Part shown: positions 1 to 64,000 of the stretch, one piece after another
How the letters are laid out: each line of letters opens with the position of its first letter
Numbering within the stretch: the first letter of the stretch is position 1
DNA from: Rubripirellula sp.
Lineage (GTDB): Bacteria; Planctomycetota; Planctomycetia; Pirellulales; Pirellulaceae
Assembly: GCA_965216875.1 (NCBI GenBank)
Contig: OZ244207.1
Span: forward strand, 512,001 to 576,000
Length of the DNA stretch: 64,000 nucleotides
Direction: 5' to 3'
The notes under the pieces: model-generated
The model's input: the letters and a program-made list of their open reading frames with translations, nothing else
What the model was told of the DNA's origin: nothing
Databases searched by the model: none
Translations under genes and position numbers: made by a program

Positions 1-465
1 GGCTTCGGCGCTGGTCACAATCACTCTTGTGCCGTTGTCAATGGGCATGCCCGTGCTGACGGCGTCGAGTTTCATGTTGCCGATACGGACGAGCCCACTG
101 GGCAGCAGGTCGCTTTTCGCGATTCCAATTCGGCCCACAAGGTCTTTCAGTGGCGTGCCATCAGCAGCGGTACTTGTAGGGGCCTCAATCGGATCGTCAT
201 CGGGGCGCCGATTTAGCATTCTTCGTCCGATCGGTGTGTGCGGCCAATAGCGGATCATGGCCACAAAGACGATCGGTGTGGTCAGCAGAGCAAAGCTCGT
301 GACACTGATTCCGAGCCACCAGCTGTGGGCAAAGGCGATCGCAATCGCGGCAACCAAAGTGGCTACCGCAGCAGCCCCGAGCAAACCGCCCGTCGGCAAC
401 AGGAATTCGGTCACCAACAAAAGGTAAAACAGAACCAGCAAGATGATGGCGTAGACCAGCTGCAT
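1..465 (-). CDS. Short NfeD-family membrane protein (N-terminal TM helices + C-terminal OB fold), runs off the window edge
   Basis: Not in the ORF track. Manual translation from ATG at 465 gives MQLVYAIILLVLFYLLLVTEFLLPTGGLLG...LVGRIGIAKSDLLPSGLVRIGNMKLDAVSTGMPIDNGTRVIV, a typical NfeD C-terminal domain. The start overlaps the upstream NfeD stop (TGATG). Confidence 0.85.
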   Translation of the reverse strand, partial: MQLVYAIILLVLFYLLLVTEFLLPTGGLLGAAAVATLVAAIAIAFAHSWWLGISVTSFALLTTPIVFVAMIRYWPHTPIGRRMLNRRPDDDPIEAPTSTAADGTPLKDLVGRIGIAKSDLLPSGLVRIGNMKLDAVSTGMPIDNGTRVIVTSAEA

Positions 466-2687
466 CAGGCTTCGATCGCCTCAACCACAACCCGATTCGC
501 GTGAACCTCGATCACGTGAACCAATTCGCCTTCAGACAATGCCGACCCATCGCTCACCACTTGAACCACTTCGTCGCCAAACTTTGCTTTTCCTGAAGGG
601 CGAAGTGGGGTCGTTGCCGTTCCTTGGCGGCCAAGTAAGTAGCTGTAGTCGACGATTTTTTCTTGTTCGCTGATCATCGCTTCGTCGGACGCTTCCATCA
701 CGAGACCTCGGAACAGGGGCACGTGTGGGAGCATGATACGCATCAATAGAAATCCGCCAACCAACCCACAGGTTCCGCCAAGGGCCAGCCACACCCCTTG
801 GGTCAGGACCTCCAGCTGATAGGTGTTTTTGGGGATCACAAACGTTTGGCTCATCAGAACGACTCCCAGCACCGTCAGCGCGAGGCCGCCGATTCCGAAG
901 ACGCCAAATCCCGGGACAAGAAATATCTCGATCGCGATGCAGATGATGCCGAGCGAAAAGCAGACCAGTTCCAACCACTCCGCCGTGCCCGCGAGAAACT
1001 TCATCCAGAAATAGAGCGCGAAGCAGACCAACGCAATGAATCCTGGGAAGCTAAGCCCGGGTGCGTTCGCTTCGGCCGAGAGGGCTGAAAACCCTATGAA
1101 CAAAAGAAAGAAGGCAAGCGTGTTGCTGCGACCAAGGTCTTCGACAAATTGGATGAATCCACGATCGGTCACAGGCGGCGGCGTGCCGCTTAAGCCGACA
1201 CGTCGAGACGTGTCTTCGACACTGCGCGATTCGCCATCGGCCAAGCCGAGGTTGATCGCTTCGGCCGCCGTGAGTCCTTCGGAAAGGTCAATGCGCTCAC
1301 CACGTTCCCACCTTTCACGCTCGGCGTCGGGATCGTCAACGTTGGCGATCAAATCGGCTTCGGTCGCATAACGAACACGTCCCGTTTTTCGGTTGGTGTA
1401 TCGAAACACCTCAAGCTGAGGGTCCAACATTCCAAGCATCAATGCTGGCGATCGCTTTGTGGAACGACCAACCTCTTCAATCAATTCGCGATACCGCTCA
1501 AGCTGTTCGGGCGAAACCTGTTCGGCTCCTTCACCGCCAATCCGCGAGTCGGGAGTCATGAAGAGCGGTTTGCAGGAAAGAGCAATCAGCGCCGCGTCGC
1601 CCCTTGCTTCGCCTCGAATCAATCCGGCGACTGATCGAAGTGGGGGTTCGGGTTGGGCGAACCAACCTGCCAGCGAAGCACTGTCACTCAGGCTGCCGCC
1701 TGCCGAATCGATCGAGATCACCCACGTATCGATATTGCCGGCGTCCAGCGTTGAGGAGAGGTTGGACTGCCATCGCCGAGCGCGATTACGGGCAATGACG
1801 CCTGAGATTTCGAGATAGACCCCCGCGGCTTCACCTGCGGCGACACGGTCGCTGATCGGATTCAATTCCGCCAAGTCCAAGATTTCTGCGGCTTCATCGA
1901 TGGAATCAAGCGACGCGGCTGCAATTCGTGCCGAACGCAGTCTCACCGCGTCCACGACGAGCGGTGCGCCCGATGCGCTCCAGCTCTCTTCCTCGAGCAC
2001 TTCGCTCGCTTCACGTAGGCGTTTCAGTTCATCGCCAGCGGCAAAGACGCGACCACCACCCACTTTGGAAACTTCAGCAACCTCGACATCGCGATCGACC
2101 AACCCTTCGATGATGGCGGGGGGAAACAACCCGCGTCTGGCGGCGATCGATTGATAAGTCAATTGGATCGTTTCGTCGCTTGATGATTCGCCAGCCGATG
2201 CATTGCCGATCACCGCGTCACCCGAAACCAAGAGCAAGTCGGACGCAATGATTGGCAAAACCGAGTGCCCGATGACTTCGCACTCAACAAGCGAGACGAC
2301 TCGCAATTGCCGAAGTTCAGGCTGAGCAAGCGCCCGCGCGACTTTCAGTGCGTCTTCAAACGCCGTCTCGCGGCCGGCGTCTGGTTCGTGGTCAGCATAG
2401 CGCAGCACGACCGTCGTCCGCTCACCCTCGGGCGCACCCTCGCCGAGCCGTACAAGTTGATCAAGTAACGTCGACGCCGCACGGCTTTCCAGTGGAACGG
2501 GGACATCGATCTGGTAGCCAATCTTGGTTTCGCCGGGCTGTTGGGCGTGGGCCGACGGCCCTGAATCGAATCGAAGCCCAGACGGCAACGGCAGCCCCGT
2601 GGCCATCGCAAGCCAAACGCTCAGCGCAAGCCATGCGGTTGCTGCGAAGCTCCTTCGCAACCGATTGTTGGCTCGTTGACTGACCAC
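465..2687 (-). CDS. Long NfeD-family membrane protein (two ClpP/crotonase-like domains, TM region, C-terminal OB fold)
   Basis: IDSAGG motif, IEIFLVPGFGVFGIGG TM segment and C-terminal GRQGTATTPLRPSGKAKFGDEVVQVVSDG. Start moved to GTG at 2687, which has a GGAG RBS upstream. Confidence 0.85.
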   Translation of the reverse strand: MVSQRANNRLRRSFAATAWLALSVWLAMATGLPLPSGLRFDSGPSAHAQQPGETKIGYQIDVPVPLESRAASTLLDQLVRLGEGAPEGERTTVVLRYADHEPDAGRETAFEDALKVARALAQPELRQLRVVSLVECEVIGHSVLPIIASDLLLVSGDAVIGNASAGESSSDETIQLTYQSIAARRGLFPPAIIEGLVDRDVEVAEVSKVGGGRVFAAGDELKRLREASEVLEEESWSASGAPLVVDAVRLRSARIAAASLDSIDEAAEILDLAELNPISDRVAAGEAAGVYLEISGVIARNRARRWQSNLSSTLDAGNIDTWVISIDSAGGSLSDSASLAGWFAQPEPPLRSVAGLIRGEARGDAALIALSCKPLFMTPDSRIGGEGAEQVSPEQLERYRELIEEVGRSTKRSPALMLGMLDPQLEVFRYTNRKTGRVRYATEADLIANVDDPDAERERWERGERIDLSEGLTAAEAINLGLADGESRSVEDTSRRVGLSGTPPPVTDRGFIQFVEDLGRSNTLAFFLLFIGFSALSAEANAPGLSFPGFIALVCFALYFWMKFLAGTAEWLELVCFSLGIICIAIEIFLVPGFGVFGIGGLALTVLGVVLMSQTFVIPKNTYQLEVLTQGVWLALGGTCGLVGGFLLMRIMLPHVPLFRGLVMEASDEAMISEQEKIVDYSYLLGRQGTATTPLRPSGKAKFGDEVVQVVSDGSALSEGELVHVIEVHANRVVVEAIEA

Positions 2688-2874
2688 TTTTCGCTCCAAA
2701 AGTAAACCGTTCCTCATCATTGCAATTATAGGGCTCCAGCCAGGAAGAAAACTGGCGCTGGAATGCTTTTTGAGCCCGCGTGGACGCAGATTCGCCCGTG
2801 TGGACGCTGATTCGCCCGTGAGGACGCTAATTCGATTGTGGGGCACTCAACGAAGCCGCGATGACAACCAGGAA

Positions 2875-4455
2875 TTACTCGCGATTCCACCAGATCGACA
2901 AGTCGGGTTGTGCCGGCCCGTCGCGGAGAAAGGTTCCGACAGCAAAATCCTGGCGACCATCTTCGTCAAAGTCGCCGACTTCGACGGAAATGTGCTGGTG
3001 CAACTTACCCTCGACCTTTGTCGGCGTGAACGTTCCATCCTTTTCTTGCGTGAACATGACGACGCTCGTCGAATCTTTGGCCGCGAGCTCACGCAAAACG
3101 TCACCCGCCAAAAGTGAGACGGCAACGACATCAAGGTCGCCATCGTGATCAAAGTCTGCCGCCTGTGCGCCTAACACTCCAGGCATCAAACCGATGTGGT
3201 GATGGGTGTAGGGGAAGCTTCCCTCGTTCTCGAGCCACTGCACGCTGTGATGCGGTTTTGGCCCGCGATCAAACGAATCGCCGTTGGTGAAAAGAATGTC
3301 CATGTCGCCGTCCAGGTCCATGTCGACCAACTCGATGCCACTCGAACCATAGGCCGGATCGGGCGCCTGGTAGATGACTTCGCTTTTGAAGTTACCGGTG
3401 CCGTCGCCAAGGAACGCCTCGACAACCTCGTAGTCTTGGCTGATCAAATTGACGAAATCGAGGTGGCCGTCGCCATTGAGATCAATCGGCGGGACATCAA
3501 CGGGGCCATGACGCGCATCGATCTGACGCATTTCAAATTGAGGAACACCGCTGGCGTCCTTTCCAGTGTTTTCCATCAGGACCGTTTGGCCGGTGGCACG
3601 CCATCCAAACACGGCAACAATCAAATCCTCGTCACCATCACCGTCGAAATCTCCCGCCCGCGCATCGGCAACGCGGCTAAGCCCTTCACGCAAGACGATC
3701 GATTCGAAGCGATCTTCTTGGGGAACGTTTCGCAACCAAACAACACGCCCCAAATCGCTGTCGTTGGCATTGAATTCACCAATGTCCGAAACGATCAGGT
3801 CCGGGTGTCCGTCACCGTCAAGATCGCAAGGTTCCACACTTACCGGCTGGAGCAAGGTTGCAAGTCGCTCGGTAGGTGATCCTTTTTCCCGAGGCCAATG
3901 TGCCATCACAGCACCCGTGTTGATGTTGCAGTAAACGATCGCGGGCGAGTCTTTGATGCCCAGATCAATCCAACGAACATTGGTCACCGCCGGCGGTCGC
4001 CGACTTGAAAACGACACATCCGTTCGCTCGAGCGAAAGCTTGGTGTCGGGGTAGCCATAGGTTGATTCAGGCAATTCGACGCGATCGGGCGCTTGGTACT
4101 GAAAGAACTTGAGGACTTCCTCTTGATCGGGAACTGCAAGGTCTTTTCGTCCAGAAGTGCGGTAGAGCATGAAGCCCTGTTCGACTTCTTCGACCCAGTC
4201 TTCACGACTGGAACTCTGAGGACGCGGCATCACATGGCAATCCGCGCAAAACGCTTTGACCTCTTCTCGTTTGGCGGAGACAAATTGCTCACGCTCGGCA
4301 GCCGCTTCTTTCTCTGCCGCTTCGAGATTGGGGTCGATTGCTTCGATCGGTGTTGTCGATTTGTCTGGCAGCGCGGCAGGCTGTTCTTTGGAACACCCGC
4401 CGACCAGGGCAACAAATGCCAGAACGAAAAGAGCTTTTTCGACGTAAATCCGCAT
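2875..4455 (-). CDS. Lipoprotein with N-terminal c-type heme motif and FG-GAP/VCBS beta-propeller repeats
   Basis: Lipobox LVGGC, heme motif CADCH and repeated DxDGDGxxD motifs (DLDGDGHPD, DFDGDGDED, DLNGDGHLD, DMDLDGDMD, DFDHDGDLD, DFDEDGRQD). Confidence 0.85.
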   Translation of the reverse strand: MRIYVEKALFVLAFVALVGGCSKEQPAALPDKSTTPIEAIDPNLEAAEKEAAAEREQFVSAKREEVKAFCADCHVMPRPQSSSREDWVEEVEQGFMLYRTSGRKDLAVPDQEEVLKFFQYQAPDRVELPESTYGYPDTKLSLERTDVSFSSRRPPAVTNVRWIDLGIKDSPAIVYCNINTGAVMAHWPREKGSPTERLATLLQPVSVEPCDLDGDGHPDLIVSDIGEFNANDSDLGRVVWLRNVPQEDRFESIVLREGLSRVADARAGDFDGDGDEDLIVAVFGWRATGQTVLMENTGKDASGVPQFEMRQIDARHGPVDVPPIDLNGDGHLDFVNLISQDYEVVEAFLGDGTGNFKSEVIYQAPDPAYGSSGIELVDMDLDGDMDILFTNGDSFDRGPKPHHSVQWLENEGSFPYTHHHIGLMPGVLGAQAADFDHDGDLDVVAVSLLAGDVLRELAAKDSTSVVMFTQEKDGTFTPTKVEGKLHQHISVEVGDFDEDGRQDFAVGTFLRDGPAQPDLSIWWNRE

Positions 4456-4750
4456 GATGGCTGGAATGAATAAGCGGCCGAGAAGGATTGTTTGGTACGC
4501 AACCAATTTGAATTATATCGCAGTGGCGATTCCACACTGTTCTTCTGCGCGAAGGCGTTTTGCCACACCAAGTGGCCGGGTGTATTTGCAGGCCGCGAGT
4601 TTGTCGTGCCGAGCTCTGCCACCGAAAACCGCCGACCGACACGTTGAACCGAAAAATGATAAGGTCAAACAACGGCCGCCGATGGCTCTTTCGGGCTGGG
4701 GTGGACGAGGCATCCTGCGCTAGCTGGTACTACCAACGGTTCTGTCCAAC

Positions 4751-7700
4751 ATGACACTGACATTTTCACTGATCCACTCCACCCAAAAAGTCGGGCTCGC
4801 GACGTTGTTTGTTGCACTGATGGTTTTGGGGTGCAGCAAAGAACCGACGACCACAGCCAAACCGGCCGAGGCCGATCCGCCCAATCCCTACCGTGCCATG
4901 AAGGCAGCGGTACGAAAGGGCCAATGGAAAGAGGCGTGGAAGCACAGCGAAGCGGTGCTGGTCAATCATCCAGATGAACCTGAGGTGTTGGCGGCGGTCG
5001 CGCGGATTGCCCATGAAAACCAAGAGCCTGACAAAGCCGCCGATCTATTGGTCGCGGCGTGTCGCGCCGAATCGTTCCGCCAATCCAAACGCGTTCAGCA
5101 AGCGATGGTCGGATTGATCGGTGTCGGGCGTTTACATGAAGGCATGCTGATGCTCGAAGATGCGGTCGCCGCTCAGCCGGACCAGCACGAGACGCGTCGG
5201 TGGCTCTACGATTTTTACATGGGCACGGAAAACCGTTTGGCCGGGTTGGAACATGGCCGAACGTTGGTCCGCAATCGCCAGTTTGACCTCGAGCTATTGC
5301 TTGAACTCAGCAACACGCAGCGTCGCAGTTTGGACGCCGACCCGCTGGTCGAAATGACCAAACGCAATCCGAACGACAAGCGTCCGCAACTCGGGCCAGC
5401 GAAAACGAGCTTTGACGAAGGCGATTATGAAAAAGCCATCGAGACGCTTGGCGAGATCGTCGCGGCTCATCCCGACTACGGTCCGGCGCAGTCTCTTCTT
5501 GGACGATGCCTCGCCACCGTTGCCCGTTGGGATGAGTACGAAGCCTGGATTGACGGCCAAACATCCGAGATCGAAGCCTATCCCAACTATTGGATCAGTC
5601 TCGGTGATTGGGCGAGCGCAAAGCAACAGCCGGCAGCGGCTGCTCGGGCCTACTGGGAATCGTGTCGGCGCGATCCCGACATCGAAGAATCGTGGTTGAA
5701 GCTCGGGAAGACGCTGCGACTATTGCGCGACAATGGTGGCGCCGTGATTGCCGACGACGAGCTTTTGATGATCGAAAACCGAACGAGCCTGCTTAGCAAA
5801 CTGAACCAAGAAAAACACCGCTTCACCCGAACGGGCAAAATCTCTCGCGCGACCGCCAATGAAATCGTGCTCACTCTTGATCGGCTGGGACGGCTTTGGG
5901 AGGCCGAGGCTTGGGCGGCAGTCGCGTTGACGCTTCCGGAAGATGACGCGATCGATATCGAAGCGACGCGCGCCGCCGTGGTCGCCAAACTGCAACCAGA
6001 ATTGCCTTGGCAGACCGATCGAGATCACCCTGAATTGTTGATCGATTATTCGTCGTTGGCACTGCCGGCGATCATCGAATCGGATCCGTCCCAGCAACGT
6101 AAGGCGTCTCTGCCAAAGGTTGCCGAACCGGGGAAGATCGCCTTGGTCAATGAAGCCAAACAACGCGGACTCGACTTTTTCGGTCGCACGAGCGACACGC
6201 TCGACCAGCCTGGCATTATGCTCTTTCGCACCCTTGGGTGCGGCGGCGGATCGATCGATTATGACCTCGACGGTTGGACCGACCTCTACCTGGTTGCCGC
6301 CGGTGGGACACCTCCCAAGAACGATTCGGAACCAAACGAATTGATGCGCAATCTGAGTGGTTCATTTAGAAAAACAGCGGAACTCGCTGGTGTCGCCGAT
6401 ACCCATTTTGGCCAAGGCGTTGCCGTTGGCGACGTGAACGAAGATGGTTTCCCGGACCTGCTTGTTCTCAATTACGGCCCGAACACGCTCTACATCAACA
6501 ATGGCGACGGCACGTTCCAAGATGCGTCGGCACGTCTGGCGAACAACGGCGATACTTGGTCGACCAGTGCGGCGATTGCTGACATCGACGGCGATCAGTT
6601 AAGCGACATTGTGGTCGTCAACTATTGCGCTGGGTTTGAACCGGTCACCCGTCCCTGTCCCATGAAGGGAACGGACATCGCGCGTTCTTGTACGCCCGTT
6701 AAATTCGAAGCGGCGTCCGACCAATTCTTCAGATGCAAGCCAGATGGCTCGTTCGGTGACGCAACCGAAACCTGGCAAGCCAATCCAACCGTGCCGGGAC
6801 GCGGGCTCGGAATCGTAGCCGGATCGTTGGACCAAAGCGAAGGCACCGATGTCTTTATCGCCAATGACATGACCAACAATCACTTTTGGAAGCTCGCCGC
6901 ATCCAACGCCGCCAACACCGTCCTTTCGGATTGCGCGATCGTGTGCGGCCTCGCTGGCGACGATCGGTCACTCGCCCAAGGTTCGATGGGAATCGCAGTT
7001 GCCGACTTGGACCGCGATCTAGATATCGATGTCTTCGTCACTAACTTCGAAGGCGAATACAACACGTATCACGAGCAACGGTTTCCGGGAATCTGGCAAG
7101 ACCGCACCTCCAGTTTGCAGCTGCACACGCCCACTCTCCCGTTGGTCGGTTTTGGCACAGCGGCAATCGATTTGGATCACAACGGACTTGACGAATTGCT
7201 CATTGCCAATGGCCACGTCGAGATCTTTCAACGGGGCGATGAAAAATCGCTGTACGAACAGCCAATGCAGCTCTTTCAACGGACGCCCAGCGGTGGCTTT
7301 GAAGACATTGCGCCGGCCGTCGAAAGCACCTACCTCCAGGCGTCGCATGTCGGCCGCGCCCTTTGGTCACTCGACGCCAACGGCGACTCAATGGTCGATT
7401 TTGCGGTCACTCACCAAACCGAACCCGTTGCGCTGTTGATCAACCAGAGTGAAGCGAAGGGCAATTGGATCGCTCTCGAGCTCGTCGGTACCGAGTCGGC
7501 CCGTGATGCGATCGGAACACAAGTGATCGTGCGCTGTGACGGCAAGAGCTGGATGGCGGGGCGGACCAGCGGTGATGGGTATCTCTGCAGCGACGAAGCG
7601 ACCCTAAGAGTCGGGCTGGGCGATGCCTCGGGACCGTGCGACGTCGAGATTCGCTGGCCTAGCGGAGAGCAGCAATCTCACCGTGGATTGATGCCCAACC

Positions 7701-7771
7701 GCACGTGGTTGTGCGTCGAATCGCAGGAATTGCCGCATTCTGGCGACGATCCCCAGGATGGGGGTGTGTAA
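4751..7771 (+). CDS. TPR + FG-GAP + ASPIC/UnbV (CRTAC1-like) lipoprotein
   Basis: Lipobox VLGC and an N-terminal TPR-like helical region. FG-GAP motifs DYDLDGWTD and DVNEDGFPD. C-terminal ASPIC/UnbV signature RDAIGTQV...GDGYLCSD...VGLG...IRWPSG. Confidence 0.88.
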   Translation: MTLTFSLIHSTQKVGLATLFVALMVLGCSKEPTTTAKPAEADPPNPYRAMKAAVRKGQWKEAWKHSEAVLVNHPDEPEVLAAVARIAHENQEPDKAADLLVAACRAESFRQSKRVQQAMVGLIGVGRLHEGMLMLEDAVAAQPDQHETRRWLYDFYMGTENRLAGLEHGRTLVRNRQFDLELLLELSNTQRRSLDADPLVEMTKRNPNDKRPQLGPAKTSFDEGDYEKAIETLGEIVAAHPDYGPAQSLLGRCLATVARWDEYEAWIDGQTSEIEAYPNYWISLGDWASAKQQPAAAARAYWESCRRDPDIEESWLKLGKTLRLLRDNGGAVIADDELLMIENRTSLLSKLNQEKHRFTRTGKISRATANEIVLTLDRLGRLWEAEAWAAVALTLPEDDAIDIEATRAAVVAKLQPELPWQTDRDHPELLIDYSSLALPAIIESDPSQQRKASLPKVAEPGKIALVNEAKQRGLDFFGRTSDTLDQPGIMLFRTLGCGGGSIDYDLDGWTDLYLVAAGGTPPKNDSEPNELMRNLSGSFRKTAELAGVADTHFGQGVAVGDVNEDGFPDLLVLNYGPNTLYINNGDGTFQDASARLANNGDTWSTSAAIADIDGDQLSDIVVVNYCAGFEPVTRPCPMKGTDIARSCTPVKFEAASDQFFRCKPDGSFGDATETWQANPTVPGRGLGIVAGSLDQSEGTDVFIANDMTNNHFWKLAASNAANTVLSDCAIVCGLAGDDRSLAQGSMGIAVADLDRDLDIDVFVTNFEGEYNTYHEQRFPGIWQDRTSSLQLHTPTLPLVGFGTAAIDLDHNGLDELLIANGHVEIFQRGDEKSLYEQPMQLFQRTPSGGFEDIAPAVESTYLQASHVGRALWSLDANGDSMVDFAVTHQTEPVALLINQSEAKGNWIALELVGTESARDAIGTQVIVRCDGKSWMAGRTSGDGYLCSDEATLRVGLGDASGPCDVEIRWPSGEQQSHRGLMPNRTWLCVESQELPHSGDDPQDGGV

Positions 7772-7947
7772 CCATCTGTAAAATTATTAACCCAAATTTT
7801 GAACCTAGATAGCTTTTCTTGATTGTTCGCGGCTTTTTGTCGCGAGATAATTCAGGCCTCGAGGTGATGTCGGGTGCAATGGTCACCCCCATCCGCGAAA
7901 CGCTCGTCGCGTTCGCATTTTTTTGTTTCATTTTTCGAGGACTGGTT

Positions 7948-9222
7948 ATGAACGTTCGAAAAAGACAAGGTTTCACCTTGGTCGAGCTGCTGGTGGTCAT
8001 TGCGATCATTGGCGTTCTGGTCGGGCTATTGCTGCCGGCTGTTCAAGCCGCACGTGAAGCCGCGCGTCGAATGAGTTGCAGTAACAATTTCAAGCAAATT
8101 GGATTGGCGATTCACAACTACCACAGCGCATACAAGCAACTGCCGCTCCATGGTTCAGGAACGGTTGACTTTGTTGATCCCACGCGCGGACAAAACGATG
8201 TTCACTGGTGGGGTAACTACACCGACCACAACTACTGGCGGTTGAGCTACCTGGTGGGGATCTCGCCGTTTATGGAGCAGCAGGCGCTTTGGGAGCAAAT
8301 CAGCAACCCAAGCCTGGAAAACTCGGATGGATCGCTGCGTGATCCAAATGAACCTTCGCCAGCCGCTGGTGGACCATGGCCACCGATGGGGCCATCGCCA
8401 CAGCAGATTCAGTACATCCCGTGGCTGTCACAGATTCCAACGCTTCGTTGTCCAAGCGACCCGGGTCAGGGTCTACCGGCACTCGGCCGTACGAACTATG
8501 CATCCTGCCATGGCGATTCGTTCTGGCGCACGATGCACGGATTCAATCGGCCTCAATTGCCGCCGAACCACAACGTCAACCGCAACTACAACATCCAGTC
8601 GCGGTCGGCCAATCGTGGTGTGTTTGTGATGCGTCAGGAGATGAAGTTCCGCGACATCCTTGACGGGTTGGCCAACACCATCATGGCAGGTGAAATCGCG
8701 ACGGACTTGGGTGATCGCGACACGCGTACGGTCGGTGCTCGCCATCCTGATCGCCAACCTGCACAAGCTCTGATGCGAGACAATCCGAATCTGTGCGTCG
8801 AAGAAGCTTCGATTCCGATGGTCGACCCTCAACGGCCATTGTTCTGGAGTGCTGGCAACAGTTTCGAAGGCGTTTCACAACGTCGTGGCTATCGCTGGGC
8901 TGATTCCAATCAGATCTTCACAGTGATGCATACGATCCTGCCGCCTAACTCGCCAATCTGTATCGCCCACGCATCGAACGGTCAGGCATTGATGACGGCA
9001 TCAAGTCGTCACCAAGGTGGCGTTCATGTCTTGATGGCCGACGGTGCGGTGATCTTCATGAGCGATTCTGTTGAAGCTGGCAACCGAAACAACGCGGTTG
9101 TCTGGCAAAGCGGCACACCAGCACTCAACAATGTCCGCGGACAAGAAAGTCCCTTTGGACTTTGGGGCGCGCTGGGTACGCGAGCAAGCAAAGAGGTCAT
9201 CGAAGAAGAGTTGAATCAGTAG
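7948..9222 (+). CDS. DUF1559 prepilin-type N-terminal cleavage/methylation protein
   Basis: [62 protein letters not shown] and H-X9-DG ([12 protein letters not shown]). ATG at 7948 follows GAGG. Confidence 0.95.
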
Positions 9223-9252
9223 TCTTGATTTCAACTTGAACATGATCAAACG

Positions 9253-9288
9253 AAAAAAGGCCCCGTCAGTATGACGGGGCCTTTGTTT
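9253..9288. terminator. Bidirectional intrinsic terminator
   Basis: Perfect stem AAAGGCCCCGTCA-gta-TGACGGGGCCTTT flanked by A- and T-rich tracts, lying between convergent genes. Confidence 0.9.
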
Positions 9289-9314
9289 ATTGGAATGGAA
9301 GCAACTTAAAGGGC

Positions 9315-9485
9315 TTATTCCGTGTCTTGCATTGCGGAGGCCATTTCCGCTTCGTCAGCCGCGATTTGTTCGGCCGCAGCTCGAATCGCATCACCATCGT
9401 CAGAGACAACGGTTGGCTTTTCACTCTGGCAACCTACGGCGAACGCAAGTGCAACCACAGCAAGGCATGCAACAAACTTCTTCAT
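9315..9485 (-). CDS. Small acidic lipoprotein (56 aa)
   Basis: MKKFVACLAVVALAFAVGC signal peptide with lipobox and an acidic helical tail. Start refined to ATG 9485. Confidence 0.75.
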   Translation of the reverse strand: MKKFVACLAVVALAFAVGCQSEKPTVVSDDGDAIRAAAEQIAADEAEMASAMQDTE

Positions 9486-9620
9486 ACCTGAATTCCTCAA
9501 CATGAGAACGATTGGCCACCTGAACATACTCGGGGACACACGGCGCGACCCGAGTTGGCCAAGCTTCATTCTACGCGTTCCCAGGGGCGCCGTTTGCAAA
9601 AAACAATACGTGGCGAAAAA

Positions 9621-11879
9621 TCACTCTTGCTCGCCATCGTTGTTGGTAAGGCATTCGGTCAGGAAGTTCTCGAATTGCCACATCGTCCAGTGGAAGTACT
9701 TGTTCTTGTGCCGGCCATAGTTAAAGAACCCATGCTCGGCGCCGTCATAGTTGACGAACCGGTACGCGTTGCCAAGTTGATGCATTCGGTTACCGAGTGA
9801 TTCAAGTTGTGCCGGTGTGATGAGCCCATCCTTGCTTCCGCTTAGAACAAGCATTGGCGGCAGGCCAGCCTTCACATGGTGCGCCGGCGAAAACGACCTG
9901 GGGTCGATGCCGAACGCCTTGCAACGATTGCGTCCGCCGCTCCAACCATCAACCAAATCCACCACTGGATTGAACAACACAAATCCGGCCGGCATCTTTT
10001 CAATCACGGGGTCATCGGAGAGTGCAATTGTGGGCAATGCCAACGAAAGATGCCCTCCAGCACTGCCGCCGGAGACGAAGATTTTGTCGATGTCGATATT
10101 GTGTTTCGAGCCATGGGCGACGACCCAGCGGTAGGCGTTTCTCGCATCACGCAACGTGTCATGTGGTGTCACCACATCCGCCTGTTTTGCAGCCGAATTC
10201 CCTTTGGTTGGCGGGCGAAAATGAATCACCACGCTCGTGTATCCCAAACGCTGAAGGTACACGGCCTGCGCAGCGAGCGCTTGTGGAGTGCCGCCCCATG
10301 ATCCGCCATGAACCAAGAACACACAGGGACGTTGTTCGTTGCCGACCACCGAAAGGGGTTTGAAGATCCAAAGTTTTTGCTCGGCTTCCGTTCCGTAGGC
10401 AAACTCCTCGCCTTCGTTTAACAGTCGCGTGTTGATTTGCCCGAGTTCTTTCCCGTTCTTTGGTACATACAAAAAGTCGTGCTGTGGCTTGCCGTAGGCG
10501 CCGACCAATGGCGGTTCGTCGGATCCCGCCAATGCCGACTCGATCACGTCTTGAAGCTGCGTCTTGGCGCGTTGCATCTCCGGTGTCAATGCTTGAGGAT
10601 CAAGTTCCACTTCCTCGAGCGGTCGGTCGGTCAATTTGTAGAGCCGGCCGTTGCGATACATTTTGTAGTTCTTATTCAGTGCGAAGACGTGGCGGTTGAA
10701 ACGTTCTTTGTCCCAGCCTGGTCGGGGGTCGTACCAACAAAACACACTCTCCCGAACACGTTCGGCCGGTTGGCCAAACAATCGTTTCGCAAAGCTTATT
10801 CCGTCGATCGTTTCGTTTGGTTGCAACTGCGACCCAGCGAGTTCGAGCAGCGTTGGGACGAAGTCGGATGCGTCGACAAGATTTGCATCGACCCCTGGCT
10901 CAATCTTGCCAGGCCAATGTGCGATCAGCGGAACGTGCACTCCGGTTTGTTTCGGCGTTGCTTTGCCACCCTGGATCGATCGCCCGTCTTCGAACGAAGT
11001 GTTGACTTTCACGTCGGTTCCGTTGTCGCTGTAAAACAACACCAGCGTGTTGTCCCGCAAACCTTGCTGATCCAATCGATCGAGCAAGTTGCCGACGGTC
11101 TTGTCCATGTACTCGACCATGTCGTCAAAGTACTCGACGCTCTCTTCGGGAGTGTTCTGTGGATTCCAATCGGCCGAATCGGGCGTCGGCTCGAAAGGCC
11201 AATGGGGCAGTGCCATCGGGTAATAGACGAAGGTCGGTTCATCACGTGTTGCATCCATGAAGTCAACAATCTTGTCGACCCAGATGTCTTCGCCGTATTT
11301 TCCGTCGTAGGTTTTGACCTGTCCGGGCTCGCCTTGCTTGCCCTCAAGCATTGTGGGATTTGCGTATCGCGACCCCTTGTCTTCGGTGTGCAACGCATGG
11401 AAGAGCGCATAGCGGTCAAAGCCGGCGTCCTTGGGATGCATGCCTCTACTGCGTCGCTTTTCGGCGCCCGGCAAATCGGGCGGGTCATACGATTGGAGTT
11501 GCCATTTGCCAAAGATGCCGGTGGTGTATCCCGCCTTCTGCATTCGGTGGCCAAAGGTCGTTTCCTTTGGATCAAGAATGCCAAAGTACATCCAGTTGCG
11601 ATGGTTGTATTTGCCCGTCATCAGTTGCACGCGTGTCGGCGTACAGAGTGGTTGGGCATAGGCGTGTGAAAACTTCAAGCCGGTCGCTGCAAGTTCGTTC
11701 AATCGGGGCGTGCGATAGGCTGTGCCGCCGTAACACTCCAGTCCCTCGATCCCCAAATCATCGGCCATGATCAGCAGAATGTTGGGGCGAGAAGGACTGG
11801 GTTTGGGCTCGGCATTTGCCGAGGACGAGAGCAAGGACGTCAGTAGGATGGCAAAGAGCGTGGTGGCTTTTTTGTGCAT
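9621..11879 (-). CDS. Sulfatase fused to a C-terminal alpha/beta-hydrolase (esterase/lipase-like)
   Basis: Signal peptide, PNILLIMADDLG, CTPTR formylglycine motif and SDNG. C-terminal HGGSW, GGSAGG nucleophile elbow, GSKD and HGFFN. Confidence 0.9.
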   Translation of the reverse strand: MHKKATTLFAILLTSLLSSSANAEPKPSPSRPNILLIMADDLGIEGLECYGGTAYRTPRLNELAATGLKFSHAYAQPLCTPTRVQLMTGKYNHRNWMYFGILDPKETTFGHRMQKAGYTTGIFGKWQLQSYDPPDLPGAEKRRSRGMHPKDAGFDRYALFHALHTEDKGSRYANPTMLEGKQGEPGQVKTYDGKYGEDIWVDKIVDFMDATRDEPTFVYYPMALPHWPFEPTPDSADWNPQNTPEESVEYFDDMVEYMDKTVGNLLDRLDQQGLRDNTLVLFYSDNGTDVKVNTSFEDGRSIQGGKATPKQTGVHVPLIAHWPGKIEPGVDANLVDASDFVPTLLELAGSQLQPNETIDGISFAKRLFGQPAERVRESVFCWYDPRPGWDKERFNRHVFALNKNYKMYRNGRLYKLTDRPLEEVELDPQALTPEMQRAKTQLQDVIESALAGSDEPPLVGAYGKPQHDFLYVPKNGKELGQINTRLLNEGEEFAYGTEAEQKLWIFKPLSVVGNEQRPCVFLVHGGSWGGTPQALAAQAVYLQRLGYTSVVIHFRPPTKGNSAAKQADVVTPHDTLRDARNAYRWVVAHGSKHNIDIDKIFVSGGSAGGHLSLALPTIALSDDPVIEKMPAGFVLFNPVVDLVDGWSGGRNRCKAFGIDPRSFSPAHHVKAGLPPMLVLSGSKDGLITPAQLESLGNRMHQLGNAYRFVNYDGAEHGFFNYGRHKNKYFHWTMWQFENFLTECLTNNDGEQE

Positions 11880-12002
11880 CGTTGTTTCGGGAGGGAGAGT
11901 TCCTGGGACGGGAAGGGTGGCGAATTCCAATTCGCGCCGTCGCATTCTGGCTACCGGCCCGGCCAAGGTCAAACAGGCGTGCGAGTGAGCGGGCGTGACT
12001 CG

Positions 12003-13043
12003 CTACAAGAATCTCGCAGCCGTTTCGCGGCTAATTCGACCCGAGTCCTGCAGTTGTCGGATCGATTCGGCCAGCGACACCATGCCGTCGGCACGTCCCG
12101 TCATGATCCCGGTATCGATGCTTTCGATCTTTCCGAGGCGAATCGCGCTGGCAATCGGATTCGTGTTGAACATCACTTCGAGCGCTAGCTCGCGTTTGTC
12201 TCCCTCTTCGCTCGGAAGCAAATGCTGACTCACGACCGCTCGCAGACTCATCGCCAACTGCGACCGCAACTCCGTTTGGATGTTCTGGGGGACAAGGTCC
12301 GTGAATCTCGAGATGGCACCTTTGCAATCGCGGGTGTGCAGCGTGCTGAAGACGAGGTGTCCCGTTTCTGCGGCACTCAACGCCATTTGTGCGGTCTCGC
12401 GATCGCGGATTTCGCCGACAAGGATCACGTCTGGATCTTGCCGCAATCCGTACCTCAGGCCATCCGCAAACGACTGGACATCTCGACCAACTTCGCGCTG
12501 GGTCACGATCGAGTCTTCGACGCGTGGAAAGAGGTATTCGATGGGGTCTTCGACCGTGATGATTCGTTGCCCACCAGCTTGGTTGAGCAATTCGATCACC
12601 ATTGCCAATGAGGTTGTCTTGCCTGAGCCAGTGACCCCGGTGAACAGGACCAGCCCATTGCGAAAGTCAATCAACCGCGAGGCCAGTTCTTTCGGGAATC
12701 CTGCCCAATCAAATTCCGGGATCTGATCAGGGATAAATCGAAAGCAGGCGCCAAGTTCTTGATTGCTGACGTAGTAGTTGGTGCGAAACCGGTGGGGCGA
12801 ACCTTGCAGGTCGATCTGCAACGCAAAGTCAACGTTGTGTTGCGATTGGAATCGCACCAGTGCGTCTTCCGGACAAACGGCAAACAATGCCTGCTGGACG
12901 GATGGGTTGTCCAGCAGTGGCCCGTCCAGAGCAATCAGTTGCCCATGCAGACGGATTGTCGGCCGGTGACCACAGAGGATGTGCAAGTCGGACGCGCCCG
13001 CTTCAACTGCAGCGGCGAGCCACTGATGAATCTCGGTGCTCAT
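12003..13043 (-). CDS. pilT: PilT/PilU family type IV pilus retraction ATPase
   Basis: GASDLHI, Walker A GVTGSGKTT, TVEDPIEY, Walker B DPDVILVGEIRD and His box TGHLVFSTLHT. Confidence 0.9.
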   Translation of the reverse strand: MSTEIHQWLAAAVEAGASDLHILCGHRPTIRLHGQLIALDGPLLDNPSVQQALFAVCPEDALVRFQSQHNVDFALQIDLQGSPHRFRTNYYVSNQELGACFRFIPDQIPEFDWAGFPKELASRLIDFRNGLVLFTGVTGSGKTTSLAMVIELLNQAGGQRIITVEDPIEYLFPRVEDSIVTQREVGRDVQSFADGLRYGLRQDPDVILVGEIRDRETAQMALSAAETGHLVFSTLHTRDCKGAISRFTDLVPQNIQTELRSQLAMSLRAVVSQHLLPSEEGDKRELALEVMFNTNPIASAIRLGKIESIDTGIMTGRADGMVSLAESIRQLQDSGRISRETAARFL

Positions 13044-13081
13044 GGTGCCAGTCAAGAATTCGACGCAATGACGCGTCGTCG

Positions 13082-13870
13082 CTAAAAATCGGTCAACGGC
13101 TGAATTTGTTCTTTGCCAGCTCGAGTGACAAGAGCGTCAAACAGACCTCGATCGATGGTCGATGTCACGGCGATCACCGCGCCGTCGCCCATCAGCAAGT
13201 GAGCGACCTCTTGGTCGTCCATTGATTGAAGGGTCGTGTAGGCTTCGTTTGGTGACATGTCTTCGAGCGAGGTCCACTTGGTAAACCGATGTGGGAATTC
13301 GATCGCAATCGCCGTGTTGGCAAGGCCATCGAGGATATCGCGGAATCTCGTTGTCTTGTTCGGTTCGGGGTGGAACACTGCTTCGTCCGAGACAATGGCA
13401 AAGATGCCAGTTTGTCCGTCGGGCTGGCCATGTGCTTGGAAAGCCATCGGAGTCGGGAAATTTATCGAATCGAAACCGGCCTTGGTGTGGTTCGGCTGGT
13501 CGACGTACATGCTCCAAGCAGCCTGCCCCTCAACAAATGGGCTGATCCCAAACCGCCAATTGAAGACGACGTCTCCGGCAGTTTCGGTGTAAGTGTGCGG
13601 CAAAGCTTTAAACGCCGAGTGATAGTTGTGGATTGCAAGTCCGACTTGCTTCATGTTGTTCTGGCGTTGCATCCGGCCCGCAGCGTCACGCGCGGCGGAC
13701 ACAGCTGGCAACAACAGGGCGGCCAGAACTCCGGCACAAACCAATCCGACCACGAACAAGACCCCCAGCACGATCGCGATGATCACGCCAGTACCCATGC
13801 CACTCTTTTGCGGCTGGACGGGCTGTTGCGCATAAGGGTGGGGATTTTGATACGGAGGAACGGTAGACAT
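13082..13870 (-). CDS. DUF1559 domain protein with N-terminal membrane anchor
   Basis: [44 protein letters not shown] and HLLMGDG. It lacks the GFTL prepilin cleavage site. Confidence 0.88.
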
Positions 13871-14065
13871 GGATGGATCCAGAAAAAGTGCACGGGCAAT
13901 TCAACTGGATGCATTGTATGGCACTCAGACGCGCCACAACAAGAATCGAACGTCGGTTCGTCGCTACCTTCACCAGAAGGTGGGAGGTTTACAGGTGAAG
14001 CTGGCACGCGCGTTTGCGGGGCATGCTGGCGAAAGAGGAATTCGAACCGCCACGCGACGAATCGC

Positions 14066-15190
14066 TCACTGGCCTTCGATGTACAGAAGCTGAATCTTGG
14101 CTTTGGGCAGTTTTGGCGAAAGTGCCGCCACACCTTCTTTGGTGACCTCCGTCCGGGTCACGATGAGTTTTTCCATATTGACCAGCGGCTCGAGGTGTAT
14201 CAGGCCGGCGTCAGTGATGCCGGTCGATCCGAGATGTAAGAATGTGAGCTTGGTCATGCCGCTAAACGTTGGCATGCTCTCGTCGGTCATCCGCGTGTTG
14301 TCGACGTTAAGACTTTCAAGGTTGGTTAGGGGAGCGAGTGCGGCGATCCCGGCGTCACCGATTTGTGCACGCCAAAGATTGAGCTTCTTTAACTTTGTCA
14401 GTTTGCCAACGGACTCCAACGCGTCATCAAAAAACGCGGTGCATTCGCTCAAGTCAAGTTCTTCGAGGTTTTCAAGTGCTGGAAGCCCAGCGAGGCCGGT
14501 CGCATCGAGTTGGCCATTTTTCGATAACCGCAAACTCTTGAGCTTGGGGAAGTTGACGAGAATTGGCATCACTTCATTGCCAACCAACGTCTCTCCAAGT
14601 TGCAGCTGCTGCAATCCCTTGAGTGGCGTCAGTGTCTTGATGCCCTCTTCAGAGATCCAAAGACCATCGAGGGAAAGGTTGCGCAGTTTCGTGAGCTTGG
14701 CGACGTGGGCCATGCCAGCGTCTTCGACTTCCGTGATCTGTCCTTTTCCAGACAAACGCAGTTCGACCAATTCGGTCAATCCAGTCAAATGGCTGAGCGA
14801 ATCATCATCAATCTCGCACACGCGAAGATCGAGTGCTTTGAGCGTCTTGATCTGACCAACGGTTTTCAAACCTTCGGAAGTGATCTTCGTTTCCGCAAGC
14901 CGCAGGGCGCGCAGTCGAGGCAAGCCGAGCAGGTGCTCAAGGATCTCGTCGCCAACGTCGGTCGTGCGCAGATCGACATCGACGACATAACCGCCTTCGA
15001 CGCGCAGATTTTTTGCGACCGCTTCGAGCGCCGCGACACAGGCCGGATCATCCGCAGGTTCGGAGGGCTTCGGTTGTGTTTCAGCAGAAGTGTTGGATAC
15101 CGCCGGGGCGGCCTCTTCTTTTTTGCTGCACCCACCAACACCAACCGCAGCGACCAACAAGCTGGCCACCATCAATTCACGTACGCTCAT
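14066..15190 (-). CDS. Leucine-rich repeat lipoprotein
   Basis: Lipobox VGGC followed by about 24-aa LxxLxxLxLxxxxI repeats. Confidence 0.9.
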   Translation of the reverse strand: MSVRELMVASLLVAAVGVGGCSKKEEAAPAVSNTSAETQPKPSEPADDPACVAALEAVAKNLRVEGGYVVDVDLRTTDVGDEILEHLLGLPRLRALRLAETKITSEGLKTVGQIKTLKALDLRVCEIDDDSLSHLTGLTELVELRLSGKGQITEVEDAGMAHVAKLTKLRNLSLDGLWISEEGIKTLTPLKGLQQLQLGETLVGNEVMPILVNFPKLKSLRLSKNGQLDATGLAGLPALENLEELDLSECTAFFDDALESVGKLTKLKKLNLWRAQIGDAGIAALAPLTNLESLNVDNTRMTDESMPTFSGMTKLTFLHLGSTGITDAGLIHLEPLVNMEKLIVTRTEVTKEGVAALSPKLPKAKIQLLYIEGQ

Positions 15191-15219
15191 GCCAATTGCT
15201 TTGTCAAATCCTGATTCAA

Positions 15220-15378
15220 CGTAGTGGACGAGGCCACGAGTCCCTCATTTTCGTAGTGGACGAGGCCACGAGTCCCTAATTTTCGTAGTGGACGAGGCCA
15301 CGAGTCCCTCAAACTTCGCAATCCCAATGCCTTCGTCTTCAATCGAAGTGGACGAGGACTCGTTGCCTCGTCCACTAC
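15220..15378. repeat. GTAG-type REP cluster: three tandem 26-bp copies (period 32) plus one inverted copy
   Basis: CGTAGTGGACGAGGCCACGAGTCCCT at 15220, 15252 and 15284, separated by 6-nt linkers. Inverted GGACTCGTTGCCTCGTCCACTAC at 15356-15378. Confidence 0.9.
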
Positions 15379-15394
15379 CAAGACCGTTGGAGGT

Positions 15395-16726
15395 CTAGGC
15401 CTTGTGCTCGACCACTTCCCAGCCGGGACGATAGTCTTTGTCGACGTACTGGTTTGCTTCCGGAACGTTGGTCACTTTCAAGTTCTCGGCATCCCATTCA
15501 ATTGGTTTGCCGGATCGGTAAGCGACATTGCCCAGCAACACGGTCTCGGTCAAAGCGCCCGAGTAGTTGAAGTTGCATGTTGTTTCGGAACCATCCTTAC
15601 ACGCTTTGATCCATTCGGCGTGATGGCCGATCGAGCGAGGGATGGATGGCTTAGGTGGCTCAAACCCTTTGAACTTGTCTTTCGGGAACAAACGGTAGCT
15701 GCCGTAGTCGGCAAACATGTGGCCTTCGGTGCCAACAAACATCACGCCGCTGTGAGGTACGCGTTCACCCGCGACTTCGCGAGGCGTCATGTTGCCGTCA
15801 TACCAAGTGAAGTTCATTGGCGCGGCCAGGTTGCTTGGACTTGGGAAGGTGTACTTCACGCTCAGTCCAAGAGGGCAGGTTTCCGGGTGCACGGGAGGTC
15901 CCGATGCTTCGGCCGTCAGCGGATGACGCAAACCGAGCGCCCAGAATGGAAGGTCCATGTAGTGACAGCCCATGTCTCCGAGCGTTCCTTGACCAAAGTC
16001 CCACCAGCGACGCCATTGAGCTGGGTGGTATCGGCCGGCAGCGTAGGGACGCTCGGGCGCGGGTCCCAACCAAAGGTCCCAGCTCAGGTGAGCCGGTGGA
16101 GCTTGTCCTTTTTCGGGGCGCTCGCCGCCGCCCCAACCTTTGCCAACCCAGACGTGAACGTCGGTCACATCACCGATCGTTCCCGCTTGGATGATTTCAA
16201 CGACACGGCGATAGTTTTCACCGGCGTGAATCTGTGTGCCCATCTGCGTCGCAACACCTTTTCGCTTTGCCGCTTCGGCGATCAAGCGAGCTTCTTTGAT
16301 GGTGTGCGTGAGAGGCTTCTCGCAGTAGCAATGCAGGCCCGCATTGATGCCGCGAATCGCAGCAGGTGCGTGGTTATGGTCGGCCGTCGCAACCACGATC
16401 GCATCCGCCTTGTCGGCTTCGTTGGCGATCATTTCGCGATAGTCGGCGTAGGTCGCTGCGTCCTTGAACTTTGCCGAAGCTCGGTCGAGGTAGTTCTTGT
16501 CGACGTCACAGAGCCCGACGATTTCTTCGTCCTCGACACCTTTGACGTTTTCAGCGGCGCGGTTGGCGGTCCCGACGCAAAGGATTTTGATTTTTTCGTT
16601 TGGCGACTTCGACTCGTCAGCGGCAACTTCGCTCCAAACACCAGCCGAAAGAACGGCAGCACTTGCGCTGGATGCTTGAATGAACCGACGTCGATTCAGT
16701 GAGTTTTTGGGGAGATTCTTCGACAT
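15395..16726 (-). CDS. Tat-exported Gfo/Idh/MocA family oxidoreductase
   Basis: Twin-arginine signal NRRRFI, CEKPL, TQMGTQ, WDLWLGPAP and GTLGDMGCH. Confidence 0.92.
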   Translation of the reverse strand: MSKNLPKNSLNRRRFIQASSASAAVLSAGVWSEVAADESKSPNEKIKILCVGTANRAAENVKGVEDEEIVGLCDVDKNYLDRASAKFKDAATYADYREMIANEADKADAIVVATADHNHAPAAIRGINAGLHCYCEKPLTHTIKEARLIAEAAKRKGVATQMGTQIHAGENYRRVVEIIQAGTIGDVTDVHVWVGKGWGGGERPEKGQAPPAHLSWDLWLGPAPERPYAAGRYHPAQWRRWWDFGQGTLGDMGCHYMDLPFWALGLRHPLTAEASGPPVHPETCPLGLSVKYTFPSPSNLAAPMNFTWYDGNMTPREVAGERVPHSGVMFVGTEGHMFADYGSYRLFPKDKFKGFEPPKPSIPRSIGHHAEWIKACKDGSETTCNFNYSGALTETVLLGNVAYRSGKPIEWDAENLKVTNVPEANQYVDKDYRPGWEVVEHKA

Positions 16727-16854
16727 GCTCGCCTCGTATTCGATGCCGGGACAGGAAAGGTGGGAGAATTCTGCAGCAGATGCTGTGGCGGGGACCGATA
16801 TCGTAGTCGAACTTGGGCTCGCTTGCAGGGGACTGATTCGGCGTTGGTAAAGGA

Positions 16855-17011
16855 GTGAGCCGAACGCGCTAGCGTCGGGCCCCCAGAGATGCGTCGAGGA
16901 GTGCAAGGCCCGACGCCAGTCGGTTCGGCTCACGAAAATCGCGCCCTTCTTTGTAGGTCATGCTCCGCATGACGGGCTTTCGAGGGCCCGACGCTAGCGC
17001 GTTCGGCTCAC
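16855..17011. repeat. REP/BIME-like cluster (GTGAGCCGAACGCGCTAGCGTCGGGCCC family plus GTAGGTCATGCTCCGCATGAC)
   Basis: Copies at 16855-16882 (+), 16907-16933 (-) and 16984-17011 (-), with a second-family palindrome at 16953-16973. The first family recurs at 35409-35673. Confidence 0.85.
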
Positions 17012-17030
17012 AAAACACACAGCGCTTCGG

Positions 17031-18572
17031 CTAGCGACCCAATCCGGTCTCCTCCATCGACACCATGTCGACGTAGCGGTCGACGATGCGGTCACTTGCA
17101 AACAGTGGCAAGTTGTTGGCCAATGAGACCGACACGAGCGTTTCGACCAAGCGGCGATGCTTGATGTAGTCGAGTTCCGAATCTTCAGATGCTTGCGCCA
17201 AATCGCGACGTTTCTGAAGCGATTGTTCGTAGGCAGCGAAACTGTCCATTGCTTTGATGTCTTCGAGCAAACCGTCGCGTTGGTCTTCGCTAAACAATTC
17301 CGACTTGTGCCAGTTCTCTTTGTCGGCGAGATCTGGAAACGCTTCAAACACTTCGTCACGCAACTTTGATGTTCCAGATCGCCGTCGCCAACTTCGGCGA
17401 TAGTCACGTCGTGCTGAATGAAAGGTGTTTCGCTGGGCTTGGTAGGCCGCAACCACTTCACCGAGTGACGACTCAAGGCTGATGCCAAGCCGGTCGGTCA
17501 GGCCCATGATCAACGCTTGCACATCAGGCCGCGCCGTTGAAGCGAATTCCTCCAGCGTCCCTGGCACATGCTCGAGTAGCTCGATCATGCGATCAGATGA
17601 TTGAACATCCGGGATTTCGTCTCGCTGGTACTTTGGCGGGTCGTCTGCACGCCGCATGCGACTGTAGTGTCTCAGCAGCGACTCGCTCGCGCGCAAGGGA
17701 ATGTCGATGGTGTTGCTTGCCAGTACGGCGTGAGCATGTGCTTCGGCAAGTGAAACGATGTGGTCGCCATCGAGGTCGATGTCCGATTTCGTTTTGCCGT
17801 TACGACTGCGGCCGACCAAGGCACCCCAGAAAAAGCTGCTGTACTCTTCGTCGTTTTCGATGTCGGGCCGGCATCCAGCTGCGGGCAAGTTGTGCTGCTG
17901 GGCAAAGAATCCAGTTCTCAGGTGTTTCGACAGTCGCTCGTCCGCGTTGGCGTCATCAAAGATCACGTGTGCGAAACCGCCGCAGTAACACTGGGCCATC
18001 ACCATCACGACAGGAACGTCTTCGGGGAGGCCATCGAGCATTTGTGTGAACTGCTCGGCCGAGATCGCTTTTCGGCCCCAACAATTGATCGTCGTGTTGT
18101 GCTTGTTTTTGCCTTTGGCAGAACTGCCATGGGCGGTCACGTAGACGAACAGCCGATCGCCGGCGCCAACGCGAAGGGCAAGTTCCTTGACGCCATCGCG
18201 AATGTTCTGGGGTGAAGTCGACCCCGCGATCCCTGCCACTTGGTGGTCCCGGTACGTTACCGGGTTGCTCGAACGTGTTCGCGACCGATGCAATCGCGAA
18301 ACCAATTGCTTGGCCGTCACACTTGGCCGCTTGACCGCGACTTGCAAGTCCTTGCCATCGTCTTCGCCATCAGCAAAGTAGATCATGTGCGATGGCGGCG
18401 ATGGATACTCTTCGATCAAGATCTCCTGCAGAAACCGAACGTTTGCTTCGAGCGATGCTTGATTCCCTTCGCGTGCGTAACCGCCACCGATGGTAAGGAA
18501 ATAGTCAGCTGCAAAGACGGGGGACGCCAAAAGCAAGGTCGTTGCAACCGCCAAGACACGTGAAGGGTTCAT
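17031..18572 (-). CDS. Secreted caspase/legumain-fold (clan CD, C13-like) cysteine peptidase candidate
   Basis: Signal peptide, LFVYVTAHG (catalytic His-Gly) and VVMVMAQCYCGGF (catalytic Cys) in clan CD spacing. EF-hand-like DIDLDGDHIVSLAEA. Confidence 0.65.
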   Translation of the reverse strand: MNPSRVLAVATTLLLASPVFAADYFLTIGGGYAREGNQASLEANVRFLQEILIEEYPSPPSHMIYFADGEDDGKDLQVAVKRPSVTAKQLVSRLHRSRTRSSNPVTYRDHQVAGIAGSTSPQNIRDGVKELALRVGAGDRLFVYVTAHGSSAKGKNKHNTTINCWGRKAISAEQFTQMLDGLPEDVPVVMVMAQCYCGGFAHVIFDDANADERLSKHLRTGFFAQQHNLPAAGCRPDIENDEEYSSFFWGALVGRSRNGKTKSDIDLDGDHIVSLAEAHAHAVLASNTIDIPLRASESLLRHYSRMRRADDPPKYQRDEIPDVQSSDRMIELLEHVPGTLEEFASTARPDVQALIMGLTDRLGISLESSLGEVVAAYQAQRNTFHSARRDYRRSWRRRSGTSKLRDEVFEAFPDLADKENWHKSELFSEDQRDGLLEDIKAMDSFAAYEQSLQKRRDLAQASEDSELDYIKHRRLVETLVSVSLANNLPLFASDRIVDRYVDMVSMEETGLGR

Positions 18573-18858
18573 ACCAATGCCAATCCTGTGCTGGGACAAA
18601 GTTGGTGGTGGGGTGAAATCACCCTGTCTAGTGTACCCTGCCGGCAAAGCACGACGCCCAGTCGAAATCGGTGGACCGGGGTGAATTTGGCTGCCAAGGA
18701 ACGCGCATCCGCTACGGGTGCTCGCGTTTTACCTGACCGATAAGCTTGCCCTCTTGCGCCTTTTTGCGGCGATCCGGCGTCATCTCCACACGGACGTGAA
18801 ATTGACTACAGTAAGACCCTACGACCAACTTCCTTCCATAACTGCAGCCCACCACAAC

Positions 18859-20241
18859 ATGCTTCGTCGATTCGCACTCTTTCACCTCGCCCTCGCGTTC
18901 CTCTTTTCCGGCATTCTTTACGGAGCCGAATCGAAGCCGCCAAACATCGTCTACATCCTGTTGGATGACGCGGGTTACGGAGATCTGTCGTGTTACGGCC
19001 AGGCAAATTTCTCGACGCCGAACATCGATCGACTGGCCCAGGAAGGCATGCGGTTTACCGACCACTACTCGGGAAGCACGGTTTGCGCTCCGACGCGGTG
19101 CTGCTTGATGACGGGCGTGCACACGGGACATTCTTTTGTCCGTGGCAATCGCGAAGTAAAGCCGGAAGGCCAAGCCGCAATGCCCGCCGACATCCTGACC
19201 ATCCCACGGTTGCTTCGAAACAAAGGTTACGTCACGGGTGCCTTTGGCAAGTGGGGACTTGGCGCACCAGGTTCGACCAGTGATCCGGTGGAACATTTTG
19301 ACGTGTTCTACGGTTACAACTGCCAACGCCAAGCTCATTCGTACTACCCCACACACTTGTGGAGCAACCATGAGCGAGTGCCGATGGATGGCGAAACCTA
19401 TAGTGCTACCCTCATTCACGAGCAGGCGCTCAAGTTCATCCGTGACAATAAAGACAAGCCGTTCTTTGCCTTTGTCCCCACGGCCATTCCGCATGCCGCC
19501 ATGCATGCCCCCGAATCGTATGTCGCGCCGTTTCGCAAAAAGTTCCCGCAGTTCGAGGATGTGGTCGGCAAGTATTCTGGACCGAACGTCAAGAATCCCG
19601 TTGCATGCTTCGCTGGGATGATGACGCTTGTCGATCAACAGGTTGGCCAGATCGTTGCCTTGCTTGACGAACTCGATCTCGAAGACGACACGTTGGTAAT
19701 GCTTTCGAGCGACAATGGTCCACACCAGGAAGGTGGCCACGATCCCGTGTTCTTCAATAGCAACGGTCCGCTGAAAGGTTTTAAGCGAGACCTTTACGAG
19801 GGCGGCATTCGCGCTCCGCTGATTGCGCGCTGGCCAGGCAAGATCAAACCGGGCACGACCTCCAGTTTGATGTCAGCCCACTGGGACATGCTGCCAACCT
19901 TCTGCGAGCTCTCGGGTGCGAAGGCACCTGAGGGCATCGATGGGATTTCGATCACTCACGAGTTGTTTGGAAAGCCGAACCAAGCTCAGCACGACTATTT
20001 GTATTGGGAGTTTTACGAGCGAGGCGGCAAACGCGCCGTTCGTTTTGGTGATTGGAAAGCGGTTCAATTGAATTTGCGAAAGCAAGCCAACCCTCCCATC
20101 GAGCTTTACTACTTGCCCAATGACATTGGCGAAGACAAGAACGTCGCTGAAGAGCACCCCGACAAAGTCGAGCAAGCCAAGAAGTACTTCGCTGATGCTC
20201 ACACGCCGTCGCCATTCTGGTCGTTCAGTAACCGCAAGTAA
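18859..20241 (+). CDS. Arylsulfatase
   Basis: PNIVYILLDDAGYGD, CAPTR, GKWGLG, SSDNG and LYEGGIR. Confidence 0.95.
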   Translation: MLRRFALFHLALAFLFSGILYGAESKPPNIVYILLDDAGYGDLSCYGQANFSTPNIDRLAQEGMRFTDHYSGSTVCAPTRCCLMTGVHTGHSFVRGNREVKPEGQAAMPADILTIPRLLRNKGYVTGAFGKWGLGAPGSTSDPVEHFDVFYGYNCQRQAHSYYPTHLWSNHERVPMDGETYSATLIHEQALKFIRDNKDKPFFAFVPTAIPHAAMHAPESYVAPFRKKFPQFEDVVGKYSGPNVKNPVACFAGMMTLVDQQVGQIVALLDELDLEDDTLVMLSSDNGPHQEGGHDPVFFNSNGPLKGFKRDLYEGGIRAPLIARWPGKIKPGTTSSLMSAHWDMLPTFCELSGAKAPEGIDGISITHELFGKPNQAQHDYLYWEFYERGGKRAVRFGDWKAVQLNLRKQANPPIELYYLPNDIGEDKNVAEEHPDKVEQAKKYFADAHTPSPFWSFSNRK

Positions 20242-20250
20242 GGTTCGGAC

Positions 20251-22482
20251 ATGCCGCGAACGATCGCCCTCGCTGCTGCATTGTTGATTGCATGTAGTGC
20301 AGCTGCGCAGACCGACGTTGAGAAGGAACAAGGCAGCAAGCGCGACGAGCTGACGGTCAAAGAGTTGATCGAGAAGATCAAGCCGTCTGTGGTCACGATT
20401 CGTGTATCAGGGCGCGATGGAACGACTGTCGGCATGGGGACGGGATTCATTATCTCCGAGGACGGACTCGTTGCAACCAACTTGCACGTGATCGACGAAG
20501 GACGCGAGTTCTCGATTCAAACACGTGAAGGACGCCGTTTGCCGGTTGAAACTATCGAGGCGACCGATCGTGCCGGCGACCTTGCCCTGGTGCGCGTCAA
20601 GACAGAAGAGTCGCTGCCGTCGATTCCGCTTGCCGTCGAGGCAGAGCCGGATCAAGGTCTGCGCGTGCTTGCCTTTGGGAATCCTCTTGGGCTTGAGAAC
20701 AGCGTGGTCGAAGGGATTGTGTCTGCTGTTCGCGAAGTTGAAGGTCGGCGAATGATCCAGCTTGCCATGCCGATCCAAACCGGCAATAGCGGCGGGCCGA
20801 TCGTCGACATGCAGGGACGCGCACGCGGGATCGTGAATATGAAGTCGGCGGTCGATGACAACCTTGGATTCGCCATTCCCGTCGCCCAGCTTCGACCACT
20901 GCAAGAATCCCCCAACCCGATCAAGTTCGATCGATGGGTCATGCTTGGCCGCATTGATGGCCAAGACTGGAAGCCGGTTTTCGGTTCGAAATGGCAACAG
21001 CGCGGCGGGATCCTTTCGGCACGCGGCTACGGAACAAGCTTTGGCGGTCGCTCGCTCTGTTTGTCAACGATCGATGAACCAGAGCTGCCCTACGATGTCG
21101 AAGTCTTTGTCAAACTCGATGATGAATCGGGGGCAGCTGGATTGGCTTTCTGCAGCGATGGGAAAGACCGCCACTACGGTTTCTATCCCTCAAGCGGACG
21201 CGTTCGGCTGACCTGTTTCAAAGGGCCAACCGTCCAGTCTTGGGAGATCCTTGATGACCAACCGTCGCAACACTATCTGCCTGGTGCGTGGAACAAATTA
21301 CGGATTCGCCGAGAGCCCAAACGACTGCAGTGTTTCCTGAACGAACACTTGATCTTTGATTCGACGGACGACCAACTCGCGAGCGGACAACTCGGTCTGG
21401 TCAAGTTTCGAGGCACCAATCCAGACTTCAAAGGGTTTCGCGTTGGAAAAGATCTGGCGCCGAAACCGCTATCGGAATTTGCCCAGCAGTGGCTCACGAA
21501 ACTCGATGCCGACTCGAAGCTGGGGCAGACGGCAACGCGCGATGACGTCGCAAAGCTCAGTGAAAGTGACGAAGCGAGCTCACGGGCAATCTTGCAACGC
21601 GCACGGCAACTCAAACAGCAAGCCGAAGAACTTGAAAAGCTTGCCGCTGATGTTCGAACCGCGCCGACTCTGAATGAGCTGGCCAAACTTTTTGACGCCA
21701 ATACAAACAGTCCGGATGCGTTGCTGCGGGGAGCGTTGCTGGTCGCTGCGCTTGACGATCCCGATGTCGACGTTGACGCATACGTCCAACGCGTCGAAGC
21801 AATGGCCAACGAGATCTCCTCGGGGCTCGATGAAGACGTGGACGAAGAGGTTCGTCTGGCCGCGCTCGACCAATACTTGTTCCAGGAGAACGGTTTTCAT
21901 GGAGGGCGAATGGAATACTATCATCCGGCCAATAGTCACCTGAACCGTGTGATCGACGAACGCGAAGGTTTGCCGATCACGATGTCGATTCTCTACATCG
22001 AGCTTGGTAAACGTCTTCGTCTCAAGATTGAAGGCATCGGACTTCCAGGTCACTTCGTGGTTGGTCATGTGACGGAGAAAGGCGAAGAGACAAAGACTCA
22101 GCTGATCGATGTGTTCAATCGTGGCCAAAAGATGTCACAGGAAGAAGCTGCATTGATGGTCGCCACCGGTGGTCGACGACTGATCGCGTCTGATCTCGAG
22201 CCGCAGTCGACCCAGCAAATCTTGACGCGCGTGGTCCGTAATTTGATGGGGATTGCGGGAAATCAAGGCGACACCGAAGCCCTCGCCCGATACTGCGAAG
22301 CATTGGTCGCGGTGAACCCCAAGGACGCGGAATTCCGGTTTCTGCGAGCCCAAGCACGAGCGCTTAGCGGTCGCCGCACGGCCGCCCACGAGGATGCCGA
22401 TTGGCTTATCGATAACGCACCAGGCGGCTTTGACGTTCACCAAGCGATCCGCCTCAAACAAGCAATCGACGCTCAACCCTAA
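20251..22482 (+). CDS. Trypsin-like serine protease fused to DUF1080-like, SirB1/transglutaminase-like and TPR domains
   Basis: Catalytic triad contexts ATNLHV, DLALV and GNSGGP. SirB1-like YYHPANSHLNRVIDEREGLPITMSILYIELG...GIGLPGHFVV. Signal peptide. Confidence 0.85.
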   Translation: MPRTIALAAALLIACSAAAQTDVEKEQGSKRDELTVKELIEKIKPSVVTIRVSGRDGTTVGMGTGFIISEDGLVATNLHVIDEGREFSIQTREGRRLPVETIEATDRAGDLALVRVKTEESLPSIPLAVEAEPDQGLRVLAFGNPLGLENSVVEGIVSAVREVEGRRMIQLAMPIQTGNSGGPIVDMQGRARGIVNMKSAVDDNLGFAIPVAQLRPLQESPNPIKFDRWVMLGRIDGQDWKPVFGSKWQQRGGILSARGYGTSFGGRSLCLSTIDEPELPYDVEVFVKLDDESGAAGLAFCSDGKDRHYGFYPSSGRVRLTCFKGPTVQSWEILDDQPSQHYLPGAWNKLRIRREPKRLQCFLNEHLIFDSTDDQLASGQLGLVKFRGTNPDFKGFRVGKDLAPKPLSEFAQQWLTKLDADSKLGQTATRDDVAKLSESDEASSRAILQRARQLKQQAEELEKLAADVRTAPTLNELAKLFDANTNSPDALLRGALLVAALDDPDVDVDAYVQRVEAMANEISSGLDEDVDEEVRLAALDQYLFQENGFHGGRMEYYHPANSHLNRVIDEREGLPITMSILYIELGKRLRLKIEGIGLPGHFVVGHVTEKGEETKTQLIDVFNRGQKMSQEEAALMVATGGRRLIASDLEPQSTQQILTRVVRNLMGIAGNQGDTEALARYCEALVAVNPKDAEFRFLRAQARALSGRRTAAHEDADWLIDNAPGGFDVHQAIRLKQAIDAQP

Positions 22483-22484
22483 TC

Positions 22485-23480
22485 ATGCTTGTTACGCCGC
22501 TTCATAACCGCCGCAACCGATTCGTTGCTTGGATCGTCTGCGTCGTTGTGGTGGCGGCCATTGTCGCGTTGTCGTCGGCAACCTCGCTACTCGCGTTGGT
22601 GCTCCTGGCGCTGATACCGGTTGTCTATTGGCTCGTACGCCGAAAAACGTTACGCCGCCGAACCGTGATTGCAGGGCCCTTTCCACCGCAATGGGAAGTT
22701 TGCCTGAATCGAGACGTCGAGTTCTTTCGGCGGCTTGATGAGGACCAGAAGCAGCGGTTTCGCGATATGGTCAAAGTGTTTATCGACGAGACGCCGATCA
22801 CCGGGATCCGCACCGAGGTTGACGACCAAACTCGTGTTCTCGTTGCCGCGAGTGCGATCATACCTGTCTTCGGTTTTGACGATTGGGAATACAGCGGACT
22901 CGGCGAAGTGCTGATCTATCCGAGCGCCTTTGACGAAAACTATGCAGCGGAAGTCGGAGGCGACGGAAACATTTTGGGCATGGTTGGCGTCAACCATCTC
23001 TCGGGCGTGATGATCCTGTCCAAGCCCGCGCTGATTTCAGGTTTTGCAAATCCCGGCGACAAACGCAACGTCGGCATTCATGAATTCGCACACCTCGTCG
23101 ACAAAGCCGATGGTTCGGTTGATGGGCTTCCTGCTGGGATTCCCGCGGCGACGGTTGCCCCATGGATTCAATGGGTCGCAGAGGAACTCGATCAGGGGGA
23201 TCGGCGCGGTCATCACATCGATGGCTACGCGTACACAAATCAAGCGGAATACCTCGCGGTCTTGACCGAGTACTTTTTCGAAGAACCCGAGACGCTCCAA
23301 CGCAAGAATCCGCAGCTCTACGAGATGCTGCAATCGATCTACCGCCAAGACACCAAGTCATTCCTCGCCGGTGCCCTGCCCAAGCGTCGCGGACGAGTCG
23401 GACGCAACAGCCCCTGTCTGTGCGGCAGCGGAAAGAAGTTCAAACGTTGCTGCGGTAACCGTCGTAAGAAACGCAAGTAG
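22485..23480 (+). CDS. MtfA/peptidase M90 zinc peptidase with C-terminal SEC-C motif
   Basis: VLIYPSAF, NVGIHEFAHLVD and YAYTNQAEYLAVLTEYFFE. C-terminal GRNSPCLCGSGKKFKRCCG. Confidence 0.9.
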   Translation: MLVTPLHNRRNRFVAWIVCVVVVAAIVALSSATSLLALVLLALIPVVYWLVRRKTLRRRTVIAGPFPPQWEVCLNRDVEFFRRLDEDQKQRFRDMVKVFIDETPITGIRTEVDDQTRVLVAASAIIPVFGFDDWEYSGLGEVLIYPSAFDENYAAEVGGDGNILGMVGVNHLSGVMILSKPALISGFANPGDKRNVGIHEFAHLVDKADGSVDGLPAGIPAATVAPWIQWVAEELDQGDRRGHHIDGYAYTNQAEYLAVLTEYFFEEPETLQRKNPQLYEMLQSIYRQDTKSFLAGALPKRRGRVGRNSPCLCGSGKKFKRCCGNRRKKRK

Positions 23481-23492
23481 GCCGTGAGTTTT

Positions 23493-23578
23493 GTAGGGTG
23501 TGTGCTTGCACGCACCGCTGATCATCGCTGGCAATACCGTCATTTGCGTCGATTGGTGCGTGCAAGCACACACCCTAT
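23493..23578. repeat. GTAG REP doublet (inverted pair)
   Basis: GTAGGGTGTGTGCTTGCACGCACC ... GGTGCGTGCAAGCACACACCCTAT. Same family as 42925-43005 and related to 29163-29227. Confidence 0.85.
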
Positions 23579-23599
23579 TTTGCGACCAAAAAAACGAAC

Positions 23600-23645
23600 T
23601 TGACATTACTACACCCAGTAGTAAAAATTACGCAAGTGTAAGTAA
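23600..23645 (+). promoter_or_regulatory. Sigma70-like promoter overlapped by a palindromic BlaI-type operator
   Basis: TTGACA at 23600-23605 directly followed by the perfect palindrome TTACTAC-N5-GTAGTAA (23606-23624) and a second imperfect site TTACGCAAGTGTAA, upstream of the BlaI-like gene. Confidence 0.7.
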
Positions 23646-23674
23646 ACGCTTTTGTCGTTCGTTGCGGGGGAATC

Positions 23675-24058
23675 ATGAAACGCCCTTCCAAAGGTGACCT
23701 GGAGCTGCTGAGCCTACTGTGGCAACAGGGGCCTATTTCTCTTTCTCAGGCCCACGAGCAGCTGCCGGACGATGTCGCCTACACGACCGTCCAAACTCGC
23801 CTGAATCGACTTGTCGAAAAGGGACTCGCGACTCGCGAAAAGGTTGGCCGCCAGCCGATGCGATACAGCGCCGCGGTAGGCCCTGAAGAGATCGACACCA
23901 GCCAGCTCGACTCGCTCGTCCAACGAATCGCGGGCGGCTCCGTTTTGCCGCTCGTCGCACATCTGGTTCAGAAAAACGACTTCACGGCGACCGAGCTTTC
24001 CGAACTCAAGAAGCTTGTTCGCGACGCCGAAAAGCGATCGAAGGAGGGGGACAAATGA
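23675..24058 (+). CDS. BlaI/MecI/CopY family transcriptional repressor
   Basis: LELLSLLW...YTTVQTRLNRLVEKG winged HTH and C-terminal GGSVLPLVAHLV...ELSELKKLV. Confidence 0.92.
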   Translation: MKRPSKGDLELLSLLWQQGPISLSQAHEQLPDDVAYTTVQTRLNRLVEKGLATREKVGRQPMRYSAAVGPEEIDTSQLDSLVQRIAGGSVLPLVAHLVQKNDFTATELSELKKLVRDAEKRSKEGDK

Positions 24059-26553
24059 TCTGGGAAACGTTGCTTGATTATTCCCCGAACCTGTTGCGTG
24101 GTTCCTTGTTGCTTGCCGTCGCCTCCTGCCTTGCGATTGGCGGGACAAAATGGCTTGGCGATGTGGGTGGGCCAACAGCGAGCCTGGTTTGGTCGATGGT
24201 TTTGATCACCGGCATGATCGTGGTTCCCGCGCATTTGCAGGTGGCATGGTACGCTCCCCCGGAACCGACGTCGTCCGAGTGGGCCTCACCTGCGACCACG
24301 TTGCCGCAGGCGGAGAGCTCCGCAGCGGTTTCACGAGCGCATATCGATAGCGGCGTTGCACATGCGACGGTCGCACCACACCACGCCGAATCACCCAGCA
24401 AGACGCCATCGATTGGGATCGCTTCCGTGTGTGTCGCGTTGTGGTTGATCGGATCGGCTTTGCTGTTGGTCGTTTCCACTGCTTCGTATGCCGGTCTGTT
24501 GATTTCGCTGCGCCGCTGTTGGCGACCACAAAAAGATTGGTTGGACGAATACGAGCGAGTCTCGCATCAGTTTGGAACCACGTCACCACCGCGGCTTGTT
24601 GTTCATCCGACCCTGGGGCCGTTCCTTTGTATGACGCCGCTGGGAAACAGGCTTGTCATTCCTGCTGACCAATGGTCGTTGCTCAGTCAACATCAGCGAG
24701 AAGCGGTGATCCGGCACGAGCTTGCCCACCACCGTCGTCGGGATCTGCTGCGTTCTTTGCCGGCCCAGTTGGTTGTCCTCGTGCATTGGTTCAACCCGTT
24801 TGCTTGGTACGCCGCGCGGCGTCTCGAGGAAAACGCCGAAATCGCGGCTGACGCACAGGCGATTGGACAAAGTGGCCAGCACGCCGGTGATCTTGCAGCA
24901 GCGTTATTGACGCTTTCGCAAGGGACGTCGCGCTCGCTACTCATTGCGTCCGCAGCACGGCCACGTGGTTTGAAGCGTCGATTGCAGCAATTAGCAGGGC
25001 ATTCAACTCACCAAACTAATGGTTCCCTCGCAAAACGAGCCGCTGTGATCGTCGCGATGCTGAGTCTGCTTATGGTTTCAAGCGTTCAGATTCAATTGGT
25101 CGCGCAAGAGGCTCAAAACGGTTCCGGCGATTCGCAGCCGCCAGCCGTATCGATCGAGACAGCAAAGGATCTTGCCGGACAACTCGCGATCGATGACGAG
25201 CTGACGCAGTCGCTTCATGATGCCTTGCAAACGCGACCGGGCACGATCGTTTTGCGTGATCGCGTTGGAGCGTACGAAAACGCGGCGCGGCTCCTCGCTC
25301 GCTACGAAGCGGTTCCCAAGTTCTTCGAAGAGAACTTTACTCGAACCGACAATGGTCTTGCGCTAAGGGAAGATCGCAAGGACCTCTACCTCCGATTGGC
25401 GACGGAGTCCAAGAAGCTTAACGATGACATCGACAAGCTGAAAAAGTCGATGCGAGACAAGGCGGCAGCGCTGAAGGTTGAATCGGATCTCGACAAGCTG
25501 GTGCATCGATTCCTCGTTGATGATGCGACACCCGTCATCCTGTACTCGCGTCAAATCCGAACGCAGCTGGCCGGCATGCAAAGTCTCGAGCGGGTCTATG
25601 CCGATGTGATCGCCAAACGTGCGGACGGGAAATATGCACTGCGTCCCGACGCGCGAGAACAAACCGAGGCGAGAATCCAGCAGTTTGAAAAACGCAGAAA
25701 GTTGATCGAGCGGTTGCAGCAGGACCTTGTCGACTTTGCCGACGATATCGCGCCGACCGATCCGATGCACCAAGACCTCAAACGCTTGCTCGCTCACCCG
25801 ATTGTCACGACGCAGTTGGCGTTGCCACTGATCGATTCGGACCAGCCACCGCGTCAACTCTCCGAACGAATCATTGGCCAATTCGACAACTCCTTCGTTG
25901 AAGGCGCTGAGGGATTGCAAATGCGCGACGAAGTGGCCGAGAACATCAAGCGGATGGTGGTTTCGATGCAACGCGTCGTGGACGTCACCGAAGGACTCCG
26001 AGAACCGCTCCGGCAATTCGTCAGTCAGATGACCGAAGAGACCGAGCTTGATCGTAAATTGAAAAGGGCGATGGGCATGGAGATCACGCTCGTTCGCACT
26101 GCGAGTCGTGTTCAATATGCCGGCTCGGATGTTTCGGTCGCTGTTGATCGCTATTTCGCGAGCTTCCTTTCTGAGGATGACAATGGGACGCTAACAATCA
26201 ACACGTCCAACGTCACCGAGCAACAGATCACAGGCTTGGTGTCAGGCATTTTCCGTGAGGCTCGTATCGCCCGACGTCGCGGCCGCGAAGTGACCGAGTT
26301 GACCGAATTGATCACCGATCAAGTGCTCAAGGAAGTGATGATGTCGCCAGGAGGAAAGATTGCCATCGGTGATGCGTTGCGCGACGCTTTGGCGCAAACG
26401 GCGACCAACGGACTTGATCAATGGATCGCCGATCATTTGGCTGAGGTCGAAAATGGTCGGTACAGCATCCTGGAAGAACGCCGGCCAGCGATCGTCGAGT
26501 TCGTGAGGCAGGTCGATGACCTCAAACGAGAGAGCGAAAATGCGGATTTTTAG
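24055..26553 (+). CDS. BlaR1-like M56 metallopeptidase with a long helical extracytoplasmic domain
   Basis: TM helices, HELAH zinc motif, HWFNPFAW and EIAAD. ATGA overlap with the BlaI-like gene. Confidence 0.9.
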   Translation: MIWETLLDYSPNLLRGSLLLAVASCLAIGGTKWLGDVGGPTASLVWSMVLITGMIVVPAHLQVAWYAPPEPTSSEWASPATTLPQAESSAAVSRAHIDSGVAHATVAPHHAESPSKTPSIGIASVCVALWLIGSALLLVVSTASYAGLLISLRRCWRPQKDWLDEYERVSHQFGTTSPPRLVVHPTLGPFLCMTPLGNRLVIPADQWSLLSQHQREAVIRHELAHHRRRDLLRSLPAQLVVLVHWFNPFAWYAARRLEENAEIAADAQAIGQSGQHAGDLAAALLTLSQGTSRSLLIASAARPRGLKRRLQQLAGHSTHQTNGSLAKRAAVIVAMLSLLMVSSVQIQLVAQEAQNGSGDSQPPAVSIETAKDLAGQLAIDDELTQSLHDALQTRPGTIVLRDRVGAYENAARLLARYEAVPKFFEENFTRTDNGLALREDRKDLYLRLATESKKLNDDIDKLKKSMRDKAAALKVESDLDKLVHRFLVDDATPVILYSRQIRTQLAGMQSLERVYADVIAKRADGKYALRPDAREQTEARIQQFEKRRKLIERLQQDLVDFADDIAPTDPMHQDLKRLLAHPIVTTQLALPLIDSDQPPRQLSERIIGQFDNSFVEGAEGLQMRDEVAENIKRMVVSMQRVVDVTEGLREPLRQFVSQMTEETELDRKLKRAMGMEITLVRTASRVQYAGSDVSVAVDRYFASFLSEDDNGTLTINTSNVTEQQITGLVSGIFREARIARRRGREVTELTELITDQVLKEVMMSPGGKIAIGDALRDALAQTATNGLDQWIADHLAEVENGRYSILEERRPAIVEFVRQVDDLKRESENADF

Positions 26554-27880
26554 CTGTGCTCTCTGCATTGCAATCTCGTTGGCGGGAAATGGCTGGGGCG
26601 GCGAGATCGATGACTTTCTGGCGACTGCCCACCGTAAGGCCGGCGTCAAAGCAGCGCCGGTATGTTCGGACGATGAATTCCTAAGACGCATCAGCCTCGA
26701 TCTGATGGGGCGGATCCCAACACGTCAGGAATTGGTTGATTTTCGACAACGCCCCGATCGTCGCGCAAAGATTGAGGAGCTTTTGGCCAGTGAGGATTTC
26801 CCACGGTTCTGGGCCGAAGTTTGGACGGCGTCGCTTGTTGGTTACCGCACGCGCGCCTTCAACGTGAGTCGCGAGCCGCTCCGCAAGTGGCTCGAAGAAT
26901 CATTTGCCGATGATGTCGGCTACGACGAGATTGCGGGCGAGTTGATCGCGGCCGAGGGCGAGTCTGCGTTTGATGGTCCGGTGAACTTTGTTGTGCGTCA
27001 TCGAGAACAACCCGCCGTCAAGGTGTCACGCTTCTTTCTCGGTGTGCAACTTGATTGTGCTCGATGCCACGACCATCCGTTCGATCGCTGGACGAGTGAG
27101 GATTTCGAAAAGTTCAACCAGTTTTTTCGCAGCGCAACCTATTCGCCGGTCTCGCAGCGGAACATTCGCGTCATCGAAACGCCTCGCAACGTGCGCGAAG
27201 AAGATAAACCGCGATTCCTGACCGGTGCCGAGCCGACCACAAACCGTTGGCGTGATGAGCTTGCCTTTTTCGTGACGACATGCAAACCGTTTGCAAGAAA
27301 CTACGCCAACCGAGTTTGGTACCAGTTGCTCGGACGCGGCATCGTTGATCCGCCCGACAGCTTTGTCGACGGAGCTGCGGTTGCTCCCGAGCTGCTTGAA
27401 TTCTTTGCCCAACAAACTCGCGACGATGATTTCGAGCTCCGTCCACTGGTGCGAATGATTTGCCAATCGGATGCCTACCAGCGGGAATCAGGTCACTCGA
27501 ATCTCTCCGAGCAAGCCAACGCGTTGTTCGCGAGTTATGTCCCCAAACCGATGACGACTGTCCAGCTTCTCAATTCACTCGAGACCGCAACGGGCATCCG
27601 GCTAAGCAGCACCGAGCGCGGACGTAGGCTCGCACGAACGCTTCAATCTTCGATCGACGATGACTTCAGCCAGACATGGAACTATCGCGATACCGTTCAA
27701 AACGTGATGCAGCGACTGGTCGAAGAACATGAGTTTCGCGATTCAAGCATCCACGCGTTGTACGAAAAGATTCTCAGTCGCAGCCCCACTCCGAGCGAAC
27801 TCAGCCTCTGTCGTGGCCGCAACAAATCGCAAATTGTGTTTGCGTTGATCAACAGCAACGAATTTCGTTTCAATCACTGA
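26540..27880 (+). CDS. DUF1549/DUF1553 domain protein
   Basis: SDDEFLRRISLDLMGRIPT, FLGVQLDCARCHDHPFDRW, FARNYANRVWYQLLGRGIVDP and C-terminal NSNEFRFNH. Confidence 0.92.
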   Translation: MRIFSCALCIAISLAGNGWGGEIDDFLATAHRKAGVKAAPVCSDDEFLRRISLDLMGRIPTRQELVDFRQRPDRRAKIEELLASEDFPRFWAEVWTASLVGYRTRAFNVSREPLRKWLEESFADDVGYDEIAGELIAAEGESAFDGPVNFVVRHREQPAVKVSRFFLGVQLDCARCHDHPFDRWTSEDFEKFNQFFRSATYSPVSQRNIRVIETPRNVREEDKPRFLTGAEPTTNRWRDELAFFVTTCKPFARNYANRVWYQLLGRGIVDPPDSFVDGAAVAPELLEFFAQQTRDDDFELRPLVRMICQSDAYQRESGHSNLSEQANALFASYVPKPMTTVQLLNSLETATGIRLSSTERGRRLARTLQSSIDDDFSQTWNYRDTVQNVMQRLVEEHEFRDSSIHALYEKILSRSPTPSELSLCRGRNKSQIVFALINSNEFRFNH

Positions 27881-27914
27881 ACGTCGCGTACTTGAAAGAC
27901 AGGTGCACGGTCCA

Positions 27915-29153
27915 ATGTCCAAACAAACCATGTTTGAATCGACTCGGCGACAATTCTTGAGTTCGGTTTCGACCGGCGCTGCCCTGTTGGCAACGGCACG
28001 CCAGACGTTTGCTGAGGTTGCAGGGGGAAGCTCCAATTCACGCGCGAAACGATGCGTCGTCCTGTGGATGAACGGTGGCCCGAGTCAATTCGAGACTTTC
28101 GACCCCAAACCTGGTACCTCCACCGGCGGTCCGACCGAGGCGATTGCCACGAACGTGCCCGGCATCCATCTATCACAGCATCTACCACAACTGGCCAAAC
28201 GCGCTGACAAGCTTGCTGTGGTTCGCAGTGTGACATCCAACGAAGGAGAGCACGAACGCGCTCAGTACTATTTACATACCGGGTTTCAATTGGTTCCCGC
28301 TTTTCCGCGTCCAGCGTTGGGTTCGGTGATCTCGTTCCAGCAGGAGGCCACCGCGACCCCCAACTACGTATTGCTCGGTGACCAGTCGATTGGCCCGGCG
28401 TATTGTGGGCCCGATCATGCGGCCTTCGCGATCGAGAATGCAGATTCGGCAAAGCAATTGTTGGGACAGATCGAAAACCGAAACGCCGGCATTGATCTGC
28501 TTCGCCAGCTCGGGCAAGGCTTTGATGATCGAAATCGTTTTCCTGATGTTGAACGACGTTCGGCGATGCTGTCGAAGCTACAAAGCATCACCGAGACACC
28601 GTTTCGCAACTCACTTGACCTTGCTCAAGAAAAGGACGCAACGCGCATGCGTTATGGCGACCACCTCTTTGGTCGACGATGTTTGACGGCTCGAAGGTTG
28701 TTGGAAATTGGCGTGCCATTTGTTGAAGTGCAACTCAACGGCTGGGACACTCACACCGACAACTTCGCGCAAGTGCAACGATTGGCTCGGCCCATGGACC
28801 AAGCTTGGTCGGCACTGATGGATGATTTGGTTTCGTCTGGACTGTGGGACGACACCCTGATCCTTTGGATGGGAGACTTTGGACGCACGCCAATCATCAA
28901 TGCGAACAATGGAAGGGACCATTTCCCCAGCAGCACGCCGGTTGTGTTTTCCGGCGGCGCCGTCCGCGGCGGTCAGGTGATTGGTCAGACCAACGCGGAC
29001 GGCACCGCGATCGATGGAAAGACGCATCGTGTTGCCGAGGTGGCAGCGACGCTGCTTTCGCGATTGGGCGTTGCGCCCGACCAGACCTTTCAGACCTCCT
29101 TTGGCAGCCCAACCGAGGCGACCGACGATGGGATCCCGATCGAATCGCTCTAG
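27915..29153 (+). CDS. DUF1501 domain protein (Tat)
   Basis: TRRQFL, WMNGGPSQFETFDPKP, ARRLLEIGVPFV, GWDTH and GDFGRTP. Confidence 0.93.
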   Translation: MSKQTMFESTRRQFLSSVSTGAALLATARQTFAEVAGGSSNSRAKRCVVLWMNGGPSQFETFDPKPGTSTGGPTEAIATNVPGIHLSQHLPQLAKRADKLAVVRSVTSNEGEHERAQYYLHTGFQLVPAFPRPALGSVISFQQEATATPNYVLLGDQSIGPAYCGPDHAAFAIENADSAKQLLGQIENRNAGIDLLRQLGQGFDDRNRFPDVERRSAMLSKLQSITETPFRNSLDLAQEKDATRMRYGDHLFGRRCLTARRLLEIGVPFVEVQLNGWDTHTDNFAQVQRLARPMDQAWSALMDDLVSSGLWDDTLILWMGDFGRTPIINANNGRDHFPSSTPVVFSGGAVRGGQVIGQTNADGTAIDGKTHRVAEVAATLLSRLGVAPDQTFQTSFGSPTEATDDGIPIESL

Positions 29154-29162
29154 AACAGGCAA

Positions 29163-29227
29163 GTAGGGCGTGTGCTCGCAGGCACAGAACGCTCCCGCAC
29201 TGTGTTGCGTGCCAGTAAACGCCCTAC
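29163..29227. repeat. GTAG REP-like inverted pair
   Basis: GTAGGGCGT...GGCAC / GTGCC...ACGCCCTAC directly downstream of the DUF1501 gene. Confidence 0.65.
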
Positions 29228-29437
29228 GAATCACTCGGGCTGCAACGCGGAATCAGCCGCGTAAACCCCGTCCTGGAAGGGGTTTAGGGCAACTTTCGAG
29301 GCCCCAAAGACAGATTCGCAATGGTGTGTACAATGGACTCCACGATGCCACCCGCCTGAATCGTTTCTTGATTCAACTCGTCCGCTGATGCGTTCGAGCC
29401 CAACTTCAGTTGAAAAGATTGTCAAAGGCAGAATTTG

Positions 29438-30517
29438 ATGAAGCCCTATTTGCGTTTTTGTGCCCTCTTTGCCGCGGTGCTGTCCGTATCGGTTGGTCTG
29501 GGCGCTTCGGTCGGATTGGCCGATTCCCACACTCTCCATTTCGCTCCGGCCGATGGCAAGGCAAACGGCAAGAAGGTCGTTCTGGTTGCGGGTGACGAAG
29601 AGTATCGCACCGAGGAAACCATGCCGATGCTCGGCAAGATCCTCAGTCAAACTCATGGTTTCGATTGCACCGTTGTCTTCGCTCACTCGGAAGACGGAAC
29701 CTACATCGATCCAAACAACCAACTTGGTCTTCGTGGACTCAAAGCACTCGATGATGCTGACTTGATGATCATCGGCACGCGATTCCGCAAACCGAACGAA
29801 GAAGAAGCTGCCCACGTCACCAAGTACCTCAACGCCGGCAAACCGATCATCGGGATTCGGACGTCAACACACGCGTTCAATGGTGACGGCACTTTCGGGG
29901 GCTCGCTCGCTTTCGCTGATTTTGGTCTGAACATTCTTGGCGAAAAATGGGTCAGCCATCACGGTGGGCACAAGAGGGAAGGTGCTCGGGGCTATGTCGA
30001 AGAGGGCAAGGCAGATCACCCCATCCTGAATTCGGTCAGCGATGTCTTTGCACTCAGTGACGTCTATGGCGTGATTCACTTGACCGATGCAGACAACATT
30101 TTGATGCGAGCGGCCGTCACGGAATCGCTCGAACCGAGCTCGAAGGACGTCGCGGGCAAAAAGAATGATCCGATGCAACCCTTCGCATGGATCCATCCAT
30201 ACACCGCGCCTTCGGGAACGGCCGGCAAATCGTTTTGCACCACGGGGGGCGCTTCGGTCGACTTTTTGAACGAAGGCCTGCGTCGCATGGTCGTCAACGC
30301 TGCCTTCCACATGACCGGAATGGAAGTCCCTGAAAAGGCAGACGTCGCTTTCGTCGATCCTTTCTATCCAAGCTTCTACGGTTTCATCCGCGAAAAGACT
30401 TGGTGGAAGGATGCCGACATGCAGCCGTCGGATTATGACCTGGGCAAGACACCGACTGCCAACGACCCCAAAGGAACTCCCAACTGGGATTTCTGGCGTC
30501 CTCAAAAAAAAAAGTAA
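29438..30517 (+). CDS. Secreted ThuA-like domain protein (5' half of a probable frameshifted gene)
   Basis: Signal peptide, KKVVLVAGDEEYRTEETMPMLGKILSQ, GIRTSTHAF and FCTTGGAS. Ends CAA AAA AAA AAG TAA within an A10 run. Confidence 0.88.
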   Translation: MKPYLRFCALFAAVLSVSVGLGASVGLADSHTLHFAPADGKANGKKVVLVAGDEEYRTEETMPMLGKILSQTHGFDCTVVFAHSEDGTYIDPNNQLGLRGLKALDDADLMIIGTRFRKPNEEEAAHVTKYLNAGKPIIGIRTSTHAFNGDGTFGGSLAFADFGLNILGEKWVSHHGGHKREGARGYVEEGKADHPILNSVSDVFALSDVYGVIHLTDADNILMRAAVTESLEPSSKDVAGKKNDPMQPFAWIHPYTAPSGTAGKSFCTTGGASVDFLNEGLRRMVVNAAFHMTGMEVPEKADVAFVDPFYPSFYGFIREKTWWKDADMQPSDYDLGKTPTANDPKGTPNWDFWRPQKKK

Positions 30518-33500
30518 CTGACGGCGCATTCGTTCCGCAGAAAGGCCTGCGTATCGCGGCCGTCGGCAACGCCCTTGCCGAGCGGATGAATGAATACGGT
30601 CATTTTGAAACCATGTTGCACACCCGATTTCCTGAAAAGGAATTGGTGTTTCGCAACTTTGGTTGGCCAGCGGACGAGGTTTCTAATCGACAGCGTCCAA
30701 GCAACTACACAAAGATCGACGATCCGCTAAAGGTTTTCGCTCCCGAGCTGTTCCTTTGTTTTTACGGGTTCAATGAGTCGTTTGCTGGCGACGACGCGGG
30801 GACCATCAACAGTTTCGCGTCGGCTTACCGACTCTATCTTTCCAACCTTGCCAAGGACTTTGCCAAGGATGGACGCACGCCTTCGTTCATCCTGGTTGGG
30901 CCGACTGCATTCGAAGCGACGGGCAATCCGCTACAGCCATCGGGTGTCCAGGAAAACGCTCGTCTGGCCAAGTACAACGCCGCGATCAAGAAAGTCGCTC
31001 TCGACGACGGCCATCTTTTTGTTGACCTGTTCGATTTGACCAAGCAAATGTTTGGTGCCGATCCAGGCAATCAATACACCACCAACGGTGTCCACATGAA
31101 CGAGCGTGGCGACGCTCTGGTGGCCAGCTTGATCGACAAGAGCCTGTTTCGTGGCAAGCATCCACAGGCGTCAAATCGCGAGGCGTTTGACAGGGTGCGT
31201 CATTGGGTCAACGACAAGTCGTGGTTTCACCAACAAGACTACCGCATGCTCAACGGTTGGTACGTCTATGGTGGCCGGCGGACGTTCGATACCGAAACAT
31301 TCCCGACCGAGTACCGCAAGATTCGCAATATGGTCGCGGTGCGTGACCAATACATTTGGAATCTCGCTGCCGGACGCGACGTACCCGACTCGCCTGATGA
31401 TTCGGCTACGGGAGATGTCTTCGAGCCCGAGACGATGTTCGGCACTCGCGATCAGAATTTTCGTGAAATGCGCGAGCCGCAAAAACTGGTTTACCCGACT
31501 CCCGAAGAGTCGATCGACATGATGACCGTGCCAGAAGGTTTCAAGGTCGAACTCTTTGCATCGGAACGGGAATTCCCAGAACTTGCCAATCCGAATCAGA
31601 TTGCGTTCGACAACAAGGGCCGTTTGTGGGTCTCGTGCATGGCGAACTACCCGCAATGGCAACCCGGTGCTGCGAAACCGAACGACCGATTGCTGATCTT
31701 TGAAGACACCGACAAAGACGGCAAGGCCGACAAGTGCACGCCCTTCTATGACAAATTGATTTGTCCGACCGGTTTCGAGTTCTGGAATGGCGGCGTGCTC
31801 GTCGTTGACGAACCCCGCATCCTGTTCCTTAAAGACACCGATGGTGACGATCGAGCTGACTATGTCGAACAAGTGATCGACGGGATCGCGACCGATGACA
31901 CGCACCACACTGTGGGCGCATGGGAATTTTCTCACGGCGGACGCCTGCACATGCTCGAAGGCATTCAGCTCTCGACCACTCTCGAAACTCCCTGGGGGCC
32001 CTTTCGAAACAAAAGCACCGGTGGCGGTTACATCTTTGACCCACACTCGTTGAAGATCGAACACTACCGCACGCCCGGTTACGGAAACCCTTGGTGCCTC
32101 GTTTTCGATCGTTGGGGTAACGGCATCGTTGGTGACGGAACCAACGCTCGACAACACTGGCTCGTTCCGCTCGCCGGAAAGGAAGTCAGCTCGCGGCGCA
32201 CGATGGAGCCTGTTTTTGACAACGAAAACATGCGGCCGGCCGTTGGCAACGAGTTTCTCTATTCGCGTCACTTGCCTGACGATGTTCAAGGTCAATTCAT
32301 CTACGCATGTGTGATCAACATGCACGGACTGACTCGCTTCAATGTTCGCGACGAAGAAGCCGGCGCTGGTTTCGAAGGCGAACGCATCAAAAACTTGCTC
32401 GATTCGACCGACATGATCTTCCGTCCGGTCGATCCCAAGATCGGCCCCGATGGTGCGGTTTGGTTTGGGGATTGGTGCAACGCATTGATCGGCCACATGC
32501 AGTATTCGCAGCGTGACCCCAATCGCGACCATTCGCACGGTCGGATCTACCGCTTGGTGTATGAAAAGAAGGATCTGCTCGAAACGCTTACCCTTGATGA
32601 CAAGTCGGTTCCTGAGTTGCTCGAACACCTCAGTTCGACCTACGAGCTTCGTACTCGGTACCGTATTCGTCGTGAGATTCGCGATCGCGAAAAATCGGAA
32701 GTGTACGCCGCGGTCAAAAAGTGGATTGAAGGTGTTGACGACCCAATGCGCCTCTGCGAGGCGATGTGGATTCAGGAGAGTTTCCGTGATCTCGATGCGA
32801 GCCTGCTCGACAAGATTCTGGATTCGGATGAATACCGCGCCCGGGCTGCGGCGATTCATACAATCACGAATGAACGCGACCGCGTGTCCGACTTCAAAGC
32901 ACGCTTAAAGACCGCCATCAACGATTCGCACCCACGCGTTCGGCTCGAAGCGGCTCGTGGTGTTAGTTTCCTTGACGACCCCGAAGCGACCGCTTTGGCG
33001 CTCGCGATTGCGAATCATCCCACCGACTACTGGATTGACTACACGCTCGAGCACACGCTCCACGCCTTGAAAGGCCAATGGCAGGATGCGGACCTCGACA
33101 AACTGTTGGCCGGTTCCTCCGAGCGTGCAAAGACGTACCTCGAATTGCACAAGCGGATGACGGGCCCTGGCGGCGCGGCGGTCAAGCCTCTGAAGATCGC
33201 CGAGGACGTTGACCGTTCGAAAGCGGAACGATTGTCGGCCGTCCAGCAGTTGCTGCGTGTGCGTGGCGGTCGGGCTCATCGCGGAGCTCCCGTATTCAAA
33301 CAAGTCTGTTCGGCTTGCCACAAACTTGGCGATGTCGGCAAGGCGTTCGGTCCCGATTTGACAGGGGTCGCTGGGCGATTGAGCAAGGAAGAAATCGTGC
33401 GCAGCATCTTGCTGCCCAACGACAAAATTGCCAAAGGGTTCGAAACGGTCCAGATCTTGGACTTTGACGGCGAGACTCACCGTGGTTTCGTGATCAAAGA

Positions 33501-34173
33501 AGACGACGAAACGGTTTCGCTAGGCATTGCAAACGGCAAGCAAGTTGACATTGCAACGGACGACATCGAGGTGCGCCGTGACATGAAGGCCAGCTCGATG
33601 CCCGAAGGCTTGATGGCGCAGATTGCCCCGATCGAATTCCTTGATTTGATCGCGTTCCTTGAGCGTCAAAAAGAGATCACGATGCAGGTTCGACCTGACG
33701 GATGGATCACGGCACGCTCGACAAAGGAGCCAAAGCTTCGTGCGTTCAATGGCTTTGCCGAAATCTCGCGTGATGCTGACATCCAACTTGGTCCGACCAT
33801 GACGAACTCGTCATGGAACGATCGGGTTCATCTGTTGCTTACCGATGTCAAACCATCAGGTTTGGGATTTGTGTTCCATTCGGCCGACGGAGCGGAAGAG
33901 CCGGCGATTACGATTCGCTTGGCAAAGGAATCGGACATCCGACACATCTGGCTGCAGAATCGACTCGAGTCACAGTTCTTCTCGCGTGCAGAAGGACTGA
34001 CGATTTGGGTCAGCAATGATGGAAAGGATTTCAAGGAAGTTTGGCATGCCGAGAAACCGAAAGCCGAATGGACTGCCGATCTGCCCGCAGGCGTTCGAGC
34101 CAAGTACATTCGCATCGGACTCGTCGGACGCGGCATCTTCCACCTCAACCGAGTCGCCGTCTTCGGCGAGTAG
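30514..34173 (+). CDS. PVC-type heme-binding protein (SGNH + beta-propeller dehydrogenase-like + HEAT + cytochrome c + discoidin-like); 3' half of a probable frameshifted gene
   Basis: Frame is open from GTA at 30514 (VTDGAFVPQKGLRIAAVGNALAERMNEYGHFE). Contains NGVHMN, VPEGFKVELFASE, DTDKDGKAD, CSACH, GPDLTGV and SSMPEGL. No signal peptide of its own; the first ATG (30586) lies inside the SGNH domain. Confidence 0.9.
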   Translation, partial: VTDGAFVPQKGLRIAAVGNALAERMNEYGHFETMLHTRFPEKELVFRNFGWPADEVSNRQRPSNYTKIDDPLKVFAPELFLCFYGFNESFAGDDAGTINSFASAYRLYLSNLAKDFAKDGRTPSFILVGPTAFEATGNPLQPSGVQENARLAKYNAAIKKVALDDGHLFVDLFDLTKQMFGADPGNQYTTNGVHMNERGDALVASLIDKSLFRGKHPQASNREAFDRVRHWVNDKSWFHQQDYRMLNGWYVYGGRRTFDTETFPTEYRKIRNMVAVRDQYIWNLAAGRDVPDSPDDSATGDVFEPETMFGTRDQNFREMREPQKLVYPTPEESIDMMTVPEGFKVELFASEREFPELANPNQIAFDNKGRLWVSCMANYPQWQPGAAKPNDRLLIFEDTDKDGKADKCTPFYDKLICPTGFEFWNGGVLVVDEPRILFLKDTDGDDRADYVEQVIDGIATDDTHHTVGAWEFSHGGRLHMLEGIQLSTTLETPWGPFRNKSTGGGYIFDPHSLKIEHYRTPGYGNPWCLVFDRWGNGIVGDGTNARQHWLVPLAGKEVSSRRTMEPVFDNENMRPAVGNEFLYSRHLPDDVQGQFIYACVINMHGLTRFNVRDEEAGAGFEGERIKNLLDSTDMIFRPVDPKIGPDGAVWFGDWCNALIGHMQYSQRDPNRDHSHGRIYRLVYEKKDLLETLTLDDKSVPELLEHLSSTYELRTRYRIRREIRDREKSEVYAAVKKWIEGVDDPMRLCEAMWIQESFRDLDASLLDKILDSDEYRARAAAIHTITNERDRVSDFKARLKTAINDSHPRVRLEAARGVSFLDDPEATALALAIANHPTDYWIDYTLEHTLHALKGQWQDADLDKLLAGSSERAKTYLELHKRMTGPGGAAVKPLKIAEDVDRSKAERLSAVQQLLRVRGGRAHRGAPVFKQVCSACHKLGDVGKAFGPDLTGVAGRLSKEEIVRSILLPNDKIAKGFETVQILDFDGETHRGFVIKEDDETVSLGIANGKQVDIATDDIEVRRDMKASSMPEGLMAQIAPIEFLDLIAFLERQKEITMQVRPDGWITARSTKEPKLRAFNGFAEISRDADIQLGPTMTNSSWNDRVHLLLTDVKPSGLGFVFHSADGAEEPAITIRLAKESDIRHIWLQNRLESQFFSRAEGLTIWVSNDGKDFKEVWHAEKPKAEWTADLPAGVRAKYIRIGLVGRGIFHLNRVAVFGE

Positions 34174-34196
34174 ATTTCGGTTGGCCTTGATGCATC

Positions 34197-34222
34197 TCGC
34201 TACGCCCACGCTGGCGTAGCGA
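34197..34222. terminator. GC hairpin after the heme-protein gene (possible terminator or REP derivative)
   Basis: TCGCTACGCC-cacgct-GGCGTAGCGA, with no clear U tract. Confidence 0.4.
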
Positions 34223-34420
34223 ATGGGTCAGGCCGTCGCTGCGCTCGCCAGAGCGTGGGGGCAATGGAGGTCGCATTCCAACTTCTAGCGATGATCGCTT
34301 CGACCAGGGGGGGCGCCGAATGGCATCGCTCATTCACCCCCGGGTTGCGGAGACGGATAAGATTCGGCGCAATACTGGTCGAAATGAAAACAGCACACGA
34401 CCGACCCTGCCCGAAATCAA

Positions 34421-35026
34421 ATGCAAGAAGCCCTCACCACCTTTGTATTGCTTTGGACGGTAATCGATCCGATCGGAACGATCCCCGTTTTTCTTTCGGC
34501 AACTGCCGATCAAACGGCCGAAGAACGCCGGCGGACTGCGTACATTGCCGCGTTTGCCGCAGCCGGGATGTTGCTGTTTTTCATCGCCGTGGGCGAACCG
34601 CTGTTGTTGGCGATGGGCGTTCCGCTGCTCGCGTTTCAAATCGCGGGCGGGATCGTCCTGTTCCTATTTGCTTTGACAATGATCTTTGGCGAAAGCAAGC
34701 CGGAAGCCGAAACGAAGATGCTGCGCAGCGTCAGCGACACGGCGATCTTTCCGTTAGCGACCCCTTCGATCGCGTCACCCGGTGCAATGATGGCCGTCGT
34801 GTTGCTTACCGAAAACCAGACGCACACGCTGGTCGATCAAGCGTCGACCGCTGTGTTGACGTTGTTGGTGGTTGGATGCGCGCTGCTTCTGATGCTGACC
34901 GCAACAAAGGTATCGCGGTTCATCGGTCCTGGAATCGCTGGCGTCATTTCGCGAGTGATGGGTTTGATTCTCGCGTCGGTCGCCGCCACCAATGTCCTCG
35001 AAGGGGCAAAGGGATACTTCCAGTAG
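34421..35026 (+). CDS. MarC family integral membrane protein
   Basis: VIDPIGTIPVF, FQIAGGIVL, AIFPLATPSIASPGAM and RVMGLILA. Confidence 0.93.
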   Translation: MQEALTTFVLLWTVIDPIGTIPVFLSATADQTAEERRRTAYIAAFAAAGMLLFFIAVGEPLLLAMGVPLLAFQIAGGIVLFLFALTMIFGESKPEAETKMLRSVSDTAIFPLATPSIASPGAMMAVVLLTENQTHTLVDQASTAVLTLLVVGCALLLMLTATKVSRFIGPGIAGVISRVMGLILASVAATNVLEGAKGYFQ

Positions 35027-35027
35027 G

Positions 35028-35396
35028 CTATGGCTTGCCGGTCGTCTGACACGACAGCTCAACGGTGTGTCCGTCAAAGTCTTTGACCACGGCACGTCGA
35101 CCCCAGGGCGAGTCCTTTGTGGGGGAAACGATCGTGGCGCCCTGCTCGGCAAGTTGAGCGACCAGCGAATCGACCTCCGCGACGGCAAAGCCCATTCGGA
35201 CACTTGTGGTCGCGCTTGCCGCGTCGCGTTGAGGATAGATCTCGAACACGAAACCGGTGCTCTCAGCCGCCAAATGCTCGGGGCCGGTTCCGTGACGGTG
35301 TCTTGAGAAAGTGAGCCCCAGTATTTCGTAAAACGTCTTCGCCCGATCCATGTCGGGCGAACGAATGACGATCAAGTTTACAGACGGAGTTTGCAT
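35028..35396 (-). CDS. VOC/glyoxalase family protein
   Basis: NLIVIRSPDMDRAKTFYEILGL...HRHGTGPEH...SPWGRRAVVKDFDGHTVEL. Start refined to ATG 35396. Confidence 0.88.
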   Translation of the reverse strand: MQTPSVNLIVIRSPDMDRAKTFYEILGLTFSRHRHGTGPEHLAAESTGFVFEIYPQRDAASATTSVRMGFAVAEVDSLVAQLAEQGATIVSPTKDSPWGRRAVVKDFDGHTVELSCQTTGKP

Positions 35397-35408
35397 GTTT
35401 TGCCAGAC

Positions 35409-35673
35409 GTGAGCCGAACGCGATAGCGTCGGGCCCTCCGAGATGGATAACCGTGTAAGGCCCGAAGCTAGCGCGTTCGGCTCACAATAGCATCTCTCGT
35501 TACCCCGCTCCGCGTGGTAACGCACCTATTGGACGCTCCGCGTCCTTCACACTCCCGTAGCTACCTTCGCCAGAAGGTGGTGCCAGCAGCAGCCAGCTTT
35601 CCATAGTCACCACGCTCTGGCGAGCGTAGCTACCAATGGATGTTAGGGCCCGACGCTAGCGCGTTCGGCTCAC
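35409..35673. repeat. Mosaic intergenic cluster of at least three REP-like families
   Basis: GTGAGCCGAACGCG family at 35409-35436, 35459-35485 and 35646-35673. CGTTACC-CCGCTCCGCGT-GGTAACG hairpin at about 35499-35523. GTAGCTACCTTCGCCAGAAGGTGG / CCACGCTCTGGCGAGCGTAGCTAC pair at 35557-35633. Confidence 0.85.
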
Positions 35674-35690
35674 GAGAATATGACAACCCG

Positions 35691-37133
35691 CTACGGCGCT
35701 AGTGAGCTGAGGTCGAGGCTGTCATTCATTTCCTTTTGCAGCTTCTGCAATCCTGCGAACAGGTCTTTCAATACCGGTTTCATCCCGGCCTGATCCGCCA
35801 GATCCTTCATTTCTAACGGGTCATTCTTGATGTCGTAAAGCCGCAGCACGTTTGCATTCGGGTAGGCGATCAACTTGTATTGATCGGTTCGAATGGAGCG
35901 TTGCTTTTCGAGGTAGGCTCCGTAAATCGCCTTGTACGGACTCTTGCCACCTTCGAGGAGCGGCAGGACGCTGTTGAATTCAACGTGCTGAGGCTTGTCG
36001 ACTTTGGCCAGTTCCAACGAAGTGGGCATGATGTCCTGCAAGTAGACCGGCTCCGAAATCTTGCGTCCCGATTTCACGCCGGGACCGACAACGATGAACG
36101 GAACGCGGACGCTGTGGTCGTAGAGGTTTTGCTTGCCCAGCAAGCCATGTTGGCCGACGGCAAGACCGTGGTCAGCAGTGAAGAAGATCCAAGTGTTGTC
36201 GGCTTTTCCCGTCTTTTCCAATGCGTCGAGCATCCGACCGATCATCGTGTCCATGTGAGTGATGATGGCGTAGTACTCTTGTCGGTGAACCTTGACGGCA
36301 TGAGGAGTGCGAGGAAACGGCGCCAACTTTTCGTCACGCAGTTTCTTGCCGGCGCCGATCTCTTCGGCGTAAGGGTAAAGTGGCTGGAAGTTCTGGGGCA
36401 CTTGCACGTCGTCAACGGGATAGCGATTCACATACTCGGCCGGCGACTGCCGAGGATCATGGGGAGCGTTGAAGGCCAGGTACATGAAAAAGGGTTCGTT
36501 CCGCTCGCCAGCTTCGGCCATGAAGTCGTCGGTGTGATTGGCAACCACTTCGCTCCAGTGCGTGCCCCCTGCCCAGAACCCGCCAAACTTCGGATCCGAT
36601 GGTGACCAAGGATCGTTTCCGTCGGCAAGCGGTCGGTTGTAGCCCGCTTTGGTGTCTTTGGGCATGCCAGGACGAACATCACGAACAACATCGAACGATT
36701 TGTCCGCGCTCGCTCGGCAGTGCCACTTGCCCGTCATGTAGGTGCGGTAGCCCGCTCGCTTCATGATCTCGCCCCACCAACGCCCTTGCTGACGTTCCTG
36801 GTCCGACGTTGCATGGATTGCATTGGCGTTCCAAACGAACCGACCCGAGTTGAGCATCGTGCGACTAGCGACACAAACCGCTCCACTCCAGGAACCCATG
36901 TTGTAGGCATGGGTGAAAGTCGTGCCCCGTTTGGCGAGACGATCGAGGTTCGGCGTTTCCACCTCTTCATTGCCAAGTGCATTGATGGTGTCAAAGCATT
37001 GGTCGTCCGCAAAGATAAAGACGATGTTTGGACGTGTTTCCTCGGCCGACACTGTGGTTGTGAAAAGGATGGCGGCAAACGCAAGGCAAGCAAGCCGACC
37101 AAGAATCTGTACAGGACGCATGAGATGGAACAT
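35691..37133 (-). CDS. Sulfatase (choline-sulfatase-like)
   Basis: PNIVFIFADDQ, SWSGAVCVASR, GKWH, APHDP, TADHG and GKQNLYDHSVRVP. Start may instead be at 37121. Confidence 0.92.
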   Translation of the reverse strand: MFHLMRPVQILGRLACLAFAAILFTTTVSAEETRPNIVFIFADDQCFDTINALGNEEVETPNLDRLAKRGTTFTHAYNMGSWSGAVCVASRTMLNSGRFVWNANAIHATSDQERQQGRWWGEIMKRAGYRTYMTGKWHCRASADKSFDVVRDVRPGMPKDTKAGYNRPLADGNDPWSPSDPKFGGFWAGGTHWSEVVANHTDDFMAEAGERNEPFFMYLAFNAPHDPRQSPAEYVNRYPVDDVQVPQNFQPLYPYAEEIGAGKKLRDEKLAPFPRTPHAVKVHRQEYYAIITHMDTMIGRMLDALEKTGKADNTWIFFTADHGLAVGQHGLLGKQNLYDHSVRVPFIVVGPGVKSGRKISEPVYLQDIMPTSLELAKVDKPQHVEFNSVLPLLEGGKSPYKAIYGAYLEKQRSIRTDQYKLIAYPNANVLRLYDIKNDPLEMKDLADQAGMKPVLKDLFAGLQKLQKEMNDSLDLSSLAP

Positions 37134-37169
37134 TGGGTAGATGTGGTGTGATTTCGAGTGTGCGAATAG

Positions 37170-37241
37170 TGATTGTCGCCTTTTGCTCCGCAAAAGTTGC
37201 GTTCACGGACGCTACTTTCGCGGAGCGAAAGGCGACAATCA
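37170..37241. repeat. Long intergenic inverted repeat (TGTCGCCTTTCGCTCCGCGAAAG-type)
   Basis: TGATTGTCGCCTTTTGCTCCGCAAAAGTTGCGT-tcacgg-ACGCTACTTTCGCGGAGCGAAAGGCGACAATCA. Confidence 0.85.
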
Positions 37242-37373
37242 AGAAAACACAGCCCAGCGGCGGCCGCCGGTCGGCCCGATTCTAACTCAATCGAACACGC
37301 CATGCGTTGGAGATCGCTTGACGGTGGCACCCGCTTGTTCCGGAATCGGAATGCGTCTCCACGCGAAGCCGCT

Positions 37374-38066
37374 CTAGGAACGCGGCAGGTAGATATCGAC
37401 CAAATTGGGCCGAAAGACTCTGTATTTCACGCCGTGTCGCCAGAGCTTGAAGTAGGCTTCGAGAGGATCGTTCAGGCCACTTCGCTCGGCATAGATCGGC
37501 CACATCAGGTAGTCGCGTAGCATCGCGTCACAAGCAGTGAAGTAAAACGCTGGCCGCAATGCCTTGGCAAATCCAGCCTCGTCTTCGAGCTTGCTGACGA
37601 GCGCCGATCCATTGTTTTGAATCGCCAGCAGCAACTCGCTCTTTTCGGCGTCGTCTTTGGGATGCTTGGGAGCAGTGCCTTCGAGTACTCGGATCTCCGG
37701 AACGGGATCGAGTTGACTCGACAAGGTTTCATCGCCCACCTTATCCGAGATAGATCGTAATCCTGTCAGCCATTGGATTGCTGTCTGCTCGGCATCATCG
37801 GGATCAAGCTTGGGGGGATTGCGAACAACGAAGTAGGCATCGCGCCCACCTTGAGGGCGACGGTCTTCACCAGCGGCCGAAAAGAGCAGATCGAGACGCT
37901 CTTCGATCGCTTTCCCTTCCGGCACCGGATCGAGGATTCCCGGTATTTGTTTTCCGTCTGGACGAAACGCCTGGAAAATGCCAATCAGCGAATCGGAGTC
38001 GACCGCATCACCATCGCCGGTTCCCGCATGATGATGAACGTGGCGGATCAGGGCCTCAACAGACAT
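37374..38066 (-). CDS. Hypothetical protein (230 aa)
   Basis: Long ORF with coding-like composition that fills the gap between two sulfatases. No recognised motif. Confidence 0.75.
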   Translation of the reverse strand: MSVEALIRHVHHHAGTGDGDAVDSDSLIGIFQAFRPDGKQIPGILDPVPEGKAIEERLDLLFSAAGEDRRPQGGRDAYFVVRNPPKLDPDDAEQTAIQWLTGLRSISDKVGDETLSSQLDPVPEIRVLEGTAPKHPKDDAEKSELLLAIQNNGSALVSKLEDEAGFAKALRPAFYFTACDAMLRDYLMWPIYAERSGLNDPLEAYFKLWRHGVKYRVFRPNLVDIYLPRS

Positions 38067-38161
38067 GGAAGCAATCGATTCAAAGCGTGGAAGTTGGCTT
38101 TCGTTTTCCCGGCAAACGCGGAATATACCGTGAACCGATCAAACGTGTCAGTCGTTAACAT

Positions 38162-39547
38162 TCACTGCACCCCCGAATACTCTTCGACGCCCATGCGTTT
38201 CTCCCAGGTCCTGAGTTCTTCGACCAAGGAGGTGACGATTTGGGGCTTATCCTTCGCGATGTCGTGTTGCTCGGCGCGGTCGCTGTCCATGTCGTAAAGA
38301 CTCACCTTGCCACTTCGGTACGCCAGCAACTTCCAATGATCCTTTCGCACCGAGACATAAAGATCTTCGTAGGCTCGGTAGGCAAAAAGCGGTTCGTTGC
38401 GAACGAGTTCACCGTTCGACTTCAGCGTCGGCAACAACGAGATTCCATCAAGTCGATCGAAATCCGATGGATCGCCTCCTGCAACTTCGACGAGTGTCGG
38501 AAAGAGGTCGGTGGTTTGCACGATGCTTGAATTCGTTTGGCCGCCATCGATCACATTTGGCCAGCGGACAATCAGGGGCACTCGAGAGCCCCCTTCACAC
38601 AGCGTGTCGGATCGTTTGCAACCGCGGTAGGGTGACCACTCAAACAAACTGCCCTGATCGGAAGTGAAGATGATCATGGTGTTCTCGGCAATCTTCTTGT
38701 CGGCGATTGCCTGAAGAATCCTGCCGACCGATTCGTCTACCGCCGCCACTTGCGCGGCATAGTCAGCACGTTTCCCTTCCAGGCCTGGTGTGCCAACCAC
38801 TCTCTCTTTGAGGTCCTTCCGGCCGATATTTGGGGAATGCACGTTGTAATACCAAAGCGAAATCATGAACGGCTGGTCTCGCCGATACTCTTTGATAAAT
38901 CGAACCGTTTCGTCCGTGAGTCGGTCGGTCAGGTATTCGTCTTTTGCGTCAGGAAAGACTTCACCGTGGGGCGAGAACGGTGGGTAGTAACTCTTGGGGT
39001 GCCCGAAGTTGCTGGTCCCAATTTGACGGTCGAACCCTTGATGGATCGGATGATACGGTTCATGTCCGAGGTGCCACTTGCCCACAAAGAGGTTGTAGTA
39101 ACCACGTTCCCGAAGCGCTTCGGCATAAGTGATGTGTTCGAGCGGAAGCCAATTGCGACATGGGAATTGTGCCGGATCGGTTTTCCACAAATTGAACTCC
39201 ACGTCCGTGCGACCGTATTGATCAAAATCTGGATGCTTGGGACCGGTCGGAATATGACGGACCATCTCTAGCCGAACAGGGTGCAAACCGGTTAGCAGTG
39301 TTGCTCGACTGGGACTGCACGTGGGGCTGGCAACGTAACACTGTTGAAAGTCCATTCCCTCGTCAGCGAGCTGGTCGATATTCGGCGTTTCGAATCGTTC
39401 AGGATCGCGATAGCCCAGATTGTTCCAGCCAAGATCGTCAACGAACAGAAGTACCACATTGGGTGGATCGCCAGCGCGAGCAAGTATTGGATCGCCAACA
39501 AAGAACGCCAGAAGCAGGAGTGAGGGGACAGATCGCGCGACCATCAT
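38162..39547 (-). CDS. Sulfatase (arylsulfatase A-like)
   Basis: PNVVLLFVDDLGW, CSPSR, GKWHLG, TSDQG and EGGSRVP. Confidence 0.93.
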   Translation of the reverse strand: MMVARSVPSLLLLAFFVGDPILARAGDPPNVVLLFVDDLGWNNLGYRDPERFETPNIDQLADEGMDFQQCYVASPTCSPSRATLLTGLHPVRLEMVRHIPTGPKHPDFDQYGRTDVEFNLWKTDPAQFPCRNWLPLEHITYAEALRERGYYNLFVGKWHLGHEPYHPIHQGFDRQIGTSNFGHPKSYYPPFSPHGEVFPDAKDEYLTDRLTDETVRFIKEYRRDQPFMISLWYYNVHSPNIGRKDLKERVVGTPGLEGKRADYAAQVAAVDESVGRILQAIADKKIAENTMIIFTSDQGSLFEWSPYRGCKRSDTLCEGGSRVPLIVRWPNVIDGGQTNSSIVQTTDLFPTLVEVAGGDPSDFDRLDGISLLPTLKSNGELVRNEPLFAYRAYEDLYVSVRKDHWKLLAYRSGKVSLYDMDSDRAEQHDIAKDKPQIVTSLVEELRTWEKRMGVEEYSGVQ

Positions 39548-40098
39548 GCGTGTCCTTTGTGCCTATTCCATTGGTGGAAGGTGCCGGGTGTCGAACGAAC
39601 CCGGGGTGTCTAACGTGCCGAGATTATGGGCGTCACAAACGTTTGACATGCTAAGGTCCGTTGATTCGCCCACGCGTCTTTATCTCGGGCGCGCAGGCAA
39701 CCTGCCGCTCCGACTTGGCCACGAAACCACCGAGGAGCATCGCACCGCACAAGATTTTTGGATTACTGCCTGGGGATCGTCCTCCGATTCGCCCTAAAAT
39801 GCGGCACGAAACCGGAGAAAAACTCAGCCGTGTTCCGATGTGTCGACTGACAAACACGGGGCGACGAATCTCGAGCAAAATGCTAAGATTCGGGCAAATC
39901 GTTGGTTCGGTTGGCGGCCGAATCGGCTCGCTAAGGCGGCTCACTCGAGCGACCCAGGCTGTCGCTTCCTTCCCGCTGAGTCCACCGAAGCTACGACCAC
40001 TTTGCAAACAGCAAAACTGAAAGAACCAGGTGAGTCGACGACGCAATCGATGCGTTTCGATTACGACCTGAGAACCTGCAAATCACCAATCACGTTGT

Positions 40099-42909
<2,811 letters not shown>

Positions 42910-42924
42910 CCAGCGATTCCTATC

Positions 42925-43005
42925 GTACGGTGTGTGCTTGCCCGCACCGCTGCAGACTATTTCCTTTGCGAAGTTGGATTTGGTGCGTGCAAGCACGCAC
43001 CCTAC
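42925..43005. repeat. GTAG REP doublet
   Basis: GTACGGTGTGTGCTTGCCCGCACC ... GGTGCGTGCAAGCACGCACCCTAC, same family as 23493-23578. Confidence 0.85.
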
Positions 43006-43192
43006 CTTTTTTGCTCGCGGGAATGCAGTTTCTCCTCTCTGGCCTGCCTGAATCCTGTTCGCGATTCCCACGGCGACGATCTCGGTTGCAGCCTCGCGCA
43101 ATTCCGTTTTTTTCGGGTTTGGTTGTTAACGCTTTTCGTTGTGGTTCGGCATACTTTGAGACAGGAAAAACTGCCTTGCGCCGGACGCATGA

Positions 43193-43717
43193 ATGGACGA
43201 AAAGCGAAAACGCGAAGAATTCACACAATGCTGGTTGGAAGCTGAACCTTCGGTTTCAGCTTATGTCTTTGCGTCCGTTTCCAGCGTTCACGATGCCGAG
43301 GACGTCACCCAGCGAATTGCCCAGGAGTTGGCGCGTCGATTCGATGAGTACGATGCCGGTCGCCCCTTCGTCGCATGGGCGCTTTGGATCGCAAAGTCGC
43401 GTGTGATCGACTTCTACCGCACGCAAGGACGCAGTCGGCTCGTTTTTTCGGACGAACTGCTTCTTCGACTTGCCGAGACGATTGCCGACCAGCAAGAAGG
43501 ACGAAGCGAACGGCGCGAAGCGCTCGAGGATTGTCTTGACGAGTTGCCAAAGAAGTCTCGCCGCTTGTTGGATCTTCGCTACGTCGATGACCTCTCCGCC
43601 GATCAGGTCGCTCGAGAAATCGCCTCGACCAGCGGATCCGTGCGTGTCCTGCTAACACGCATTCGAACGGCACTGGCCAACTGCGTTCAGCGTCGTCTCG
43701 AGATGGAGAATGCATGA
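43193..43717 (+). CDS. ECF sigma factor
   Basis: Region 2 DAEDVTQ...FVAWALWIAKSRVID and region 4 LEDCLDELPKKSRRLLDLRY...VRVLLTRIRTALANCV. Confidence 0.93.
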   Translation: MDEKRKREEFTQCWLEAEPSVSAYVFASVSSVHDAEDVTQRIAQELARRFDEYDAGRPFVAWALWIAKSRVIDFYRTQGRSRLVFSDELLLRLAETIADQQEGRSERREALEDCLDELPKKSRRLLDLRYVDDLSADQVAREIASTSGSVRVLLTRIRTALANCVQRRLEMENA

Positions 43718-45234
43718 TGGAAGTTCACGATGAACTTATTGACCGCATGCTCGAGGGTGATGTCTCGGAAGAAGAAGCAGCGGAATTCGAAACGTGGTTG
43801 GAAGATCCTGCCAATCTCCGCTACTTCGCTCGCCGAGCAGAGTTGCATGTCGACCTGCGACGTTCTTTGAACCGAAGGAATATCCAGGCGGTCGCGCTGG
43901 ATCGTTGTGGCGAATCAGAACAGTCGTCACCCCAATCGAGCACCGCGACCGTCGCAAGATTGCCTCGACATCGTGTCGCGATGCTTGTCGGTCTTGCGGT
44001 GGCGGCCAGTCTCTTGTTTGCCTTCCTTCCACGAGGCGGACAAGATGCCCTTCCATCAGCGATCATTGTAAAACGAGTCGATGCGTTGTTGACAAGAGAC
44101 GACCAGCTTTGGAACGCCGGAGAGCTATCGACGGGCCGTTATGAACTGAAGCGGGGGTTGATGAACTTGAGGTTTGGCGGGAACGTTTTGGTTTACGTCG
44201 AAGCGCCCGCGCGGTTCGATGCGGTCACCGACTCACGGGTCGTTTTGCACGCGGGCCGTCTGTCGGCCAAGGTGCCTCCCGAGGGTGTCGGGTTCACGGT
44301 CGAAACACCTGAGGCTGAAGTGGTTGACTTTGGCACCGAGTTTTCCGTTGATGTCGAATCGGGAGCCAGCGAGGTGCACGTCTTCGATGGACTCGTCCGC
44401 GTTCAGCCCAGGTCGTTGGCGGAGAAGGAAAGCAAAGCGGTTGATTTGAAAACGTCTCAGGCGGTTCGCATTGCGGAATCGGCAACCACACCGGTCGACA
44501 TCCCGATTGCACGCGACCGTTTCATACGCGACTTTGACGAACGGAAAGGCCAGTACCCTCGACTCGTTCGCAAGAAACAACCGCTCGCCTACTATCGAAT
44601 GCCCATTCGTGACCGAGGGCTCGTCTGTGAACCGCCCGATTACTCGGGTGTGGTTCTTACGGGAGAAGGTAACCGACCACCGCATGCGCGCGGTGTGCTT
44701 CGGGGCGGATCGCTTCGAGTCAAAGCCGACTCAGCGGGACGCGGCGGACGCGTCGATACGTCGGCGCAGCTGGAAACCGGGCAGATGACGCTTGTCGTGT
44801 TTGTTTACTTGGAAGAGCAATCGGCGTCTGACGCAATCGTCGCGACCAACCTCAGTCGTGCCCACGGCAATTTCGAATTGTCCGTGGATTCGGATGGATT
44901 GATTCGTGCAACCATTCGCGGCGCTGACGGTGAACTCACAACCGTTCGCGGCACCACTTCGCTGTCACCCAAGACATGGCTACACGTTGTCATGACCACC
45001 AATGGAAACTCGCTGGCTCTTTATGAGGATGGTCAAGCCGTGGCGTCCGCTCCCTGCGACTCTTTGGCCGACAGTTTGTCAAAGCAACCGACTTGGTTTG
45101 GAACTGATGGCAACTCCACGCATTTGTGGAATGGGCGGCTCGACGAAGTGGCGATATTCGATAGAGCATTGACGCAACAAGACGTCAGCGAACTGTTCCA
45201 AAACGCGAGTGATGAGATAGCCGGGCTACGGTAA
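43714..45234 (+). CDS. FecR-domain anti-sigma factor with C-terminal LamG-like domain
   Basis: Single TM, FecR motif GFTVETPEAEVVDFGTEFSV...VHVFDGLV and LamG WLHVVMT...GRLDEVAIFDRAL. ATGA overlap with the ECF gene. Confidence 0.9.
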   Translation: MMEVHDELIDRMLEGDVSEEEAAEFETWLEDPANLRYFARRAELHVDLRRSLNRRNIQAVALDRCGESEQSSPQSSTATVARLPRHRVAMLVGLAVAASLLFAFLPRGGQDALPSAIIVKRVDALLTRDDQLWNAGELSTGRYELKRGLMNLRFGGNVLVYVEAPARFDAVTDSRVVLHAGRLSAKVPPEGVGFTVETPEAEVVDFGTEFSVDVESGASEVHVFDGLVRVQPRSLAEKESKAVDLKTSQAVRIAESATTPVDIPIARDRFIRDFDERKGQYPRLVRKKQPLAYYRMPIRDRGLVCEPPDYSGVVLTGEGNRPPHARGVLRGGSLRVKADSAGRGGRVDTSAQLETGQMTLVVFVYLEEQSASDAIVATNLSRAHGNFELSVDSDGLIRATIRGADGELTTVRGTTSLSPKTWLHVVMTTNGNSLALYEDGQAVASAPCDSLADSLSKQPTWFGTDGNSTHLWNGRLDEVAIFDRALTQQDVSELFQNASDEIAGLR

Positions 45235-45294
45235 CTCATGTTCGCACCCCACCTCGATTCCCTCCCCATTCCCCACCTATCAAAGTGTCTCGCA

Positions 45295-46854
45295 ATGACT
45301 CAAAGATTGTTCTCCTCTCTTCTGCTCGCCTTTCTGTGTCTGAACGTAATCGTTGCGACGGTTCGCGCTGAAGGTTCAAGGCCAAACGTGCTTTTCTTGG
45401 CCGTTGACGACATGAACGATTGGATTGGGTGTCTCGAAACGACGCCACACGCACTGACTCCCAATATCGATCGTTTGGCCGCGCGGGGAACCAACTTCAC
45501 CAACGGGCACACCGCCGGCGTGTTTTGTGCACCGAGTCGAGCGGCAATCTTTTCCGGTCAATATGCTTCGACAACCGGATGCTACAGCACGCCGAACTAT
45601 TTCGTTTCGCATCCCGAGATCGAGTCGCTGCAGACGAGCTTCAGCAAAGCCGGTTACACAACGCTGGGCGCGGGCAAGCTCTTTCACCATCCCGAGGGAG
45701 CGATCGATCAAAGAGGCTGGACCGAGTTCTTCCTCCGCAGCCAGATTCAGCGACAAACAGGTTGGCCAATGGATTCATGGAGTAGCGATACGCCTGTGCC
45801 GCAGCCTTTTCCTGCGAGCGTCTACAACAGAGGCCAGAAGTTCAAAGCAGGACTCTTCTTGGAGTGGGGCGCGATTCCCAACGAAAAAGAAGAAGAGATG
45901 GCCGACACGATTCGCGCCAACTGGGCGGCCAAACAATTGAAAAAGAAACACGACAAGCCATTCTTTTTGGCTTGCGGTTTGTACGCACCCCACTTTCCGA
46001 ATTACTGCCCGCAAAAGTATTTCGATCTTTACGATCCGGCTAAGATCGCGATGCCACCGATGCGCGATGATGACTTGGAAGACCTGCCCGCAAAGATTCG
46101 CCGACAACGAGAGAACCGCAAGCGCCTACATCACGAAAAACTTGTCAAGATGGAAGCGATGGACGACGCCATTCACGGCTACCTCGCGTGCATCAGCTAT
46201 GCCGACGCCATGTTGGGCCGGATTCTTGATGCGTTGGACGCAAGTCCCTATGCCGACAATACGATCGTGGTGTTGTGGAGTGATCACGGCTACCACCACG
46301 GTGAAAAAGGACAATGGGGAAAGCACACGCTCTGGGAGCGTACATCAAACGTGCCCTATATTTGGGCTGGGCCTGGCGTTGCGCGGAGTTCAAAGACGGA
46401 CGTGACGGCAAGCTTGATCGATATCTATCCAACTCTGGTCGAGATGTGCGGGCTCGAACAACCACACCAATCTCTTGAGGGCGTCTCACTCGCGTCGACG
46501 TTGAAGAATCCCTCCGCCGCAAAAGACCGAAACGTCTTTCTGCCATACATGTCACCCGGTGAGTACGCGATCATCAATCGCGACTGGCGGTACATCCGGT
46601 ACGGAGACGATGGCGAAGAGTTGTACAACCTGACCGAGGACCCACACGAGTGGACGAATGTCGTCGACCAACCCCAATACGCAAGTGTGATCGAAGAACT
46701 GAAGAAATCGGCACCGAGCCACTTCGCGCAGCCTGAAGTGAAACTGAACGCGCGACGTGATTTGGTGGTCGAAGGTGATTCCTTCCGTTGGGAAAAGGGC
46801 AAAGGGAACTACAAGCCTCGGCCCAAATTCCGCCCGTACACTTCCGCAAAATAG
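45295..46854 (+). CDS. Sulfatase (iduronate/choline-sulfatase-like)
   Basis: [23 protein letters not shown] and [11 protein letters not shown]. Confidence 0.93.
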
Positions 46855-46977
46855 AACGGTTCCCGGCGCCGATACATTGGCCAGCAGGTTTTCTTGGGAC
46901 GATCCACGCTCACGCGAGCGTAGCGATGGCGATCACTCGCATTTTGCGTGCACAAACCACTGTTAGGATATCACTTG

Positions 46978-48459
46978 ATGCAACGTATTCGATTAGCGAT
47001 TTCGTTCGTCGCTTTTGCGATCATCACACTCGCAACCTCGGCATCGGTCACCGCATCGGGGGACGACAAGCCGATGAATGTGTTGCTGTTGATCGTTGAT
47101 GATCTCAACACCTGGTTGCTCGAAGACCCCGTTCGCTACACGGGTAAAGTCGTTGCGCCGAACATCCAGCGATTGGCCAGCCAGGGTGTGGTATTTCACA
47201 ACGCCCAAACGGCGAGCCCGGTCTGTTCTCCATCCCGGACTGCGTTCCTTTCTGGAGTGGCACCCTGGAAATCAGGTGTTTCGCGGAACGGGGTCAAAGT
47301 TGGCGACAGTGCCATTCTGAAAAACGTACCGTCGCTTTTCAGAACGTTTCAGGACGAAGGTTACTGGATCGCAAAGTTTGGCAAAGTGTCGCACGGCTAC
47401 GACACGGGCGTCACGTTTGATGCTTCGATGAATCACAAACGGACGCCGCCGCCACCCGGTGCACCACTCAACGGGATCGCAAAGAGCGCAAGTGGTAAGG
47501 TGACCGAACGTGATTGGGGGCCCACTCACCTTGATGAAAATGAGATGAGTGACAAGCTCCTGGCTGATGCAACGATCGAAGCCATCGAGCAAGCCACTGA
47601 ACAGCCGAATGGTAAGCCGTTCTTCATTTCATGTGGGCTCTTTCATCCACACTACCCCTGGTACGTTCCGCAAAAGTACCTCGATCTCTACCCACTCGAC
47701 GAGATCGAGTTGCCAGCGATCAAGGCCGATGATCTCGACGACGTTCCAGCCTACGGTAAGAGACTCGTGAATCGAGGTTGGGATGAGAAGATTCATGCCA
47801 GTGGCATGATTCGCGAGGCGATTCGGGGATACCTAGCGAGCGTGTCGTTTGCCGACGCGCACATCGGGCGGATCCTCGAGGCTCTCGACAGGAGTTCGCA
47901 TCGTGAAAACACATTGGTCGTTCTGATCAGTGACCATGGCTTTCATCTTGGCGAGAAGCAGAACTGGACCAAGGCGACGCTTTGGGAAGAAGCGACTGAC
48001 AGCGTGATGATGTTTCGCGTTCCCGGCGTGACGCAACCCAATCAAGTGTGCGCACGCCCCGTGTCTCTACTCGACCTCTATCCGACACTTGTCGATTTGG
48101 TCGGCGCAGCAAAGCCCAGACACCTCGATGGACATTCGCTCCTGCCGCAGCTCAGGGACGTCTCGGCCCCACGGAGCCATCCTGCAATTACGGTCTACGA
48201 TGGGCACATGGCTGTGCGCACCGAGAACGAGCGGTTCATTCGCTACTGGGATGGCACCACCGAACTTTATGATCGAAAGAATGATCCGCACGAGTGGGTG
48301 AACCAAACAGACAATCCAGCGATGGCAAGCCTGAAAAAGATCCTTGCAAGTCATCTGCCCACCCCCGACGAAATCGTCACCCCACTCCCGAGCCGCCAAG
48401 CGGGCGCCATTAACTTTGCCCCGCGCACGCCGAAGCCAACCAAGTCCAAACACAAGTGA
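46978..48459 (+). CDS. Sulfatase (iduronate/choline-sulfatase-like)
   Basis: NVLLLIVDDLN, CSPSR, PHYPW and ISDHGFHLGEK. Confidence 0.93.
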   Translation: MQRIRLAISFVAFAIITLATSASVTASGDDKPMNVLLLIVDDLNTWLLEDPVRYTGKVVAPNIQRLASQGVVFHNAQTASPVCSPSRTAFLSGVAPWKSGVSRNGVKVGDSAILKNVPSLFRTFQDEGYWIAKFGKVSHGYDTGVTFDASMNHKRTPPPPGAPLNGIAKSASGKVTERDWGPTHLDENEMSDKLLADATIEAIEQATEQPNGKPFFISCGLFHPHYPWYVPQKYLDLYPLDEIELPAIKADDLDDVPAYGKRLVNRGWDEKIHASGMIREAIRGYLASVSFADAHIGRILEALDRSSHRENTLVVLISDHGFHLGEKQNWTKATLWEEATDSVMMFRVPGVTQPNQVCARPVSLLDLYPTLVDLVGAAKPRHLDGHSLLPQLRDVSAPRSHPAITVYDGHMAVRTENERFIRYWDGTTELYDRKNDPHEWVNQTDNPAMASLKKILASHLPTPDEIVTPLPSRQAGAINFAPRTPKPTKSKHK

Positions 48460-48506
48460 AAAGAGCCACGAGAATCTGACCGTGAAACCTTTGCGGCGTG
48501 TGCCGC

Positions 48507-49295
48507 TTAGAACTCACCTCTACAGATCGCAACCTGTGTGAACAATTCCTTTGCGTTCAGGAATGCTGCCTGTCTCGCTTGATCGCTATCGAGCCCAGCA
48601 CTTTTTGCAAAGGCTGCTGCCTGGTTTGGGCCGTTTGACTCAAGCGTTTCGAAATGATGTCGTAGCAGCGTGTAGGCTTCTTCGCCCGTTGTCGTTTCAG
48701 TGATCGGAGCCATCCGGGCGGCAAGTTCATTCAGGCTTTTGTGATGTTGGAGGACAAAGGCAATGTCGTAAGCGTCTTTGGCTTTGTTCCGGCGGTCGAG
48801 AGGAAACGATTTGATCAGAATGAACGCTTCGGGGCGAACGACCTTGATGGAAAGCGTTCGCGAATGTTCGCCGCTACGATCAACATCAATCTCAACGAGG
48901 TCGTGATGATTGTGTGCGAGGTCGAGTCCAGGAAGACTTTCAATCTTCAAGCCTCCGATTTCGAGACTGCGGACGCGTTTTCCTAAGTACTGCGGAGTGG
49001 TTAGCAGGTCGACAGCGACTTCAAGCTGAATGTCGGGAACCTGCCGCACATATTGCGTTGGTGTGTCACGTTCAGAGCGGTGAAAATGGTGGCGGCAAAG
49101 GTGTTGGTGTAGGTCAATGCCGCTTTGGATGCTTTCCGGCTGCAGGAATAAGTCAACGTCCAGCGAACCGACATGTTGCTTGTTGGGATAGAGCACTTCG
49201 GGGACCCAGCCACCGATGAGTACGAAGTCGCCACACTTTGTAAGTACTTCTGCCGCTTCGATAAGAACTTTGTAGACCGCTTCTTCTCGTCTCAT
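48507..49295 (-). CDS. AbiEii-like nucleotidyltransferase (type IV TA toxin candidate)
   Basis: Pol-beta NTase motif FVLIGGW...GSLDVDL and C-terminal K...R..KDAYDI motif. Start overlaps the partner's stop (ATGA). Confidence 0.78.
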   Translation of the reverse strand: MRREEAVYKVLIEAAEVLTKCGDFVLIGGWVPEVLYPNKQHVGSLDVDLFLQPESIQSGIDLHQHLCRHHFHRSERDTPTQYVRQVPDIQLEVAVDLLTTPQYLGKRVRSLEIGGLKIESLPGLDLAHNHHDLVEIDVDRSGEHSRTLSIKVVRPEAFILIKSFPLDRRNKAKDAYDIAFVLQHHKSLNELAARMAPITETTTGEEAYTLLRHHFETLESNGPNQAAAFAKSAGLDSDQARQAAFLNAKELFTQVAICRGEF

Positions 49296-50380
49296 GATCG
49301 AATCCTTAGTTGATCGATCGCTTGACGAAAAGATTCGGCGAGGTGTTTTTCAAAGATCGCTTCAGCGGCTTCCTCGCCTCGCCCCGGCATCGCCATCAGG
49401 TCGAGATACGTTTGTAGTGGGGAAGTGGTCATGATTGGATCAGCCGACCTGCCTTGGAAGTGGCTTTCATCTTCCGGAATGAATAGCAGCAGGTTGGCGC
49501 CCGATTCGACGCGTTGCACGCCGCATGCATTGCGAAACTCATCAAGGGACTTGTCATGGAACGCTTCGGCCGAGACCAAAAACATTGCCGTTGTATATCG
49601 GACGACAGGTGCCAATCGCCAAGCAGCTGACAAGTGGGAAAGAGCATGTTCTAGGTTTTGTTCGGTAAACCATCCTGCAACTTCGTTTTCGACCTGCTCG
49701 AGATCACCACGTAGATAGAATCCGGCTTGGTGAGGAGTTGAACGACGGTAGTGCTGCACCCAATCATCCAGTAACTCTTTGGGACGCTTTAGGTAGAGAT
49801 GGTGGTCCGAGATCATCGCGTACCCTTCGTCGATCATCGCCTTTTTGATCCGTGACATCAGTCCTGGACTAACCCTGACAGCGTCATTGCGCGCCAACTC
49901 ATTTGACTGCCAGCCACGCGATGGTTCTTCCAGCATTGCACGGACGACTCGGCTTGACTTTGCCGAAAAGATGTTCAGGTTCCTGGACATCGTCTTGCCG
50001 TAGGGATTCGGTGTCCCTGTACGACTCATGAAGATGCCGTGGTTGGGAAAGACAAGTTTGCAGTTGCCCGCGAAGTCGATCCAGGAAACATTGTGCGCGG
50101 CAGCAATGTCAGCAGTACGCTCGGAAATGACGGCCGCATACAGCAAAGGCTCGACACCGAGTGAGTTGGCTTGGCGTTGCAGGTCCGCACAAACCGATTC
50201 TGCCACGGCAGGCGTGATTCGCTTGTAGGTCGCCGCCAAGATCGGGATTTCTGTCGTCTTTGGATTCGAGGCTTTGTACAGAGGCGGCTGCGAATCGGCG
50301 TCGTATTGCACGTCAAATTCGGCGATATTCGAGAGCACCTCTCGCAGAGTTTGCTCAAGTTTTGGTTCAGGGACGCTCAT
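49292..50380 (-). CDS. AbiEi-like antitoxin / HTH transcriptional regulator (type IV TA)
   Basis: WIDFAGNC, FSAKSSRVVRAML, central HTH (ELAR..VSPGLMSRIKKAMIDEGY), LLDDW and SPLQTYLDL..MPGRGEEAAE. Start refined to ATG 50380. Confidence 0.78.
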   Translation of the reverse strand: MSVPEPKLEQTLREVLSNIAEFDVQYDADSQPPLYKASNPKTTEIPILAATYKRITPAVAESVCADLQRQANSLGVEPLLYAAVISERTADIAAAHNVSWIDFAGNCKLVFPNHGIFMSRTGTPNPYGKTMSRNLNIFSAKSSRVVRAMLEEPSRGWQSNELARNDAVRVSPGLMSRIKKAMIDEGYAMISDHHLYLKRPKELLDDWVQHYRRSTPHQAGFYLRGDLEQVENEVAGWFTEQNLEHALSHLSAAWRLAPVVRYTTAMFLVSAEAFHDKSLDEFRNACGVQRVESGANLLLFIPEDESHFQGRSADPIMTTSPLQTYLDLMAMPGRGEEAAEAIFEKHLAESFRQAIDQLRIRS

Positions 50381-50383
50381 GGG

Positions 50384-50501
50384 TTTACCGTTATCCGTGC
50401 ATTTACTACGTAGTAAATATAGCTGATCCGGTAAATTTAGCCGCTCGAATTTACCAAAAAACCACAGTTTACTACGTAGTGAATTCTGCTCTAGCGGTAA
50501 A
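50384..50501. promoter_or_regulatory. Array of four 23-bp inverted sites (putative AbiEi operator)
   Basis: Two 52-bp palindromic units TTTACC-N12-TTTACTACGTAGT(A/G)AA-N12-GGTAAA at 50384-50435 and 50450-50501 (period 66). Confidence 0.75.
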
Positions 50502-50557
50502 TATCGCTGCTTTTCCCTGTAAAACGATAGAAAAACTAACCGCCACGAGTCCACGCC

Positions 50558-51541
50558 TTGAACTCCTTCACTGACATCGTCGCCAACATCACGGGCGCCC
50601 AATCCATCGAGCTTGGTGAGACGATCCAGAGCCTGTGGAGCGGTTATGGGGTCATTCAGCGTGCGGAGCTTGGCGGCGTGACGCCTTCTCGTGTCGTCAT
50701 CAAACACATCGATCTCTCGCATGCTCGAGAGAATCGTCGTGGTTGGGGTGGCGACCTTTCACACCAGCGCAAGGTGCGATCGTATCAGGTTGAGAAGACT
50801 TTCTACGAATCGTTTTCGAATGCATGTCGCGCGAGATGCCGAGTTCCAGGATTCGTCGCCGCTCAGGAACTCGACGGCGAGAGCGGATGGGTGATCGTTC
50901 TCGAAGACTTGGACGCCGCCGGATTTGGTCAACGAAAGAGCAGCGTCGGTAGGCGGGACGTGAACGCGTGCCTTGATTGGCTTGCCAGTTTCCACGCCAC
51001 CTTCATGAACTATGCTGCAGAGGGTTTGTGGCCGGTCGGAACTTATTGGCATTTGGGAACGCGGCCCGATGAATTCGATGCGATGCCGGCCGGACCGCTC
51101 AAGCGGGCAGCCAAGACGATCGATGCCCGCTTAAACGCCGCTAAGTTTCAAACGCTCGTGCATGGTGATGCAAAGGTCGCCAACTTTTGCTTTTCTGACA
51201 CAGGCGAAGACGCGGTGGCAGCGGTCGACTTTCAATACGTCGGTCGCGGCTGCGGGATGAAAGATGTTGCCTACTTCATCAGTAGTTGCTTGAGTGAGGA
51301 CGAAGCCGCCGAGCAGCAACAGGAGTTACTGGCCTATTACTTTCGGCAGCTGCAAGCTGCTCTGTTGCCACTACGCATCGAGCTCGAATTCTCGGCACTC
51401 GAAACCGAATGGCGTGAGCTCTACCCCTATGCATGGGCTGACTTTTGCCGATTCCTCTCCGGCTGGTCGCCCGGCCACTGGAAACTTAACACGTACAGTG
51501 ACCAGATCACACAATCGCTGCTCGATCAGCTCGACGCCTAG
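50558..51541 (+). CDS. APH/choline-kinase-like phosphotransferase (EcKL/DUF1679-like)
   Basis: [29 protein letters not shown] and VDFQYVG. TTG start. Confidence 0.85.
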
Positions 51542-51553
51542 GTCCCGCGTCGT

Positions 51554-51628
51554 ATGTACTTGTGTCATGCGAAGAATGACCAACGAATGCCCACATCGCG
51601 GATGTGCTTGTGTCATGCGGAGCATGAC
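51554..51628. repeat. Two direct copies (period 48) of the GTCATGCGGAGCATGAC palindrome family
   Basis: ATGTACTTGTGTCATGCGAAGAATGAC and ATGTGCTTGTGTCATGCGGAGCATGAC. Same core as 16953-16973. Confidence 0.75.
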
Positions 51629-51696
51629 GTAGAGTTAAAAGGAGTGATTCCCGGTGGTGGTTGTCGCCATGTTCCCTCAACGTCTTGGAGCGCATT

Positions 51697-52278
51697 TTGG
51701 ATTCGACGTCGGCAACGCTATTGATGAGAGCCAGCCGGGGGGATGATGAGCAGTCTTGGCAGCGTCTTCACGACATTTACGCGCCATTGATTCGAGGGTG
51801 GTTGTCGCGCCAGGCTGTCGTCGGAAGTGATGCCGATGATCTGACTCAGGATGTCTTGGTGGTCGTTCTACGGAAACTGCCCACGTTTAAGCACAACGGT
51901 CGGCCCGGCGCGTTTCGACGTTGGCTGCGATTGATCGTCGTCAATTGCGTTCGCGATTCGATCAAACGCAAACGCTTTGCTGCGGACTCGCAGACCGGTA
52001 TCTCGGAACTTCTTCAGCAGCTTGAAGACGAGTCGAGTTAGATTAGCCAGCAGTGGGATCAGGAACATGACTTGGAGGTCGCCCGGCGCCTGCTCGCTCA
52101 AATCGAGTCCTCGTTCGACCCGCAAACGTGGGAAGCTTTCCAGCTTCTGACCCGCGAGGAGCTGTCGGCGCAGCAGGTTGCCGAGCAGTTGGACATGCCG
52201 ATTGCGAGCGTTTATCAGGCAAAATCCCGAGTTTTGGCAAAGCTTCGTGAGTCGGCTGGTGGGTTGATCGACGATTGA
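51697..52278 (+). pseudogene. ECF sigma factor interrupted by an in-frame TAG at 52039-52041
   Basis: Region 2 (DSTSATLL...DADDLTQDVL...FRRWLRLIVVN) and region 4 (WEAFQL...VAEQLDMPIASVYQAKSRVLAKLR) are in the same frame, separated only by GAG TCG AGT TAG ATT AGC CAG CAG TGG. Confidence 0.85.
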
Positions 52279-52298
52279 CCTAAAAAGTTCTGTTTTTC

Positions 52299-53138
52299 GT
52301 GTCAACCGCGCCGCTTGAAACCAATGCGGTCCGAGTCGCAATCACCGACGCACTCGCACAAGCTTCTCTCCCGATCGCAACCGAGGCACAATTCTGGACG
52401 GAGGTGTCGGACGTGGTTGGACGCGTGATCGATTCACTCGAGATTTCCGAGCAGCAAGGAACCTCCGTTTGGGATGCTCACGAGCAGCTTGGGGCGCAGT
52501 GGGCGTCGCGTCTGGCACCGACCAACACCGTCGATGACGACGCGATCGCCTATCCGGCGGCAAGCGAGCCGATTCGCGGGTACCTGGTTGGGCTTGAAGA
52601 AGAGATTGCTCACGAAACAGGCTTGGACGCGCAAGTGGTCCGTGACGCGCTTAGCGACTCACTGGCGCAAGCCAACTTGCCAATTCGAGATGAAACGCAA
52701 TTTTGGAATGAGATGGCCGAGGTCGTGGGCACCACGATCGACGCGCTCCAGCTATCCGAAGTGCAAGGTGAATCGATTTGGAATGCACACGAGACGCTCG
52801 GTCATGAATTGTACGCCGCGGACTCGAGTCCACTCTCACCGCCAGAGAGTCCGACGGAGTTCGACGTCAACCAAGATGGGGTGATGACTGCGCTCGACGC
52901 ACTAGTCATCCTCAACCACCTGGGAGAGTCGGGCGGTTTCGACGAAGGCCAGTCGGTTGCCGATTTTGGAGCCCGCTTTGACGTCAACGGCGATGGAAAG
53001 GTATCGGCGCTAGATGTTTTGCACATCATCAACACGCTCGGCAGGACGGAACCGTCGAGTCCACAGAACGAGGCTCAAGTCGATTCGTTTTTTGAACTCA
53101 TCGGTAGCGATCAAGGGTGGGACGACGAAAGACCCTGA
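52299..53138 (+). CDS. Planctomycete dockerin type I protein with an internal repeat; probably 5'-truncated
   Basis: DVNQDGVMTALDALVILNHL and DVNGDGKVSALDVLHIINTL. Two copies of an LAQAxLPIxxExQFWxE...WxAHExLG repeat. No signal peptide. Confidence 0.7.
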   Translation: MSTAPLETNAVRVAITDALAQASLPIATEAQFWTEVSDVVGRVIDSLEISEQQGTSVWDAHEQLGAQWASRLAPTNTVDDDAIAYPAASEPIRGYLVGLEEEIAHETGLDAQVVRDALSDSLAQANLPIRDETQFWNEMAEVVGTTIDALQLSEVQGESIWNAHETLGHELYAADSSPLSPPESPTEFDVNQDGVMTALDALVILNHLGESGGFDEGQSVADFGARFDVNGDGKVSALDVLHIINTLGRTEPSSPQNEAQVDSFFELIGSDQGWDDERP

Positions 53139-53155
53139 GCCAGGTCCGAAACTGC

Positions 53156-53220
53156 CGTTTGTAGTGCCGTCTTGGGTCGGAATGCGTGAAGATTCCGGCT
53201 AAAGCTCGGTACTACAAACG
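53156..53220. repeat. GTAG REP-like inverted pair
   Basis: CGTTTGTAGTGCCG ... CGGTACTACAAACG. Confidence 0.7.
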
Positions 53221-53249
53221 GGGCACTGCAGACTACAATCAGCCGGACA

Positions 53250-55355
53250 ATGAGTTCTGATTCGAAGTTGTCCGACGCGCCGCCCGCAAGCCTGCCTTGG
53301 TATCGCAAACTGATCTATTCGATGATCGTGACGGCGGTCTTCTTTGTTCTGGTTGAAACGCTGCTTGCCGCCTTCGGAGTCGGTCGAGTGCTCGACACCG
53401 AAGACCCTTACGTCGGGTTCGACAAACGCATTCCATTAATGACTGTCGAGGTGGACGAGGAGGGCAATAAAGTCGTCCGAACCGCCGACAACAAAACGGT
53501 CTGGTTTAACTCTCAGTCATTTCCGCTGGAAAAAGGTGCGAGCACCAAACGCATCTTCTGTCTTGGCGGGTCTACGACCTATGGTCGACCATACAACGAT
53601 TTGACTTCGTTTTGCGGTTGGCTGCGCGAAATGTTGCCGGTGGCCGTCCCCGATACGGATTGGCAAGTGATCAATGCGGGCGGCATCAGCTATGCCAGTT
53701 ACCGAGTTGCGTCGGTGATGGAGGAGCTTGCGGAGTATGAGCCTGATCTGTTCATCGTTTACACGGGGCACAACGAATTCCTCGAGAGTCGAACCTACGC
53801 CGACATGATGGACGGCCAGGGCGGATGGGTCCGATCCGCAACGACGGCCCTGGGGCGAACAAGGACATGGTCGGCCATTCGCAAAATCGTCAAAACGAAA
53901 AGTCAGGCGGCAACACCCACCGATGTTTTGCCGGGCGAGGTTGATGAAATCATGAACCACACCGTTGGCCCGGCAGACTATGTCCGCGATGTTCAATGGC
54001 GCGGCAAGGTGGTCCATCATTTCGGCGTGAACCTGAACCGAATGGTCGCGATCGCCGACAAAGCCAATGCCAAATTGATTTTTGTGGTGCCGGCATCGAA
54101 TGAAAAGGATTGTTCCCCGTTCAAGAGCGTTTGGCGAGACGATCTAGGCGAGGCAGAGATCGCAAGGGCGGAGGCTCATTTGGATCGAGCGGCTGAGCTT
54201 TTGAATGAAGCAGCAATCGAGCCTGCGATGGAGGAACTTGAGGCGGTGCTTGGGATCGATCCCGATCATGCGTACGCCAATTATCAACTTGGACGTCTTC
54301 TCCTGGGCGCCGGCCGACATGTCGAAGCTCGTGCGCATCTTGATTCCGCGATCGACCAAGACATCTGTCCGCTTCGGGCGGTCGACGAGATCAAGGCTGC
54401 GATCTCGAAGGTTGCCGAGGAAAACGATGTTCCACTTCTCGATTTTGAATCGCTCCTCAAGCAGGCGGCCGTCATCGAGCGGGGGCATGACTTCTTGGGA
54501 GCGGAAGAGTTCCTCGATCACGTGCATCCGACGATCGAAGCGCATCAAGACTTGGCGAGAGCACTGGTGGACACGATGGTCGAGCAGCAGTTTTTGGACG
54601 ATTGCAGGCGTCTAAGCGAGAGTGCTGTCGCCAAAATCGACGACCATGTTCGATCGCAAATCGATCGCCATTCGCAAGGCGTCTCCCTTCGCAATCTCGC
54701 TAAAGTATTGCACTGGGCGGGCAAGTTCGAGGAAGCGGCGCCTCTCGCTGCTGATGCTCTCGAGCTCATCGAGGGTGATCTGGAAAGCCAGTTCGTGCTC
54801 GCGGATTCGCTGATCCAACTTGGAAGAGTCGACGAAGGGATGCGACGTTATGAATCGCTGTTTCGAGAAGGCGAATTCACGCGAGCCTATTTGCCGTTTG
54901 GCCAACTGCTGATCGAATACGGCGATCTGGAAAAGGCCGAGTCGTACTTGTCGATGGCGGTCGTTGTCGACAGAGATGCCAATCGCCGTGCCGCTGCGCA
55001 TGTCAGTTTGGCGGAGCTTTTCCTTGATCGGAACGATTATGAACAAGCTCGGGAATCACTGGAAATCGCCGAGCGAATTCGTCCGGGCAACGTCACCACG
55101 GGGATGATGCTTGCCGAAGCCCAGCAAGGCCTTGGCGAAGATGAAGCGGCAATGAATTCTCTCTACCACGTCCTCGAAACTGCGAACCCGACCAGACCGG
55201 ATGTGTCCGTCGTGCATTATCGCCTCGGATTGCTGCTGATGAAGTCGAAGGACTACGTTGCTGCAATCAACGAATTTGACAACGCCATCGCCGCCGACCC
55301 TAACAACGCTCAGGCCATCGCAAGCAAAACGATTGCGGAACGTCTTGCGGAGTGA
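53250..55355 (+). CDS. Membrane-anchored SGNH-like + TPR protein
   Basis: N-terminal TM, RIFCLGGSTTYG, INAGGISYAS, YTGHNEF, DHVHP and C-terminal TPRs. Confidence 0.85.
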   Translation: MSSDSKLSDAPPASLPWYRKLIYSMIVTAVFFVLVETLLAAFGVGRVLDTEDPYVGFDKRIPLMTVEVDEEGNKVVRTADNKTVWFNSQSFPLEKGASTKRIFCLGGSTTYGRPYNDLTSFCGWLREMLPVAVPDTDWQVINAGGISYASYRVASVMEELAEYEPDLFIVYTGHNEFLESRTYADMMDGQGGWVRSATTALGRTRTWSAIRKIVKTKSQAATPTDVLPGEVDEIMNHTVGPADYVRDVQWRGKVVHHFGVNLNRMVAIADKANAKLIFVVPASNEKDCSPFKSVWRDDLGEAEIARAEAHLDRAAELLNEAAIEPAMEELEAVLGIDPDHAYANYQLGRLLLGAGRHVEARAHLDSAIDQDICPLRAVDEIKAAISKVAEENDVPLLDFESLLKQAAVIERGHDFLGAEEFLDHVHPTIEAHQDLARALVDTMVEQQFLDDCRRLSESAVAKIDDHVRSQIDRHSQGVSLRNLAKVLHWAGKFEEAAPLAADALELIEGDLESQFVLADSLIQLGRVDEGMRRYESLFREGEFTRAYLPFGQLLIEYGDLEKAESYLSMAVVVDRDANRRAAAHVSLAELFLDRNDYEQARESLEIAERIRPGNVTTGMMLAEAQQGLGEDEAAMNSLYHVLETANPTRPDVSVVHYRLGLLLMKSKDYVAAINEFDNAIAADPNNAQAIASKTIAERLAE

Positions 55356-55519
55356 TCAATGAGTCCTCTTTTTGGGTCGAAACGGTTCGTCCCGGCAATC
55401 GACTTCCACCAGGCGGTCTTTGTGGGCGGCGAAACACGCGACTCGTTGACACCACTGCGGTGGTGGGCATGTCGACAAACACTACCAATTCATCTGCAGC
55501 GATTGACCAATAGCAAAGC

Positions 55520-56713
55520 ATGAGCAGTACGTCACCTTTTCGCGGTCACTGGCAACTCGATCAAGAGATCGACTTCCTAAATCACGGTTCGTTTGGTGCA
55601 ACACCAACAGTCGTGCTTGAACACCAACGTCAACAGCAAGACGCGCTCGAGAGCCAGCCGGTTCGGTTTCTCGCTCACGAACGGGAACTCGAGCCCAAAT
55701 TGGATCGGGTGCGTCAAGCCATTGGTGAACTTGTGAATGCCAGCTCTGGTGATCTCGTGTTTGTTCGCAATGCAACCGACGGAGTGAACGCAGTACTTCG
55801 TTCAATGCGACTGTCACAGGGTGACGAAATCGTGATCACGGATCACGGCTACAACGCCTGCAACAATGTCGCGCACTTTGTTGCCGAGAGAGCGGGGGCG
55901 ACCGTCAAAGTTGCGGAACTGCCGTTTCCAGTCGAATCGGACGAGCAAATCTTGCAGCAGATTCTCAATTCATTTTCTTCGCGAACCAAGGTTTTGCTGG
56001 TTGACCATGTCACCAGTGGCAGCGGGCTGGTGTTGCCAATCAAAAAGATCGTTGCCGCCGCGCATCAACAAGGCGTTCGTGTTCTTGTCGATGGAGCCCA
56101 TGCGCCGGGCATGGTCGACGTCGATCTCCAAGACCTTTGCGCCGAGTACTACACGGCCAACCATCACAAATGGTTGTGCGGCCCCAAGGTCTCGGCGTTC
56201 TTGTACGTGCGACCTGATTTGCAAGAAGAAGTGCGTCCCACGATCATCAGCCACGGGGCAAACACGTTGCGTCCAGGACGCGGGCGGTTTCATTCCGAAT
56301 TCGATTGGACCGGAACTCAAGATCCCACGCCGCTACTGGCCACGGTGCGTTCGCTCGAGTTCCTAAGAAGCTTGCGAGGTGGTTGGCAGGAACACCGCGC
56401 TGCTAATCGTCAGCTTGCGCTTGCGGCCCGGGACATCCTGATGGACAGCTTGCAGATTTCGAGGCCAGCACCCGACCACATGATTGGCAGTATGGCCAGT
56501 CTTCCTCTTCCTGCTGGCGACTCGCTGGAACCGGGAAAAGTCGATCCACTTCAAGTTTGTTTGTATCAGCAGCACCAGATTGAGGTGCCGGTTTTTCGGG
56601 TAACATGTGCCCAAACCCGTGTCGTTCGTGTGTCATGCCAAGCCTACAACAGTCTCGATCAATACCAGCGGCTTGCCGATGCCTTGAAGGCTGAGCGAGC
56701 GGTTGGATGTTGA
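55520..56713 (+). CDS. Class V PLP-dependent aminotransferase (isopenicillin N epimerase / C-S lyase-like)
   Basis: FLNHGSFGATP, NATDG, VDHVTS, VDGAHAPG and NHHKW. Confidence 0.92.
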   Translation: MSSTSPFRGHWQLDQEIDFLNHGSFGATPTVVLEHQRQQQDALESQPVRFLAHERELEPKLDRVRQAIGELVNASSGDLVFVRNATDGVNAVLRSMRLSQGDEIVITDHGYNACNNVAHFVAERAGATVKVAELPFPVESDEQILQQILNSFSSRTKVLLVDHVTSGSGLVLPIKKIVAAAHQQGVRVLVDGAHAPGMVDVDLQDLCAEYYTANHHKWLCGPKVSAFLYVRPDLQEEVRPTIISHGANTLRPGRGRFHSEFDWTGTQDPTPLLATVRSLEFLRSLRGGWQEHRAANRQLALAARDILMDSLQISRPAPDHMIGSMASLPLPAGDSLEPGKVDPLQVCLYQQHQIEVPVFRVTCAQTRVVRVSCQAYNSLDQYQRLADALKAERAVGC

Positions 56714-57094
56714 TCGCGCCATAGCGTGGTGGCGGTCGACGCGGTTTGCGATGGAGAAGTCTGCCCGCAGGAGGTTTCCGGCTCATTGCCCGGCAACCCG
56801 CTGAATAGAAACAAAAATGGCCAATGCCGTTCCACGTCTGCCCTCCCTGCATTGTACTTTATCTGTGCTGCGTCCTGCAGCACCAGAGTTACATGGTTCG
56901 GCATTGGCCTATTCCAAAGCAAGGCTGATGATCAGTCCGTTGTTCCTGCTGCCGTCCATGGCTTGGTAAGCTTCATCAAACTTGCCTCGGAATACCCACA
57001 TGTTAACGTTTCTCCAAATACGCAAAACCATCATAAACGTGCAAAGCAATGCGGGTTGCCGCGGTAGCCACGCGATCACGTTCGGAGTCGCTTG

Positions 57095-58135
57095 GTGTTA
57101 GGAATCTGCTTTGAGGAAGTGCGCAGTGTTGCACTTGCGCATGTCGATGATCCAACGATTGAGTCATCACGCGATGCGATCGTCAAGGTTGACCTAGCGG
57201 GACTTTGCGGAAGCGACCTGCATCCTTTCTTTGGACGTGAAGTTGGGATTGATGTTGGCACGGTGATGGGACACGAGTTCGTTGGGACGGTTGTCGAAAC
57301 CGGAAGTGACGTTCGCAAGGTTTGCCAAGGCGATCGCGTCTGCGCACCCTTCACAACGAATTGTGGCGAGTGCTTCTACTGTCGCGCAGGACTCACAGCG
57401 CGATGTGTGGAAGGTCAGTTGTTTGGCTGGCGACAACAGAGCGTGGGATTGCATGGCGGTCAGTCACAACTGGTTCGCGTCCCGCTTGCCGATGGGACGT
57501 TGTTGAAAATCCCCGACGCGGTTTCCAGTGAAGATGCCTTGTTGCTTGGAGACAACTTGAGCACCGGCGAATATGCCGCCGAACTTGCTGAGGTTTCACC
57601 TGGAAACACGTATGCCGTTGTTGGCTGTGGGACAGTAGGACTGTTGGCAGTGATGTCGTCGGTCGCGCGTGGCGCAAATGTGGTTGCGATTGATCCCAAT
57701 CCGTCACGCGCTGCACTGGCAACAAAGCTCGGCGCGCACGCTTTCACCGATGCGGACGAAGCCGCAGAAATAATTGCGTCGCAGACCGACGGGCGTGGGG
57801 CCGACGGCGTGATGGAGCTTGTAGGCCTTCCTGATGCTCAATCGCTCGCCTATCGCTTGCTTCGTCCGGGCGGAATTTTGTCGGTCATCGGGTGTCACTG
57901 TACCCCCAATTTTGCCTTCAGCCCGGCCGATGCTTACGACAAGAACTTGACCTACCGAACGGGGCGTTGCCCTGCTCGACATCAAATGAGCACGCTTGTC
58001 GATTCGCTTTCGCGGGGCCAACTTGACCTGTCCTGGTGCATCACTCATCAGTTCTCGATCGAGCAAGCGGTGGAAGCGTACGATACGTTCGCTTACGGAA
58101 AAGATGGCTGCATCAAGGCGGTTGTTCGTTTTTAG
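57095..58135 (+). CDS. Zinc-binding alcohol dehydrogenase
   Basis: GLCGSDLH, GHEFVG, structural zinc CGECFYC..G...RC and VVGCGTVG. Confidence 0.93.
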   Translation: MLGICFEEVRSVALAHVDDPTIESSRDAIVKVDLAGLCGSDLHPFFGREVGIDVGTVMGHEFVGTVVETGSDVRKVCQGDRVCAPFTTNCGECFYCRAGLTARCVEGQLFGWRQQSVGLHGGQSQLVRVPLADGTLLKIPDAVSSEDALLLGDNLSTGEYAAELAEVSPGNTYAVVGCGTVGLLAVMSSVARGANVVAIDPNPSRAALATKLGAHAFTDADEAAEIIASQTDGRGADGVMELVGLPDAQSLAYRLLRPGGILSVIGCHCTPNFAFSPADAYDKNLTYRTGRCPARHQMSTLVDSLSRGQLDLSWCITHQFSIEQAVEAYDTFAYGKDGCIKAVVRF

Positions 58136-58215
58136 GTTCAACATTGCCAGCTCGCCGTCAGGTATCATGCGTGACGCCTTTTCCATCGCCATTGGTCATC
58201 GATTGAGGTCTCGCC

Positions 58216-59589
58216 GTGCTCTGCCTGCCTTCTTTGCGTTGCCTTCCGAAGCAACGTCTCGCTGTTTGGAACTTCGTCGTGATAGCCGCTTTGGGTGGCT
58301 TCGTTTCGTCTGTCGCCAACGCACAATCGCGTGAAGAGAAAGTACGCGAGGATCGAAAACGTGTCGTTGCCGATGGTTTTTGGATGTACAACGACATCTC
58401 CGGCGCGATGTCCAAAGCGAAAGCGAGCGGCAAGCCTGTCCTTGTCGTGTTGCGATGTATCCCTTGTGAAGAATGCGTCAAGCTTGATGATGACTTGGTC
58501 GACAAGGATCCCGTCATTCGCCCGCTGCTCGAGCAATACGTTTGTGTTCGACAGGTTTCGACCAACGGATTGGACCTCGACCTTTTTCAATACGACACAG
58601 ATCAATCGTTTGCTGTCTTCATGCTCAACGCCGACGGAACGATCTACGGTCGCTTCGGAACACGGTCGCATCAAACGGAGTGGTTTGGCGACGTCTCACT
58701 GAAGGGACTCGCAGCGAGTTTGAAAGGTGGCTTGGAATTGCACGCCAAGTACGATTCGGTGAAAGCGTCTCTGGCCGGCAAACGTGGCGAACCGCTCGAA
58801 TTCAAGTCGCCCGAGAAGTACCCCTCGCTTAAAGACAAGTTTACCGATGCCTTGAATTACAAAGGCAACGTGGTCAAGAGCTGCATTCATTGCCACCAGA
58901 TTGGCGACGCGCGCCGAGAGTATTACCTCGGTCAGGGCAAACCGATTCCCGACGACCTGTTCTTTCCTTACCCGCATCCCAAAGCGATCGGCTTGATCAT
59001 GGACGCCGACACCAAAGCGACTGTGAAGTCGGTTCGCAGCGGATCGATCGCCGAAACGGGAGGATTCCAGCCCGGCGACCAAATCGCGTCGCTCGATGGC
59101 CAGCCCATCCTATCGATCGCCGATGTCCAATGGGTGCTCAATGGCAAGAATCCCGAGGGTGATTCGGTAAAGGTTGTGATTTCTCGTGACGACGTTTTGG
59201 CCGACTTCGAGATTCGGTTGCCAAACGGTTGGCGACGTGCGGATGACATTTCATGGCGTGTTTCGACTTGGCCGTACCGTCGCATGGTGACTGGCGGCAT
59301 GCTGCTTGTCCCCGTCGACGACGAGCAGCGTCGCGAGCTGGGGCTGTCACAAACGGCAATGGCGCTGCGAGTGAAACACCTTGGGCAATACGGTGCCCAC
59401 GCAGCGGCCAAACGAGCTGGCTTCAAGAAAGAGGACGTGCTGGTTTCCTTTGACGGTCGCAGTGATCTGGAAAGCGAGCCAGCTTTGATGCACTACGCAT
59501 TGAGTAACCGAAAGCCCGGCCAACGAGTCGACGTGGTTGTGCGTCGTGGCCGCGAATCAAAAACGCTGCGGTTGCCGATTCAGAAATAG
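58216..59589 (+). CDS. Trx7/PDZ-domain protein (Cys form)
   Basis: Thioredoxin-like [28 protein letters not shown] and two PDZ-like domains. Start position uncertain. Confidence 0.82.
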
Positions 59590-59674
59590 CAGCAAGGCGT
59601 CCGAACCTTTTGCGTGTGGTCGATGTCCACTCATACGATTGGACATTTCATTTCGCGCAAAAGTGAGGGCCTGT

Positions 59675-59896
59675 TTGGCAAAGCAAGAAGAACCTTTCAT
59701 CGTCAGCGGCGTCGTGACCGACGCGTTGGCCAACGCACGATTTCAAGTGCAACTCGAAACAGGCGCCATCGTCTTGGCCCATCTCTCGGGCAACATTCGC
59801 CGCTTCCACATCAAAGTCGTTCCGGGCGACAACGTCGACGTCGAACTGTCACCCTATGACCTGGAACGTGGACGCATCGTCTATCGAAAACGTTAA
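59675..59896 (+). CDS. infA: Translation initiation factor IF-1
   Basis: TTG start after [78 protein letters not shown]. Confidence 0.92.
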
Positions 59897-59919
59897 GGCA
59901 AGGTCGTTGAATGTGCTGC

Positions 59920-60645
59920 TTAGGCTTGGGCCTGGATTGCCCGATGTTCGCGCCACATGATCCATGCCGTTAGTCCGACGGCAGCAAACGCGGCTTGGGG
60001 CGTCCAGCAAATGAAGATGCCCAGCAACACCTTGTCAAATTCGATGTCAAGGACGCTGCCAAGCGTAATGGCGACGGCGATCATCACAATGGTTGCCGGT
60101 GTAATGATGGCAACGCGCTGTTGCCAGGTGAGTCGCTTGGGCAAGTAGGCAAACAAGACCAATGCGAGTGGTCCAAAAAGGTAGATTCCCGCAAGGACTT
60201 CGACCCTCGGTGTGAAGGATCGTACCAGTGCAGCCGAGACTGCCGCGAGAACGGTGGTGATCAACAGGCCGCGCAGAGAGAATTGCAGTTTGACTTGCTG
60301 TTTTGATTGGCCGCGGAACCTCTCCATGATGCGATTCAGCTCGGGACGCTTCCAAATCGCCAACGCTCCGATTGCAAGTCCCGCTGCAATGCCGATCGCA
60401 ATGTTGGTCACAAAAGGACCGACCAACAAAGGGTGAGATCCATAACCGAAACCTTCTTCCCAAACCGTTAGCGGGAATCCGATCGCTTCATCGTTGGGCT
60501 CGCGGCTGCCCAGTAGACTGCCCCAACCGCTCGAGCGAAAGAAAAACGACAACGCATTGAGCGATCCAAGGATTAACGCCCCAACGACGACGCCGCGGAA
60601 CATCCAAGCGACCGCACTGTCGGGATCTCGCTTTTTTGACGCCAT
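59920..60645 (-). CDS. Hypothetical multi-pass membrane protein
   Basis: About six hydrophobic segments and the planctomycete-typical QFSLRGLL motif. Confidence 0.8.
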   Translation of the reverse strand: MASKKRDPDSAVAWMFRGVVVGALILGSLNALSFFFRSSGWGSLLGSREPNDEAIGFPLTVWEEGFGYGSHPLLVGPFVTNIAIGIAAGLAIGALAIWKRPELNRIMERFRGQSKQQVKLQFSLRGLLITTVLAAVSAALVRSFTPRVEVLAGIYLFGPLALVLFAYLPKRLTWQQRVAIITPATIVMIAVAITLGSVLDIEFDKVLLGIFICWTPQAAFAAVGLTAWIMWREHRAIQAQA

Positions 60646-60989
60646 CGAAACCACGCCCCAAGAAAAGAAAGAGGAGATGGTGGTTCTACGGTTTGTAACC
60701 AGAATGGTTCACTGCCGAGCAGTTGGTGTCTCCGTGCCATAGTGCTGTGGATTGCAACCTTGCTGCCACCAGAGCAACTTCTTACGCAGTTTGCCGGTGC
60801 CCGTGAGCCGTCAGGCCTCGGGCCCTTGCCGACGCGCAGCGAGCGTGAAGGCGATTAAGGCCCGGCCGCCTACGCGATCGCGGCTCAGTTGTGTGTGAAA
60901 TCCGTAGCCCTAGCCGGAGTCTTGCCCCATTCAGCCAAAGTGCGGGACCACGAACGGTGGTGATCGCCTATTCGTGCGAATAGGTCGGG

Positions 60990-62414
60990 CTATGCCAACA
61001 CGCCTTGCACGGGTGCGGCCGGTTCGACTCCGGTCAAACGCATGTCGAGGCCTTGGTATTTGTAGGCGAATCGTTGGTGGTCGATGCCCAATAGATGAAG
61101 CATCGTTGCATGCAGGTCGCGCACGTGCACGACATCTTCGCTTGCGTGGTATCCAAGCTCGTCGGTCGCACCATGGCTGTGCCCCGCTTTGACGCCGCCA
61201 CCAGCCATCCACATTGAGAATCCTTTGATGTGGTGGTCCCGTCCGGCGCCGCCCTTGCCTTGGAACATCGGCGTGCGCCCGAATTCACCACCCCAAATGA
61301 TCAGCGTATCCTTGAGCATGTCGCGTTGCTTAAGGTCTTGGATCAGCGCGTAGGTTGGCTTGTCGGTCAATCCACAGCAGACGTCCATGTATTGTTTGAG
61401 TCCGCCGTGATGATCCCACCCGCGATGGTAGAGATGAATGAAGCGGACACCACGTTCGGCAAGACGTCGTGCCAGCAAGCAGTTTGATGCGTACGAGCCA
61501 TCACCGGGCTTTGCACCATACATGTCAAGGATGTGTTGTGGCTCGTCCGAAACATCGGCCAATTCAGGAACGGACGCTTGCATGCGAAACGCCATTTCGT
61601 ACGTCGACAGGCGCGTGTCGATCTCGGGGTCACCTGTGGTGGATTGGCGATGTTGGTTCAGTTTTCCGATCGTGTCGATCAATCGGCGTTGTTGGTCTCG
61701 CGAAACACCGTGCGGCAGGTCGACGTAATTGACGGGGCTTCCGCTGCTATTGAACTCGACGCCCTGGTAACGGCTCGGCAAGAAACCGGCGCCCCATTGT
61801 CGCGAAGCGATCGGTTGCGGGTTGCGACCACCGACGCTGGTGAGCACCACAAAGCCGGGCAAGTTTTCGCTTTCACTTCCCAGGCCATAGGTGATCCACG
61901 ATCCCATCGAAGGTCGACCGCTGATGGCCGTGCCCGTGTTCATGAAGGTGTGTGCGGGATCGTGATTGATCTGTTCGGTCACCATCGACTTCACGATGCA
62001 CAGATCGTCGGCCATCTTTTGATGCCACGGCAAAAAATCGCTAATCGTCTGACCGCTTTGCCCATACTGGCCAAATTTGGTCAGCGGACCTTGGCACTTG
62101 AGTTGTTGGCCCTGCAGCTGGGCGATCGGTTGCCCTTTGGTGTACGACTCGGGCATCGGTTGGCCATCGAGCTTTTCCAAAGCCGGCTTGTAGTCAAACG
62201 TTTCGAGGTGTGACGGGCCGCCGGCCATACACAGGAAGATGACCCGTTTGACCTTTGGAGTGAGATGTGGCAACCCGTCGCGGCCAGGACGATTGGCATC
62301 GCTAAACGACGCACTCGACTCTTTTGCAAGAAGCGAGGCGAGGGCGGCGCTGCCGAGCCCGACACCCGTGCGAGACAGGAATGTACGACGATTTGCGTGA
62401 TCAAAATTTTGCAT
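60990..62414 (-). CDS. DUF1501 domain protein (Tat)
   Basis: NRRTFL, MAGGPSHLETFDYKP, GRPSMGSW, ARRLAERGVRFI, GWDHH and GEFGRTP. Confidence 0.94.
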   Translation of the reverse strand: MQNFDHANRRTFLSRTGVGLGSAALASLLAKESSASFSDANRPGRDGLPHLTPKVKRVIFLCMAGGPSHLETFDYKPALEKLDGQPMPESYTKGQPIAQLQGQQLKCQGPLTKFGQYGQSGQTISDFLPWHQKMADDLCIVKSMVTEQINHDPAHTFMNTGTAISGRPSMGSWITYGLGSESENLPGFVVLTSVGGRNPQPIASRQWGAGFLPSRYQGVEFNSSGSPVNYVDLPHGVSRDQQRRLIDTIGKLNQHRQSTTGDPEIDTRLSTYEMAFRMQASVPELADVSDEPQHILDMYGAKPGDGSYASNCLLARRLAERGVRFIHLYHRGWDHHGGLKQYMDVCCGLTDKPTYALIQDLKQRDMLKDTLIIWGGEFGRTPMFQGKGGAGRDHHIKGFSMWMAGGGVKAGHSHGATDELGYHASEDVVHVRDLHATMLHLLGIDHQRFAYKYQGLDMRLTGVEPAAPVQGVLA

Positions 62415-62425
62415 GGCTATTGCGT

Positions 62426-64000
62426 TTAGTTCCGTGTCACGGTTTCGTACATGTTCAGCAGCGCCCGGCAAACGCTTGTCCAGGCGGCAAGTTCAATCGT
62501 TGCGTTTGGGTCATCGTCGACATCAATAGTTGATGATCGAGTGAGCTTGGTCGCTTCGTCAGTGTGCTCGCGATAGAAGCTTCGTTCTTTGGCAAGCAGC
62601 GTGGCAAGCGTTTCTCGTTCAACCGCATCGGGCGTTCGCGATGTTGCCTGCTGGAACAGATGCGAAAGCCGAGCGTCGTCATTGTGGTTTGCACTGGTCG
62701 AGGCCATCGCAATCGCGGCTTCGATCATCGTTGGGTCATTGAGCAGAACGAGTGCTTCGAGCGGCGTGTTGGACCGAGGTCGCTGGGCAGTGCACTCCTC
62801 GCGGCTTGGTGCGTCCATTGCTTTGAGCATTGGGTGCAGGAATTGACGTTGCCAGTGCACATAGACGCCGCGGCGCCATTGACGCTGGTCCGCGTGCGGT
62901 GCGTAAACACGTTTGGGAAAGTTCAGGTGTCGATAATAGCGAGCGGGTTGATATGGTTTGACGCTCGCCCCGCCCACTTCGCGAACAAGCAGACCGCTGA
63001 TGTCGATCGCGTTGTCACGCACCATTTCGGCGGGCATGCGAAACCGCGACTGTCGAGCAAACCATTGGTTTTCAGGGTCCGACTCAAGTTGCTGCTGCGG
63101 CGCAATCGACGATTGTTGATACGTTCTTGAAAGGACGAGCCGACGCAGCATGCGTTTGATGTCCCAGCCGCTATCGATAAAGTCGATGGCAAGTTGGTCG
63201 AGCAGTTCGGGATGCGTGGGCGGTTGGCCCTGGCCACCAAAATCAGCAAGTGACGTGGAGAGGCCGCGGCCGAAGGTCAAGTACCAAAGACGGTTCACAA
63301 AGACGCGAGCGGTCAATCCGCCGACGCCCTCTTCGGCATCAGTCAACCACTTGGCCAAGTCCATGCGATTTGCACGTCGGTCGAGCGGTGGAAGCCCTTT
63401 CATGAACGCCGGTACCGACGGCAGCATCACGGGGCCACTGTCATCAAGCCAATTGCCTCGCGGCAGGAATCGAATCTCACGCGGCTCGACCGGTTGGCTG
63501 ATCATCACCATCCGTTTTGATTTTTCAATACGGTCGCGTTCGGCTTTCCAGTCGCCAAGCTGATCTCGAATCGCTTGGTCATCCGCTTTCTTGAGTTCCG
63601 CCTCGGCATCGGCGATCTTCGCGTCGAGTGTTTCGGCGAGTTCGCGTTGCCATCGACTCAATACGGCGATTTCTGGAGGACGCTTGGTCGGCAACGCGTT
63701 GGTGCCAACTTTGAAGTGCTTTGCTTCGTCGATGTCTGCGAAAAAGGCAGCCATCGAATAAAAGTCTTCGGAAGTGTAGGGGTCGTACTTGTGGTCGTGG
63801 CATTGACTGCAACCGAGCGTTGCCCCCATCCAAACTTCCGAAAGGTTGCGAATCCGATCGGCCGAATAGATCGCAAGGTACTCTTTGGCTTGCACGCCAC
63901 CTTCATGCGACGTTTGCAGCAGTCGGTTGTAGCCGCTGGCGATCAGTTGATCCGTCGTCGCGTCATCGTGCAAATCACCAGCAAGTTGTTCGCGAGTGAA
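62426..64000 (-). CDS. DUF1549/DUF1553 (PSD1) protein, 5' end outside the window
   Basis: CSQCHDHKYDP, LTARVFVNRLW, PTHPELLDQL, AEMVRDN and SNTPLEALVLLND. Confidence 0.93.
   Translation of the reverse strand, partial: FTREQLAGDLHDDATTDQLIASGYNRLLQTSHEGGVQAKEYLAIYSADRIRNLSEVWMGATLGCSQCHDHKYDPYTSEDFYSMAAFFADIDEAKHFKVGTNALPTKRPPEIAVLSRWQRELAETLDAKIADAEAELKKADDQAIRDQLGDWKAERDRIEKSKRMVMISQPVEPREIRFLPRGNWLDDSGPVMLPSVPAFMKGLPPLDRRANRMDLAKWLTDAEEGVGGLTARVFVNRLWYLTFGRGLSTSLADFGGQGQPPTHPELLDQLAIDFIDSGWDIKRMLRRLVLSRTYQQSSIAPQQQLESDPENQWFARQSRFRMPAEMVRDNAIDISGLLVREVGGASVKPYQPARYYRHLNFPKRVYAPHADQRQWRRGVYVHWQRQFLHPMLKAMDAPSREECTAQRPRSNTPLEALVLLNDPTMIEAAIAMASTSANHNDDARLSHLFQQATSRTPDAVERETLATLLAKERSFYREHTDEATKLTRSSTIDVDDDPNATIELAAWTSVCRALLNMYETVTRN

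Follow-up and report, generated by a model that had tools for sequence, protein, structure and literature searches.

A ten-adenine run between two reading frames of a Rubripirellula ThuA and heme-protein gene is a candidate site of transcriptional slippage

Organisation of the ThuA locus

The window, a 64,000-nt stretch of a Rubripirellula sp. genome (handle G000; genomes of relatives are referred to as G025, G167 and so on), contains a gene for a ThuA-like protein whose reading frame ends directly behind a run of ten adenines (A10), while the -1 frame continues. The following features were assigned:

29438..30517, + strand: zero-frame ORF from translation, leader and ThuA-like domain, 359 aa, ending RPQKKK-stop (the short product)
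29438..29524, + strand: likely Sec signal peptide with basic start and hydrophobic core (translation read by eye)
30436..30438, + strand: TGA shutting the -1 frame 5' of the run
30504..30513, + strand: A10 run, the proposed slippage site; one extra A brings the downstream frame into register
30514..34173, + strand: body of the -1 frame, 1,219 aa past the run, without leader
30515..30517, + strand: TAA stop of the short product
30518..30566, + strand: proposed hairpin, 4 nt after the run; folds, at chance level, not conserved
30519..30521, + strand: third-frame TGA; both non-fusion frames close directly 3' of the run, compare Thermus dnaX
30547..31116, + strand: SGNH/GDSL-like domain (Pfam PF13472)
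31501..32565, + strand: DUF7133/TIGR02604 propeller (PVC-type heme-binding CxxCH protein family)
32803..33039, + strand: HEAT repeats
33271..33666, + strand: TIGR02603 heme c domain, CSACH at 33307-33321
33871..34125, + strand: F5/8 type C (discoidin) domain, 27.7 bits, slightly below the 28.2 cut-off

The zero frame reads CCT CAA AAA AAA AAG TAA over the run, and its product is recognized by Pfam ThuA (PF06283, E=1.4e-8). The -1 frame is free of stops from 30439 to 34173. Before the ATG at 30586 it harbors no ATG, GTG or TTG, just CTG at 30484, 30493 and 30547 and ATC at 30553. The positions and frames given in the first-pass annotation, with the lack of a good -1 start, were thus correct. 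Joined to the 359-aa part, the -1 frame body gives a protein of 1,578 aa, and the in-frame ortholog P0002 has 1,579 aa. No terminator was detected at the junction of the two frames; promoter and terminator scans gave chance-level counts.

The propeller (TIGR02604, 183.6 bits against a curated cut-off of 122.2) and the heme domain (TIGR02603, 105 against 68.15) both score above threshold, so that the downstream frame qualifies as a PVC-type heme-binding CxxCH protein. Proteins of TIGR02604 were described as putative propeller glycoside hydrolases, one being a demonstrated beta-galactosidase, in the part of PMC7397252 used here. Among solved structures no match to the ThuA part was obtained, and the downstream part matched a diheme protein only, across the heme domain. 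Active SGNH hydrolases carry a block I Ser and a block V DxxH. The G000 protein has neither: block I holds Ala (Ser in 106 of 120 homologs) and block V reads NGVH, as in most homologs. In the literature searched, no description of recoding in the PVC-type heme-binding CxxCH family (TIGR02604, TIGR02603, DUF7133) was found.

The downstream frame might be translated as a gene of its own from the ATG at 30586, or be decaying as a young pseudogene; gene callers indeed annotate such products (P0001, P0014, P0016 and P0032). However, translation from this ATG would omit the beginning of the SGNH domain, namely its first strand and block I, both of them conserved 5' of the ATG, and a CxxCH protein without leader would remain. 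Heme c is attached outside the cytoplasm, and nearly all standalone SGNH-propeller genes start with a hydrophobic leader (by eye), whereas the split form does not. The earlier observations that block I precedes the ATG and that the CSACH-bearing 3' part has no leader were confirmed in translation. Decay is further contradicted by a downstream frame without stops and with a dN/dS of 0.06 (see below), and we regard two genes or a young pseudogene as highly improbable.

Occurrence of the run and constraint on the downstream frame

In four of four sequencing runs, contigs span the whole stretch with 0 differences from the window and 0 gaps at the site (depth 114-359); these deep runs represent a single sample, possibly the source, and contigs lose rare alleles. 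No RNA run was listed for the stretch, which has no bearing on expression. The run is also bridged with 0 gaps at a depth of 33 in X5, an independent strain from an algal metagenome that is about 1% diverged from G000 (9 substitutions in 759 nt; 7 of the 8 listed are synonymous, as are 4 of 5 in the -1 frame). The record X6, a single 151-nt sequence of depth 3 identical to the window, was not treated as independent, the X7 contig begins within the run and does not bridge it, and P0001, with a contig as long as the X5 record, was not counted separately from it. The first-pass annotation had left open A10 or A11; the contigs show A10, and their gap-free agreement between two studies rules out a homopolymer assembly error.

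The 8.26-Mb G000 genome holds just 19 A/T runs of at least 9, five of them with length 10. In 2,735 stop-to-stop frames of at least 400 codons, 1 A-run of 9 or more was observed versus about 26 in synonymous-codon shuffles (8 shuffles); the first 40 codons were removed in this test, so the ThuA A10 site falls outside the count. As long A-runs are rare in the genome and strongly avoided in other coding sequence, the A10 is beyond chance.

Orthologs in 96 genomes comprise 45 in-frame fusions, 46 standalone ThuA genes, 2 genes at contig ends and 3 out-of-frame genes. All three of the latter (G000, G025 and G167) have A10, versus linker A-runs of 6 or fewer in every in-frame fusion (0/45 longer). 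G025 and G167, two species of another genus (g24), carry the A10 at the same ThuA/SGNH junction. G167 needs a -1 shift, while G025 needs +1 or -2 and runs into a stop after a -1 shift. Forcing the three genes into one clade was rejected (p-AU 3e-5; 13 rows, quick search, LG+G4), and this topology test points to at least two origins of the out-of-frame A10 in separate lineages. In a quick 96-row tree, calculated without bootstrap, fused and standalone forms interchange repeatedly, and the standalone genes mostly share their end point to within some 20 codons. At the ThuA gene the device is lineage-specific: 91 of 96 orthologs are without it, and G001 and G002, which are closest to G000, have ordinary in-frame fusions that lack a run. 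An unrelated internal frameshift in G001, remote from any A-run, was taken as a likely assembly error.

Between G025 and G167 (dS about 0.2), the downstream frame extends over 1,206 codons without a stop at a dN/dS of 0.06, equal to that of the in-frame pair G012/G158; between G000 and G002 the value is 0.07, near saturation. Judged by these ratios, the frame is intact and under purifying selection. G025 and G167 differ by one base adjoining the run and hence in frame. Because their frames differ, a DNA-level indel happened at or beside the tract in this lineage, although one of the two may be a sequencing error.

Linkers of the ThuA fusion family are often Lys-rich. In 80 named loci with 179 kb of fused ORFs, all four A-runs of at least 8 sit in this ThuA linker, three of them close to stops in the two remaining frames; in a second phylum, too, this linker has A9/A10 accompanied by near stops. 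P0014 and P0016, which start at an internal Met, are possibly further split cases. A metagenome scan (27 of 64 parts) for a ThuA C-terminal motif followed by A8 or more returned 114 loci, 0 of which had a ThuA or downstream homolog, and these were discarded as chance hits.

The same device was found in the binding-protein/propeller family, at 38 of 59 loci. There, A8-A10 is present at 38 of 39 -1 junctions, in three codon phases and never merely as the A6 that A_AAA_AAG needs, and the out-of-frame state is retained across many genera. These loci bear on DNA-level phase variation, by which the tract would flip between OFF (A10) and ON (A11) in the population, as had been suggested for the ThuA gene at first. 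A mononucleotide tract in an exported protein, the different frames of G025 and G167 and the binding-protein locus L438, in frame at A10, would all suit such a switch. However, each bridging contig of the deep sample and the wild strain has A10 (with rare alleles lost in contigs), and 38 of 39 run-bearing binding-protein loci share the OFF phase. Weaker points against a switch come from homolog searches: the best 120 longer hits did not include any long protein that resembles the ThuA part of G025 at more than 70% identity, and an in-frame form of the G000 gene did not turn up either. Phase variation is therefore disfavoured, and we consider it improbable.

Transcriptional slippage and ribosomal frameshifting

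Beside slippage, the first-pass annotation proposed programmed -1 ribosomal frameshifting on A_AAA_AAG, stimulated by a 3' hairpin; as the lead mechanism, this shift was not supported. In the part of PMC3711429 used here, E. coli dnaX and IS3 elements perform this shift with the aid of an upstream Shine-Dalgarno sequence and a 3' hairpin. The in-phase heptamer followed by a stop is shared by G000 and G167, all 38 run-bearing out-of-frame binding-protein junctions are -1, and a run is followed by G in 36 of 41 cases; these features would be compatible with ribosomal frameshifting as well. The hairpin 4 nt past the run folds as originally drawn (-22.6 kcal/mol), but its proposed stimulatory role did not hold: its z-score is -1.0 to -1.5 (33 of 200 shuffles equally stable at -1.0), G025 and G167 have no such hairpin, with values of +0.4 and -0.8, and z falls below -2 at just 3 of 41 comparable A-run sites. 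The hairpin was therefore rejected as a stimulator. A consistent Shine-Dalgarno-like pairing upstream was not obtained either (anti-SD duplexes of -4.0, -1.4 and -2.7 kcal/mol at the three ThuA sites). The comparison of orthologs suggested earlier turned up the out-of-frame A10 in two other species, so that orthologs are not invariably fused or separate, but it showed no conservation of the hairpin.

Transcriptional slippage fits these sequences better than ribosomal frameshifting, since run length and not codon phase is kept and G025 is beyond rescue by a -1 shift. It is further preferred because tRNA-Lys(CUU) is present, with three genes in G000, and because dnaX has Thermus-type runs: 28 of 30 related Pirellulales loci carry, between codons 383 and 443, an in-frame A9/A10 that has no fixed codon phase and is accompanied by stops in the two alternative frames. 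By analogy, this layout is of the Thermus slippage type as far as described in the parts of PMC1088944 and PMC5009743 used here; the latter ties tRNA-Lys(CUU) to slippage instead of ribosomal shifting in Thermus. The runs are invariably of 8 or more. Altogether, ribosomal frameshifting is unlikely at the ThuA gene.

The signs of transcriptional realignment that can be read from sequence are found at the locus: A10, against the 8-9 or more A/T expected, at the frame transition, confirmed by contigs of two studies, a run shared by G025, G167 and X5 in two lineages among 96 genomes with a dN/dS of 0.06, and near stops (TAA 30515, TGA 30519). Probably, slippage of RNA polymerase on the A10, a run that splits the gene at the ThuA/SGNH boundary, allows one gene to encode a short exported ThuA protein and a long heme-binding fusion. 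The exported ThuA protein of 359 aa would be translated from unslipped mRNA, and the ThuA-SGNH-propeller-HEAT-cytochrome c-discoidin fusion of 1,578 aa from mRNA that has gained one A; both forms would leave the cytoplasm via the single signal peptide. Relatives encode the two products as alternatives (45 fused, 46 standalone), so that through the run a single gene would supply both. With a real out-of-frame A10 at the domain junction and a constrained downstream frame, the two products proposed originally are still the best reading; we infer the slippage, its ratio, the export of both forms and selection for both.

Selection for two products is weighed against by the three out-of-frame genomes (two lineages) among 96 and by the in-frame G001 and G002. 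Alternatively, the break might be tolerated: a Lys-rich linker drifted to an A-run, an indel followed and background slippage rescues the gene, the short product being an unselected by-product. The rare and patchy occurrence, the two g24 species in different frames and the frequently Lys-rich linkers of the family are in line with this. It is at odds with the purging of such runs from other coding DNA (1 versus about 26), the match of the short product to natural standalone orthologs (46 of 96), the second-phylum A9/A10 with near stops and the sister binding-protein family that is out of frame across many genera. A tolerated break is therefore rather unlikely, if slightly less so than ribosomal frameshifting.

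Comparison with known systems and implications

To our knowledge, productive polymerase slippage is known for few chromosomal genes. Slippage of the ThuA gene would most resemble that of tssM. In the part of PMC4256274 used here, slippage of 20-25% was measured for Citrobacter rodentium tssM1 (A11) and Yersinia pseudotuberculosis tssM3, and both forms were needed by experiment. There too, a gene for an envelope protein has an A-run closely followed by a premature stop and gives short and full-length forms, in-frame and out-of-frame versions occur by species and most orthologs have no run; in the ThuA case, slippage is predicted from the sequence. Unlike in tssM, the short form of the ThuA gene corresponds to an ortholog that occurs naturally on its own, and, as the topology test suggests, one linker acquired the run on at least two occasions. 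Thermus thermophilus dnaX likewise places its A9/A10 between two domains and has stops in either alternative frame (PMC1088944, PMC3711429 and PMC5009743, in part), and in a two-ORF dnaX cluster with A10 the long product requires recoding, like that of the ThuA gene. However, dnaX encodes a cytoplasmic replicase of fixed complex stoichiometry, and the ThuA gene a predicted exported multidomain heme protein of patchy occurrence. From E. coli dnaX and IS3, with which G000 and G167 share the heptamer, the ThuA sites differ in having no conserved hairpin or Shine-Dalgarno sequence, a longer run than required, a +1 case (G025) and a dedicated tRNA-Lys(CUU). Shigella mxiE, mxiA, spa13 and spa33 and the pgk-tim fusion are transcriptional slippage cases cited in the parts of PMC4256274 and PMC1088944 used here. 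In these, slippage is likewise required for a chromosomal or secretion gene to give its longer or fused product; they belong to other families and another phylum, and the mxiE run consists of U. The ThuA gene would extend an established mechanism to a further gene family and phylum, both new to it.

No description of order-wide slippage use in Planctomycetota was found in the literature searched. Tentatively, at a little short of even chances, the A9/A10 'KKK' linkers of Pirellulales may act as a general switch, invented anew on repeated occasions, through which a C-terminal domain becomes optional. It would operate in dnaX, the binding-protein/propeller family, polyketide synthase-like genes and several ThuA/PVC heme proteins, one of whose genes has a run at each of two domain boundaries; the ThuA gene would be an evolutionary midpoint between fused and standalone forms. 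Annotation pipelines cut such genes in two, a short ORF followed by a fragment without leader, or label them pseudogenes. The ThuA case would add an exported heme-protein family to the genes concerned. Taken together with dnaX and the binding-protein family, it hints at use throughout the order. It offers a testable route by which domain fusion and fission may evolve via a state producing both products, and if true, the linker switch would be a bacterial counterpart to alternative splicing.

The A10 run and its reading frames

The A10 run that splits the ThuA-heme c gene lies at 30504-30513 (+) in the context CGT CCT CAA AAA AAA AAG TAA, and its coordinates and frames are those described in the first-pass annotation, with a ThuA-like ORF ending out of frame at the run and the -1 frame open beyond it.

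Features of the ThuA-heme c gene (window positions)
29438, + strand: ATG of the zero-frame ORF (359 aa), ThuA-like domain behind a leader
30436, + strand: TGA closing the -1 frame upstream; this frame is then open to 34173 (frame reading)
-1 frame, + strand: SGNH-like, DUF7133/TIGR02604 propeller, HEAT, TIGR02603 heme c and F5/8 domains
33307-33321, + strand: CSACH heme motif inside TIGR02603 heme c

By eye, the leader of the 359-aa ORF resembles a signal peptide. The earliest ATG, GTG or TTG of the -1 frame is at 30586, and the third frame meets a stop at 30519. One added A joins both ORFs into 359 + 1,219 = 1,578 aa, one residue short of the in-frame ortholog P0002 (1,579 aa). The earlier proposal of two products from one gene, of 359 and 1,578 aa, is the best reading of the frames; we infer that RNA polymerase would slip on the run, one added A giving the full-length fusion, and that both products would be made in some ratio, exported and needed.

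The A10 run is real in DNA. Four sequencing runs of a single sample, which may have supplied the assembly (platform unrecorded), each gave one contig spanning 29400-32400 with 0 differences and 0 gaps at a depth of 114-359. X5, a strain near that of the window from an algal metagenome of a different study, bridged the run with 0 gaps and 9 substitutions in 759 nt; 7 of the 8 listed substitutions were synonymous (-1 frame: 4/5). The bridging contigs of both studies carried A10; a minor A11 population could go unseen because contigs hide rare alleles.

Orthologs of the ThuA fusion gene

One locus per genome was compared in 96 genomes: the 80 among 401 in which ThuA was matched at E<=1e-45, G058, and 15 with fused loci drawn from 60 regions retrieved after an SGNH search; the remaining 45 of these 60 had no upstream ThuA and mostly their own hydrophobic leader (by eye). 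The set comprised 45 in-frame fusions, whose linker A-runs are 2-6 long, 46 standalone ThuA genes, 2 loci at a contig end and 3 out-of-frame loci, all with A10: that of the window's genome (G000) and those of G167 and G025, two species of another genus. The G167 junction (CCGG-A10-G) needs -1 and that of G025 (CCG-A10-G) +1 or -2; the sole ThuA of G231, the third genome of this genus, is more distant and lacks a downstream partner in its locus. Between G025 and G167, 1,206 downstream codons are stop-free (dS 0.20, dN/dS 0.06), and dN/dS is the same in the in-frame pair G012/G158. The P0032 cluster (10 members, source label Crateriforma conspicua) has the same linker, also in split form. None of the best 120 hits was a longer protein with >70% identity to the ThuA part of G025, which is weak evidence. 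An out-of-frame A10 at this junction, as asked for earlier, recurs in G025 and G167; most orthologs lack the device. Its absence from 91/96 genomes, including the two nearest relatives, speaks against slippage with two useful products, a reading that we consider moderately likely.

In the tree, G000 falls together with G002 and G360, both of them in frame; a single clade of G000, G025 and G167 was rejected (p-AU 3e-5). Fused and standalone states alternate over the 96-row quick tree. Of 80 named loci, mostly from Verrucomicrobia and overlapping the compared genomes in part, 44 were fused, 31 standalone, 5 cut and 0 out of frame. Across the 179 kb that their fused ORFs cover, only 4 A-runs of at least 8 occur, all in frame within the ThuA linker; at 3 of these, both other frames soon reach a stop. 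Fusions to sulfatase domains (P0122, P0124-P0127, P0130) are seen for this ThuA subfamily as well, which is therefore a mobile N-terminal module.

Slippage, ribosomal frameshifting and A-runs in other genes

Long A-runs are avoided elsewhere in G000: KKK triplets start with AAA AAA in 3/188 cases (21% expected), and 1 coding A-run of at least 9 was seen versus ~26 in shuffles. Among 19 A/T runs of at least 9, 3 mark -1 junctions of long ORFs and 1 lies in dnaX. Besides the ThuA-heme c gene, the junctions belong to two paralogs, split at A9 and A10, in which a PhnD-like binding protein is followed by a PQQ-like propeller.

Further run sites in G000
C1:2186936: binding-protein/propeller gene (L382)
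C1:5238264: binding-protein/propeller gene (L387)
C1:4930636, - strand: dnaX run (L386)

The binding-protein/propeller family has 60 loci in 54/173 genomes, of which 59 were classified, a contig-end match being left out. Thirty-nine were -1, 38 of them with A8, A9 or A10 (2, 32 and 4), 7 were in frame (one at A10), 10 partnerless in the locus and 3 separate genes without run. For dnaX, 30 loci were examined of 40 matches in 41 genomes (Pirellulales; L386, L492-L521); in 28 of them an in-frame A9/A10 lies within codons 383-443, likely at the gamma/tau boundary, with stops 3-31 codons past the run in both other frames. Pirellulales dnaX thus shares the Thermus-type layout, for which no description in this phylum was found.

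Of the two mechanisms proposed earlier, we favour transcriptional slippage over -1 ribosomal frameshifting: the sites keep a run length of 8-10, whatever the codon phase, rather than an A6G heptamer, -1 fails to rescue G025, and at 41 A-run sites 3' structure is rare (z < -2 at 3; mean -0.44) and Shine-Dalgarno pairing inconsistent. The hairpin proposed as stimulator folds, yet was equalled by 33/200 shuffles. The G directly after the run at 36/41 sites could speak for a ribosomal contribution. Slippage is further favoured by the tRNA-Lys(CUU) genes of G000 (3, beside 4 for UUU), as PMC5009743 ties this condition to slippage in Thermus. That review also describes slipped mRNAs gaining one or more A in falling proportions, which fits the -1 layout and predicts a lower full-length yield in G025.

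Further runs were observed elsewhere. L486 (G012:C1:4110300-4114400), a PVC-type gene with DUF1080, ThuA, NPCBM and DUF7133, carries in-frame A10 twice, where DUF1080 meets ThuA and again close to where the NPCBM region begins; the other frames have stops close to each run, and nested products could result. L412 (G002:C3:2128357), a ThuA-NPCBM-propeller gene, has an in-frame A10 directly after ThuA, and both other frames stop close by. In polyketide synthase-like genes, A10 follows a carrier-like or precedes a thioesterase-like domain (by eye). L401 (G012) is out of frame (-1) at the run, and L404 (G167), L482 (G025) and L484 (G012) are in frame. A polynucleotide phosphorylase-like gene (G000:C1:419116, by eye) has an in-frame A9 among its first codons. 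A6 runs at junctions between long ORFs of different frames (G000:C1 6890851 (-), 1454636 (-), 4270536 (+) and 7047410 (-)) may be ordinary gene overlaps.

Domains and meaning of the recoding site

SGNH catalytic motifs include a Ser, which is replaced by Ala here; with its NGVH motif the domain is therefore probably non-catalytic. PMC7397252 regards TIGR02604 as a putative propeller glycoside hydrolase. Judged by their translations, ORFs beside the gene resemble sulfatases.

Neighbouring ORFs (window positions, by eye)
23675-29153 and 35691-39547: BlaI/BlaR1-like pair, DUF1549/DUF1501-like, two sulfatase-like

Given these sulfatase-like neighbours, a role in glycan use is our guess.

The survey PMC3711429 covers just 2 planctomycete genomes; two of its supplementary files gave no match to Pirellula, PQQ or ThuA, and a listing in file 1 is possible. 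A literature search that covered few subscription papers found none that treats slippage or frameshifting for these families or for planctomycete dnaX. That the fusion is made through some form of recoding is very likely, and the A10 run is real and probably functions in recoding as those of tssM and dnaX do, which would bring this kind of recoding to a new family and a new phylum.
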